This document shows positions 1 through 64,000 of a stretch of DNA of 64,000 nt, piece by piece; within the stretch, counting starts at the first letter, position 1; the number at the start of each line of letters is the position of its first letter. Under the pieces are notes generated by a model, which had not been told where the DNA came from, ran no database searches, and saw only the letters and a list, made by a program, of their open reading frames with translations. The position numbers and the translations under genes are program-made. This stretch comes from Heterodontus francisci (Eukaryota): NCBI RefSeq assembly GCF_036365525.1, contig NC_090413.1:15422151-15486150 (forward strand), in the 5' to 3' direction.

Positions 1-70
1 TGGGGGCGGTCGTGGATTGGTTGTAAGACTCATCGATTGAGCTGGCCAACTTCCAGATAAGAATGTTTAC

Positions 71-617
71 AATGGGACAATCTGCATGTCTGTCCTGTAA
101 CAGAGGACTGAGATGAACCAGACTTCAAATAAACACAATTATGATGCTCTGGTGATGGAAACAGTGGCAAGGAAAGACATATTGTTTTTTTATCTTAAAT
201 GGAGTTAAACATCCTTTGTGTTCCCTACTGTTATCAGAGCTTCTTAATACGCTGAGCTCCTCACTCTATTTGCGACTGTAACCTTCAGGCCTGTCACACA
301 CACACACTGTGAATGCAGCAAACTTAACAGACCAAGAACCCTCCATGACACAGATGAGCTGAAGGAATGAGGTCCCACTTTCTCTAAATCTTGGATATTC
401 TCGTAAAGGCCGAGCATCGTAGCTGGGGTAAAGAAATAATTGGAAGACTCATTCCTCGGGTTGCCAAACTCTGGTTGGGTGTATTCGTGGAGGTTTCATC
501 ACAGGAACTGTCGCTGCCCACTGCCCCATGCCATTGGTTGCCCAACATGTCCATCATCGCGACGCTCCACTTTCCCGTGCCAATTGAGAAGCAGACACTG
601 CATGACCCAATTGGATG
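71..617. repeat. Left arm of long inverted duplication (reverse complement of 1339-1931)
   Basis: AATGGGACAATCTG...CATGACCCAATTGGATG is the near-identical reverse complement of 1339-1931. The right arm has ~37 extra nt near 1556-1594. Confidence 0.95.
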
Positions 618-1171
618 TATTTTGCGTACTTCGTACTTCGGGAATACATAATTACAAGTGTTAAGTAGTCTATAGTAGGGTAGAGCATTGTATTGCATGA
701 TATCTGGAGTAACTTAATAAAGTTTGAGATCTGACTCAGTCTGTTGAGTGTATTTCATTCTTCCTGTAATTCTCATGTCTGAACCAGAATAAGTAGACTA
801 AAACATTTTACACCATTATTTTCAGTGTTATCACACTTCTCTAAGGTCTCTCTAGGCCTAGGCTTTCATTACTTTAGATAGATGCCTTCCTTAGCCCTAA
901 GGTCTTTGTTTATTTCTGACAATGCTGTCTGGTTTCTTGCTGTTTTGTCACAGTTCAGCAAATTTGATCTTAAAAAGTTGCAAGAAGAAAAAAAAGTGAT
1001 GTTTTCAGCATTGACCACAGTTTGACACAGGGCATGAATGGTCAGGCTTCAGTGTAAGGTTAATTTTAGTGAAGCTAATGACTGTTTTACAGTGGAGAAT
1101 AGTAAGCTGAGTCCATCCCATTTGTATAATTGAACATCCTTCTCGAGGAGCACCAAACTGTGGATTCAGAA

Positions 1172-1498
1172 GGGTTGCCAACCCTCCAGGATTGTCCTGA
1201 AGTCTCCAACATTTGAAGATTAATCTCCAGTGCAATTAAAAATGTGAGGTGTTTTGAAAAAAATTCTTTGTACACTTCAGCTTATTAGTTAGAAACAAAA
1301 ACATTGGCAATGGAGGATCAAGTACTGAAGTTAAGAGCCATCCAATTGGGTCATGCAGTGTCTGCTTCTCAATTGGCACGGGAAAGTGGAGCATCGTGTT
1401 GACGGACATGTTGGGCAACCAATGGCGTGGGGCAGTGGGCGGCGACAGTTCCTGCGATGAAACCTCCACGAATACACCCAACCAGAGTTTGGCAACCC
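1172..1498. mobile_element. Unclassified MITE / non-autonomous DNA transposon
   Basis: Terminal inverted repeats GGGTTGCCAA (1172) and TTGGCAACCC (to 1498). No coding capacity; TSD not evident. Confidence 0.6.
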
Positions 1499-1931
1499 GA
1501 GGAATGAGTCTTCAAATTATTTCTTTACCCCAGCTAAGATGCTCGGCCTTTACGAGCGTCAGTGCATTGATTCATTTTAATTACTTCACTGTCAGAATAT
1601 CCCAAGATTTAGAGAAAGTGGGACCTCATTCCTTCAGCTTATCTGTGTCATGGAGGGTTGTTGGTCTGTTAAGTTTGCTGCATTCACAGTGTGTGTGTGT
1701 GTGTGTGACAGGCCTGAAGGTCTCAGTCGCAAATAGAGTGAGGAGCTCAGAGTATTAAGAAGCTCTGATAACAGTAGGGAACAGAAAGGATGTTTAACTC
1801 CATTTAAGATAAAAACCAATATGTCTTTCCTTGCCACTGTTTCCGTCACCAGAGCATAATAATTGTGTTTATTTGAAAGTCTGGTTTATCTCAGTGCTCT
1901 GTTACAGGACAGACACACAGATTGTCCCATT
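1339..1931. repeat. Right arm of long inverted duplication
   Basis: CATCCAATTGGGTCATG...ATTGTCCCATT pairs with 71-617. Confidence 0.95.
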
Positions 1932-2374
1932 TCATGATTTCTGACATCGCTGTTATCAGCCTTGTCAACACAGAGACCTTGGTGATGCAAGTGTTTATAT
2001 GAATTATTCAACCTCACTGCAATAAAACAAAATTTCACATCTGTGAATTATTAGCACCTTTCTAGCTTCACAGATCCATGTGCTGCTCAACACAATTTGT
2101 TTCAATAAATATATAAAATTCAGAAATCAGTTTCTGGAACCGCAGTAAGAAATAGCCCGAGGGACGCTTGTTTTTTGGGGGGTTTCCACTCTTCTCCTTG
2201 CTGTCCTTACCCTTACTCGGCTACTGTTTCACCGGCACCGGCTGCCCGGCTGTGCCACAACCAAGTGCCTGGTCATTTCCGTGAGCCTGAGCGAGTGAGT
2301 GCTGGCAGGCTGCTCGACCATCGGTGGCACCTCTAGCATGATCGACCTCGTCCTTACCAGCCTGTCCTCTGCAC

Positions 2375-3012
2375 TCACACACACAGACCGAACAAACTGA
2401 CACATAAACACATCAAACAGCCAAACACAAACCAGACAGACACACACAGGCACACACAAAAACAGACACACAAACACCAAAGAGACACGCACATCAAACA
2501 GACAGACAGACATCAAACAGACAGACACACACCAAACAGACAGACATCAAACAGACAGACAGATATCAAACAGACAGACACACACACAAACAGACAGACA
2601 AACACCAAAGAGACACACACACACCAAACAGACAGACAGGCACATACACAGACAAACACACCAAACAGAGAAACACATACCCAGACAGATATCAGACAGA
2701 CATGCACCAAACAGACAGACAGACACACAAATAAACACACACCAAACAGACAGACAGACACACACAGCAGACACAGACAAACAGGCACACACCAAATACA
2801 CAGACAGACATACACAACAGACACACTCACGCAAACAGACACACACACACCAAACAGACAGACACACACACACACACACACAACAGACAGACACACACAA
2901 CAGATACACACACACACAACAGACAGGCACACACCAAACAGACAGATGCATGCACATGCACAAAAATAAAATCTAAGACAGACATACATAGCAAAGAAGC
3001 ACACAGACATGT
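2375..3012. repeat. Compound (CA)/(CAGA)/(CAAA) microsatellite, left part
   Basis: Visible ACAC/ACAG/CCAAAC tracts. They explain the Cys/Val-rich minus-strand ORFs. Confidence 0.95.
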
Positions 3013-4674
3013 GGAAGTGGTGACGTAATGGTAAATAGTAAAGCAGGGCCCCAGACTAATACTCATGGGTTTAAATCCCACCATGGCAGATAATAAAATC
3101 TAAATTCAATTAATAAATCTGGAATTAAAAGCTATTCTGGTAATGACTGTGAAAACATTGTTGTTTAAAAAAAAAACATCTGGTTCACTAATGCCCTTTA
3201 GGGAAGGCCTTACCTGGTCTGGCCTACATATGACTCCAGATCCACAGCAATGTGGTTGACTCTTAAATGTCCTCTGAAATGGCCTAATAAGCCACTCAGT
3301 TTATATCAAAGAAAAGGAATAAAACCAGATAGACCATGTGGCATTGACCTAGGCACTGGAAATGACAACAGCAAACCCAGCCCTGTTGACCCTACAAAGT
3401 CCTCCTTACTTACATCTGGGGACTTCTGCCAAAATTAGGAGAGCTGTCCCACAGACTAGTCAAGCAGCAGACTGACATAGTCATATTTACAGAAACACAT
3501 GTTACAGACAATATCCCAGACACCACCACCACCATCCTTGGGTATGTCCTGTCCTACTGGCAGGACAGACCCACCAGAGATGGTGGCACAGTGGTATACA
3601 ATCAGGAAGGAGTTATCCTGGGACTCCTCAACATTGACTTCAGACCCCATGAAGTCTCATGGCATCAGGCCAAACATGGACTAGGAAACCTCCTGCTGAT
3701 TACCACCTACCATGCCCCCCCCCCCCCCCCACTCAGCTGATGAATCTGTTCTCCTCCATGCTAGGAAGCACATGGGCTCAAAATGTACTCTGGATGGGAG
3801 ACTTCAATGCCCATCACTAAGAGTGGCTCAGTAGCACCCCTACCGGCTGACCCCTAAAGGACAGAGCTGCATGACTGGGCCTGCAGCAGGTGATGAGGAG
3901 AAAAACCCACTTGACCTCATCCTGAGCAATCTACCTGTCACAGGTGCATCTGTCCATGACAGTATGGTAGGAGTGACCACTGCACAGTCCTCGCAGAGCC
4001 GAAGTCCCATCGTGACATTGAGGATACCCATTATCATGATGTGTGGCACTACCACTGTGCTAAATGGGATCAATTTCAAACAGATCTAGCAACTCAAAAC
4101 TGGGCATCCGTGAGGTGCTGTGGGCCATCAGCAGCAGAATTGTGCTCAACCACAATCTGTAACCTCATGGCCCGGCATATCCCCCACTCTACCATTACCA
4201 TCAAGCTGGGGACCAACCCTGGTTCAGTCAGGAGGGCATACCTAAAAATTAGGTAAAAATAAAAGCCCGATGAGGCTACAACACAGGACTACTAGCATGC
4301 CAGACAGCAGAGGCAGCATGCAATAGAGAGGGCTAAGCAATCCCACAACCAACAGATCAGATCTAAGCTCTGAAGTCCTGCCACATCCAGTCGTGAATGG
4401 CGGTGGACAATTAAACAAATGACAGGAGAAGGAGGGTCCACAAATATCCCCATCTTCAATGATGGGGGAACTTAACACATCAGAGCAAAGGACAACTTTG
4501 AAGCATTTACATCCATCTTCAGTCAGAAGTGCCAAATGGATGATCCATCTCGGCCTCCTCCTGAGGTTCTCAGCATCACAGATAACAGTCTTCAGGCAAT
4601 CTGATTCACTCCATGTGATATCAAGAAACAGCTGAAGGCTACAGGCCCTGACAACATTCTGGCAATAATACTGA

Positions 4675-5992
4675 TAATGGATAATGGGGATCCTGTAGAT
4701 GTAGTTTATCTGGACTTCCAGAAGACATTTGATAAGGTGCCACACAAAAGGTTAATACACAAGGTAAGATCACATGGGGTTAGATTAGAGATACAGCACT
4801 GAAACAGGCCCTTCGGCCCACCGAGTCTGTGCCGAACATCAACCACCCATTTATTAGGTTAGGGGCAATTTATTCTCTTGGATAGAGGATTGGCTAACCA
4901 ACAGAAAACAGAGAGTCGGGATAGATGGGTCTTTTTCTGGTTGGCAAGATGTAACTAGTGGTGTGCCACAGGGTTCGGTCCTCGGGCCCCAACTATTTAC
5001 AATCTATATAAATGACTTGGATGCAGGGATAGAAGGTACTATAGCCAAATTTGCAGATGACCCTAAAATAGGTGGGATAGTAAGTTCCAATAAAGAAATA
5101 AGAAATTTACAAATGGATATGAATAGATTAGATAAATGGGCCAAAATTTGGCAGATGGATTTTAACGTGGATAAGTGTGAGGTTATCCATTTTGGTCAGA
5201 AGACTAGAAAGGCAAATTATTATCCAAATGGAGAGAAACTTCAGAGTGCTTCGGTGCAGAGGGATCTGGGTGTCCTCGTGCATGAATCGCAGAAAACTAG
5301 TTTGCAGATACAGCAGGTGATAAGGAAGGCAAATGGAATTTTGACATTTATTGCTAAAGGAATAGAGTATAAAAGTAGGGAAGTGTTGCTGCAACTGTAC
5401 AAGGCATTAGTGAGACTGCACCTGGAGTATTGCGGACAGTTTTGGCCCCCTTACTTGAGAAAGGATGTAGTTGCATTGGAGGCAGTTCAGAGGAGGTTCA
5501 CTAGATTGATTCCAGAGATGAGGGGCTTGTCTTATGATGAGAGATTGAGCAGTTTAGGCCTTTACTCTCTGGAGTTTAGAAGAATGAGAGGAGATCTAAT
5601 TGAGGTATACAAGATGATTAAGGGGATTGACAAAGTAGACATTGAGAGGATATTTCCTCTTGGTGGGGCAATCTAGAATGAGAGGTCATAGTTTTAGGAT
5701 AAGGGGTAGCATATTTAAAACAGAGATCAGGAGAAATTACTTCTCTCAAAGGGTCATGAATCTGTGGAATTCACTACCCCAGAGTGCGGTGAATGTCAGG
5801 ACATTGGGTAAATTTAAGGAGGAGATAGACAGATTTTTAATTAGAAATGGGTTGAAGGGTTATGGAGAATGGGCAGGAAAGTGGAGTTGAGGCCGAGATG
5901 AGATCAGCCATGATCGTATTGAATGGCGGAGCAGGGTTGAGGGGCTGAATTGCCTACTCCTGCTCCTAGTTCTTATATTCTTATGTTCTTAT
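4675..5992 (+). mobile_element. 5'-truncated CR1-clade LINE nested in the 3013-7472 element
   Basis: ORF 4963-5676 has GSVLGPQLF, KFADD, DLGV, LEYC. Tail (TTCTTATG)n. Flanked by ATACTGA/GTACTGA. Confidence 0.92.
4784..4856 (-). mobile_element. HE1-type SINE 3' fragment nested in CR1
   Basis: Reverse complement of the HE1 tail (GGGTGGTTGATG...GGGCCTGTTTCAGTGCTGTATCTCTAA), flanked by GGTTAG on both sides. Confidence 0.85.
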
Positions 5993-7511
5993 GTACTGAA
6001 GACTTGTGCTGCAGAACTAGCCACGCCCCTAGCCAAGCTGGTACAGTACAGCTAAAACATCGGCATCTACCCTGCAATGTGGAAAAATTGCCCAGGTAAG
6101 TCTTGTCCACAAAAAGCAGGACAAGTCCAAACCGGCCAATTACCGCTGATCAGTCGACTCTCAATCATCAGTAAAGTGACGGAAGGGGTTGTCGACAGTG
6201 CTATAAAGTGGCATTTGCTCAACCTGCTCACTGACGCTCAGGGCCAGGGCCAGTCAGCTCCTGACCTCATTACAGCCGTGGTCCAAACATGGACAAAAGA
6301 ACTGAACTCCAGAGGTGAGATGAGAGTGACTGCCCTTGACATCAAGGCAGTATTTGATCAAATATGGCATCAAGGAGCCCTAACAAAAATGAAGTCAATG
6401 GGAACCAGGGGGAAAACTCTCCGCTGGTTGGTGTCATACCTAGCACAAAGAAAGATGATTATGGTTGTTGGAGGTCAGTCATCTCAGTCCCAGGACCTTA
6501 CTGCAGGTGTTCCTCAGGGTAATGTCCAAGGCCCAACCACCTTCAGCAGCTTCATCAATGACCTTCTCTCCATCATAAGGTCAGAAGTGGTATTGTTTGC
6601 TGATGATTGCACAATGTTCAGCATCATTTGCGACTCCTCCGATACAGAAGCAGCCCGTGTCCATATGCAACAAGACCTGGACAACATCCAGGTTTGGGCT
6701 GGTAAATGGCAAGTAACATTCGCGCCACAAAAGTGCCAGACAATGACCATCTCAAACAGGAGAGAATCTAACCATCTCCCCTTGACATTCAACAGCATTA
6801 CCATCGCTGAATCCTCCACTATCAACATCCTAGGGGATACCATTCACCAGAAACTGAACTGGACCAGACACAAAATGATATGGCTGCAAGAGCAGATCAG
6901 AGGCTGAAAATTCTGCAGCGAGTAACTCACCTCCTGTCTCCAAGTCAGGAGTGTGAAGTAATACTCTCCACTTGCCTGGATGGGTGCAGCACCAACAACA
7001 CTCAAGAAGCTCGACATCATCCAGGACAAAGCAGCCCGCTTGATTGGCACCCCATCCACCATCTTCAACATTCACTCCCTTCACCACTGACACACAGTGG
7101 CAGCAATGTGTACCATCTACAAGATGCACTGCAGCAACTCACTACGGCTCCTTCGACAGCACCTTCCAAACCTGTGACCTCAACCACCTAGAAGGACAAG
7201 GGCAGCAGATGCATGAGAACATCACCACCTGCAAGTTCCCTTCCAAGTCACACATCATCCTGACTTGGAACTATATCACCGTTCCTTCATTGTCGCTGGG
7301 TCAAAATCCTGGAACTCCCTTCCTAACAGCACTGTGGGTGTACCTACCTCACAAGGATTGCAGGGGTTTAAAGAAGGCAGCTCACCATCGCCTTCTCAAG
7401 GACAATTAGGGATGGGCAATAAATGCTGGCCTTGTCAGCGATGCCCACATCCCATTAATGTATAAAAAAGAAACACAAATATGTACATCACAGACACACA
7501 CACAATCACAC

Positions 7512-8036
7512 ACTATAGGAATGATGTGATTGCACTGGAGAGGGTGCAGAGGAGATTCACCAGAATGTTGCCTGGGCTGGAGCATTTCAGCTATGAAGAG
7601 AGACTGAATAAGCTAGGGTTGTTTTCCTTAGAGCAGAGAAGGCTGAGGGCATACCTGATTAAGGTATACAAAATTATGAGGGGCATTGATAGGGTAGATA
7701 GGAAAAAACTTTTCCCCTTAGCAGAGGTGTCAATAACCAGGGGGCATATATTTAAGGAAAGGGGCAGGAGGTTTAGAGGGGATTTGAGGAAAAAATCTTT
7801 CACCGAGAAGGTGGTTGGAATCTGGAACGCACTGCCTGAAGGGGTGGTAGAGGCAGGAGCCCTCACAACATTTAAGAAGTATTTAGATGAGCAGTTGAAA
7901 TGCCATAGCATCCAAGGCTATGGGCCAAGTGCTGGAAAATCATATTAGAATAGATAGGCTTGATGGCTGGTGCGGACACGGTGGGCCGAAGGGCCTGTTT
8001 CTGTGCTGTACAATGTTATGACTGTCTGACTCTATG
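7512..8036 (+). mobile_element. HER1/CR1 LINE 3' fragment
   Basis: [16 protein letters not shown]...WNALP. Tail GGGCCGAAGGGCCTGTTTCTGTGCTGTA is shared with the HE1 SINE. Confidence 0.9.
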
Positions 8037-8044
8037 ACAGAGAG

Positions 8045-8320
8045 ATTCACACACCAGACAGACAGACAAACATCACAAACACACACGCACACACACCAGA
8101 CAGTCACACACACAACACACACGGCTACACCACAGATGGACACACAAACACTACAGTCAGACACATAGACACATACAGCACAGACACACATATATGCATA
8201 CTGACACACACGCACCATACACACACACACATCACATACATAAACACACCCACACACTCACACAGCCACCCATATACACATGAACACATACACACGTATA
8301 CACACACCCAAGTACACACT
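8045..8320. repeat. (CA)-rich microsatellite, right part
   Basis: CA tracts, probably continuous with 2375-3012 before the LINE insertions. Confidence 0.9.
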
Positions 8321-8549
8321 TACCAGCGTGAGGGCACTGGTCAGTGAGGACCCTACAAGAGTTTGTCTTGTCTGATGAGCCCACAGAATATATTACAATT
8401 GAGAACTACCTTTTGACAGAAAGCAAGTCACAGGCTTGAGACTGCACCATCTTGCGCTATGTGCTCCCAGTGCATACCGAGGGTTGGCATGGCAACATTT
8501 TTGGTCAAATTTCTAACTTCTCAAAGGCCCGATGAGTTTCAAGTGTTCA

Positions 8550-8920
8550 TATAATCATAGAATCTTACAGCACGGAAGGAGGCCATTCGGTCAATGTGTC
8601 CATGCTGGCTCTTTGGTAGAGCTATCCAGTGAATCCGGCACGCCTGCTCCTTCCCTATCGCCCTGCAATGCTTTTCCTTTCCAAGTATTTATCCAATTCC
8701 CTTTTGAAAGTCACTATTGAATCTGCTTCCATCACTCTTTCAAGTAACACTTTCCAGATCGTAACAAGTCACTCTTTAAAAGAACAAAACTTTCCTCATG
8801 TCTCCTCTGGCTCTTTTGCCAATCACCTCAAATCTGTCTCCTTTGGTAACGCCTCTTCTGCCACTGGAAACAGAGTAAATAAGGTGAATCTATTATCACC
8901 CTTCATGATTTTGAAAACTC
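8550..8920 (-). mobile_element. Degenerate CR1 3' fragment
   Basis: Reverse CR1 3' motifs (TATTTATCCAATTCCCTTTTGAAAGT, GGAGGCCATTCGG). Confidence 0.75.
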
Positions 8921-8960
8921 TTTATTGCAGCATTATACCTGAGATCTCAGTAGTGGTGGG

Positions 8961-11018
8961 TGTTGTGGGACGGCCTTAAGAGGACCACTTTAAGAAACTG
9001 TAAGTGAAGGTCACCAGAGGAAGTGATGTCATGTGACACATGCTCCAGGAGTTGTGGGTGCAGCCCGACAGAGCGAGATGTGTTTAGATGTGGCTCATGC
9101 AGTAACTACTTGTATCTATCTGTTCTAGTTAAGTTATAATAAACCCATGTTTTCTTTGGATATTACTTATAGTCCTGTGAGTCTTGCAATAGTTCACATA
9201 TCAAAGTAACAAGTAATATTATACGGTGGCAGCGGTGGGATGTATTTTTCTGAAGACCACCAAATATTATATTGTGGCAACGTGCAATTTTTTTCTGAAG
9301 AACACACCAAGAGAGAACAAAGAACAGCAGGTTAATTATCTGGAGTGGCTGAAGATCCTGAAGAGTAGCTGGCAGGAGACCCCACACAGTGCAGTGAGCT
9401 AGGACCACAGACAGGACCCTGGAAGGTGTTGAAACTCTATGAGTGCAGTCGACAATTTGCCAGGGGACCGGAGCCTTCAACTGGTGCGGCAGTGGGTCAA
9501 CAAACTTGAAAAGCCGTAGCTGAAGCCATTCTGTTTTAGTTTTCCTGGGGGGGTTCTTTGCCTCATGGGCGGGCCTAAGAGAGGGAAGAACTCAACAACG
9601 CCACTGGAAGTCCACAGCACAGTGAGAAAGCCTGGTTGTGGCAGCTGCTGGCACTGCAAGGTGCAGCTGCCTGCAGAGAGAAAAACTACTTAGTTCAAAA
9701 AAAAGCTCACATTTTTAAAAAAGGACAAGCTCTTAAAGGGGCAGGCCTGCGGAAAACAAATCTGTCTAAACAAGAAAAAAAAGAAGGATGCCTGTAAACC
9801 TGTAAAAAGTCCTATATTTATATCGATATAAAAAAAGCAGGATCATTAAGACAATGGCTTTCAGATATCCGGTAATGGATTGGAAGGCATCAGATATATG
9901 AATTTAAACTGTTTCAACAGCAAATGGAACTGTGTTTTTGGATTAAGAAATGAGCAAACCTGAGAAACAAGCTATCAAAATCAAGATTGCACTGGGCAAC
10001 GAAGGCCTGCAATGGATCAACACATCAGGATTCTCAGCTGAGGATCAGAAGGACCTTAGTAAGCTATGGACATTCCTGGAGGAGCAACTAAAGGTGAAGG
10101 GAAATTTCTGAGTGCAGAGGCTTGAGCTTATGACCTAACGGCAAAGGCAAGATGACTGCATTGACCAGTTTGCTGCAAGGTGCCAAGAATGCGACTGCGC
10201 AGATATCGAATTATTGGAATGGGTTATTGAGCCAGTAATCGCATCTGCCCCGATAGCCACCTTTCAAAAAGAGCTGCTGGAAAAGAAGAAAGGGCACACC
10301 ATAGGTGCACTACTTAATGATAGAAGGAAATTTGAAGCCATCAGCTACAAGCGTTGGGGGCGGCTACGACAATTGGGATGGTATCCAAGTCTCCGAAGTC
10401 AGCTAAGCCTTGTGGCGAATGTGGCCTGACTCACCCAATTTGCAGTTGTCTGGCATACCAGCACCAGTGCAAAGCTTGTGGTATGTGAGGACATTGGGCA
10501 AGGCAGTGCAGAAGGCCGAGCTCAGATACTGCACACAGGAATGGTGGCAGATCACATGCAGAGAGAACGTTTGCAAGACAGGATGGCAAACGCAGCAAAA
10601 GGTATGCCAACACACAACAAAAGCCCGAACAGGTCAGTAGAGAGACAGATTATCAAGAGGACATGGGTGAAGAGTACACGTGTGTGAACAGGGAGCAGAC
10701 ATTTCACATAGTTAATTTGTATCAATGCAATGCTATTACACAATCTGAGGAGATGTTGTGGGCCGACCTTAAGAGGACCACCTTAAGAAAATGTAAGTGA
10801 AGGTCACTGGAGGAAGTGATGTCACGCCACACATGACCAGGGATTTGTGGGGGTAGCTGGACAGAGTGAGATGTGTTTAGATGTGGCTCGTGCAGTAACT
10901 GTTTGTATATATATCTTCTAGTTAATTTATAATAAAAACCCATGTTTTCTTTGGATATTACTTGTAGTCCTATGTGTCTTACAATACTTCACATATCAAA
11001 GGAACAAGAAATATTACA
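8961..11018 (+). mobile_element. Internally deleted Gypsy-like LTR retrotransposon (decayed gag only)
   Basis: Direct repeats 8961-9223 and 10754-11018 (TGTTGTGGG...ATATTACA, internal AATAAA). PBS at 9224. Gag-like remnants ~9850-10520 with zinc knuckle CKACGM*GHWARQC. Short purine tract GAGGAGA before the 3' LTR. Flanks GTGGG/GTGTG. Confidence 0.88.
9224..9241 (+). promoter_or_regulatory. Primer binding site complementary to the tRNA-Leu 3' end
   Basis: CGGTGGCAGCGGTGGGAT lies immediately after the 5' LTR and matches the complement of ...AUCCCACCGCUGCCACCA except at the first base. Confidence 0.85.
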
Positions 11019-11335
11019 GTGTGTGGGCACTGCCATTCTCTGCCATTAGAAATTAGTATTTAACACATGTCATCACGATGTTGATGGTACCTTATTGCTG
11101 CACTGAAGAGCATCCCACTTTATCCCATTTTGATTTCCCACTTCCTTCTGTTGTACCTCAGCAACTAAGAGGGCAGAGTAGACAGACTGGACCTGAACCA
11201 CTGATGCCTTTAGCTGAATGATGAGAGCCACTCAGCAGCAGCTTGGTGGGGACATCTTATCTGCTCTTTCTGTACCTCTCTATGCCGTGAAACTGGGAAT
11301 TCAGGAGAGAGCTGGGGTGTGACTCAGTGTTTGTA

Positions 11336-11673
11336 GCACAGTGGCGCAGTGGTTAGCACCGCAGCCTCACAGCTCCAGCGACCCGGGTTCAATTCTGGGT
11401 ACTGCCTGTGTGGAGTTTGCAAGTTCTCCCTGTGTCTGCGTGGGTTTTCTCTGGGTGCTCCGGTTTCCTCCCACAAGCCGAAAGACTTGCAGGTTGGTAG
11501 GCAAATTGGCCATTATAAATTGCCCCTAGTATAGGTAGTTGGTAGGGAAATATAGGGATAGGTGGGGATGTGGTAGGAATATGGGATTAGTGTAGGATTA
11601 GTATAAAATGGGTGGTTGATGGTCGGCACAGACTCGGTGGGCCGGAGGGCCTGTTTCAGTGCTGTATCTCTAA
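11336..11673 (+). mobile_element. HE1-type tRNA-derived V-SINE
   Basis: A box TGGCGCAGTGG, B box GGTTCAATTC, V-domain TGTGTGGAGTTTGCAAGTTCTCCC...GGTTTCCTCCCAC, HER1-like tail. Confidence 0.92.
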
Positions 11674-12221
11674 CATTAGTCTGTGTCAATGGACAGTGAT
11701 GCCTAAATGGCCACCACAAAACAATTACTTTTTAAAATGTGAGGCAAGTTTAAAATGGACTAATTTATTTTGGCTTAAGCTCATTAACACAAACATATTC
11801 GTGTGTATATAAGGTTTAGTAGAACGTGTGTGCCAAATTAGTTTAAAGCGTAGCTTGGAATATTTCCACAAAACATGATGCATAGCTGACCAAGTGTTTT
11901 ATTTCAAATGGGACAATTTTGCATAGCGACCGTAAACTCTATCACTATAAATTTCACTCTCTATTTGAAGAGGTGGAGGGATTAAAGCTACATAATTTTT
12001 ACTTGTTTCTAACAACCTTTCCTGATGATGGATCTGGCGATCTCAGTTTCATCCTCCATTCTTTCCTGCTTCCTTCCATGATGCCCACCTTCTGACTCCA
12101 CACCAACAGAAGTTTAGCTGAAGTGTTGGAAATGAGAATGCCACATAAGTGTCAAATGGGATGTTGTTCTGAAGTTGGGGATTGGTGCAGATTTCCAGGG
12201 CAGAGCAGAGCACAGGGAGTT

Positions 12222-13550
12222 TCACAGAATCACAGAATTATTACAGTGCAGAAGGAGGCCATTCGGCCCATCCTGTCTGCACCAGCTCTCCAAAAAAAGC
12301 AATTCACTCAGTTCCATTCTCCTGCCTTCTCCCCATAACTCTGCACATTCTTCCTTTTTATATATCTGTCTAATTCCCTTTGGAATGCTTCAATTGAACC
12401 TGCCTCCACCATGTTCTCAGGCAGCGCATTCCAGACCTTAACCACTCGCTACGTGAAAAAGTTTTTCCCTCATGTCACTTTTGCTTCTCTTACCAAATAC
12501 TTTAAATCTGTGCCCTCTCGTTCTCAATCCTTTCATGAGTGGGAACAGTTTCTCTCTATCTACTCTGTCCAGACCTCTCATGATTTTGAATACCTCTATC
12601 AAATTACCTCTGAGCCTTCTCTTCTCCAAGGAAAATAGTCCTAACTTCTCCAATCTATCTTCATAACTGAAATTCCTCATCCCTGGAACCATTCTCGTGA
12701 ATCTTTTCTGCACTCTCTCCAATGTCCTCACATCTTTCCTAAAGTGTGGCACTCAGAACTGGACACAATACTTCAGCTGAGGCCGAACTAGTGTCTTATA
12801 CAAGTTCAACATAACTTCCTTGCGCTTGTACTCTACGTCCCTATTAGTAAAGCCCAGGATACTGTATGCTTTATTGACCACTCTCTCAACCTGTCCTGCC
12901 ACCTTCAATGACTTATGCACATATACACCCAGGCCCAGGTCCCTCTGCGCCTGCGCCCCCTTTAGAATTGTACCCTTTATTCTATATTATCTCTCCATGT
13001 TCTTCCTACCAAATGAGTCACTTCACATTTCTCTGCATTGAATTTCATCTGCCACCCGTCTGCCCATTCCACCGACTTGTCTATGTCCTTTTGGAGTTCT
13101 ACACTATCCTCCTCACAGTTCACAATGCTTCCAAGTTTCGTATCATCTGCAAACTTTGAAATTGTGCCCCGTACACCAAGGTCTAGGTCATTAATATATC
13201 AGGAAATGCAAGGGTCCCAACACTGACCCCTGGGGAACTCCACTACAAACCCTCATCCAGTCCGAGAAACATCCATTAACCATTACTCTCTGTTTCATGT
13301 CACTCAGCCAATTCCGTATCCATGTTGCTCCCATCCCTTTTATTCCGTGAGCTATAAGTTTGCTCACAAGTTTGTTGTGTGGCACTGTATTAAACGCCTT
13401 TTGAAAGTCCATGTACACCACATCAACAGCATTGCCTTCATCAACCCTCTCTGTTACCTCCTAAAAAAACTCCAGCAAGTTAGTTAAACATGATTTTCCC
13501 TTAAGAAATTCAAGCTGGCTTTCCATAATTAACCTGCGTTTGTCCATGAA
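12222..13550 (-). mobile_element. 5'-truncated CR1 LINE
   Basis: Minus-strand ORFs VYMDFQKAFNTVPH...GVPQGSVLGP and LERVQKRFTRMVPG. Confidence 0.92.
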
Positions 13551-14305
13551 ACTCTGTAAAAGAGTGTTTTGGATATTTTTATGATTCTGTCCTTCCTTAT
13601 GCTTGGAATTTGCTTTAAACACAAGCCAGTACTGAAACAATGACAATGAAAGCTGTAAAAACTCAACTGCTTTACAAATATCATGCTACCTTCCTTGTAG
13701 TTACATGATACAATGATACTGGAGCTGTTGACGAATCAATCTCTATCAATTAGTCAACAATAGATCCAGGCACTAAGCAAAGAAAATGGCAGTGGTGGAG
13801 ACCGTTGGGAACCATAGGACCAAGGTAACCTATTCCTCTCAAGCCACTCTACACTTACTACATGTCATATCTCAATTTCCTCATATACTGTATCCAAACT
13901 GTTATTTTCTGAAATAAATGTATCTATCTCACATTAGGGAGCCAGTTGCTTGAATTCACTGAAATACTGTTTTTCTGATTAGGTTTAAGTTTCTCTCCTT
14001 CAAACACAGGGCAAACTCCTTTGTTGTTTCTGTTCTGCACAAGGTGAAATAGTTTGTCATGATCACCTAGTCCATTTAGGATCTTAAATTAGATTCCTTT
14101 TTCTCCCGGACTGTGGAAAAGTCTTCTATCTCAAAGCAGGAACGTGAACTTTCTCGCGAAACCAGGCCAAACGTGATGTCACTTGGCAGTGATGAATTAG
14201 GTTAACCTCTGAGGTGCAAATGCGGCTCTGTGGGTGGAGTCGAGACCTGTTTTAGAATGATCTGGGCAAAATCCTGGAGTCTACACACTTCATGGATTAG
14301 TATAT

Positions 14306-14697
14306 AAGAAAGACTGTTATTTCTATCGCACCTTTCATAACCTCAAGACCTCTCAAAGCACTTTACAGCCAATGAAGTACAATTGAAGTGTCGTCACTGT
14401 TGTACTGCAGGGAAATGGAGCAGCTAATTTGCACACAATCAACAATGAGATTGTGACCAGATGATCTGCTGTAGTGATGTTGTTTGACGATTAAATATTA
14501 ACCAGGACACCAGGTAGAACTCCTCTTTGACATAGTGCCATGGGACCTTCTCCGTTTTAACATCTCATCTGAAAGGCAGCACCTCCAACAGTGCAGCACT
14601 CCCTCATTACTGCATTAGAGTGTTAGCTTACATTTTGTGCTCAAGTCTCTGGAGGGGAACTTGAACCTACAAGCTTCTAACGGCGAGGCGAGGGTGA
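14306..14697 (-). mobile_element. Deu-domain SINE (SacSINE1/AmnSINE-like); its head is displaced to ~16690-16713
   Basis: Reverse Deu-type motifs (ACAGTGCAGCACTCCCTC, GTGCCATGGGA, ACAGCCAATGAAGTAC). ACCCACTGAGCCACGGCTGA resumes after the HER1 insertion. Confidence 0.75.
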
Positions 14698-16688
14698 GAA
14701 GGACCATGTAGGTGTAGAGATCAGGGAGGGAATTGTGATATACTTGAACATATTAGCATTGAAAGGGAGGACGTATTAGCTGTTTTAGTGGGCTTAAGAG
14801 TGGATAAATCCCCAGGCCCAGATGAAATGTATCCCAGGCTGTTGTGTGAGGCAAGGGAGGAGATAGCACGGGCTCTGACACAAATTTTCAAATCCTCTCC
14901 AGCCACAGGAGAGGTACCAGAGGGTTGGAGGACAGCGAATGTGGTACCATTATTCAGAAGGGGAGCAGGGATAAACCAAGTAATTACAGGTCGGTGAGTC
15001 TAACATCAGTGGTAGGGAAAATATTGGAAAAATTCTGAGGGACAGGATTAATCTCCACTTGGAGAGGCAGGGATTAATCAGGGACAGTCAGCATGGCTTT
15101 GTCAGAGGGAGATCGTGTCTAACTAACTTGATTTAATTTTTCGAGGTGGTGACGAGATGTGTAGATGAGGGTAAAGCAGTTGATGTAGTCTACATGGACT
15201 TTAGTAAGGCTTTTGATAAGGTCCCACATGGGAGATTGGTTAAGAAGGTAAGAGCCCATGGGATCCAGGGCAATTTGGCAAATTGGATCCAAAATTGGCT
15301 TAGTGGCAGGAGGCAGAGGGTAATGGTCGAGGGTTGTTTTTGCGAGTGGAAGCCTGTGACCAGTGGTGTACCGCAGGGATCGGTGCTGGGACCCTTGCTG
15401 TTTGTAGGGTACATTAATGATTTAGATGTGAATATAGGAGGTATGATCAGTAAGTTTGCAAATGACACGAAAATTGGTGGTGTCGTAAATAGTGAGGAGG
15501 AAAGCCTTAGATTACAGGACGATATAGATGGGCTGGTAAGATGGGCAGAGCAGTGGCAAAATGGAATTTAATCCTGAGAAGTGTGAGGTGATGCATTTTG
15601 GGAGGACTAACAAGGCAAGGGAATATACAATGGATGGTAGGACCCTAGGAAGTACAGAAGGTCAGAGGCACCTTGGTGTACTTGTCCATAGATCACTGAA
15701 GGCAGCAGCACAGGTAGATAAAGTGGTTAAGAAAGCATATGGGATACTTGCCTTTATTAGCCGAGGCATAGAATATAAGAGCAGGGAGGTTATGATGGAG
15801 CTGTATAAAATGCTAGTTAGGCCACAGCTGGAGTACTGAGTACAGTTCTGGTCACAACACTATAAGAAGGATGTGATTGCACTGGAGAGGGTGCAGAGGA
15901 GATTCACCGGGATGTTGCCTGGGCTGGAGCATTTCAGCTATGAAGAGAGACTGAAAAGGCTGGGGTTGTTTTCCTTAGAGAAGGATGAGGGGAGATATGA
16001 TTGAGGTATACAAAATTATGAGGGGCATTGATAGGGTGGCGCAGTGGTTAGCACTGCAGCCTCACAGCTCCAGGGACCGGGGTTCAATTCTGGGTACTGC
16101 CTGTGTGGAGTTTGCAAGTTCTCCCTGTGACCGCGTGGGTTTTCGTCGGGTGCTCCGGTTTCCTCCCACAGCCAAAGACTTGCAGGTGATAGGTAAATTG
16201 GCTGTTGTAAAATTGCCCCTAGTGTAGGTAGGTGGTAGGGAATATGGGATTATTGTAGGGTTTGTATAAATGGGTGGTTGTTGGTCAGCACAGACTTGGT
16301 GGGCTGAAGGGCCTGTTTCAGTGCTGTATCTCTAAATAATAAATTGAAAAAAATAGATAGGAAGGAACTTTTTCCCTTAGCGGCGGGGTCAATAACCAGG
16401 GGGCATAGAATTTAAGGCAAGGGGCAGGAGGCTTAGAGGGGATTTGGGGAAAATATTTTTGACCCAGAGGGTGGTTGGAATCTGGAACGCACTGCCTGAA
16501 GGGGTGGTAGAGGCAGGAACCCTCACAACATTTAAGAACTATTTAGATGAGCACTTGAAATGCCAAAGCATACGTGGCTAGGGCCAAGTGCATGGAAAAT
16601 GAGATTAGAACAGTTAGGTGCTTGATGGACGGCACAGAGATGATGGGCTGAGGGGCCTGTTTCTGTGCTGTATAACTCTATGACTATA
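14698..16688 (+). mobile_element. 5'-truncated HER1/CR1 LINE
   Basis: KSPGPD, YMDFSKAFDKVPH, GVPQGSVLGP, KFANDTK. Tail TATAACTCTATGACTATA. Confidence 0.93.
16036..16345 (+). mobile_element. HE1-type SINE nested in HER1
   Basis: Same sequence as 11336-11673; interrupts the GATAGGGT|AGATAGG site of the LINE. Confidence 0.92.
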
Positions 16689-17933
16689 GTACCCACTGAG
16701 CCACGGCTGATACAGTGAGCAATGACATTTTCTTCATCCATGGCGTCATCCCTTCCCGAGAACTTCCCATGCTTAAATGTGGTGATGGTTCTGATGCAGT
16801 AATTGCGACACGATAGTGCCTCTCCAGAAAAGCTGCAGGCGAGACTCTCCGCGATAAGCATCAATGACCCTTCTAGATGTTGAATATTCTCACGTGAAAT
16901 CTCCTCAGTGATCTGACTGTAGACTGGTGCAGGGCGATCAAACTAATGAGACCAAGCAGCGAGCTGACAGTGCTACGAAACGTACTTTCCTGTTCTTAAT
17001 TCAGGAAGAGTCCGATCAGTTGTGGCTCTGCATGCTTGAGAGGAATGAGCGTCCCTTAAGATAATTGCCATTTCACGGCTTTGTGACAGCTACGAAGCTT
17101 CCTCGTTTTAAATGCTGGGGATCAGGTCCATCTGTTCACTAAAATCAGTCCAAGGCACCGAGAGTCGACAATTAACAGCATTACGTGGAGACTAACCGTC
17201 GGAGTAATCAGACAAAACTGTACTGTGACTGACGGGGTCCAAACACCTCGGTACCAAACCCTTGAAGGGGAAAAAAAAAATCCTTCAATTCCTTGCAATC
17301 TATTTTTTAAGTTTTCCACTGAATAGCACTGCTCGCTGAGAGAAGTTGCACTTGTTCATATTTTTTTGATATATTCATTGTTTTATCCTCTTCTCAGGCA
17401 AGTCAGTAATGGATGTATTGCTTGGCACTTAGCTTTACTTAACGGAAGGCTCTTGACACTGTAATTTTCAGTCTCCTGCTTGCAAATCCTTCGAGCTTAG
17501 TTATCAGCTTTGACACTTGAAACCATTTCCCCCCCCTCTCTGATTTTGCCTGGTGGAGACTGTGGTCTAATTCCGATCACTCACCTCTCTGTGTCCTTCT
17601 TCAGAAGTTTCTTCAAGAAAACAAACTCCCTAAAAAGAAAAGTTCAGGACGCCTCGCAAACTCAGCAGCAGGGAAAATGACGAACAATAGTGTATCATTA
17701 GGGACTGTCAGTCTTGCTTTGCTCTCTCGAGAGTTAGCTTTGGCTCTGTATAAAACAGTGACAGAATCATGGATTACAGCATGGAACTGTCACATTCACT
17801 AACCATTTAAAAATCCTTGGTGGGGTCGTTCAGGTGTTGGTAACACCCATCTGGAAAATCATGCTCTAATGGATATATGAGACTCGGTTGAATTCCTGTC
17901 AGTTGACATCATTTATTAAAAAACAAAAAAAAA

Positions 17934-18075
17934 ACAGTTCTGATGAAGGGTCACTGACCCGGAACGTTAACTCTGCTTCTCTCTCCACAGATGCTGCCAG
18001 ACCTGCTGAGTATTTTCCAGCACTTATGTTTTTATTTCAGATTTCCAGCATCTGCAGTATTTTGCTTTTATTTAT
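17934..18075 (+). mobile_element. Penelope-like pLTR fragment with mutated hammerhead
   Basis: CAGTTCTGATGAAGGGTCACTGACCCGGAACGTTAACT (GAAA changed to GGAA), followed by CCACAGATGCTGCCAGACCTGCTGAG as at 47773-47875. Confidence 0.8.
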
Positions 18076-18234
18076 ATTTAAAAAAAAGAACTGACAGTTG
18101 CAAAGAGTCTTTCACATCCTCTGAACATCCAAAAGTATTTCATAACCAATGAATCAGGCCATGATAACAGCTCACTTGCACAAAGAAGGTACGACGAATA
18201 ATGAGGTCAATGATCTGCTAACGTGGTGTGATTA

Positions 18235-19200
18235 ATGTTTGTCATGTATTGCCTCTGTGCCTTTGTCTCGGACTCCCATAGAGGGGTGAGCAGCCATGTC
18301 TTCAAGGGATATCACTTCCCCCCGAGGATCCATCCACGCACTTTGAGGGTTGGAGTGAAGATCTGAGGCTGCGTCGAATGGCAGAAGATGAAGAAGGCTT
18401 GGCAGCTGCCAGGAAAGCGAGCACACACTTGGACGAAGCTCGTGTTATGGTCGCAGAGCAGTTGGACTTTGAGGGAGTGGTGTGCAGCCTCTCGTGAGAT
18501 GCCACTTAAATCTGCATCTTATCCTTGGAAGGAGCCAGAAGTGAAGGATTTGAAGGCCACAGTGAGTTTGAAGGCTAGTGGCAGGGCAGGATGTACTGCG
18601 AGGTACAAGGTCTTCGGCATGAGGACACAGATGCTCTGACCATCTGCCTGGAGAGTCACAGTCTCAGGCGGCACTGGATCTAAACCATTTCCAGGTAGCT
18701 CCGTCTTTGGCGGTAGGTCCTGTGTCAAGGGTATGGTCTCCATGTCCTTCCTGCCCCTCTTTCCTCTCCCATGCCCTCCTGCTGCTTGGGTTTCTGCCCT
18801 TCCTGCGGAGGGTGTTGTCCTTCATTGTCACTGGGCCTAATATCTGACAGTCGTGCCACCAATGCCAGCTGCAGTCTTCCTTTTGAACAGGCAGCCAATT
18901 GTCCTTGGCAGCCTTGCCCTCTGCTCTTCTTCCCCCCGCGATGCCAGGGGTGTGATGACCCCGGTCAATGTTCGAGCGCTGTATCCACTCTCCCCGCCAT
19001 CTACGCAGTGCCAAGGGCATCTCCTTACCAAACACCGAGTCCCCCTTTACCCCACTGACCCTCTTATAGAGCCAGGGTAATGCTCTGGGGCAGCCGTGAC
19101 TGGATCCCCACTCTGTACCTTCCTCCCTTTAGCTGATCTGCACCAGACACCTCCTGAAATCCACGTGCTCCCTTCAAAGTTGCACCCTCTCTCTCCAACA
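18235..19200 (-). mobile_element. Decayed PIF/Harbinger transposase remnant
   Basis: Minus-strand translation HHSLKVQLLCDHNTSFVQVCARFPGSC and LTVAFKSFTSGSFQG (HARBI1-like motifs). Homologous to 48455-49960. Confidence 0.8.
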
Positions 19201-19474
19201 TGCTCTCAGTGAGCTTTTAAACTACTTTCATTGGCCTCAATAGTGAAGACAGCAGGATCCCTGACCTACCCTTCTCTATCCCACCCCACCTCACTGCGCA
19301 CCCTCCCCCCCCCAACATTGCCAGCACTAGGAACAATGTCCTGAATGTTGCCTCAACATTCCTTCCTACAGCTTGGAGCCCAAAAGTACACCCAGTACTC
19401 CAACTGTGGTATTATTGAGATTTTGTATAGATTCACCATCACACGAAGAAAGATTTGCATTTCCATAGCATAGG

Positions 19475-20251
19475 GGGCCGAATTTTATTAGCTCACCACC
19501 GTTCTCGGCGGCAAGCTTCAAAAAGCGCGCAGCGCACGTGCGAGACGTGTGTCACGGAGCCGCCATAATATTTCATGTGGTGGCTCATTAACATGGAAGG
19601 GGGAGGGGGGTGCTTCGTCCCTGGCAATGGCATCCGGTGCCACCATGCAGGCGCCAATTTTAAAGGGCTTTAACGAGAACTGCACGTTGAATTTAAATTG
19701 TCAATGAAACATCAAAGCCCCTTGTTCCACCACCCCCCCCCCCCACAATGACAAAACAAGATATTTATTTCCCTCTCCCCCCCATCCTTAAAAAAACTTT
19801 TTATCCGGTCCTGACCTTTCACCCCCATATTTTATTATCTTTGCCCTTCAACCCCTTCCCATCATCCCCTCAGCCAATTGTAACCATTTTCCCCGCTCCC
19901 CCTCCCCCCCACCCTGAATATTTCATTCCTGCCCCTTTGCCAACAGTGTTCCGCCTCGGATCTCAGAATGGAGATCCGAAGGGGCAGCACTTCCGGCAAC
20001 CGGCTGGAATATCGGCGTGGGATGACAGTTGCTACAGGGTAAGTCATTATTCATTCATTTTATTTTAATTAACACATTTAAATAAAGTCTCCGTCGCCGT
20101 GCAGCGGGAAGGCCACCACGAGACCTTGCTGCCGCCAAAATGGGGCGGGGCCTTCCCGGCGTCGAGGTCCATGGCGGGGCCTCTCCCAGAAGAATATTCC
20201 AGGTCCCCCCACCACAACCCCCGACATCAGGGGGCTTATAAAATTCAGCCC
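19475..20251. mobile_element. Harbinger-type MITE
   Basis: TIRs GGGCCGAATTTTAT / ATAAAATTCAGCCC with 3-bp TSD AGG. Confidence 0.85.
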
Positions 20252-20284
20252 AGGATGTCTATAGGTGTTTCACAGCCATTGAAG

Positions 20285-20718
20285 GGAAGGCGGTGGAGTA
20301 GTGGTATTGTCACTGGACTAGTAACCCAGAGACCCAGGGTATTGCTCTGGGGACATGGGTTCAAATCCCACCACAGCAGAAGGTGGAATTTGAATTCAAT
20401 TAATAAATCTGGAATTAAAAAGCCAGTCTAACGATGGCCATGAAACCATTGTCGATTGTTGTAAAAACCCATCTGGTTCACTAATGTCCTTTAGGGAAGG
20501 AAATCTGCTGTCCTTACCTGGTCTGGCCTACATGTGACTCCAGACCCACAGCAATGTGGTTGACTCTTACATGCCCTCTGAAATGGCCTAGCAAGCCACT
20601 CAGTTGTACCTAACCGCTACAAAGTCCAAATGGACTGTGGCGGTTCAAGGGCAATTGGGGATGGGTAATAAATGCTGGCCTAGCCAGCGATGCCCACATC
20701 CCATGAATAAAAAAAAAG
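20285..20718 (+). mobile_element. tRNA-derived SINE sharing head and tail with the 3013-7472 LINE
   Basis: A box TGGAGTAGTGG, B box GGTTCAAATCC, core CCCATCTGGTTCACTAATGTCCTTTAGGGAAGG...GCCACTCAGTT, tail GGGCAATTGGGGATGGGTAATAAATGCTGG...poly-A. Confidence 0.9.
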
Positions 20719-21489
20719 TACTGATGTGTAGTCACTGTTGTAATGTAGGAAATGTGGCAGCCAATTTGTGCACAGCAAGCTCCCACAAACAGCAATGTGA
20801 TAATGACCAGATCATTTGTTTTTTTGTGATGTTGATTGAGGAATAAATATTGGCCAGGACACTGGAGAGAACTCCCTCCACTCTTCTTCCAAATTGTACC
20901 ATGGGATCTTATACATCCAACTGAGAGAGCAGACGGGGCCTCAGCTTAAAAAGATTTCCAACATGTTTCCGTGGGAACAGGTGTCCAATTATTGGCAACA
21001 CCTTTCCTTCCAGCAACAAACATTTTTAGACATAAAAAAATCAACGCAAGTGTAATTGCAGAGACAAACATCAATTACAACACTAAACAGTGATTTTCCC
21101 AGATATCAAGGAATGAATAATAACTTGGTAACATGAATTGTGGCAGATGAGTGGAAGTTAAAAAAAACATTACATCCAGCAAATATAACCGACAAGCACG
21201 AGACAATGAAAGACTTGCATTCATATAGCAATTTGTCATGTCACTCAGAAATTTCTTGAAGTGCTTTGCATTATAATGAATTACTTTGTACAGTGGTGTA
21301 GGCAAGCTATATTTTGTTGACTTTTCAGAGTTTACTAAATTCAATTGATACTTCATCAGAGATAAAACTCAGGCAGATGACTCACTCCAATGGACCAAGT
21401 CCCTTAACATTCACTGCCAATGTGTAGAATTAATGAATTGCACAATCACGCGAACAAAAAAAATCTGATTACCCAGTATGTTGCCTTAC

Positions 21490-21930
21490 GTTATGAAGGT
21501 TATCTGGACAGACTGAAGATGCTGGGGTTCTCCTTAAAGCAGAGAAGGTTAAGAGGAAATTTGAAAGAGGCGTTGAAAATCATGAAGGCGTTACTTAGAG
21601 TAAATGAAGAGAAACCGCTTCCAATTGCTAAAGGGCCGATAACCAGAGGGCACAGATTTAAGGAGATTGGCAAAAGAAGCAGAGGTAACATGAGGCAAAA
21701 CTCTTGCACAGTGAAATGGTTAGGATTTGGAATGCACTGCCTGATAGGATAAAGATTCAATTGTAGCCTTCAAAAGGAAATTGGATAAATACTGCAAGAG
21801 AAAAATTTGCAGGGGATGTGGGGTAAGAGTGGGGGTGTGGGATTAACTGGGTTGTTCTTTAAAAGAGCCAGTGCAGACCCGATGGGCCAATTGGCCTCCT
21901 TCTGTGCCATACTATTTTATGACTAGACTA
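21490..21930 (+). mobile_element. Degenerate CR1 3' fragment
   Basis: RLKMLGFSLKQRRLRG...TRGHRFK and CR1 tail. Confidence 0.8.
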
Positions 21931-23029
21931 CGACCTTGTCATGGCTTGAAAGGATCAATTCTTATGAAGAGCATTTCCAGCTGACGGCCTCCTGCACCAG
22001 GAAAAGGCATTAAGATTCTGTTTGCATGCCCCTCGAATAATTCCCTGTCCATTCATTCATACACTTGCACCAAATGCAACTTTAAAAAGGATAAACGTGC
22101 GTTAATAGTTAATTTCATACGATAAAGTATAAGAAAGTTCAACATTTCATCCCAGTAGGAGCAATTACAATGAGAAATAAATAGCTGTACTAGTTTGGCT
22201 TAGTTGAAAGCATTACTGGCCTATAATTCAGGAACTAATAGGTTCAAGGTTCCGCTCCATTATCTGATTGGGATCATTGCGTTTAGATAAAATGATAAGT
22301 TGATGCCCTGGCTGCTGGGTCCGCTGGATTTCAAGGAGCTAAGAAAAGGTAACAGGGAAATTTCTGGTTTGCTATCCAACTTACTTCCCCCAACCCACAC
22401 AGCATAGATCAACATGGTTTGTTTTCAGCAGTTTTAGAGTTTAGAACAAGGAGACTACTGTACAAGATTAAATAGATAGGACAGAGAGTAGGAGATATTT
22501 TTTTAACACGGGGGTTGTGAGGCTTTGGAATACACTGCTAGAGTTAGTGACCGAAACAGAGACCATGTCAACATTTAACAACACATGGTTGAAGGAAAGT
22601 GGACTCTCTATACACCTGACTTGTTCTTGACTGAGCTCATATCATACAGAAAGTATGTTCCTTTATAGATAACACTTGGTCCATCTGATCTCCTGTACTG
22701 GTTTCAATCACCTGAGGGGGTCTAGAGAGGAATTTTCCAGAATATTTCTATCCCTGATTGGCCCTAGGGTTTTTTAGGGGTTTCTTTGCCTCTTCCAGAG
22801 GTCACATGGCTGCAGCAGGAGGCGGAGTTAGGGGAATGGGGTGGGGAAGTGACTGGTCATGATATTCCTTCATCTTGCTTGTGGGGCAGGCTTGATGGAA
22901 CCAGCTTATCTTTTCCTGTCTGTCATTTTCTAATGGGACAAGACCAATTCCTGCCATAGGGAAGATAAACACTAACATGGAGTGGTTGGACCGAACAGTC
23001 TGTTTCAGTGCTGTCATTTTGGTGCAATT

Positions 23030-23790
23030 TTTTTTTTATTCCTTTCATGGAAAGTGGGCGTCGCTGGCCAGGCCAGCATTTATTGCCCATCCCTAATTGC
23101 CCTTGAGAAGGTGGTGATGAGCTGCCTTCTTGAACTGCAGCAGTCCATGTGAGGTAGGTACACCCACAGTGCTGTTAGGAAGGGAGTTCCAGGATTTTGA
23201 CCCAGCGACAGTGAAGGAACGGCGATATAGTTCCCAGTTAGGATGGTGTGTGACTTGGAGGGAACTTGCAGGTGGTGGTGTTCCCATGCATCTGCTGCCC
23301 TTGCCCTTCTAGGTGGTTGAGATTGTGGGTTTGGAAGGTGCTGTTGAAGGAGCCTTGGTGAGTTGCTGTCGTGCATCTTGTAGTGCTGCCAGTATGCATT
23401 GGTGGTGAAGGGAATGAATGTTGGAGGTGGTGGATAGGGTGCTGATTAAGCGGGCTGCTTTGTCCTGGATGGTGTCGAGCTTCTTGAGTGTTGTTGGTGC
23501 TGCAATCATTTAGACAAGTGGAGAGTATTCCATCACGCTCCTGACTTGTGCTTTGTAGATGTGGACAGGCTCTGGGGAGTCAGAAAGTGGGTTAATCACT
23601 GCAGAATTCCCAGCCTCTGACCTTCTCTTGTAGCCACAATGTTTATGTGTCTGGTCCAGTTAAGTTTCTGATCAATGTTCACCCCCAGAATGTTGATAGT
23701 GGGGGATTCAGCGACAGTAATATCATTGGATGTCAAGAGGAGATGATTAGATTCTCTCTTGTTGGAGATGATCATTGCGTGGTACTTGAG
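23030..23790 (-). mobile_element. 3' fragment of the 3013-7472 LINE family
   Basis: Reverse complement of ~6730-7470 (LKKLDTIQDKAARLI, RRSFTVAGSKSWNSLP). Confidence 0.9.
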
Positions 23791-23968
23791 TTAGCTGCTT
23801 ACTCCAATTGTTGCAGGAGTCGTGCTGTACTCTATGTACACTTTGACAACAATAGTCACTGTGGTCTCAAAACTATTCACTGCCTTTGAAGCACTTAGTG
23901 ACATTTCCAAAGGTGAGATATGGCACTCTGTGAAAGAAAGTCTCTGTAATGCTGAAAATAGAGACATG

Positions 23969-24004
23969 TTGTTGAAGCTTTTCGTCTTGCACTCATCAGG
24001 ACAT
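23969..24004 (-). ncRNA. Minimal type I hammerhead ribozyme motif
   Basis: Minus strand TGTC-CTGATGA-GTGCAAGAC-GAAA-AGCTTC-AACAA. Confidence 0.75.
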
Positions 24005-24048
24005 TCCGCAAGAATAACCAATGCAATTACATTGGTTATTCTTGCGGA

Positions 24049-24084
24049 TTGTCCTGATGAGTGCAAGACGAAAAGCTTCAACAA
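24049..24084 (+). ncRNA. Minimal type I hammerhead ribozyme motif
   Basis: TTGTC-CTGATGA-GTGCAAGAC-GAAA-AGCTTC-AACAA. Self-complementary AAGCTT stem III; predicted UUC cut after 24079; C-A mismatch at the base of stem I. Confidence 0.78.
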
Positions 24085-24469
24085 CATGTCTCTATTTTCA
24101 GCAATACTCAAGTTCTGCCCTACTAAAGTCTCTGTCTTTCCTTTGGGTTTGGGAATCTTATAGTGCAAATCCCCTTGAGTGTAGTAACATCCACTTGATA
24201 CATTTCCGAAATCTGCTGCTGAGAAGTTACATACTCTCAGCATGTGGCCGACACCGTCAATACATTATTGTTACCCATTCCTGGCCATTAAAAGGCCACC
24301 GTGTAGCATTAGGCTGGACTCTTGTGTAGAGTACGATAAAGGTGGGAGCTTCTTTCTAACAATATTCTGTTAGCTTTCATGGTCAATTGTTCTTGGTACC
24401 AGCCCACAGGTTAGCAGGTTTATTGAGTTGATACAATTTGCAATGGTGGGATTTGAACTCAAACAAAAA

Positions 24470-25160
24470 CAAATTGGATAAGGTAACTGAAAGGGTTGCT
24501 GAGGATAGTGTCGTTGATGTTGTATATATGGGTTTTCAAAAGGCATTTACTAAAGTACCATATAATAGACTTGCTAACAAAATTAAAGCTCATGGCATCA
24601 ATGGCATCAATGGGGCAGTGACCACATGGATACAAAATTGGCTAAGAGACAGAAAGCAGAGATTAGTGGTGAATGGTTGTTTGTCAAACTGGAAGGAAGT
24701 GTACAGTGGTTTCCCTGGGAATTGATATTTGGACTACTGTTCTTATTATGAGATCTTAATGATTTGGCCTTAGTCTGTAGGGCATAATTTCAAACTGAGC
24801 AGCTGATGCAAAGCTCGAACGTGTAGTAAATAATGAGGGGGATAGTAAATAATTTCAGGAGGACCTAGACAGACTGGTGAAACAGAATGGATAAGATTAA
24901 TATTGAGCACTGTTTCATGTTAAATTATGGCTGAGGGATATTGTGATACAGCGATAAACTGATGAAAGGTCAGGTTCATGACTGACGTCAGGAAAAACGT
25001 TTTAAACAAACGGAGTGATTAATTACTGAAATGGATAGGGGAGGTTCAACATTTTGGAGTCATTCAACAGGCATTTGGAAGCTGTGATGGGGTCAATCAA
25101 AAGTTTCAACGGAAGGGCGAGCTCGATGGGCTGAATGGCCTCCCCACATCTGTACATTTC
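24470..25160 (+). mobile_element. Degenerate CR1 fragments
   Basis: VDVVYMGFQKAFTKVPY...WIQNWL and a decayed 3' tail. Confidence 0.7.
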
Positions 25161-26849
25161 ACTGTGGTACTTCTGACCACGCCATTGGCTCAAAGTCACC
25201 TGCGGCCTGTTTGGAAAAACCCCAGTTTTCTGCTGAGTGTTGCTTACTGAACAATGCCCTCTGAGAGATACAGATGTTGGCAGTAAGATGAAAGACATTA
25301 AGCAGGGGAGATAGAGGAGCAGGGAAGGGGGAAGGGAAGGAGGGAACCTATCATTGAATATAAGTGTCAGCCACAACAGTGTCGGTATTTTGTCAAGGAT
25401 TAGTTTTTGTTCAGTCTCTTCATGAGCTTGTGGTATTGAACTGAATGTTGTTGGTTTTCAGACAATACATCCAGAGCACACACAACAGCTTAATACATTT
25501 TAAGTGCAATCTAAAATCATACAATATTGTAATTGTTATGTTATTCTTTAGCACATGAATACATTTGCTCAAGAGTCATAAGTGAAGCCAAGACAATTGG
25601 CAAAAGGACTAGAGGGCAGATGAGGAGAAATTGTTTCTACAGTGAGTGGTCTGGAATGTACTGCCTGAAAGCATGATGGAAGTCAGCTAAATAGCAACTT
25701 TCAAAAGGGAATTGGATATATATTTAAAAAGGCAAAAAATTGAAAGAGCGGGGGAGATTGGGACTAATTGGAAAGCTCTTTCAAACAGCACAGGCATGAT
25801 AGTTTGATTGATCTCTTTCTGTATTGTATGATTTGATGATGATTCTCTTCACACAGCCTATTTTGGATGACTCACTGAATCTGGCAAGCAGAATTTCATA
25901 AATAAACATAAAGCAATTCTAATAACAAGGCCCTTATTAAAACATCTGCTCCCACTTTCATTTCCAAGTCAAAGCCCACCAAACAAATTGGTTAATTTTA
26001 ATATCAGGAAGCTGTGGCTCACCAGAGGCTGATTCAAGACAAGAAAGCCAGTGAATTCTCCATATGCTATGTGCTGGAGGGATAGCCGCACCTATAACCA
26101 TCTCTGCACGTTACGTCCTCAGACCATCAGACATGAGGGCGTTGGTTAGGCTCACGCGTTGAATGATCGTGCATTGGCAAATGTGCCGAATCCATTTAAA
26201 CAGACCATCTGAAGAGGTTTCATTGAGGCAAGTCATCTCCTTGACAATTCACATTATTTTGGCAATGGCTACCTTAGGTCACGCCTGAGATGGTTGGAAT
26301 TGCAACCAGGTGAAAAAGGAATGCACACATGCTGCAGCAGGGTTCCATCATTGTAATCGTCCTCTGGGAATTTTGCAAATAGAGGTCAAAGGTGCCAAAT
26401 ACACCTGCAAACTCAGGGCCAGAAGGCTACAAGAGCAGGTCAAGCATTCTTATGGCCATTTTACAATCACTGCACAACGCCATGTCCTGCTTTTCTATCT
26501 CCCTCTGTTTTCTATCCTTTACTGCATTACCTTTAAATGTGACTCAGCTGGTGGCACACAAGTTGTGTGTTCAAGTCCCACTCCAGGGACTTGAGTACAT
26601 TTTTTCTTATTTGTTCATGGGATGTGGGTGTCACTGGCTAGGCCAGCATTTACTGCCCACCCCTAATTGCCTTTGAAATGAGTGGCTTGCCGTTCACAGA
26701 CCTTCCCACCCCGGACTTAATTTGGGTGGAGGAGGGAAGGTGGCGGGGCCCCACTCCCCCCTCCCCCAGCATCCCACCCGATTATATGCTTTCCCCCGCC
26801 TCCAAACCTGATGGGGGGGGCAGAGCATAAAATTCCTCCCGGTGTTAAC

Positions 26850-27385
26850 TGGAGTAGGTGTCCAGTTCTGGGCACTACACGTTAGGAAAGATGTCAAGGC
26901 CTTGCAGAGGGTGCAGAGGAGATTTATTAGAATGATCCCAGGGATTTCAGTTATGTGGAGAGACTGGCGAGGCTGAAGTTCTTCTCCTTAGAGCAGAGAC
27001 GGTTAAGGGGAGGTTTAATAGAGTTGTTCAAAATTATATCGGGTTTTGAGAGAGTAAATAAGAAAAAAACTGTTCCCATGGCAGAAGAGTTGGTAACCAA
27101 AGGACACAGATTTAAGATAATTGGCAAAAGAACCAGGTGGGAGATGAAGAGAACTTTTCTTCACAACATGTTTTAATGATCTGGAATGCGCTGCCTGAAA
27201 GGGCGGTGGAGGCAGGTTCAATTGTAACTTTCAAAAGGGAAATTGGATAAATACTTGAAAAGGAAACGTTTGCAGGGCAATGAGGAAAGAGCAGGAGAGT
27301 GGGAATAAATGGATAGCTCTTTCAAAGAGCCAGCACAGACACGATGGGCTGAACGACCTCCTGCTGTGCTGTATAATTCTACAAT
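26850..27385 (+). mobile_element. CR1 3' fragment
   Basis: RLARLKFFSLEQRRLRG...KGHRFK and CR1 tail. Confidence 0.85.
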
Positions 27386-27704
27386 TCCAATGCACATAAC
27401 TCCTGTTCCTGATTTGCATCATCCTCTCTCTTACTCTTTCCAGTTTTGGAGACAGACTGTAATATGGGCCTTGGCTGCAAACCAAAGGAAGTTCTCGCTC
27501 CATATCTGCTCTCCAGTTGGAATCCAAAGTGTTGACTCACCTCCCTTCCCGCCATGACCCCTTCCTCTAGGACTTCTGATGACATCATCTTAACACAGAG
27601 AGCACATTCAGGGACTGTTCATTATTAAAACAAATGTCATTCTGTTCCAAACAGGACTGTAGGACAGCAAGATGACAGGGACAAACTACAAACCCAAACA
27701 TAAT

Positions 27705-28699
27705 GGGGGGAATTTTATGTTCTCCAATTAAGCCTATGGCGGGAAGGCCCGTGGATGGCCTCATTAATTGGCAATTAATGACCAATTAAGGACCTCATTT
27801 GTCACTATTGGTATTAGCCCAATGGTAGGCGGGCCTATTGCCACGCGGGGAGCACGCCAAGTAAACCTGTACGGGTTGCTTGCCGGCTTCGGGCGGGGTG
27901 ACGTGTGGGAAGAGGCCCTCATTCAAAGGCATTTAATGCCTGGTCGAGGGACCGGGCATCAGGAAGCGGGGCCTCGCTGAGAGCCACCTCCTTGCCCTCG
28001 CTGCTGACCCCCTCCTTCAACCCCACCACACTCCCTCCCCCCCCCCTGCGAAACCCTTCCCGCCATGAGTCACCTGTGGCCTGGGTCACTCGACGAGCCT
28101 GGACCCTGGGTGGGATGCATTACTGACAGCAGCCACTGCCTCCGCGGTGGCGCGACTCAGTAAAAGTGCTGCCAGCCTCTGGTTGGCCGGCAGCTCTCAG
28201 CGCGGGGGACTTCCATTGCCAGGGTCCTGATCCCAGGGATGGCCTGCTGCTGTCCACTTAAGTGTCTAATTGTCATGTAATGTAGCAGGCCTTCCCCAGA
28301 GGAGGCAAAGGGTGGCACAGTGGTGCAGTGGTTAGCACCGCAGCCTCACAGCTCCAGGGACCCAGGTTCAATTCTGGGTACTGCCTGTGCGGAGTTTGCA
28401 AGTTCTCCCTGTGACCGCGTGGGTTTTCACCGGGTGCTCCGGTTTCCTCCCACAGCCAAAGACTTGCAGGTGATAGGTAAATTGGCCGTTGTAAATTGCC
28501 CCTAGTGTAGGTAGGTGGTAGGGAATATGGGATTACTGTAGGGTTAGTATAAATGGGAGGCTGTCGGTCGGCACAGACTCGGTGGGCCAAAGGGCCTGTT
28601 TCAGTGCTGTATCTCTGAAAAAAAAGAAAAAAAAACGCCGGCCTGTCGCCAGTTATTCAGCCAATGGCCGAGACCCTTCATCTACATAAAATCCCCCCC
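27705..28699. mobile_element. Harbinger-type MITE with nested HE1 SINE
   Basis: TIRs GGGGGGAATTTTATGT / ACATAAAATCCCCCCC with 3-bp TSD AAT. Confidence 0.85.
28311..28620 (+). mobile_element. HE1-type SINE
   Basis: Full head, V-domain and tail, followed by poly-A. Confidence 0.92.
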
Positions 28700-29649
28700 A
28701 ATATGTTGAACCCTCACACAAGGAAGAGGCCCTCAACAGCTCTTGTACATTACCTCAGGCAGATGCCAGAGTTTTATGAGACACTAATGACAGAACCATC
28801 ATCTATCTAGAATGATGCAGTTCTTGACTCAGAGTAAGACAAGATGAGGCAGAATAACTTATTATCCTCACTTCCTCTCCTGAAGGTGCCAACCCCTGCT
28901 GGGGTACAGTTCCACAGACTTTGGCAGCATTTCTGGGAATTCTGTGTTTGAGTTTAGAGATCAGAAGGTAGTTTTTCAAATTACCGGGTGAGGGTACAAG
29001 TGGTGCTGAGGAGTGAGCAATCCATTATGGAAACTATTGGATTTTCACTGAAAAGCACATGAAAATCGGTTGGTTTTTCACAACAGCTCATATTGAAAAT
29101 TCATGCCTGGTCGGTAAGTTCAAAATCTAACCTCTGCCTCCAGCAAGCATCAATGTGCTATTCAACTATAAACGGCATCACAGTTAAACCCTGCCCTCAC
29201 CCGGTAGCCACTCTCCAGCATGAGTCTCTGGATCATGATCAGGAATTGGAATCGGGGATGATTTTTCTTTTCTGATCCCTGGCTTCGGTCGCATCCCTAT
29301 CCCTGACCCAGTTAGAATCAGCTTGCTCACCACAAGCTGCTGATCGGATCTGGGACTCTCTTGGCCTCAGTACCAGAGCAGCTGGTGCATTTACCCAGTG
29401 ACAGGCGGGTTTGTGTAATGTGCACAGAAAATTATTTGTTAATGTTTAGCAAACAGGAAAAGATAAGGATTCCCCAGAGTTCGGCTTAATATTTGGAATC
29501 ATAGGGCTGCTAAGAGGCTGATTACAGAGGCAGTGCTCTCTGTTATAAACATAGCATCTTGACAAACAAGAAGATGCTCACACATGCTGGGAGCCTGCTT
29601 GGCAGAGCAAGCTTTTCATTTAGCTTGATCATTTTTTATGAGAGACAAA

Positions 29650-30270
29650 TAGATAAACTTTACATAACATCGTTCACATCCTCAGGGTATCCCAAAAGAG
29701 TTGATTGCTAGTGAACTTTGTTTGAAAGCACAGTCATTATTGCCTTGTAGGCAAAAAGTCAATTGCTGTACTGCAAAGTCCTAGAGGCAGCAGTGAGATA
29801 AGTGACCAGTTAATCTCTTTTTGGTGGCGTTGGTTGGGGGATGAATGTTGATTCGGACACTGGAAGAGCTCCCTGCTATACTTTTGAAAAACGGGCATGT
29901 TATCTTCCACCCTACTCTGGATACAGCAGATGGTGTGAGCAGCACATTTGAACTGGATGCAATAAGTACACCCAGCTGACCAGGCACAACTGTGCCATCC
30001 AATTCAAATTCATTATCAAAAGCCCCACTGCAAATCGCACGTGCCCTTCCCATCACGGACAGGACCTCATATGGACCTGAACACCTGCCTTTCTACATTA
30101 GATTGGCTTTCTTTCTCATGCAGCTTCAACTTAACAGATAATCCGATCATTGTCACATTGCTATTTGTGGGATCTTGCTGTGCACAAATTGGCTAAATTT
30201 CAACAGTCACTACACTTCAAAAGCACTTCATTGGTTGTAAAGCGTGTCGCGATGTCCCAAGGTTGTGAAA
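29650..30270. mobile_element. Two degenerate Deu-domain SINE fragments in opposite orientation
   Basis: Minus copy ~29650-29940; plus copy ~30140-30270 (CACATTGCTATTTGTGGGATCTTGCTGTGCACAAATTGGC). Confidence 0.65.
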
Positions 30271-30615
30271 GGGTTCGACAGAAATTCAGGTTCTTTGAGG
30301 AATTGTAAAGCAATCAGCTTATTGACTCCTATGATCATAACTGTGGCTGGAGCACCTGAAGATAGATCTTGCCAACCTGAAGGTTGACATTGGCCAGCAC
30401 TGAGTGCCTTACCTTTCTCTGTCTGAATTGACAATGCCTATTCTAGCCTCGATGTTTCTTGGCTGCACTATTTTGGTCAGTTTTGCAGGGAGATAAACTT
30501 TCCTACTCATCCCTACCCTAAACACTGTCCTGCCTTGGTTGAGAGTTGGTGATCCTCAAAGAAAAATTGGCTATTTTCATCAAACCTGGGTAGAAAATAT
30601 CTGGAATATTCTGGA

Positions 30616-30835
30616 TGGCAATTGGTTACCCTACTTTTCTCTGTCCTGCATGGCAATTGGTTACTCTAAGTTAGGTTACCCTACATGGATTTTTCCTGCA
30701 TGGCAATTGGCTGCCCTACTTGCTCTGTGCTGTATGGCAACTGGTTACCTTATCTTGCTCTGTTCTGTGTGGCAATTGGTTACCCTACCTTGCTCTGTCC
30801 TGTATGGCAATTGGCTGCCCTATCCCACTGTGCTG
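30616..30835. repeat. ~35-bp minisatellite, about 6 units
   Basis: Repeating TGGCAATTGGTTACCCTAC...TTGCTCTGTCCTGTA. Confidence 0.9.
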
Positions 30836-31514
30836 TATTAGATACTGTGGACATTAAAATGATAACCAAGTCTAACTCATTGCAAACTTTGTACTCCCAT
30901 CAGCATCACTTTTCCTGTCAAAACAGCTACAAAGAAATCATTAGTTTTGACATGGTTTTTCAGATGTATTTTTAAATTATTTACAGACTGTAAGCTAGGA
31001 AGGGTTACTGAGTCTGATAGAACGAGGATTAAGACATGAAGACAACTACAGCATCCCTACTGATATTTGTTTAGCTTCTTCCTATTGCCTTGGTTCAGTA
31101 AGTGGTGAAAGGCTTTAAATAAGGCTAGGAATGAATTGAAGGATAAGCTGAAATGCTTTAGTAGCAATGCACATAGCTTTAGGAACAAGCAATTGATGTC
31201 CGTGATACCAGTGAAACTACATTTCAGTGGCATTGCAGAAGTAATAGGGTGCGTGATATATCATGAGCAGAGCTTTGTCAGGCTGGGAAACCTCACGGTC
31301 AGAGATATAACGGGTAAATTTGACCTTGCTTCAGAGTGTAAAATGAGCTATATCAACTCAGCTCTACATGTCTCCCATTGCCTTTAATTGAAATGAAAAT
31401 CAGAAGAGATGTATATTGGGCAGCAACTCGATACTGCCTGTGTTACATTATCTGCCATAGCCAAAATTACCCCCACAGTGACCATCAAAATGGGAAATGG
31501 ATCTTTTATTGGTC

Positions 31515-32215
31515 TTGGCAGTGGCCTTTCACATCTGCGGACCATGGTTGAAATCCAAACTTGATTAATGGGTCTTGTCTGTCTGCTGGTTCTGAGGGTC
31601 CAATGGGAAATTAGTTTCTTTAAAATTCATTCATGGAATGCGGGAGTCGCTGGTAAGACCAGCATTTATTATCCCATCCCTAATTGCCCTGGAGAAGGTG
31701 GTGCTGAGCCGCCTTCTTGAACTGCTGCAGTCCATGTGGGGTGGATCTACCCACAGTGCTGTTAGGGAAGGAGTTCCAGGACTTTGACCCAGCGGACGAT
31801 GATGGAAAGGCGGCGGGCGATATTACTTCCAAGCCAGGATGGGTGCGTGACTTGGAGGGGAACTTGCAGGTGGTGGTGTTCCCTTGTATCTGCTGCCCTT
31901 GTTCCAGGTGGTAGAGGTCACGGGTGTGGAAGGAGCTAGTTGCTTGGCTAGTTGCTGTAATGCATCTTGTAGATCATCACACTGCTGCCGGTGGTGGTGA
32001 GAGTGAATGTTTACCATGATGCATGGTTAGGCGGTTTTAACCCAGTTCTTAGTGGGCACGGGGCACTAAGAGGTTGGTGAACAGACAGCTGTCCCACCGG
32101 CACTGTAGGAAGTGCTCTTCTGAGATTAAAACTGGTTCACCTTGTTGGAGCAGAGTAGAATGAGCATAACTCTGCATCAAAGCATACTATGCAGACACTC
32201 AACACATGAAATGGA
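31515..32215 (+). mobile_element. Ancient LF-SINE-like element split by a LINE fragment
   Basis: GCCTTTCACATCT..GGTTGAAATCC head, then CCCAGTTCTTAGTGGGCACG after the insertion. Resembles the recalled LF-SINE consensus. Confidence 0.45.
31622..32015 (-). mobile_element. 3' fragment of the 3013-7472 LINE family
   Basis: Reverse complement of the LINE tail (CCCATCCCTAATTGCCC, GGAGTTCCAGGACTTTGACCCAGCG). Confidence 0.85.
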
Positions 32216-32419
32216 AAATGCTCCTTTCCTTAGAACCAAAGTGCTTGATGAGAACATGACGAGTAAAAATATTCAGAATGGAAATGCCAGTCAGGCTGGT
32301 AGAGACAAATTGTCTCTACAAAGTAATAGGTGGTTAATTAAAATAGCTGCACCAGATCGACAGGTAAACTAAAAAGTTGTTCAGGAAATGAGGCAGCAAG
32401 GAATTGTAACTCCAAAAAA

Positions 32420-33230
32420 CTGATATTTATGTTGTGCGTTTAATACAATAAAACGTCCCAAAGTGCTTCACAGGAGTGCTATACAGCAAAATTTGACACC
32501 GAACCATATATTAGGGTAGATGATCAAAGCTTGGTAAAAGAGGTAAATTTTAGGGAGCGTCTTAACGGAGGAGAGAGAGGAAGCAAGGTGGAGAGGTTTG
32601 GAGAGGGAATTCCAGAGCTTCGGGTGAAGAAATTAAATTTGGGGATCTTAAGAGGCCAGAATTAGAGGATCGCAGATATCTTAGAGGGTTGTGGGATTGG
32701 AGGAGATTACAGAGATAGGGAGGGGCAAAGCCATGGAGGGATTTGAAACAAGGATGAGAATTTTAAAATTGCGATGTTGCTTAACCGGGAGCCAATGTAA
32801 GTCAACGAGCACAGGGGTGATGGATGAACAGGATTTGGTGGAGTAAGCACAAGTACAGCAGAGTTTTGGATGACCTTTAAATTTACAGAGGGTAGAATGT
32901 GGGAGACCAAACAGTAGTGCATTGGAATAGTTAAGTCTAGAGCTAACAAAGGCATGAATGAGGGTTTCAGCAGCAGATGAACTGAGGCAGGGACAATGTT
33001 GGGCATTACGGAGGTGGAAATAGATGGTCTTAGTGATGGCGCGGATATGCAGTCGGAAACTCATGTCAGGGTCAGATATAGCACCAAGTTTGCGAACAGT
33101 CTCAGCCTCAGACTGAGGGAGAGGAATGGAGTTGGTGGCTAGGAAATGAAGTTTGTAATGGGGACCCAAAACAAAGTCTTCCCAATGCTTAATTGCAGGA
33201 AATTTTCTGCTCATCCAGTGCTGGTTGTTA
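32420..33230 (-). mobile_element. L2-clade LINE 3' fragment
   Basis: AETLIHAFVSSRLNYSNALL, ITPVLVDLHWLPVKQ. Confidence 0.88.
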
Positions 33231-34044
33231 TTAATGTACATGTTTAAAGTGGCGCTGTGTTTTATGGAGCAAAGTAACAATGGAGAATTTCAATACCTTG
33301 AGGGCAAAGTGGAAAGATTACGGAACTGCAAAAGAGGTCTAACAGCCTAAACTATCTGATAGTTTATGGAGTAGAAACTCCTGTGGCCAATAGCACTAAA
33401 GGGATGGTACTGAATCAGCTGCCTGCTATACTCCCAGTCTGAGACCCATTTCTTCAGAAGTGAATGGAACTGAACAATGGGTGGCCAATTCCATTCTGCA
33501 CGTTTTGTGTTGCTGCCTAAGGGATGTCTGTGGGGAAACAGGAATACACTCATTGTCAAATCAGCTGAGGTACATTGTGCACTATTCATTTGATCATCCT
33601 CTTCTGCCAGGTGCTCCAAGCTCATACTCCCCCTGTGAAATTATCGGTATCAATCACATAGCTGATTATATTGATCATAACATAGAGAACTGGTAGCTAT
33701 AGACAGAGCTAAAACTACTTCTCAACACCAGAAATGACCACTGGCCTGACACTGGGTGAACACAAGGGTTCTAGTGATTATTGGTTATTGTAGGAGTTAG
33801 CAACTGCCAGGTTTATAAGTTGTCAAATTTAAACCAAAATGGCTGCAAAAAGTTGCTGCATTGCTGTTAAAAATCCATCCCATTCACTAATCTCCTTTAG
33901 TGAAGAGGGAGTTAGACTAGTTCTTAACTTGGGCTGTGTTCACATCGTGTAGAAGGTAAGTGGTTTTACAGATAATATTTAAGCCATGTGATCTCTTAGA
34001 CTGGATTCAGTTATCTGAGGGGGTCGGAGAGGAATTTAGAGCCA

Positions 34045-37000
34045 TAGAGTCATTACAGCATTGAAGGAAGCCATTTGGCCCATCAAGTCCATGCTAGTAC
34101 TCTGTAGAGCAATCCAATCGGTCCCATTTCCCTCCTCTTTCCCCATAGCCCTGCAAGTTTATTTCCTCAAGTGCCCATCCAATTTCCTTTTGAAATCATT
34201 CAACTTCTCCGCTTCCACCACCCTCATACATAGGCTGCAAGTTCCAGGTCATTACTACTCACTGCGTTAAAATAAGATCTTTCTCACATTCCCCCCTACA
34301 TCTCTTACCCAAAACCTTAACTGTGTCCCCTAGTCCTTGTGCCATCAGCCAATGGGAACAGATTTTCTTTGTCTACCTTATCAAAACCTGTCATAATCTT
34401 GTACACCTCGATCAACTCTCCCCTCAATCTTCTTTGCTCCAAGAAGAGCAACCCCAGCTTCTCCAAACTAACCTTGTAGCTAAAATCCATCATCCCTGGA
34501 ACCATTCTGGTAAATCTCCTCTGCACCCTCTCAAGGATCCTCACATCCTTCCTAAAGTGTGGTGACCAGAACTGGATGCAACATTCAAGTTGTGGCCTAA
34601 CCAGAGCTTTATAAAGGTTCAGCATAACTTCCTTGCTTTTGTACTCAATACCACTATATTTGAAACCCAAGATCCCAGATGCTTTGCTAACAACTCTCTA
34701 AATGATGTCCTGCCATCTTCAAAGATGTATGTACATGCACCCCCAAATCTCTTTGACCCTGTTGTTATGGACAGGTGGTAAGGGGTGTTGTAGATGGTTC
34801 TCACTGTTCACCTCGCAACTGACCACAATTGTGTTTTGTTAAAATAATGCTTGCGCCTGTGAGTGTCTTTAGGATCAAATAAACAGACAAATGACAGGTT
34901 TTCTTGTCGGTAAAAAAAAACTATTTTTAAACAAATCCCAAAATGATCGCAACCTCACTCACATACACATACATAGACAAGAATAGATAGATAGAGAGAA
35001 AAGGATGAGGTAGTTTAAAGTCCCAAGTGAGGTAAGTGTTCATGATTTACAGAAAATTATTGAATCTTCTCGGAAGGATAGGTCTTTTAAAAAAAAAGTT
35101 GCAGGCCTAATTATTCACAGTTTTGAACTTGCAGAGGTATTTTAGTGCTCTGGTGTAATACTACAGCCCAAAGCTGATGGTGTGTAGTTTATTACCTGCA
35201 CAGATGGTTAGACTTAAAGTCACTTTATGATACCTCTGCTATGATGGCTGTTCTTGGTCAGCAGGATTCTTCTATTTCCACAGATGCTGCCAGACCCGCT
35301 GAGTATTTCCAGCACTTTCTGCTTTTATTACAGATTTCCAGCATCCGCAATATTTTGCTTTTATTTTAGGGTTCTTCTCTTGCCTGCTGGATCCTTCTCA
35401 CAGGCTTTCTGTGATGTTGGCTTGATCTCCCCTCTCTCTCTCTAGAGAGCTACCTTTTAAGGTAAAAAATCTTTCACATTAGCTTCTGTCTGGAGCCGCA
35501 CAGCCCTCTCCCCTGTTGTGACTATACAATGGGCCAAGATATGATAACAATGGCCATCGTTTGACGTTTGAACGGGAATCATTCTGTTGTGATGTTTCTG
35601 CTTCACATATTCATCTTGGTTTGGCTATGGGTTAGACTGCCTCCAGTATCCTCTGTTAATCCATTCAGATCAATCAAAGCCATTAATATGTAATCGCTTC
35701 TTTCAATTCCTAGTTACTAGGAATGCCCTTACAACTTTCTTAAAGAAGGATGTCACATTTGCCACTCTCCAATCGTCTGGCACCTCCCCCGTATCTATGG
35801 AAGATTATGGCAAGCCATTCCGGTATCTCCACTCCCACTTCCTTTAGCAACCTGAGATGCAAGCCATCCAGACCAGGTGACTTATCCACTCTAAGCATAG
35901 CCAGCCTTTCCAGTACATCCTTCTTATCAATGTTCACCCCATCCATTACCCCTACCATCTCTGCTTCTACTGATAATTAATCAGCATCCTCTTCCTTAGT
36001 GAAGACTAATACAAAATACTCATTAAATATTCTAGCCTTGTGCTACACCTTGAAGCATTATTACCTTCTTTGTCCCTAATAGGCCCCAGCATCTCCTACT
36101 ACCCATTTACTATTTACATGCCAGTAGAAGATTTTTGGGTCCCATTTATGTTGACTGCCATTCTATTCTCACATTCTCTCTTTGCCTGTCTTATTTTCCT
36201 CTTCACCTCCCCTGTAAATTTATTGTATTTGGCCTGATTCTCGCTTGAAGAATTCACCTAACATGCAACATACACCCTCTTTTTTTGTTTCATCATACTT
36301 TGTATCTCCTTTGTCATCCAAGGGGTCCTGGCTTTGGTTCACTTACCTTTCGCCCTTGTTGGAATGTACCTAGCCTTTACCTGAAACATCTCCTCCTTAA
36401 AGATCATCACTTGTTCCATTACCGTTTTTTCTGTCAGCCCTTGGTTCCATTTTACCCTGGCTGGATTCCCTCTCATCCCATTGACGTTAGCCCTCTTCCA
36501 ATGTTGAAGTTCTATTTTAGATTGTTCCTTGTTCTTCTCCATTACTAATCTAAATCTTGTGATACAGTGATCACTCTTACCTAATTGTTCCCCCACACAC
36601 ACTTGGTGCACCTAATTTCCCAGCACCAGATCCAGCAATGCTTCCTTCCTAGTTGGACCAAGAACATACTGGCCAAGGAAGTTCTCCTGAACACATTTCA
36701 GAAATTTCTCCCCCTCCTTACCCTTTACGCTAACACTATCCCAATCATTATTTGGGTAATTAAAGTCCCCCAATATCACCACTCTATAGTTCTTGCACAT
36801 CTTTGGGATTTCCCTGCAGATTTGCTCCTCTATCTCTCTCACTATTGGAGGCCTATAGAATACCCCCAGTAGTGTGATCATTACCCTTTTTGCATCTCAA
36901 CTCTAACTAAATGGATCTGTCCTTGCCCCTCAATGACATCTGCTCTTTCCAACACTATGATACTGCCACCCACCTCCCTTATTTTTCCTTCCTTATCTTT

Positions 37001-37800
37001 CTGAACACTTTGTATCCTTAAATATTAAGCACCCAGTTGCCACATTTCTGTTATTGCCACTACATCATATTCCCACACGGCTATTTGAGCTTGTAGCTTA
37101 CCAACCTTATTCACCATACTTTGTTCGTTTACACACATGCATTGTAAACATATCCTTGCATTCCTTGTAGTCCTTCTCAGTCTGTTCCTATCTAATATGG
37201 TATTACTTCCTTCTCTAGTACTATCCAACACTCTCACTCCTTTATGCACCTTATTCCTCTTTTCTACTTCTATACACCCATCCGCATACCAATTTAGTTT
37301 AAACCCTCCCCAACCACACTAATGAACTGCCCCATGAAGTCTTTGATCCCAGTCCTGTTCAGGTGCAACCCATCCCTTTTGAATAGGTGCCTCCCACCCC
37401 AGAACTGGTCGCAATGCCCCAAGAATCTGAAGCCCTCCCTCCTGCTCTGTGCCTCAAGCCATACATTGATCCTTCCTATCTTCCTATTTCTACACTTGCT
37501 AGCACATGGCACTGGGGATAATCCTTCGAGGTCCTACTTTTAAACTTCCTCCCTAGCTCCTGAAAGTCTGACTGTAGGACCTCGATGCCTGCCTCCCTAT
37601 GTCAGTGATAGCGATGTATACCACAACTTCTGGCTCATTCCCTTCCCCCTGCAGAATATTCTGCACCCTCTCCATGATGTCCTTTACCCTGGCACCAGGG
37701 AGGCAACACACCATGTGCAGCTCACGATGATGGTTACAGAAATGCCTGTCTATCCCCATAAATATGGAATCTCTGATAACGACTGCATTTCTGGAATTTT
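34045..37800 (-). mobile_element. Decayed CR1 LINE with ORF1 esterase, APE and partial RT
   Basis: ORF1 SGNH-like VVIRDS, CCLPGARVKD, DGLHLN. APE GVFYRPP, GDFNYP, LDLVL, SDH. KSPGLDG and 3' RT/tail. Central RT is missing at the LTR insertion. Confidence 0.9.
34763..35733. mobile_element. Probable solo LTR inserted in CR1, containing a short Penelope tail fragment (~35275-35365)
   Basis: Non-CR1 block bounded by TGTTATGG...CCCTTACA (TG...CA). No TSD recoverable. Confidence 0.55.
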
Positions 37801-39954
37801 CCACAATTTCTCTTATGGGCTCTGGCTTTGTTCTGGGTTTTTTTGCTTCCCTGAGGAGATCACTGGGCCACTGGCGGGGTGGTGGATGGCGGGGGAGGGG
37901 GTCTGGGGGGGCGGGGTCGGAGGGCAGGGGGCAGAAAAGAAATGTCTAGTCATAATGCTCCAGCCATCATGATGTAGGGAGCAGATTTAATGGACCAGCT
38001 GATCTTTTCCGTCTCTCAATGTTGTTCGTTAATGAAGGAAATCGGCCACTCCTTCACAGCTGATTTATGTGTAACTCTTAATGCCCTTTGTAGTTTCTTA
38101 GTAACCCACAACAGCAAGGGATGGACAATTAATGTGATCTCGCCAACTGTGTAAGTTGAAAATTACTTTTAAAGTGTTGCTGATGTTAAAAGGATAAATT
38201 TGAGCCCATAATGTTGTAGCCGTCAACAGTACAACATGAGCAACAGAACCTTCTTATCTGATCTCCTCGACCGCTTCAATGCTATGTTATTTACTGTTAA
38301 TGGATGGAGACCAAATGAAACTATGAAACTCTGGTTCAGACAGGATCCTGAATGCCTCATAGACCAAAGAGAGCTGAAACCAGCAGAAATCCACATCAAT
38401 ATTCATTACTCACACCCACCTTCAGAGTAAATCGCCAGCATTGTGATATTAATGTATTGTCAGAGAAACTCGGTTCCATCTCCATCACTCGTACAAAAGA
38501 AATGGGCTACGTCTATAAAAAGGGGATTCATGCAGTCTGAGATGATACTCAGACATCACGCCACACATAATCATCTCAATGACAATGCACTGCAAATCAC
38601 TGGAAAAAAGTGACATATCCACGCTCACCGAACAATGAGGACAACTCAAAGCATCAGTGTTTTAACACACTCGCACGTGCATGAATAGAGTACAAATGAG
38701 TGGCTGCCAGTGCCTAAGAGCTTTGAGTGCTTCCAGCCCCCAATTCAACTGTGACGTTGAAGCCTTTGACTCTCAGCGGTTTCCAATGCATAGGAAATGG
38801 ATTTACAGGCCCATTTTTATTTGGAAAAGCGAACATTAATTTTTTAAAAAGTGAATTTGTTGCCAAGGTGCATTAATTTCTGACCCCCTTCTCATTCCTC
38901 TAATGTATTCCTTCTATCAGTACACCTGCTCCCAGTTTGATGATGACTGCATGGCTCTCTGCTCGCAGTGCTACTCTACATCAGCCCAGAAGGAGTACAG
39001 GAGATGGTTTCCTATCTCTCTCCTTTGTCCTTTACCAGTCGCCTGTCCAAATCAAAATCACTGAAAGGAGGCATCCAAGAATTCTATTCACCACAGTACA
39101 AAAAGCATATTGCAGCTACTGAAGAGAGCAAGCAGAATGATTGAGGTTATAGAGGAATTGGATCATGAGGAGTGATGATGTAATTTGGGCATGCTCTCAT
39201 TGGAATTTCGAAGGGTGGGCTATGATATTATGTTAGGATTCTGAAGGAACTAGATAATGCAACTATGTCCAAAATAGTAGAACCAGAGGACATGGCCTGT
39301 GCTTGAAGTGGGGGTGGTAAAGTCAAAATTAATCTGTGGAAACAATATTTCAGTAAGCGAGTGGTCAATCTATGAGGAAGGCTGCCTTGGGTGGAAGCAG
39401 ATAGTATTGGTTCATTCAAACGCAAATTAGATATGTTTTTTTCAGAAAATAACAGCTTGGGATACAGTATATGAGCAATCTGAGTCCAGACCTGTGGTTA
39501 AATGTAGCATGCTTATGAGGCATGTGGCTTTGGACACTTGGTTCTCAAAGCTCTCCATCACTGGGGTTTTCCTTGCATTATGTCTGGGCTCTTGCAGATG
39601 AATTGATAGAGATTGATCACCATGATTAGTCAACAACTCTATTACTGTTGCATCACGCGACTGCCAGGATGGTAGGAGATGAACTAGATTTTGTCGTCAG
39701 CAATTCCTATGTGCCTATGATCTCAACTTCTACTCATTGTATGTCCCAACGAGTACCAGCAAGCTATTGATTTGTGGATCCTGTCCAATCCTGCCCTCAC
39801 ACAATATCCTCATATGTGCTGGGCTCACTGTTTAGCATCTTGAAGTAGGACAATGGACGATTTTTCCCCTTGCTCACCCAGGAGGTTCTAAGAGCCATGT
39901 CTGGATTTTCTAATCGGCACAAGTTTAATGCTAATGCTGCCATTTCAGCTTCAA

Positions 39955-40540
39955 TAGAATCACAGCATCATACAGCACAAAAGGAGGTCATTCGGCCCAT
40001 CGTACCTGTGCCAGCTCTTTGAAAGAGCTATCCAATTAGTCCCACTTCCCCCTGCTGTTGCCCCATAGTCCTGCAAATTTTTTTCCTTTCAAGTATTTAT
40101 CCAATTCCCTTTTGAAAGTTACTATTGAATCTGCTTCCACCGCCCTTTCAGGCAACGCATTTCACATGTTGCGAAGAAAGATTCTCTTCGTCTCCACCCG
40201 GTTCTTCTGACAATTATCTTAAATCTGTGTCCTTTGGTTCCCGACCCTTCTGCCGCGGAAACAGTTTCTTCTTATTTACTCTATCAAAACCATTCATAAT
40301 TTTGAACACCTCTATTAAATCTCCCCTTAACCGTCTCTGCTCTAAGGAGAGCAACACCAGCTTCTCTAGTCTCTCCACATAACTGAAATCCCTGAGATCA
40401 TTCTAATTTATATCCTTGGCACCTCGACAAGGCCTTGACATCTTTCTGAAAGTGTGATGCTCAACATTGGACATAATACTCCAGCTGGGGCCCGACCAGT
40501 GATTTATAAATGTTTAGCATAACCTCCTTGCTCTTGTATT
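39955..40540 (-). mobile_element. CR1 3' fragment
   Basis: Reverse CR1 tail and C-terminal coding motifs. Confidence 0.82.
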
Positions 40541-41274
40541 GTTCCTACACCAAATCTTGTTCTTCTCAAGCAGTAACTAAAGTTCCAGGGATAAAGTCCA
40601 TGCCTTCACAACAATACTTGAAGTCAATAAAGCCTGTATAAGACCTGCATAATGTTTGATAACACATAGTTCTAAGGTGATAACCTGACTTAGTAAGACA
40701 AAGGTTATACAGCATAAATATTCAAAAGCTAACCTCAAACTCCCTTTATTTTCTTCAAATTTTATATTTAATCTGGGTGATGTATAATTTTCTTGCACTT
40801 TATAAATACCTCTAACCATTTTGTTTCATAATACCAAACATAGCAAAACCAGAAATAATTGGAGCCTTATCTTCCAGAGAAATAATATTGTGGGATTTAA
40901 TTGCTTTTTTGCAGCAATGTAATAACTAAATCCGGTAAGATTTAATCTTGTTGCATCAGTAATTTCATTGCACCATCAACAGAAGGAAGCCAACAGGACG
41001 ATGGAATATCCTTTGGTGACTTCAGTGTCTGGGCCCAGTGACTTAAGTGTGACCTTGGAACATCTATGGTGGCACCAGGGAGATCTTCCAGTGTTGATTC
41101 TGCAATAAAGGAAGCTACAACTTGGAGTCTGAGATGGAACTTGATCACTGACTGAAGCATTTGGCTTTTCAGCAAATGGTTGGCACTCCATCCTTTGCAA
41201 TTGGTGAATAAGCACAGGAAAAGGCCCAATAGGCTCAACCACTTTCAAAGATTGCTGCCCATCTGCAAACCTTC

Positions 41275-41410
41275 TCACCATATCCCTCAATCCCACCTAC
41301 CCAGATTATCCCTCAACCTCATCTACCCATCATATCCCTCAACCTCACCTACCCACCTTATCCCTCAATCCTACCTACCCACCTTCTCATCATATCCCTC
41401 AATCCCAGCT
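41275..41410. repeat. Pyrimidine-rich minisatellite (~26 bp)
   Basis: Repeating TATCCCTCAA(T/C)C(C/T)CACCTACCC. Confidence 0.85.
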
Positions 41411-41689
41411 CCTTAACAGAGCTCAGCCTGTCCTTGCAGTGTTTTCTGTTAATATCCACATCCAAATTCCAATCAGTTCTCCTGGTGTACTCCAGAAATG
41501 GGAAAAACACTTTGTAATATCGATGCCATATTCTTTCTGACCCCCACTGCCCTTTGAGTGAAAAAAGTGATCAACTCCCCTCTAACCCTTCCACCAATTA
41601 TTCTATCTAGGCCCCATTTAATTCTATACATCTCAGTTAAATCCTGCCTCAGCCTCCTCTGTTCCAAAGAGAACAGCCCCCTAACCATG

Positions 41690-41985
41690 ACAGGTTGTGA
41701 AATTGAATTCGATACATTGGGGAATTTGTAGGATGGCACCAAAACAACAATAACTACAAAACCCAACTGGTTCACCAAAGTCCTTCAGTAAAGGGAACCT
41801 GCCAGCATGAATCCAGCCCAGCCAACACGTCTATACTATCATAGTTGATTCAATGAACTCTAGTCGCCTAACAAGCCTCTGAGTTGTACAAACAGACACT
41901 AAAAAGGTCCACCATCACCTTCTTGGCCAATTAGGAATGGGAAATAAATGAGGCCTTTTCAGCATCGCTCACATCTCAAAAACAA
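41690..41985 (+). mobile_element. Old degenerate copy of the 20285-type SINE
   Basis: AAAACCCAACTGGTTCACCAAAGTCCTTCAGTAAGGGAACCTGCC ... AATTAGGAATGGGAAATAAATG. Confidence 0.6.
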
Positions 41986-42350
41986 ACGTAATAAAGAGTA
42001 GAAAGATGCTAACCTGGTAGTTTACAATCATTGGCAATTGTGGAACTGCAGTGAGGCTTCATATGTCAATTGATCCAGAACTGTTCAAGGATATGTGAGG
42101 TTATGTATAACTTATTCAGCTGTAAAAGGTGAACATCTGTATTAGCGGCCATAGTCATGATAATAATAGTGGTGACGCTGGCAGCGGGCACTATAGGGCA
42201 GAGGTTGGACGCCTCTGTTGCCATTGTGGAGCTTCACTGGACACAAAAGCAGGATGCGGAATCCAAGTCCCAAGGCTGTAGGTCTTTCTCTGACCCCTAG
42301 CATGTGCACTTTAGATAACTGAGTCCAGGCTTAGGCCTGCCATCAAAGGT

Positions 42351-42720
42351 ATCAGCCGTGGCTCAGTTGGTAGCTTCCCCCACCTCTGTGGGGGAAGGTT
42401 ATGACCTCAAGAGCCACTCTAGAGACTTTAGCACATTCAGTTCAGCACTGAGGGAGTGTTGCACTGTTGGACATAACCCTCTTTCAGGTGAGATGTTAAA
42501 CCCAGGCCCTGTCTGCCCTCTTAGGTGAACTTAAAAGATCTCATGGCACTATTTGAGGGAGAGCAGAGGATTGCTCCCTGGCGTCTTGGCCAATATTTAT
42601 CCCTCAACAAACACCTTTAAAAAAACAGGTTATCTCGTAATTATCGCGTTACTGTTTGTGGGATCTTGCTGTGTGGATTGGCTGCGGTATTTCCTACATT
42701 GCAACAGTGGCTACACTTTC
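42351..42720 (+). mobile_element. Deu-domain SINE
   Basis: TCAGCCGTGGCTCAGTTGGTAGC head; CTGAGGGAGTGTTGCACTG, TGGCCAATATTTATCCCTCAAC. Confidence 0.8.
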
Positions 42721-42839
42721 TTCAATGCTCGCTGTCCATGCTTAATCACGACGGACAGTCTTTCGAGTGCGTCATCAGAGGACGCCGTAAAATTGTGGAA
42801 TAGAACCTCAGCAAGACTCAACTGCCTTACAGAAACATA

Positions 42840-43672
42840 GGGCTGGATTTTAGCAGCCCGTCGCTGATCTCGGCAGTGAGTTCAGAAAAATGGTGGCCCG
42901 CATGCCAAAGAGCTGCCGCGAACCTAAGGGCGGCAGCTCATTTAAATAGCCAGGGTGATCCGCCACGCCCCCCAGTCTCGTGGAGAGGGTGGGCTGTCCA
43001 TCCCCGGCAATGGCGTCAGCTGCCTGTGTGCAGGCACTGGAGCCATTTTTAAAGGGGAGCCAGCCCTGCCGCCCAATTTACATTTTTTAAGTCCTACCCC
43101 CAAAATCAAATAAATAAATTTCGAACGCCTCTTTCCCATCCCCCCAATGACAATTACAATAACTATTTGCCCTTCCGACCCCCAAAAACGCTTACCTTTA
43201 ACATCTGACCTTGCCTGCCCCAAGCTGCACAAAGTTTAAAGGTCAATCCTTCCCACCATCCCCTACACCCATTACGTCCACTACACCCACTTGACCCCTC
43301 CCCACCCCCACCCTCCCCCCTCCCCCAGCACTGATAAACTTACCTCCATCCCCCCCTCCCCATCATTTCCCTGGACGGGGATTTGAAGGCGTGGGAGTGC
43401 CGGCCACTGTGCCAAAGATCGCGGCGAGCACTCAAGATCGCAGGTAAGTTTATTTAAATTTATCATTTTTATTCATTTGAATATTTAAATTGTGGTCCCG
43501 TTGCCCAGCGGCTGGGGGTGGGTGGGCGGGGCTGCCACGGATTCTCACCGCCATTGGGAGGATTGGTCTGAGCCCTCTCGAAGTCGAGGTCCCAGGCGAG
43601 CCTCATCGTGAGCCATCTTCAGGCCATCCCCGCCAGGAACCCGACACCTGGGGGGAGAACAAAATCCAGCCC
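42840..43672. mobile_element. Harbinger-type MITE
   Basis: TIRs GGGCTGGATTTT / AAAATCCAGCCC with 3-bp TSD ATA. Internally similar to 19475-20251. Confidence 0.88.
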
Positions 43673-43937
43673 ATAGAATGGCTACAACACAGAAGCAGGT
43701 AATTCAGCCCATCGTGTTCGTGCCAGCTTTCTGCAACAGCAAGTAGTTCCACTCCCCAGCCTTTTCCCTGTAGCTGTGCAAATTTATTTCCATTCACATA
43801 TTTATCCAATTCCCCTTCGAAAGCCATGATTGAATCTGCCTCCACCACACTCTCAGGCCGTGCATTTCAGATTCAAACCACTTGCTGAGGTGTCCTTTGG
43901 TTTTCATGGAGAAAACTGGCAAATGAAAACAAGGCCT

Positions 43938-44200
43938 GGGGATCTGGATGGCCAACTGACTTTGGCAATGACCTTTCACCTACGGGATCAGGGTTCCAAT
44001 TCAGCACACACTGATGGGATAAAATCTGTCTACGAGACTCAGGCGAAATGAGTTTGTGCATCCTCAACCAAGGCACAAGGCACAAAGAAAGTGCCGAGAA
44101 GTTGGGACTAATTGGCATACTTACTGAGGAAAGTGTCACACTGGTGCAGGAGAAGGTGCTCCCTGAGATAGGAAGAGGTTGATGCAGCGAAAAGTGATCT
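43938..44200 (+). mobile_element. Ancient LF-SINE-like element
   Basis: GGGGATCTGGATGGC, CCTTTCACCT, GGGTTCCAATTCAGC, GAAATGAGTTTG, GGACTAATTGGCA are collinear with the recalled LF-SINE consensus. Confidence 0.5.
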
Positions 44201-44939
44201 TGGGAGTGACTTGGAATGCATGACTCTAACATCTTACAGCGAATTACCCCATAGAAGGAGACCATTCAGCCCATCACGTCTGTGCCGTCTCTTTGAAAGA
44301 GTGATCCAATAGACCCCATCACCCTGCAAATTTTTCCTTTTTTAAATACGTTTCCAATTCCCTTTTGACAGTCACTACTGAATCTGTTTCCACCACTCTT
44401 TCAGGCAGGGCAGTCAGGATTATAACAGCTCGCTACGGGAATAAACAAATTCTCTTAAACTCTCCTCTGGTTCTTTTGCCAATTCTCTTAACTCTGTGTC
44501 CTCTGGCTACCAATCCTACTGCGAATGGAACAGTTTCTCCCTATATCAAAACCCTTCAAATCTTAAAGAAAATGGAGCCTGAGGACTCGAAACTCTCCAG
44601 CTGTGTGTTCAGCTCTCTCCAGCTCTTATATAAAAGCACACGACACTTCAACATAAAATAACACAATTGGCCCAAGTGGATAGCACACTACTAATGGTTT
44701 CCCTTTCAAAACACTAACCCCGTCTCTGATCAATTAACATCTGTTATACACAGATTGCCCATCTCAATAACAAGCTGCTGTAGTGCCTCCAGTCATATCT
44801 GGATGGCTTCCGTCACTGTTTCAGCACACTTTCCATGCTGTCGGAATTTTCAATTGCAACTGGCCTGTGTGTATAAGCCTTGTAGAGCTGTAGCTATAAA
44901 AGCTATAAACATAAATCAGAGGAAACAGAACAGGTAGAA

Positions 44940-47320
44940 ATGAAAACAGAAAATGTTGGAAACACTCAACCAGTTTGGCAGCATCTGTGGAGAGAGAAAA
45001 CAGACCATGTTTCAGGTCAGTGAACTTCTGTTAGAACTGGAAAATGTTAGAGGTGTAACAGGTTTTAAGCAAGTACAGAGGCAGGGAAAGTGGGGAGGGG
45101 AGGAAGGAACAAAAGGGACGCTCTGTAATAGGGTGGGGGACAGGAGAGATTACACGGCAAAAGGGATGACGGTGCAAGGCAAAAGGAGAAGGGAATAGGA
45201 CAAGTAAAGAAATAAAAGATTGGACTACAGAAGGTGTGAATGTAAATTACAGATTCATCAGCAACAGCTGCCATCTGAAAATAAATAGGAGCAGAAGTTA
45301 TGGTTTGAAATTGTTGAACTCACTGTTGAATCTAGAGGGTTGTAAAGTATCTAATGGAAAGATCGTTCCTCGAGCTTATGTTGAGCTTCATTGGAACAGT
45401 AAGAGGCTGAGTTGAGGTCAGAGTGGGAGTGGAGCGGAGAATTAAAATGACAAGCGACCGGAATCTCAAAGTCACACTTGCGGTCTGCACGGAGGTGTTC
45501 TGTAAGGTGGTCGCCCAAACTGCATTTGGTCCCTCCAGTCTACAGGAGATCACACTGTCAGCTGTAAATATAGTGTAAAGAAGTACAAGTAAATGGCTGT
45601 TTCACTTGGAAGGAGTGTTTGGAGTCCCGGACAGTGAGAAGGGAGGAGGTAAATGGGCAGGTGTTGCATCTCCTGCGCTTGCATGGAAAGGTGTCGTAGG
45701 AACAGGAGGGGATTTTGGGAGCAATTGAGGAGTGGGCCAGGATGTTGTGGAGGGAACAGTCCCTTCGGAATACTGAAAGGGGAGGGGACGGGAAGATGTG
45801 TTTGCTCATGACATCATGCTGGAGGTGGCATAAATGGATGATCTGCTTAATAAGGAGACTGGTGGGGTGGCAGGTGAGGACAAGGGGAACCTCTCATGGC
45901 TCTAGGAGGGAGAGCAAGAGGTAAGAGCAGAAGTACGTGAAATAGAATGGATACAACTGAGGGCCCTGCTGATCACAGTGGAGAGGAAGACATATCGGAA
46001 GAGCTGGTATAGAAGGTGGCAACGTCAGGACAGATGTGATGGAGATGGAGAGACTTGGAGAGTAGAATAAAGTCCTCACGAGAAGCAGGGTGTGAGGAAG
46101 CGTAGTCAATGCACCTGTGGGAGTCGGTAGGCTTGCAATGGATATTGGTTGTCATGAAGACCCCACCTGCCAAGAATGAGGCATATTAATTTTGTCATTA
46201 ATTTTAAACTGTTGCTGGACTGAAACGATAACTTGTTTAAAGAGATCACAGCAGTGGCTGGAAACATTTTTGCATACTAAGAGACAGTTGCCTGGAGAGA
46301 CAATAAAACTGCTCCCTGATCCAATTAACCCAAATGGATTTTGAGCACCAGACATTGAATTTGGAACAAGTCAGCATTCCATTCCCCTCCACCTCCCCCC
46401 CCCCCCCCTCCACTGCGGGTATCTGCCAAGATGAAAGGAATACACAAAAACGTAGGAGGGTTTGTTACAAAACAACTAGTCACATGACTAACCTGCTGGC
46501 CCAGGTTTGGTTTTGAACTGCTCACAGAACAGTTTGGGTCAGACTGCAACTGAACTTGAAGAAAGAGCCTCTCTCCTGCTTGGCGCTCTCTCTCTCTCCC
46601 TCTCATGAATTTCCAGATCCACTGAAGGCACTTAAACCTCAAGAGAGAAGACTCTTACATTGAAACAAGTTTGAAAGCGTCCACTGGGCCCTAACTTAAC
46701 GGCAAGATTTAACTGCAATCAAAGACTCTACATCAAACTCAAAGGATAGTAAACGGACCCCAGCTATTGCTTCAAACTTTTCCCCTTCATTATTACTCCT
46801 TTTCTGTTTCTATCTGCTTGTGTGTTTATCGTGTATACATGCTAGCCTGGTCGTGTCGTATAATCATAGTCTTTTTAACCAAATTAGAGTTTTAAGATTA
46901 ATAAACTTACACCTTTCTTGTTTAAATCTAAGAAAACCTGTCTGGTTGATTTATTTGCCTTACAAATGGAGAGCAGTGAACAAAGATTCACTAAGGGGGA
47001 GTTAAAAACAGAGTTTTAGAAATTAAAACCTGTTGCGGTCAAACCAGGAAAAGGCCGAGAGGGAGCCCCTCGACCCCTTTCTCACTTGGTCGCAACATTA
47101 GTTCTCAGCCTGTCCCCAAAATAGAGACAGAGAAGTCAAAGAAGGTAAGGGAAAAGTCAGAGATGGACCATGTAAAGGTGAGAGAAGGATGGAACTTGCA
47201 AAAAGAGTCAATGAAATTTTCCAGTTCAGGGCGAGAGCAGAAAACAGCACGAGGGAGAGGGCCTGAGTAGGGCTGAAACCTATTCTATGAAAAGGCAGGC
47301 ATAGCTAAAACCCATAGCTA
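44940..47320 (-). mobile_element. Decayed Penelope-like retroelement (RT, GIY-YIG linker, 3' pLTR with dead hammerhead)
   Basis: AMG..SYACLF; FHPSLTFTWSIS..FFDFSVSI; NIHCKPTDSH..SSHP; FRRDCSL..CKRRRCNTC..FTCTS. The pLTR has CTAACAGAAG...CTGAAAC. Confidence 0.88.
46150..47097 (+). mobile_element. Solo LTR inserted in the Penelope RT
   Basis: TGTCATG...CGCAACA termini, internal AATAAA near 46900, TSD TTGGT/TTAGT. The Penelope reading frame resumes on both sides. Confidence 0.82.
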
Positions 47321-47324
47321 AATC

Positions 47325-47875
47325 CAGTGAACATCAACGCAAGCTCGAGGAACAGCATGTCATCTACCGATTAGGCACACGACAGCCTGCCGGACTGAAC
47401 ATTGAGTTCAATAATTTCAGAGCATGACGGGCCCCCCATTTTACTTTTATTTTTAGTTATTTTTTTCTTTTTCCTTTTTTTATACTTTTTTTGTGTTTGT
47501 TTAATTTATTTCATCTTAGTTTGTTCAGTTTGCTTACCCACTGTTTTTTTTCATGTTTGTACTTGCGGCTGTTCAATTTTCAGTCCGTTAACACCCTATC
47601 TGTACTAATGCTTTGTCATTCAACATACCATTAACATATTGTTTGCCTTTGTTCCATGACCTTCTGGTCAGCTATTCTGTGACCTTGTCCTATCTACACC
47701 TTCTCCTTTGTTATCTCTTGCCCCACCCCCCGCTTTACTTGCTTAAAACTTTTTACATTTCTAATATTTGCCAGTTCTGAAGAAGGGTCACTGACCTGAA
47801 ACGTTGACTCTGCTTCTCTCTCCACAGATGCTGCCAGACCTGCTGAGTATTTCCAGCATTTCTTGCTTTTATTAT
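47325..47875 (+). mobile_element. Penelope-like 3' end (ORF C-terminus plus pLTR), inverted relative to 44940-47320
   Basis: SEHQRKLEEQHVIYRLGTRQPAGLNIEFNNFRA*, then a T-rich UTR and hammerhead. Confidence 0.88.
47773..47809 (+). ncRNA. Minimal type I hammerhead ribozyme motif (intact core)
   Basis: AGTT-CTGAAGA-AGGGTCACTGACCT-GAAAC-GTT-GACT: stem I AGTT/GACT, stem II hairpin, palindromic ACGT stem III. Confidence 0.75.
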
Positions 47876-48399
47876 AACTGAAACCCATATGGATTCTTAT
47901 AGTAATGCCTTTATTTGGAGGAAGTGAGTGAAGTCAAAGGAAAAATCGTTCAATGTGAGAACAAGTTCAGCCAGGTGTCGGAGGGTGGTGGTGGATGGGG
48001 ACTGGTTGGAACCTTCATTGCGTCTCTCTTCTGAGTGGAAAATGAGGATTCATGGCACGGATGGGAGGCAGATGCCCAGTGCCTGATTTGTGCCTGCATT
48101 ACTGCTAAAGGTGGCTTTGCAGGCGTCCCAGGTGACTTTCCTGAAACAGGCGTGAGGATCCCTTGCATGTGTTAAGGAAGGAACCAATGCCTGTTTGAGG
48201 ACCTCCTTACCAAATTAAACTTCCTTGAGCGGAGCAGGTTTCGGGCTCCAGGATTCCTGTCCTGGATGCGGCCTAGTATGAACAGCAGTGCTCCACCCTC
48301 TCTAGAGCACCATGTTATAGAGAGTAAGGCAGACTACCACAGTGACTGAGACCCTTGAGGGAGGGTATTGGAGGGCAGCACCCAAGTAGTGCAACTCAG

Positions 48400-50163
48400 T
48401 CGCAACTTTGGCCTGCATAATATTTGTCTGACGGAGTAGGTGGCATTGGTTGTATCACCTCCGTGCCTCTGTCTGGGGCTCCCAGAGAGAGGTCAGTAGC
48501 CATCTCTTTAAGGGATATTCCTTGTCCCGGAGGATCCATCCACACATTTTGGGGGTTGGAGTGAAGATCTGGCGGAGGTTGAAGGAATCATGGCAGCTGC
48601 CAGGAAAGTAAGCATACACATGGAGGAAGTTTTTGTTGTGGTGACAGATCAGTTGGATGTTGAGGGAGTGGAAATCCTTCCTGTTGATGTATATCACTGG
48701 GTGGTCACTGGGTGCCATGATAGCCACATGGGTGCAATTAATGATGGCCTGCACCAACAATGGAGGTGAAACCCAATGTCCTCTGTATTTGTGAGGCCAT
48801 GTCTGTCATTAAATTTAGTTTTAGTTTTAGTTTTAGAGATACAGCACTGAAACAGGCCCTTCGGCCCACCGAGTCTGTGCCAACCATCAACCACCCATTT
48901 ATACTAATCCTACACTAATCCCATATTCCTACCACATCCCCACCTGTCCCTATATTTCCCTACCACCTACCTATACTAGGGGCAATTTATAATGGCCAAT
49001 TAACCTATCAACCTGCAAGTCTTTGGCATGTGGGAGGAAACCGGAGCACCCGGAGGAAACCCATGCAGACACAGGGAGAACTTGCAAACTCCACACAGGC
49101 AGTACCCAGAATTGAACCCAGGTCGCTGGAGCTGTGAGGCTGCGGTGCTAACCACTGCGCCACTGTGCCGCCCAAATGAAGGCACTGTCCAGATCTGTCA
49201 AAAAGGGCATCAATGACCAGCGAGATGCAGCAACTTTTGAGATGCCACCAAGGTCCAGAACTGATCCTTGGAAGGAGCCAGAGGTGAAGAAGTTCAACAC
49301 CACATTGACGTTGACTGCCACTGGCAGGGCATAGTGACCAGTGCTGCAAGATGCAAGGTCTCTGGCAACAAGGGGGCAGATGTCTGTGACCATCTGCCTG
49401 GAGAGTCTCAGTCTCCTGCCACACTGGTTCTTGGTGATCTCCAGGTTGCTCCGTCTTCGGTGGTAGATCCTGTGGTAATGGTTTGGCCTCCATTGCCTTC
49501 CTGCCTCTCTTTTCTCTCCCATGGCCTGATGCCTGGGGTTCTGTCCTTCCTGAGGAGGGTCTTTCCCCTCATTGCTACTGGGCCCAAAAATCTGACAGTC
49601 ATGCCCTCATTGCCAGCTAGACTCTTCCTTCTGGGCAGGTGACTGTCCAATTGTCCTTGGCAGCCTTGCCCCCTAATCTTCTGTACCCGAGATGCCGGAA
49701 AGGGGTGTTCCGACCCCACTCAAAGCCTGGGCGCTGACAGCTTACTCTCCCTGCCACCTTGCAATGCCAAGGGTACCCCCTTACCAAGCGGCCAGTCCCC
49801 TTTGTCCTACTGACCCTCTTATGGGGCCAGGGCACTGCTCTGGGGCAGCCATGACTGACTCTCCCCACCACGTACCCGGCTCCTCTCAGCTGTTCAAAAC
49901 TGACATCTTCAGACACTCTTGTGCACCTTTAAATATTTCACACTTCCCCTTCAACAAGCTTAAATGAGCTTTATAACAAGTTTAATTGGCCTCAATGAGC
50001 AGGATTCAAGTCCTGTCCTCCCTTCCCCCGGTGATTATTACTGGCGTTGGGATCGGCGCCTTGAAATTGACACATCTCCCGGCATTGGTATTTTTGTGGC
50101 CCGTTCCCCCCCCACCCCCGCACCCTCTGTTCCTGACTTCTGGGCGCCCCTATAATTCAGCCC
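48400..50163 (-). mobile_element. Decayed PIF/Harbinger transposon with transposase remnant and one TIR
   Basis: NCTHVAI..YINRKDFHSLNIQLIC..FPGSCHDS..GWILRDKEYPL; LNFFTSGSFQG. Ends in ATAATTCAGCCC (50163). Confidence 0.88.
48815..49173 (-). mobile_element. Full-length HE1-type SINE inside the Harbinger transposase
   Basis: Begins GGGCGGCACAGTGGCGCAGTGG, ends in (CTAAAA)n, flanked by AAAT. Confidence 0.93.
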
Positions 50164-50164
50164 A

Positions 50165-50717
50165 CAGAATCATAACAGCAGAGAAGCAAACCATTCATTC
50201 ATTATGTCCATGCTAACTCTCTGCAGAGAAATCCAATCAGTCCCATTCCCCCGCTTGATCCCCGTAGCCCTGTAAGTTTATTTCCCTCAAGTGCCCATCC
50301 AATTTCCTTTTGAAATCATTGATTGTCTCCGCTTCCACCACCCTCATGGGCAGCGAGTTCCAGGTCATTACCACTCGCTGCGTAAAAATGTTTTTCCTCA
50401 CATCCCCCTTGCATCTCTTGCCTGAAACCTTAAATTTGTGTCCCCTAGTCCTTGTACCATCAGTTAATGGGAACAGCTTTTCTTTGCCTTATCTAAACGT
50501 GTCATAATCTTGTACACCTCTATCAAATCTTCCTTTAATCTCATTTGCTTCAGAGAGAACAACCCCAGCTTCACCAACCTAACCTTGTAACTAAAATCCC
50601 TCATCCCTGGCGCCATTCTGGTAAATTTCCTCTGCACCCTCTCTAGGACCCTCACATCCTTCCTAAGGTGTGGTGACCAGAACTGGATGCAATACTCTAG
50701 TTGCGGCCTGACCAGAG
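50165..50717 (-). mobile_element. CR1 3' fragment
   Basis: VLERVQRKFTRMAPG; same subfamily as the 34045 tail. Confidence 0.88.
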
Positions 50718-52424
50718 TGAAAACTACATTTTTCTTCTTGGATGCAGATGAAGTGACTCAGAGGAATCATTGGCACTAATTAAAAGCGACAGCCTCCTCA
50801 AACTGCTAGTAGAGATTGAGTGATTTAAATGATACGCACTCTAGACCAAACTCGAAAGCTCTGTCATTTTTCCTTGTCTTTGAACTTGTTTAATAGAACA
50901 GGACTTGAGCAGACAGTAACAGATGAAGTGTTCCTTTGATACTTCTTGTCTTTTGCGTGAAGTATCTCGCAGAACAGATTGAAATATCCCCAAGGACATC
51001 AGTTTCAGACGCTCGATTTTCACATTCTCCTTTTGGTACTCTGTGCCTGAAGACATTGACTCTTGATGGGTTCCAGGGCCAATGGCTGTTCCCTGGTACC
51101 TGACCCAATGGCCCCCACCATACCCACCTTTCAGCAATGCTCATTGCATTACCAGTCTGGAGTGGAAACCTTGGCTGATTTCCTCCTTTCTTACTCCAGA
51201 AATACTGAGGCAAACCGTAGCACCCCAAGCCCAGCTCAGCACCAACTGGGGCTCAAAGCTGAGACCTTCCTGCCCTGCGCGTCTCAGCTGCGAGATTTCT
51301 TTACTGGCTGAGCTGTCAGGGACATCCTTTGTCACGTGTTTCTGTGTCGATTGCCCTTCCGAAACAGGGGGAATACATTCAACATAAGGGCGTACGGAAC
51401 AAGGAAAGCTCCTTTGAGCCACCAAACATACTCTTGTGCAGATTCATGGACAGATACCTAACTTATTCAAAGTGTATTTGTTGGGCTCAACATGAAAGCA
51501 TCTGCTCCATTTGGCACACACCAAACAAAGGATATAAAAATCTCAAATCCTGCAGGATTTGTAGCCTGCTGTCAGCTGTGGCTCAGTGGTAGCACTCCTA
51601 CCTAAGCAAAAAATCTGGTTTCAAATCCCATTCTAGGAGCACGTATACCTAATTTCAGCAGATGTTGTTGTGCTATAGTGCTCTAATGTTAGAGGTGATA
51701 TCTTTCCTATTAGGTGGATATAGGGTGTATTGACGAAGAGCTGGGAAGCTCTCACAATGTACACCTTAACATTTATTCCTCAACCAGCACCTAAACAGAT
51801 ATTTATGGGACTGTTAATTAGCTGCTAGACTTCCTACATTACAATACTTCATTAAAGTCTTTGGTTACCAAAGATGATGGTCAGTTTCTCAACACAGAGC
51901 TTCAGGAATTAATATGTTGGACCAGTGTGATGATGCACCACGTAGGCTGATCGTGTAAAAAGCATTCAACTTTATTTTATCATGGTTAAGTAAGGAACGA
52001 AGCTGATACTTGTTGAACTGTATCCTAACAAGCCAACATTTTCAGAGAGGAGGTGACAACATTGGAAGACAAGAAGAACACAACAGTGCTCACAAAACCC
52101 TGACATTGACCTTTGTTGGGGTATGCCTCCATGGTAACAGGCATCTCGTGTCACACCCAACATCCTAACTAGATAGCTAATTTACGACTCTCTAGCCTGG
52201 GAATGCTGGCAAACTGTATGGCTCCAAACTTTTGAGATTAGCGCAGGCTGGGAATCAAACATGTTACTTTCCTACTCTGTGTTGCTCAGCTGTATGTTTT
52301 CAGTGCTAGAGTGGGAATCGTAGCTGGTTTTCCCAGTCCTGAAATCTCTTGGTTAGAATCTAAAAAGTCCCTCTGCTAAATCTCGGTCCTTTGATCAAAG
52401 CCACTCCCAACTAGTAACTCCATC

Positions 52425-52790
52425 AAAATTCTAACAGGGCTCAACAGGGTTGATGCAGGAAGGATACTTCCCCTGCTGGGGAGTCCAGAATCAGGAGACA
52501 TAGTCTCAGAATAAGGGGCGGGCCATTAAGGACTGAGATGAGGAGGAATTTCTTCACTCAGTTGGTGGCGAATCTTTGGAATTCTCTACTCCAGAGGGCT
52601 GTGAAGGCTCAGTCTTTGGGCATATTCAAGACTGAGATCGACAGGTATCTACATAGTAAAAACATCAAGGGGTACGGGGATTGTGCAGGAAAATGGTGTT
52701 GAAGAGGATCAGCCATTATCTCATTGAATGGCGGAGCAGGCTCGAAGGGCTGAATGGTCCACTGCCTGGTCCTACTTCTTGTGCTCTTGT
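52425..52790 (+). mobile_element. CR1 3' fragment
   Basis: GAGATGAGGAGGAATTTCTTCACTCA...GAATGGCGGAGCAGGCTCGAAGGGCTGAATGG. Confidence 0.8.
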
Positions 52791-53044
52791 TATCTTGTTC
52801 TTGTTAGGAGGTTGTACACAATCTGCAAGTTCAATATACCCCTGACAGTCAAAGATTCCCTTTTATCTACCCAGGAGCTAGTACTGACTTCATTGAAGCT
52901 CCTACTGTAGGAGGATAATCAATTTAACTTGGGATTAGTTAGTAGCACTGCTGAAAGTGTTTAGAGGATCTGGTTACAATCAACTACCAAACCGGAGAGT
53001 GTGAGAGAACAGTATTAATGAATAGAGATATTGTTAGCATTATT

Positions 53045-53305
53045 AGCAGCAGGTGATATTATAGTTAAGGGGATAGATATTGTTCTCTGCAGCTGAGAGC
53101 GTGAGTTCCAAATGCTGTGTTGCCTGCCTGGTGCCGGGGTTAAGAACATCTCCTCGGGGATGGAGAAGAACTCAGAGTGGGAGGGGAAGGATTCAGTTGT
53201 TGAGGTCCATGTGGGTACCGATGACATAGGCAGGACTGAGAAAGAGGTTCTGCAGTGGGAGTATGAGCAGCTAGGGGCTAAATTAAAAAGCAGAACCACA
53301 AAGGT
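53045..53305 (+). mobile_element. Isolated CR1 ORF1 esterase fragment
   Basis: CCLPGAGVKN...VHVGTDDIGR (SGNH block III-like). Confidence 0.75.
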
Positions 53306-53504
53306 GTTCTGGTTACTCACTAACAACTGAAAAATCTAATCAATTCAACATTCAGCCCCTCTCGATTAGCCCATCAACACTTGTAAAATTGCAGTCTTTC
53401 TAAAATCCAATCAGATATGGTTAGGTCATTAACTTATGCCATGAACAATTGTAAAATAGCAACGTCCTGACAATTGAAAAATATGAAAAAATATGGTAAC
53501 ATTC

Positions 53505-55410
53505 TAGGCTCTGGCCTATACCCACATTCAAATCATTGATATAGATTGTGAATAGCTGGGGCCCAAACACTAATCCTTGCAGTACCCCACTAGACACAGC
53601 CTGCCAACCTGAGAATGATCCGTTTATTCCTACTCTCTGTTTTCTGTCCGTTAACCAATTCTCAATCCATGCCAGTATGTTACCCCCAAACCCATGTGCT
53701 CTAATTTTGCTCACTAACCTCCTGTGTGGGACCTTATCAAGAGCCTTCTGAAAATCCAAATACGCCACTGGTTCCCCTTTATCCATTCTGCTAGTTACAT
53801 CCTCAAAAAAACTTTAACAGGTTTGTCAAACATGATTTCCATTTCATAAATCCATGTTGACTCTGCCCAATCTCACCATTATTTTCTAAGTGTCCAGTTA
53901 TAGAACATAGAACATTACAGCGCAGTACAGGCCCTTCGGCCCTCGATGTTGCGCCGACCTGTGAAACCATCTGACCTACTCTATTCCATTTTCATCCATA
54001 TGTCTATCCAATGACCACTTAAATACCCTTAAAGTTGGCGAGTCTACTACTGTTGCAGGCAGGGCGTTCCACGCCCCTACTACTCTCTGAGTAAAGAAAC
54101 TACCTCTGACATCTGTCCTATATCTATCATCCCTCAACTTAAACTATGTCACCTCATGTTTGCCATCACCATCCGAGGAAAAAAGACTCTCACTATCCAC
54201 CCTATCTAATCCTCTGATTATCTTATATGTCTCTATTAAGTCACCTCTCCTCCTCCTTCTCTCCAACGAAAACAACCTCAAGTCCCTCAGCCTTTCCTCG
54301 TAAGACCTTCCCTCGATACCAGGCAACATCCTAGTAAATCTCCTCTGCACCCTTTCCAAAGCTTCCACATCCTTCCTATAATGCGGTGACCAGAACTGCA
54401 TGCAATACTCCAGGTGCGGCCGCACCAGAGTTTTGTACAGCTGCAACATGACATTGTGGCTCCGAAACTCGATCCCCCTACTAATAAAAGCTAACACACC
54501 ATATGCCTTCTTAACAGCCCTATTAACCTGGGTGGCAACTTTCAGGGATTTATGTACCTGGACACCAAGATCTCTCTGCTCATCTACACTACCAAGAATC
54601 TTCCCATTAGCCCAGTACTCTGCATTCCTGTTACTCCTTCCAAAGTGAATCACCTCACACTTTTCCGCATTAAACTCCATTTGCCATCTCTCAGCCCAGC
54701 TCTGCAGCCTATCTATGTCCCTCTGTAACCTACAACATCCTTCGGCACTATCCACAACTCCACCGACCTTCGTGTCATCCGCAAATTTACTAACCCACCC
54801 TTCTACACCCTCATCCAGGTCATTTATAAAAATGACAAACAGCAGTGGCCCCAAAACAGATCCTTGCGGTACACCACTAGTAACTAAACTCCAGGATGAA
54901 CATTTGCCATCAACCACCACCCTCTGTCTTCTTTCAGCTAGCCAATTTCTGATCCAAAGCACTAAATCACCTTCAATCCCATACTTGTGTATTTTCTGCA
55001 ATAGCCTACCGTGGGGAACCTTATCAAACGCCTTACTGAAATCCATATACACCACATCCACGGCTTTACCCTCATCCACCTGTTTGGTCACCTTCTCAAA
55101 AAACTCAATAAGGTTTGTGAGGCACGACCTCCCCTTCACAAAACCGTGCTGACTATCGCGAATGAACTTATTCTTTTCAAGATGATTATAAATCCTATCT
55201 CTTATAATCTTTTCCAACATTTTACCCACAACCGAAGTAAGGCTCACAGGTCTATAATTACCACATCCTTTATTATAGATTCTAACATTTTCTCTACTAC
55301 TGATGTCAGGCTAACAGGCCTGTAGTTCCCCTTTGTCTCTCTCCCTACTTTCTTAAATATAGGGTTACATTTGTGACCTTCCGATCTGCAGGAACTGTTC
55401 CAGAATCCAT
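53505..55410 (-). mobile_element. Older CR1 RT fragment split by a younger HER1 copy
   Basis: YLDFQKALDKVPH on the left and GNYRPVSLTSVV on the right; rejoin as TCCAGTTA|CCACATCC. Confidence 0.82.
53899..55258 (-). mobile_element. Young 5'-truncated HER1/CR1 LINE (367-aa open RT frame)
   Basis: ORF 54144-55247 has SQHGF, YMDFSKAFDKVPH, GVPQGSVLGP, KFADD. Tail (TGTTCTA)n. Confidence 0.95.
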
Positions 55411-55557
55411 AGAATAGGGTTATGGGGCACAGGCAGGAATATAGAGTTAAGGCTACAATCAGATCAGTCATGATCTTAGTGAATGGCAGAGCAGGCTCGA
55501 GGGGCTGAATGGCCTACTTCTGCTCCTATATCTTATGCTCCTATGCTCTAGCACCAC

Positions 55558-55740
55558 ATGGCACTGGGGAGAGGGGTTACTGATAGTGTGAGGGAGCTGG
55601 ATTGACATCAGTAGAGATATAGTTGGTGACACAAGGCACTGGGGAAAGGGGTTACGGAGTGACAGTGTGAAAGAATTGCATTAGCATCAGTAGAGATAGT
55701 CAGACATGGTGGTAGAGGGAGGGGCTACTGAAGTGTAAAG
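55558..55740. repeat. Degenerate ~75-bp tandem repeat; related units at ~56810-56960
   Basis: GGCACTGGGGAGAGGGGTTAC...GGGAGCTGGATT(A/G)ACATCAGTAGAGATA recurs. Confidence 0.75.
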
Positions 55741-56439
55741 TGTAAGCACAACTGTACCAGATAGAATGGGCATAGTGAGCTTTCAAAATATGTATCCACA
55801 TATTAATGCTCATTCTATACAGGGTCAGGCCTGGAGCAGTGGAGACATTAACTCATTAACATGCATGAGAAGAGATTAAGTAATATAGTAGGTCTATAGT
55901 AACTTAATTAAACAGACTGTACAGTAGTAATCTGATATGGGGATGAGTTCTGAATGTACTTGCAAGTGATAAGAAGGAAGGCCATAACTGGTACCCATGG
56001 TTTCTTATTAACGAGCAAACAGATTGTATTGCACAGACTCATTGAAGGGAGGTTAACCAGACATAGTTATAAAGCATTGAGATAATGGCTTTGCATTATG
56101 AGGATATAATTAAAGATATATAAAGATACAGACATTGAATTGCCTTGGGACTTTTTGATCTAGTCTGGTTGAGGCTAGCATAAGCATGCTGGTGACCTCC
56201 TGAGGTCACCTTGGTATATGGGTGATAATGTTGTAACTGGACCTATATCTCGTATACAATGCATGTAATGGGTTGTATTTTATTATCTCACGGACTTGCT
56301 TTATTGAAGAGTATTGACAATGTTCCCTAGTCCTCGAACTTGTATTAGAGATTACTCAGTAATACAGGGTGCTGGTGGGAGGCGTTGTTGACGGTGTGAG
56401 GAAGCTGGAGTAGAGATGCAGCCAATAAACACCAACACT

Positions 56440-56800
56440 GCATTTAAACAACACCTTTAACATAGTAAAATGTCCCAAGGCACTTCACAAGAGTGCTATA
56501 AAACAAAGTTTGACACCAAGCCACATAAAGAGATATTATTACAGGTAACCAAAGGCTTGGTCAAAGGGATAGAGCATAATTTTAACGCACTCAAAACTTA
56601 CACAGCATTAAATTTGGACCCACGGATTTTAAGGAGCATCTTAAAAGAGGAATGAGAGTTAGAGAGGCAGAGAGGTTTAGGAAAGAAATTCCAGAACTTA
56701 GGACATGGCCACCAATGTTAGAGTGACAGAAATCAGGGATTCACCAGAGACCAGAATTGGAGGAGTGGAGGGGAGGATTGTAGGGCCAGAGGAGGTTACT
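56440..56800 (-). mobile_element. L2 3' fragment
   Basis: Similar to 32420-32720 (AAATGTCCCAAGGCACTTCACAAGAG, AGAGGTTTAGGAAAGAAATTCCAGA). Confidence 0.75.
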
Positions 56801-57719
56801 GAGATAGGGAGGGGCACAGGGTGTTGGCTGGGAGGTATTGCTTAGTGACAGTGTGGGAGCTGGATTAACATCAGTAGAGATACAGTCAGTAACACAGGGC
56901 GCTGCTTGGGAGCAAACTGATGGCACGAGGGAGCTGGATGGTGAATCAGTAAGGCTGTTACACTGGCTGGTGAATGATCCGCTGAGACAGTGGTAACCTT
57001 TGTAGGAGTTTAAAATCTTCCAGTATCCAGTTTACTACTGGGGTCAGACTCTCGCAGAGACAGAGCAGGGAATTCAAAGCCACCACTTTATGATCAGTGC
57101 TCCTCAGACAGCTGATGAATGTCTGGGCTGACAGCGATTTAATGGAGCTTCCTGAGGAACAGAATGCATTCAAGCAATAAACAGACCTCCTCTCGTGAAG
57201 CCACTATTTATTTCAGTACAAGGATGGTTCCCAATGCAGAGAGTGCCAGGATTTTGGTTAATAAAGTCTCATTCACACTTCTGTGGTCACTGGCCCTGTT
57301 CCCAGCAGTAGCTGATATTTCAATTGCCCTGACAGATTGTGATGTATGCTGTCAGCTGCACTCTTCTCCGTTACATCCAACTTTCAGACACAATGAGCCG
57401 TAAATAACTGAGTATTTTCATAGTTGCAAAGTGTTTGCACTGATTCTCAGTTTGAGGTATCCGCGAATAAAACTTCAAATAAAAAAGGTGGGAAATGCTA
57501 TTCAGGCAAGTCTAGAACCACAGAAGTTGGAAGAAAGAGAGAAAGGAAGAAGATCAAAATAACTTTCATTTATGTAGCAACTTTCACAACATCAAGACCT
57601 CAGGAAACAGACGTACATGTGAAGAGTTGCGAGCAGGGTTAAGGCAGAAACATAAGCTTTCAACCATATCCAGTGCAAACAGTTCGGAAATTGGAAGCAA
57701 AGAATGAAAACAATCAAAG

Positions 57720-58110
57720 AGAACTTATGTAGAGCTTTGCACAATCTCAGGATGTGTCAAAGTGCTTTACTGCCAATGAAGTACTTTTGAAGTGTATTCA
57801 CTGTTGTAATGTAGGGAACATGGCAGCTAATTTGAGCACAGAAAGCATCCACTATAACATCTGATGTTGATCGAGGGATAAATATTAGCCACTGGGGAGA
57901 ATTTTCTTGTTCTTTTTTGAAACCAATTATTAACGTCCACTTAAGAGGCTAGACAAGCCTTCAGTTTAACATCTCATCCAAAAGACAGCACCTACAACAG
58001 TGGAGGACTCTCTCAGTACTGCGCAGTGAGTGTCATCCTGGATTATGTGCTCCAGTGTCTGCAGCAGGACTTAAGCCCACAACGTTCTGACTCCGAGCTA
58101 AGAGTGCTGC
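57720..58110 (-). mobile_element. Deu-domain SINE
   Basis: GCCAATGAAGTACTTTTGAAGTGTA, GTTTAACATCTCATCCAAAAGACAGCACC. Confidence 0.78.
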
Positions 58111-58599
58111 CCTCTTGAGCAATGGCTAACATCAAAGGAGGAGACCATCGGTCCATCATACCTGTGCCTTGTATCTTTGCTAGAGGCACAAATCCTATAT
58201 AATTAACAAGCCAAATATTATAATCAGGTGTTAACATAATTACTTGGATGGTGCTAATATAATGAATAGCAGCCAGCATGAATTCAACTAAAGAGGCTGT
58301 CTAAAAAAAGTCTATTTTTTTCCAGTAAGTGGCATCTTAAGTGGACTGCAGTAATCCATATGACACGGTGTATCTGGTCCTCCATACAGCTTTTGAAAAA
58401 GTTCCTTATGAAAGGCTGTTAAAGGCAATGGGAATTCAAGGTAAAACCTAGAGGTTGTAGGAAAGCAGGCTGAAGGGAAGGAGGTTCCAGGCATTCGTAA
58501 GGAACTGATGTGCAAAGAAAATACTCAGTGAAGTGCTGGGCTTGAGGCAGTTTGTCAGGCAAGAGTAAAGTGAGTTTTATTCAGTATTGGCCCAAAATC

Positions 58600-58895
58600 T
58601 TACATGCTCTAGGTGTGTTTGATGGGGACAGTGTAGAGGGAGCTTTACTTTGTATATAACCTTGTGCTGTACCTATAAAGGGAGTGTTTGATGGGACAGT
58701 GCAGAGGGAGCTTTACACTTTATCTAACTCCATGCTGTACCTGCCCTGGGAGTGTTTGATGGGACAGAGTAGAGGGAGCTTTAATCTGTATCTAACTTGT
58801 GCAGTGCCTGCCCTGGGAGTGATTGATGGAAATGTGTAGAGGGAGCTTTACTCTGTATCTAACCCATGCTCGACCTGTCCTATGAGTGTTTGATG
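58600..58895. repeat. ~67-bp tandem repeat, about 4 units
   Basis: GGGAGTGTTTGATGGGACAGTGTAGAGGGAGCTTTACTCTGTATCTAACCCATGCTGTACCTGCCCT. Confidence 0.93.
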
Positions 58896-59459
58896 CTGCT
58901 CGTGGGTTCATAAAAGGGAAACTGCCCGATTATCATGTTCATACATCCATCATCTTGATAAATGCTAAAAGTTTCTTGAGTGTGCTGAGTTTCTGGGGCC
59001 AGTGGTGCACCACACAAGTTAATGGTCTTGGTGACCACGGGGTCTCTGTGGGATGCACGGCCACTTATTACCCCAATATGAGAGGTGAGTGATTTTCCTG
59101 AGCTTCCCCCCACCCCAAGCAGCAAAGAAGGCACACTTCCTGCCAGTGCACCTCGGGACCTCACCGACAATGCGCCCGTGCTATTCCAACATATTCTGGC
59201 AGCTACCAAGGCCCTTCACCCTGCTGTGCACTCCTCTGTGGTTGCCAACTTGGAACATTATATCCTCTTTCTCTCCTCAACCCCTCTGCCTTCCTTTGTC
59301 CTCCATCATATCTCCTCTGTTCCTCGCTTCCATGTGACTCCTTCTTGTCCTTCCAGTTCCATCCATCCAAATCCAGCCCGCACTTCTCCAGCACTGGCTC
59401 AACTTGTTCCCCTGCTCTGACATCTTGGTGTCCTCCTCTTTTTCATTTCTCATTTATAC

Positions 59460-59760
59460 AAAGGGTGAATAAGGAGAAACAGTTTCCACTGGCAGGAGGG
59501 TCGGTCACCAGAGGACACAGATTTATGATAATTGGCAAGATGAGAATTTTTTTTACACAGCGAGTTCTTATGATCTGGAACGTGCTGCCTGAAAGGGCAG
59601 TGGAAACAGATTCAATAGTAACTTTCAAAAGAGAATTGGACAAACACTTGAAGGAATGTTTACAGGACTCTGGGGAAGAGGAACGGAGTGGGATTAATTG
59701 GATAGCTCTTTCCAAGGTTCAGTGGGCTGAATGGCCTGTTTCTGTGTTATACAATTCTAT
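59460..59760 (+). mobile_element. CR1 3' fragment
   Basis: FPLAGGSVTRGHRF...WNVLPE. Confidence 0.8.
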
Positions 59761-60182
59761 AATCCTTCATACTGTCCTTAGGTGACATTGGCTTCCATTT
59801 CTGGGCTATTGACACCTGGTTCTAATCTCGTACAGCAACATCAATGTTCTTAGGCCTCCTGTCCGAGCTCAAATCTGGCACAGGCCATATCATCCTCCAA
59901 CTTACTATCTGGATGACCGCAGGTACAGTTTTTGGTCCCATCCTTAAACACCACTTCCTCAGAGATGATGCCATCTCCTTCTCTGCCCACACATTTAGCC
60001 TAGCCAGATCAAAGATTAGTTATGATCTCATTGAATGGAGGACTAGGCTGGAGGGTCTAAATGCTGAATCCTGTTCCCACGTTCCTACACTCGATCACAT
60101 GAAATTTTGGCATCATCTTTGGCCCTGAGTTCAGCTGAAGGGTGAGATGAACTAATGTGGGAGGAGGCCTACATGCTGCACA

Positions 60183-60530
60183 TCAGCTGTGGCTCAGTAG
60201 ACAACACTCTTGCCTATAAGGGTGTGGGTTCAAGTCTTACTCCAGAGCTTGAGCATGAAAGTCAAGGCTGATATTCCACAGCATTATTGAGAGCAAGCTG
60301 CACTGTCTGAAGTGCTGTCTTTCAGGTGAGGAATTTAAACTGAGGCCCCATGTGCTTGTTTGGGTGGATGCAAAAGATCCCATAGCATTATTTCGAACAG
60401 GAGTCACCCCTCGATCAGCACTTTAAAAACAGATTATCTGGTCATTATCACATTGCTGTTTGTGGGAGCTTGCTATGCATGTACTGACCGTTGTGTTTCC
60501 TGTACTTCATTGGCTATAAAGCACTTTGAG
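60183..60530 (+). mobile_element. Deu-domain SINE
   Basis: TCAGCTGTGGCTCAGT..GGGTTCAAGTC head; ACAGATTATCTGGTCATTATCACATTGCTGTTTGTGGGA. Confidence 0.8.
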
Positions 60531-61094
60531 ATGAGAGTGGAGTATGTCTTAGGGAAGACATTGTTGGCCATGTCATCCCTGTCATCCATCCATTCTGGTC
60601 TGTCCCAAGTCTCACACGTATGAAATCCTGGAGCCAAGCACTGGGAAAGAGGTGCTGAGATGCAATCCCATTGGCTTCTTCTTGGTTCTTTTCTTCGGAC
60701 TGCCTTCTCCGAGGTGAGCTGCAACCAAGGCTAAAGATGTCCCAACCACCCTGAAAGATGAGTGGCACTGGCATTTATCAGCTGTAAGTTCCCTGTGACT
60801 GGACATCAGTCAGCTCTCAGAACCAGTGCTCTGGCCTCCACTCGCCAGGGCTGGCTGGAATAGAGTTCGAATCCAACCCTTCTGACAGAGGTGTGGACAC
60901 TACCCCTCAACCGGTGGCCACTCCATATGGGGAGTGAAAAAGAGGGACACATAAAAATTGCATATCTTTCAACTGCAGGGGCACAGAAAGCTCCTCAGGG
61001 ACTCATGGAGCCAATGGTGGCCATCTACCTTTGCTGCTTCTGTATGTAAGAAGGCTCCTGCAGCCATTGACCAAGTGCTGCAGCTCACACCATT

Positions 61095-61485
61095 TTTTTG
61101 TAATTTGTTCATGGGATGTGGGTGTGGCTGGCAAGCCTCGCATTTATTGTCCATTCCTAATTGTCCTTGAGAAGGTGGTAGTGAGCCATCTTCTTGAACT
61201 GCTGCAGTCTGTATGGTGTAGGTACATCCACAGTGCTCGTAGATGGAAAGTTCCAGGATTTTGACCCAGTGACAGTGAAGGAACGGCGATATTGTTCCAA
61301 ATCGGGATGGTATGTGGCTTGGAGGGGAACTTGCAGGTGGTGGTGTTCCCATGCACCTGCTGCCCTTGTCCTTCGAGGTGGTAGAGGTCGCGGGTTTGGA
61401 AGGTGCTGTCGAAGGAACTTTGGTGAGTTGATGCAGTGCATCTTGCGAACGGTACACACTGCTGCCACTGTGCACCAGTGGTGGA
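61095..61485 (-). mobile_element. 3' fragment of the 3013-7472 LINE family
   Basis: KMHCINSPKFLRQHLPNPRPLPPRRTR...RRSFTVTGSKSWN. Confidence 0.88.
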
Positions 61486-62234
61486 GAGAGAGAGCAGTTT
61501 TATTGGAGTAAGAAATCTTAATTTGTTTTTGCAGCAAATCCAGGAGGTAATATCACTCAGTTTCACCATGGAACCAGCAACAACAGAAAGTATCTAAAGA
61601 TGAAAAGTGGGAGGAAGATACAGGAAGAAATACATTGATTGATGCTGGTTACAGGAGCATGCATAATGGGAACATTCATCTCTGAAGAGCGCTTCCTAGA
61701 CGTCTATTGATTCTCAATACACAACGTATTTAAATTAGTACCAATGAATTTTCCTTATCAAGGACAGTCTCAGAAATTGGACCACTCAATGGTCATTAAA
61801 TTGTTATGATTTTTTAGCTCTTTGCCACACACCAGATTCAATATTGCTCCAGGGAAGCCTCATGTTAAATTTCCTTTGTTTCAGGCAGTGAGGTTATTTC
61901 CAGTTGTTCCGCTGTTCTCACTACAAAATAAAAGATACGGTCTGTTAAAATAGTGCCCTACGCCCCCAACACTTCTGAAGCTGCAAGTGATGCTTGAGGG
62001 CCTGATAAAATTCCAGGCTCCAAAAAGCAAAGCCAAGTAACTTCACTCACTCATTGGGAGTGAGTGGCTGCACAGGAGATCAAGTGTGTGCCAGACTTTG
62101 CAGAGATTACCAGATGGGTCCTTGTTGGAAGGTGTGCCCTTAACAGTTTTGTATTCATCCTCTCCCTGTGGACCAACATTAATTAGAAACTTACAAACTA
62201 TTTTTACATGCTAACTTTCTTTAACATTTCTTAC

Positions 62235-62500
62235 AGCCAATAAAGTACCGTTGAAGTACAGTCAGGGTTGTAATGTAGGAAAGATAGCAACCAACTTGTG
62301 CACAGCAAGATCCCACAAACAGTAATGCGGTAATGACAAGATCATCTGTTTTTTTTTTAAGTGACGCTGGTTGAGGGGTAAATATTGATCAGAACTGTGG
62401 GGAATACTCCCCTGCTCTTCTTTGAATAGTGTCACGAAAGCTTCTACATTACCCGAAAGGTCAGGTGGGGCCTCAGTTTAACGTCTCACGTTAAAAGACA
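62235..62500 (-). mobile_element. Deu-domain SINE
   Basis: TTGTAATGTAGGAAA, TTGTGCACAGCAAGATCCCACAAACAG, GGGGCCTCAGTTTAACGTCTCA. Confidence 0.8.
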
Positions 62501-62934
62501 GATGGGAACATAGGGAAGCACAGGATCAGAAAAGCTTATTGGCTGGTCCAGAAAACAGATCCCTCTCATGTTCCCACGCCCTCAAGCTATCTTTTCAATG
62601 TTCCTTTAAATTTTCTCACACTATCTCCAATTTCTTCTGTGGCAGTCCGCTTCACACTTTGCATAAAATTGTTCACTCTAAACCACACTGCGTCTTCCCT
62701 TCTTTAAGCTTGAACCTGTGTCCCCTGGTTCTAGAGTTTGTGGACAATCTTGAACATATTATCAGGGCTCAATTGATAGCTTCTCTTAAGAATCTTGAAT
62801 AGTAAGTAACATCTTTGTTGTATCCTGCTGTCACTATGTTGTATGTTGTTGGTAGCGTAATTGTAGTGTTCTTCACAAAGTTCTCAGAGTCTTTGGATGG
62901 CTGAACATAAACTCTTCATAGTCGTCTGGGAGTA

Positions 62935-63623
62935 CAGAACTTGAGAATTGCTGTAAATAGAGGCATGTTGTTGAAGCTTTTCGTCTTGCACTCATCAGGA
63001 CAATACGCAAGAATAACAAACTGGTGGATTGTATCAAACAACATGTCCCTTCCGCTGTTCACAACAGGCGCGGTACAGGCCGTACCCAACCGGCCCGTGC
63101 TTGCAAAACACAAAACACACTGTCCAACATTAGATGTGATTCCACGATTGGACAACATTTGCTAAACAATCCTCAGTGTACTAAGAATTATGCTGACAAC
63201 CAATTTAAGATTGTCAGTCAGGCTCGCAGTGTGGCGCATTTGCGTGTACTGGAAGCTACATAGATTAATACATAGGGCGCTGTTCTTTGCAGACAGAAAG
63301 AACATGTACACACATTGCGCCTGTTTCAGCTGAACAAAATAAGTGACAGCCATTCGCTGGTTCATTCCTTAGGGCAATGCCTTGACCAATCAGAGTCAAG
63401 CTGCCTGGTTTAAATTTCAAAAGCTTGGCAGTTAACTGTCAGTCATCGTAAACTGGTGCATTCTCCATGGCAACGCCTCTACCAATCAGAGTTCAGTTGC
63501 CAACCAATCAGCAATCTCTTCTCATGCAGTATAGGTTGTTGTTTTCCCTTTAATTGGTTATTCTTGTGGATTGTGCTGATGAGTGCAAGACGAAAAGCTT
63601 CGACAACATGTCTCTATTTTCAG
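62935..63623 (+). mobile_element. 5'-truncated Penelope-like element with inverted pLTR and two hammerheads
   Basis: GIY-YIG C-terminal IKQHVP..STIGQHLLNNPQC..ARS..LRVLEAT*I..LCRQKE. Hammerheads at 62968-63005 (-) and 63571-63606 (+). Confidence 0.88.
63380..63535 (+). promoter_or_regulatory. Putative pLTR Pol II promoter (three CCAAT boxes)
   Basis: ACCAATCAG near 63385, 63481 and 63503, upstream of the hammerhead. Confidence 0.5.
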
Positions 63624-64000
63624 AAAGAAACTCTTTATTTATATTTACATTCTATTTACACTCTCCATTTGGATCTCTGGTTATCACTTTTCATGGTGCT
63701 TCTAGCTCCTTCCAAGCCTCCTGCCCATGTGACTATAATCACGATCATGGGAGGGGTTACTCTCACTGTCTCAAACATTAACCCTTTCAGGCCCTGATAC
63801 TAGAATCTTCACTGAGCTTTTGCTCCCTGACAACAAACAATCCCAGACTCAACGCACTCTCCTCACAGCTCAAAGGCCTCATGCTCTATTGGCTTGGCTG
63901 CTTTTTTCTGCACTACCTTGAATCCATCCCTGAATCTACATTTTACAATACCGTGACCAGAATTGTACCTAGTACGCCAGGTGTGGCCATAACCAGCGCC

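Follow-up and report, generated by a model that had tools for sequence, protein, structure and literature searches.

LINEs and SINEs are divided by polymerase, LINEs being Pol II mRNAs and SINEs Pol III non-coding RNAs, and short non-coding RNAs are usually regarded as the only products of Pol III. Positions 3013-7472 of the window that we analyzed (64,000 nucleotides of Heterodontus francisci contig NC_090413.1) raise the question of whether one element can cross this divide, as an original prediction had read them as a protein-coding LINE that carries a tRNA-SINE head and is selected for Pol III read-through. Without a nested CR1 fragment, this segment is a dead, decayed copy of a high-copy, 3.3-kb, single-ORF LINE family. 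Its parts, and its relatives in the window, are as follows.

3001..3012, + strand: putative left target-site duplication (weak; AC-rich target; the 12-mer is repeated at 7473 with 2 mismatches)
3013..3100, + strand: decayed tRNA-derived head, recognized by sequence (A box 3021-3031, B box 3068-3078)
3101..3301, + strand: body common to the SINE at 20285 (81% to 20354-20605)
3279..3287, + strand: mini-frame ATG-GCC-stop, directly 5' of the long ORF and in the same frame (the stop is TAA in this copy)
3288..4674, + strand: 5' part of the ORF, with basic leader, APE endonuclease and linker (tblastn to natural copy L238; Pfam on natural copies)
4675..5992, + strand: nested CR1-type LINE fragment, foreign to the element (5-nt duplication ACTGA; local control)
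5993..7409, + strand: 3' part of the ORF, interrupted by 7 stops in this copy (reverse transcriptase, C-terminal region)
7396..7472, + strand: 3' tail common to the SINE, with stem-loop, the AATAAA predicted and seen at 7418-7423, and a short A-tail (88% to SINE 20645-20717; fold of a natural tail)
7473..7484, + strand: putative right target-site duplication (weak)
20285..20718, + strand: SINE derived from the LINE by internal deletion (LINE nt 1-341, then ~23 nt of the ORF 3' end, then the tail)
23029..23787, - strand: 5'-truncated family copy (sequence comparison)
31616..32026, - strand: 5'-truncated family copy (sequence comparison)
61108..61493, - strand: 5'-truncated family copy (sequence comparison)

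Stops and frameshifts interrupt the 5' part of the ORF in the window copy, and its A and B boxes are each 2 positions off the family majority. The predicted match to the head and core of the SINE at 20285 was found between 3064-3301 and 20354-20605 (81% over 252 columns) but does not extend to the first 51 nt, which are decayed and could be aligned to other family copies but not to the SINE. The body is a candidate for the Deu-domain or SacSINE1 type. As anticipated, APE coding lies close behind the head, with homology from 3381, ~80 nt past the head match, so that there is no space for ORF1. A 12-bp target-site duplication with 2 mismatches had been offered as proof that head and body inserted together. 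The second 12-mer does begin at 7473, exactly past the A-tail, but the left 12-mer also occurs at 3 other window positions, one of them (2694) inside the adjoining AC-rich repeat, and a duplication of at least 6 nt was present in 1/23 full-length family copies (control 2.8%). As long duplications are not typical of the family, we give this one little weight and reject it as proof of joint insertion.

The joining of head and ORF is instead documented by the family, whose copies we sampled as best-scoring matches. Among 40 copies chosen by their endonuclease alone, the tRNA head forms the 5' end of 26, another 8 are truncated within it, and no other 5' end was seen. Head sequence was found in 24/29, 25/39 and 34/40 independently chosen copies, so the head-APE junction is family-wide and we reject the idea that it is peculiar to 3013-7472. 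Truncated copies had no upstream sequence in common among the best-scoring matches, which argues against the presence in this genome of a parent that is headless or has ORF1, although a diverged parent is still conceivable. Copies are dispersed, with variable 5' truncation, a constant 3' tail and no LTRs, and full-length copies start ~10 nt 5' of the A box. In the majority sequence of both headed subfamilies the A and B boxes fit the Pol III consensus; the 18 head differences between these subfamilies leave the A box unaffected and alter the B box only at CpG. ARAGORN identified the head of the SINE at 20285 as tRNA-Thr, and Rfam gave a weak tRNA-clan match, below gathering, in the 5' region. 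A head profile had no match in 80 metagenome loci, where low-threshold ARAGORN matches were scattered and were treated as chance.

The SINE at 20285 arose from the LINE by deletion. Over 339 nt it has 97% identity with natural copy L066, its middle piece was found in 17/18 LINE copies, and SINE head variants mostly track the younger LINE subfamily. Because this SINE is itself LINE-derived, addition of a SINE head to a LINE is only one possible direction for the origin of the junction.

We then asked what the headed element encodes. The family majority has a 303-nt leader followed by one 975-codon APE-RT frame, and the full-length copies examined have neither ORF1 nor another 5' UTR. Pfam PF03372, PF14529 and PF00078 scored above cut-off in natural copies, and the catalytic motifs are present in L238. 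Between the two headed subfamilies pN/pS is 0.123, or 0.087 without CpG codons, and it is 0.82 for private variants and 0.20 for variants common to at least 5 young copies. The proposed dN/dS-type comparison thus detects purifying selection, and the low value between headed subfamilies (0.09) indicates that it acts on the protein of the headed element. Viral contigs yielded no relative, and a search with the N-terminal protein sequence returned a single uninformative match.

The leader contains nine AUGs, and there is no in-frame AUG before codon 285, an arrangement that argues against cap-dependent scanning. At the stop position of the mini-frame, 83/99 head copies have TAG, 2 TAA and 1 TAT; the remaining 13 have a sense codon (9 GAG, 3 CAG, 1 TCG). 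We rejected an AUG start through loss of the TAG, since a sense codon is found in old and young copies and in SINEs alike, and since the same T-to-G change is seen at another CCTAG site; we therefore read the TAG variants as a mutation hotspot. Editing of TAG to TGG was likewise rejected (0/99 head copies).

The second line of evidence concerns Pol III terminators. As predicted, sense TTTT is absent from 3013-4674 and 5993-7472, which hold 13 and 11 A4 runs, respectively, whereas 7 T4 runs were counted in the 1318 nt of the nested CR1. Three other fragments had also been described as lacking sense T4: this holds for 23029-23787 and 61108-61493, but 31616-32026 has one, confined to the 3' tail. 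Across the family the column majority is T4-free in both subfamilies and also lacks TCTTT. One internal TTTT site recurs, in 11 copies; it reflects CpG decay at TTTCG (12/59 vs a mean of 16%) and creates a stop as well. We compared the ORF with 3000 permutations of synonymous codons that keep amino acids and codon usage. TTT occurs 4 times against 12.7 expected (0/3000 shuffles as low) and four-T-in-five motifs once against 8.7 (P 0.0013), and isolated TT is at expectation (68 vs 69) with A, C and G runs unaffected. The proposed comparison of TTTT with codon-shuffled sequence therefore holds for these broader motifs and not for TTTT itself, whose absence is borderline (0 vs 2.1 expected, P 0.07-0.09). 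The depletion was repeated in two single natural frames. Variants that make a T-run of at least 3 form a smaller fraction of shared variants than of rare ones (10/191 vs 89/804, P 0.015; P 0.06 for synonymous changes only); A and C runs do not show this difference.

Distant relatives are not equally T4-free. Host CR1-type LINE frames have T-run observed/expected ratios of ~1, TTT is at 0.31 in the family vs 0.79-1.16 in 73 distant relatives, and TTTT is present in 80/80 distant relatives; these controls are at most 40.5% identical to the family, mostly T-richer, often 5'-incomplete and of unknown polymerase. According to the available text of one study, human Pol III stops at T4 and at the interrupted motifs T3VT, TVT3 and T2VT2, and isolated T3 is almost inactive as a terminator in vitro (PMC3141230). 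TTT is nevertheless the most strongly depleted class in the ORF.

A tRNA-type promoter on full-length copies and a coding strand stripped of T-runs together make copying by Pol III likely, and from these sequences we consider the family to be probably an autonomous, Pol III-transcribed LINE with non-canonical translation. Of the original prediction of a coding LINE selected for Pol III read-through, the selected ORF, the family-wide junction and the T-run depletion stand, and the target-site duplication argument does not.

Three other explanations must be weighed. The family could be a Pol II LINE of the usual kind whose 5' UTR is a SINE acquired by 5' switching. Its boxes would then be passengers or parts of a Pol II promoter, and T-runs would be avoided for some other reason, for example because they create cryptic splice acceptors or cause premature polyadenylation. 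LINEs do exchange 5' ends (bioRxiv 10.1101/2022.11.04.512097, in the text available), and AATAAA lies at four majority positions (115, 339, 3240 and 3283), so U-rich downstream signals might be counter-selected. However, T-runs are retained in host CR1-type LINEs and in all 80 relatives, the 5' end is where Pol III would initiate, the boxes are intact in both subfamilies, and a capped mRNA would face the nine leader AUGs without an in-frame start. We regard this explanation as unlikely. Labor might otherwise be split: Pol III would make the full-length template (hence the purge of T-runs), and the protein would be translated from a second RNA, capped and transcribed by Pol II from this or a sibling copy, that starts for example just behind the head. 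A capped RNA would remove the translation problem. Moreover, 5' truncations bunch just 3' of the head (6/19 at 290-370, P 0.001; 5/13 in a second sample, P 0.13), a cluster that could be the mark of a second, shorter RNA, and an AUG at majority position 350 is present in 44/50 copies. This AUG is out of the APE-RT frame, though, and no in-frame AUG precedes the endonuclease; shared variants past it favor, weakly, the long frame (8/19 synonymous) over the AUG frame (3/19); and supply of protein in trans would relax selection on the ORF, yet pN/pS is 0.09. Such a division is accordingly quite improbable in our judgment. Least credible by far is a compositional or mutational origin of the T-run depletion (low T, codon bias) that would make it uninformative on polymerase: T is 20% of the ORF, Phe is 2.0% vs a median of 3.2% in 90 relatives, and TTTT alone is non-significant, but the codon-preserving permutation, in which isolated TT is as expected and TTT and four-in-five are not, already largely refutes it, and the T-poorest relative (L101, T 21.5%) has an observed/expected ratio of ~1 and 3 T4 runs.

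If the family is indeed a Pol III-transcribed LINE, TFIIIC would bind the internal A and B boxes and Pol III would initiate ~10 nt 5' of the A box, read through 3.3 kb from which canonical and interrupted T terminators have been purged, and terminate at the first T-run within or past the tail. Ribosomes would load internally on the uncapped RNA. They might reach the frame at a near-cognate codon, or else at ATG-GCC-TAG-CAA, either reinitiating or reading through there. The resulting protein would bind the RNA that encodes it at the 3' stem-loop and insert this RNA by target-primed reverse transcription, and SINEs with the same head and tail, born by internal deletion, would use the LINE protein. 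More tentatively, and with some doubt, we propose a self-sufficient element that combines SINE-like transcription with LINE coding in an AUG-less, 3.3-kb, uncapped Pol III mRNA, where the conserved SINE body (Deu domain), long without an explanation, may load ribosomes and the related SINEs may be deletion products that retain the domain for the access it gives them to ribosomes making reverse transcriptase.

To our knowledge, vertebrates offer little precedent for an uncapped Pol III RNA of 3.3 kb that is translated efficiently. No HDV-like ribozyme or known IRES was matched by Rfam in the 5' region of L066, where positions 650-1300 gave only two weak matches (tRNA-Sec, E 0.95; sR23, E 0.13). 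The whole 452-nt head has a fold z of -2.7 in one copy, and sub-regions folded in six copies were mostly non-significant; in six natural copies the body is no more stably folded than its shuffles (z -0.4 to -1.3), which leaves ribosome entry without structural support. Pol III-made retroposon RNAs are described as independent of ORF1 in human cells in the available part of PMC2666806. All 24 sequencing runs listed consist of contigs, one recorded as RNA; in four of these runs, 29-30 of 30 bins are covered by contigs, a measure of presence and not of transcription.

If correct, this reading would mean that vertebrates have a long Pol III mRNA of natural origin (selected, protein-coding, terminator-purged and driven by a SINE promoter), and it would provide a direct path by which deletion alone turns a LINE into a SINE. 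It would make testable both the translation of uncapped Pol III RNA in animals and the origin and role of conserved SINE middle domains, for which three untested models are listed in the accessible text of PMC5499810.

With APE and RT in one ORF, truncated dispersed copies and purifying selection, the element is an APE-type LINE. It lacks the upstream ORF1 of two-ORF CR1-type elements and is ~30% identical to the nested CR1. Like SINE2 elements it has a tRNA head with A and B boxes and no internal Pol III terminator, but at 3.3 kb with a selected 975-codon ORF it is neither short nor non-coding. It shares with the L2 clade a 3' stem-loop tail common to a partner SINE. A quick RT tree, with long-branch warnings and no named L2 reference, places the family among single-frame relatives of 934-1054 aa, some from marine invertebrates, apart from the host CR1-type frame. 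A search confined to papers found no description of this family.

Several known systems resemble it in part. Judged by published descriptions, the head is putatively SacSINE1-like; SacSINE1 and LmeSINE1, the tRNA-headed DeuSINEs of sharks and coelacanth, likewise have a tRNA head, a conserved body and an L2-type tail. As far as the available text of PMC5499810 goes, SacSINE1 occurs in several sharks and a skate and shares its tail with L2-2_CM (CR1-4_DR-like), the proposed partner LINE of SacSINE1 and LmeSINE1; homology is reported there at the 3' tail only, whereas here the whole SINE head and body sit on the LINE (L2-2_CM was compared by description). ZfL2-2, a single-ORF LINE of the stringent type in the L2 clade, also lacks ORF1, encodes an APE-RT protein and has a 3' stem-loop tail common to a SINE, so a missing ORF1 is not special; in contrast to our family, the available text mentions for it neither a tRNA head nor a purge of T-runs nor a start without AUG (PMC4176376; compared by description).

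Ingi and Vingi elements with small-RNA heads are known. Bov-A, Bov-tA, and Vingi and RTE derivatives are short bipartite elements made of two LINE ends, as is the SINE at 20285, and a LINE with tRNA-like sequence, RTE-1_DAn, is mentioned with them (PMC5786205, in the text available). The sources given there are RTE, Ingi, Vingi and R2 only, and these LINEs are assumed to be Pol II-transcribed with a Pol III head added later; here the parent LINE is already headed and, by its protein neighbors, probably lies outside those four groups. In T+ SINEs (B2, Can, Dip, Ves), Pol III transcripts undergo AATAAA-dependent polyadenylation; our family is alike in having AATAAA ~45 nt from the 3' end and, in some tails, T2-T5 before the A-run, but the available text describes T+ SINEs in placental mammals only and as non-coding (PMC9599045), whereas this family is coding with mostly single-T tails. 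A single T was found in 20/39 LINE and 22/33 SINE tails, and a run of T4 or longer in 6/39 and 6/33, respectively, for which mutation of the tail could account.

Window positions 3013-4674 and 5993-7472 together make up one 3.3-kb single-ORF APE-RT LINE with a tRNA-derived head, which is split in two by a CR1-type insertion of 1.3 kb, accompanied by a 5-nt duplication. The original prediction described a candidate Pol III-driven LINE with a SINE head, no ORF1 and no sense TTTT, and its six sequence observations on 3013-7472 were upheld, with qualifications. The window copy is old, lying 10-15% from the family column majority (the most frequent base per aligned column); stops and frameshifts occur all along it, each promoter box carries two changes, and it cannot work. 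Two neighboring features (forward-strand numbering) are:

2229-3012, a long AC-rich simple repeat, the insertion target of the element and source of several spurious ORFs
4783-4856, a ~66-nt repeat inserted in the nested CR1; seven further copies in the window, among them those at 48839, 11667, 16329 and 28612, are 79-97% identical

We sampled family copies from the 6-Gb host genome three times, each sample comprising top-scoring matches only. Using the window junction-to-APE stretch as query, head sequence was found upstream at 24 of 29 other loci (three loci in this sample look like duplicates of one locus). A mid-body query gave 39 fetched copies, 20 of which reach the first head bases, while 5 are cut inside the head and 14 further down (head sequence in 25/39). 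With the endonuclease protein alone, we kept the best 150 of 195,531 first-look candidates, a figure that is not a copy number, and fetched 40 of them, 38 by top rank and 2 for their long frames. Of these, 26 extend to the start of the head, 8 begin inside it and 6 behind it (head sequence in 34/40). The head-APE junction is therefore family-wide. Full-length copies (~3.27-3.29 kb) have a common start point, mostly GGGT, ~10 nt upstream of the A box, and a comparison of truncated copies revealed no upstream sequence common to them. In sequencing runs that carry seven coded organism labels, 26-69% of a young copy's sampled words are present (word presence only, not head-ORF continuity), so the family also occurs outside the H. 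francisci genome. Among fetched copies, 5' truncations bunch directly behind the head, at element positions 290-380 (L038, L065, L069, L072, L076, L201, L202, L212, L216); reverse transcription may stall there, an A-rich joining site may lie there, or a second RNA may start there.

Taken over 59 loci and the window copy, the column majority contains a single 975-codon frame (positions 304-3231) and a 60-nt tail. APE and RT domains score above Pfam cut-offs in natural copies, and the longest uninterrupted natural frame seen has 942 codons (copy L238). The leader contains nine AUGs, the last of which (ATG-GCC-TAG) abuts the ORF in frame, its stop being TAG in 83/99 head copies; within the ORF, no AUG in frame appears until codon 285, or 291 in the old group described below, downstream of the endonuclease. 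Given these nine leader AUGs and no in-frame AUG before codon 285, translation is, on this reading of the sequence, non-canonical, whichever polymerase produces the RNA. The 41 codons preceding the endonuclease encode a basic stretch that can be loosely aligned with the N-terminal extension of a relative at 36% identity; their translation is suggested, not shown. Majority positions 350-490 (window ~3330-3470) are unusually CpG-rich and include an out-of-frame AUG, retained in 44/50 copies, that starts a short frame, which overlaps the beginning of the ORF. Among non-shark relatives, the closest found (proteins P0001-P0013) are 38-41% identical and lie mostly on 2.8-4 kb contigs, the element's size. 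A named shark gene model (P0081), annotated as an aldo-keto reductase, has 88% identity to the LINE protein over a quarter of the query and is likely a mis-annotation or an exonised LINE copy.

By eye, we split the copies into two groups, both headed: an old one of 11 loci, the window copy's among them, at 9-15% from the majority, and a young one of 49 loci, mostly at 3-5%. Between the two majorities there are 62.5 synonymous and 25.5 non-synonymous changes (pN/pS 0.123) or, without CpG codons, 41.5 and 12.5 (pN/pS 0.087; APE 0.089, rest 0.068), values that show selection on the protein in headed lineages. The endonuclease, upstream of the first in-frame AUG, is constrained like the rest of the ORF. 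In the young group, private variants have a pN/pS of 0.82, which drops to 0.20 for those that at least five copies share.

Across the 59 loci (170,059 nt; copies not independent) we counted 40 T4 runs versus 366 G4, 609 C4 and 788 A4, and T4 is absent from both subfamily majorities. When synonymous codons were permuted within the ORF (3000 shuffles), T4 taken alone gave only a borderline deficit (0 versus 2.1 expected, P 0.08), but T3 (4 versus 12.7; 0/3000 shuffles as low) and four T within five nt (1 versus 8.7, P 0.0013) were clearly depleted; isolated TT (68 versus 69) and A, C and G runs were as expected. Two natural frames gave T3 counts of 5 versus 13.3 and 4 versus 12.5 expected (P 0.0007 each), and a smaller fraction of shared than of rare variants creates a T-run of at least 3 (P 0.015, or P 0.06 for synonymous changes alone). 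Same-genome controls had observed/expected ratios near one for T3 and T4 (4 CR1-like frames, 1.05 and 1.20; 8 other LINE frames, 1.02 and 0.93, one of the 8 being the window's own RT piece, mis-binned). Of 80 metagenome relatives, all contain T4 and none matched a head profile; the 73 with a frame of at least 300 codons gave ratios of 0.79-1.16 for T3 and 0.68-1.40 for four-in-five, versus 0.31 and 0.11 for the element. These relatives show no such depletion; they are at most 40.5% identical, and many are without their 5' ends.

The depletion depends on run length and affects T only, on the sense strand only, a pattern that matches the Pol III terminators, both canonical and interrupted, for which the available text of PMC3141230 gives measurements. 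The same text gives isolated T3 as almost inactive, and the marked loss of T3 here sits less easily with that. The feature is real and family-wide, and its sequence argues strongly for transcription of the LINE by Pol III. The promoter, terminator purge, selection and missing AUG are demonstrated in the sequences themselves; which polymerase acts, whether the RNA is capped, how ribosomes enter and where translation starts, we infer. We consider it probable that Pol III would make a full-length RNA that is translated in cis, independently of a cap. We regard as unlikely a LINE made by Pol II whose head is a passenger, and as slightly less likely again a split labour in which the template comes from Pol III and the mRNA from Pol II. 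Composition alone is highly improbable. Pol III-made retroposon RNAs without need for ORF1 (PMC2666806, in part) would agree with Pol III transcription of the LINE; this fits but does not prove it, since single-ORF LINEs such as ZfL2-2 exist (PMC4176376, in part).

Our literature searches met neither a LINE with such a head nor one described as transcribed by Pol III, a look-up with the sequence gave no match, and the available parts of PMC7245038 and PMC4494074 hold no closer system; a headed consensus may already be in Repbase or Dfam. SacSINE1 and its partner LINE, given as L2-2_CM or CR1-4_DR-like, are linked by the tail (available parts of PMC5499810, PMC2746220, PMC3747384, PMC4824008). 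The first 339 nt of the SINE at 20285 are 97% identical to a young LINE, and the SINE extends ~ten codons into the ORF, followed by ~23 nt of the ORF 3' end (a piece present in 17/18 LINE copies) and the tail. At group-separating substitution columns, 24 SINE heads have the young LINE state at 11 and the old at 6. The 97% match, ORF-end piece and young-LINE head variants indicate that this SINE subfamily is a deletion product of the headed LINE. Further head-to-tail joints are present in other sequencing runs. As SacSINE1-type SINEs are reported as ancient (PMC5499810, in part), the first head may derive from a SINE, or the LINE may have given rise to the first SINE of this type. Fetched copies L034, L040 and L207 combine a complete head with large internal deletions and could be intermediates of the kind that found new SINEs. 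The tails of L042, L049, L055, L063, L068, L078 and six SINE loci have GAATTTT(T)AAAAA in place of GAATAAAAA, either a 3'-end terminator or a mutation hotspot.
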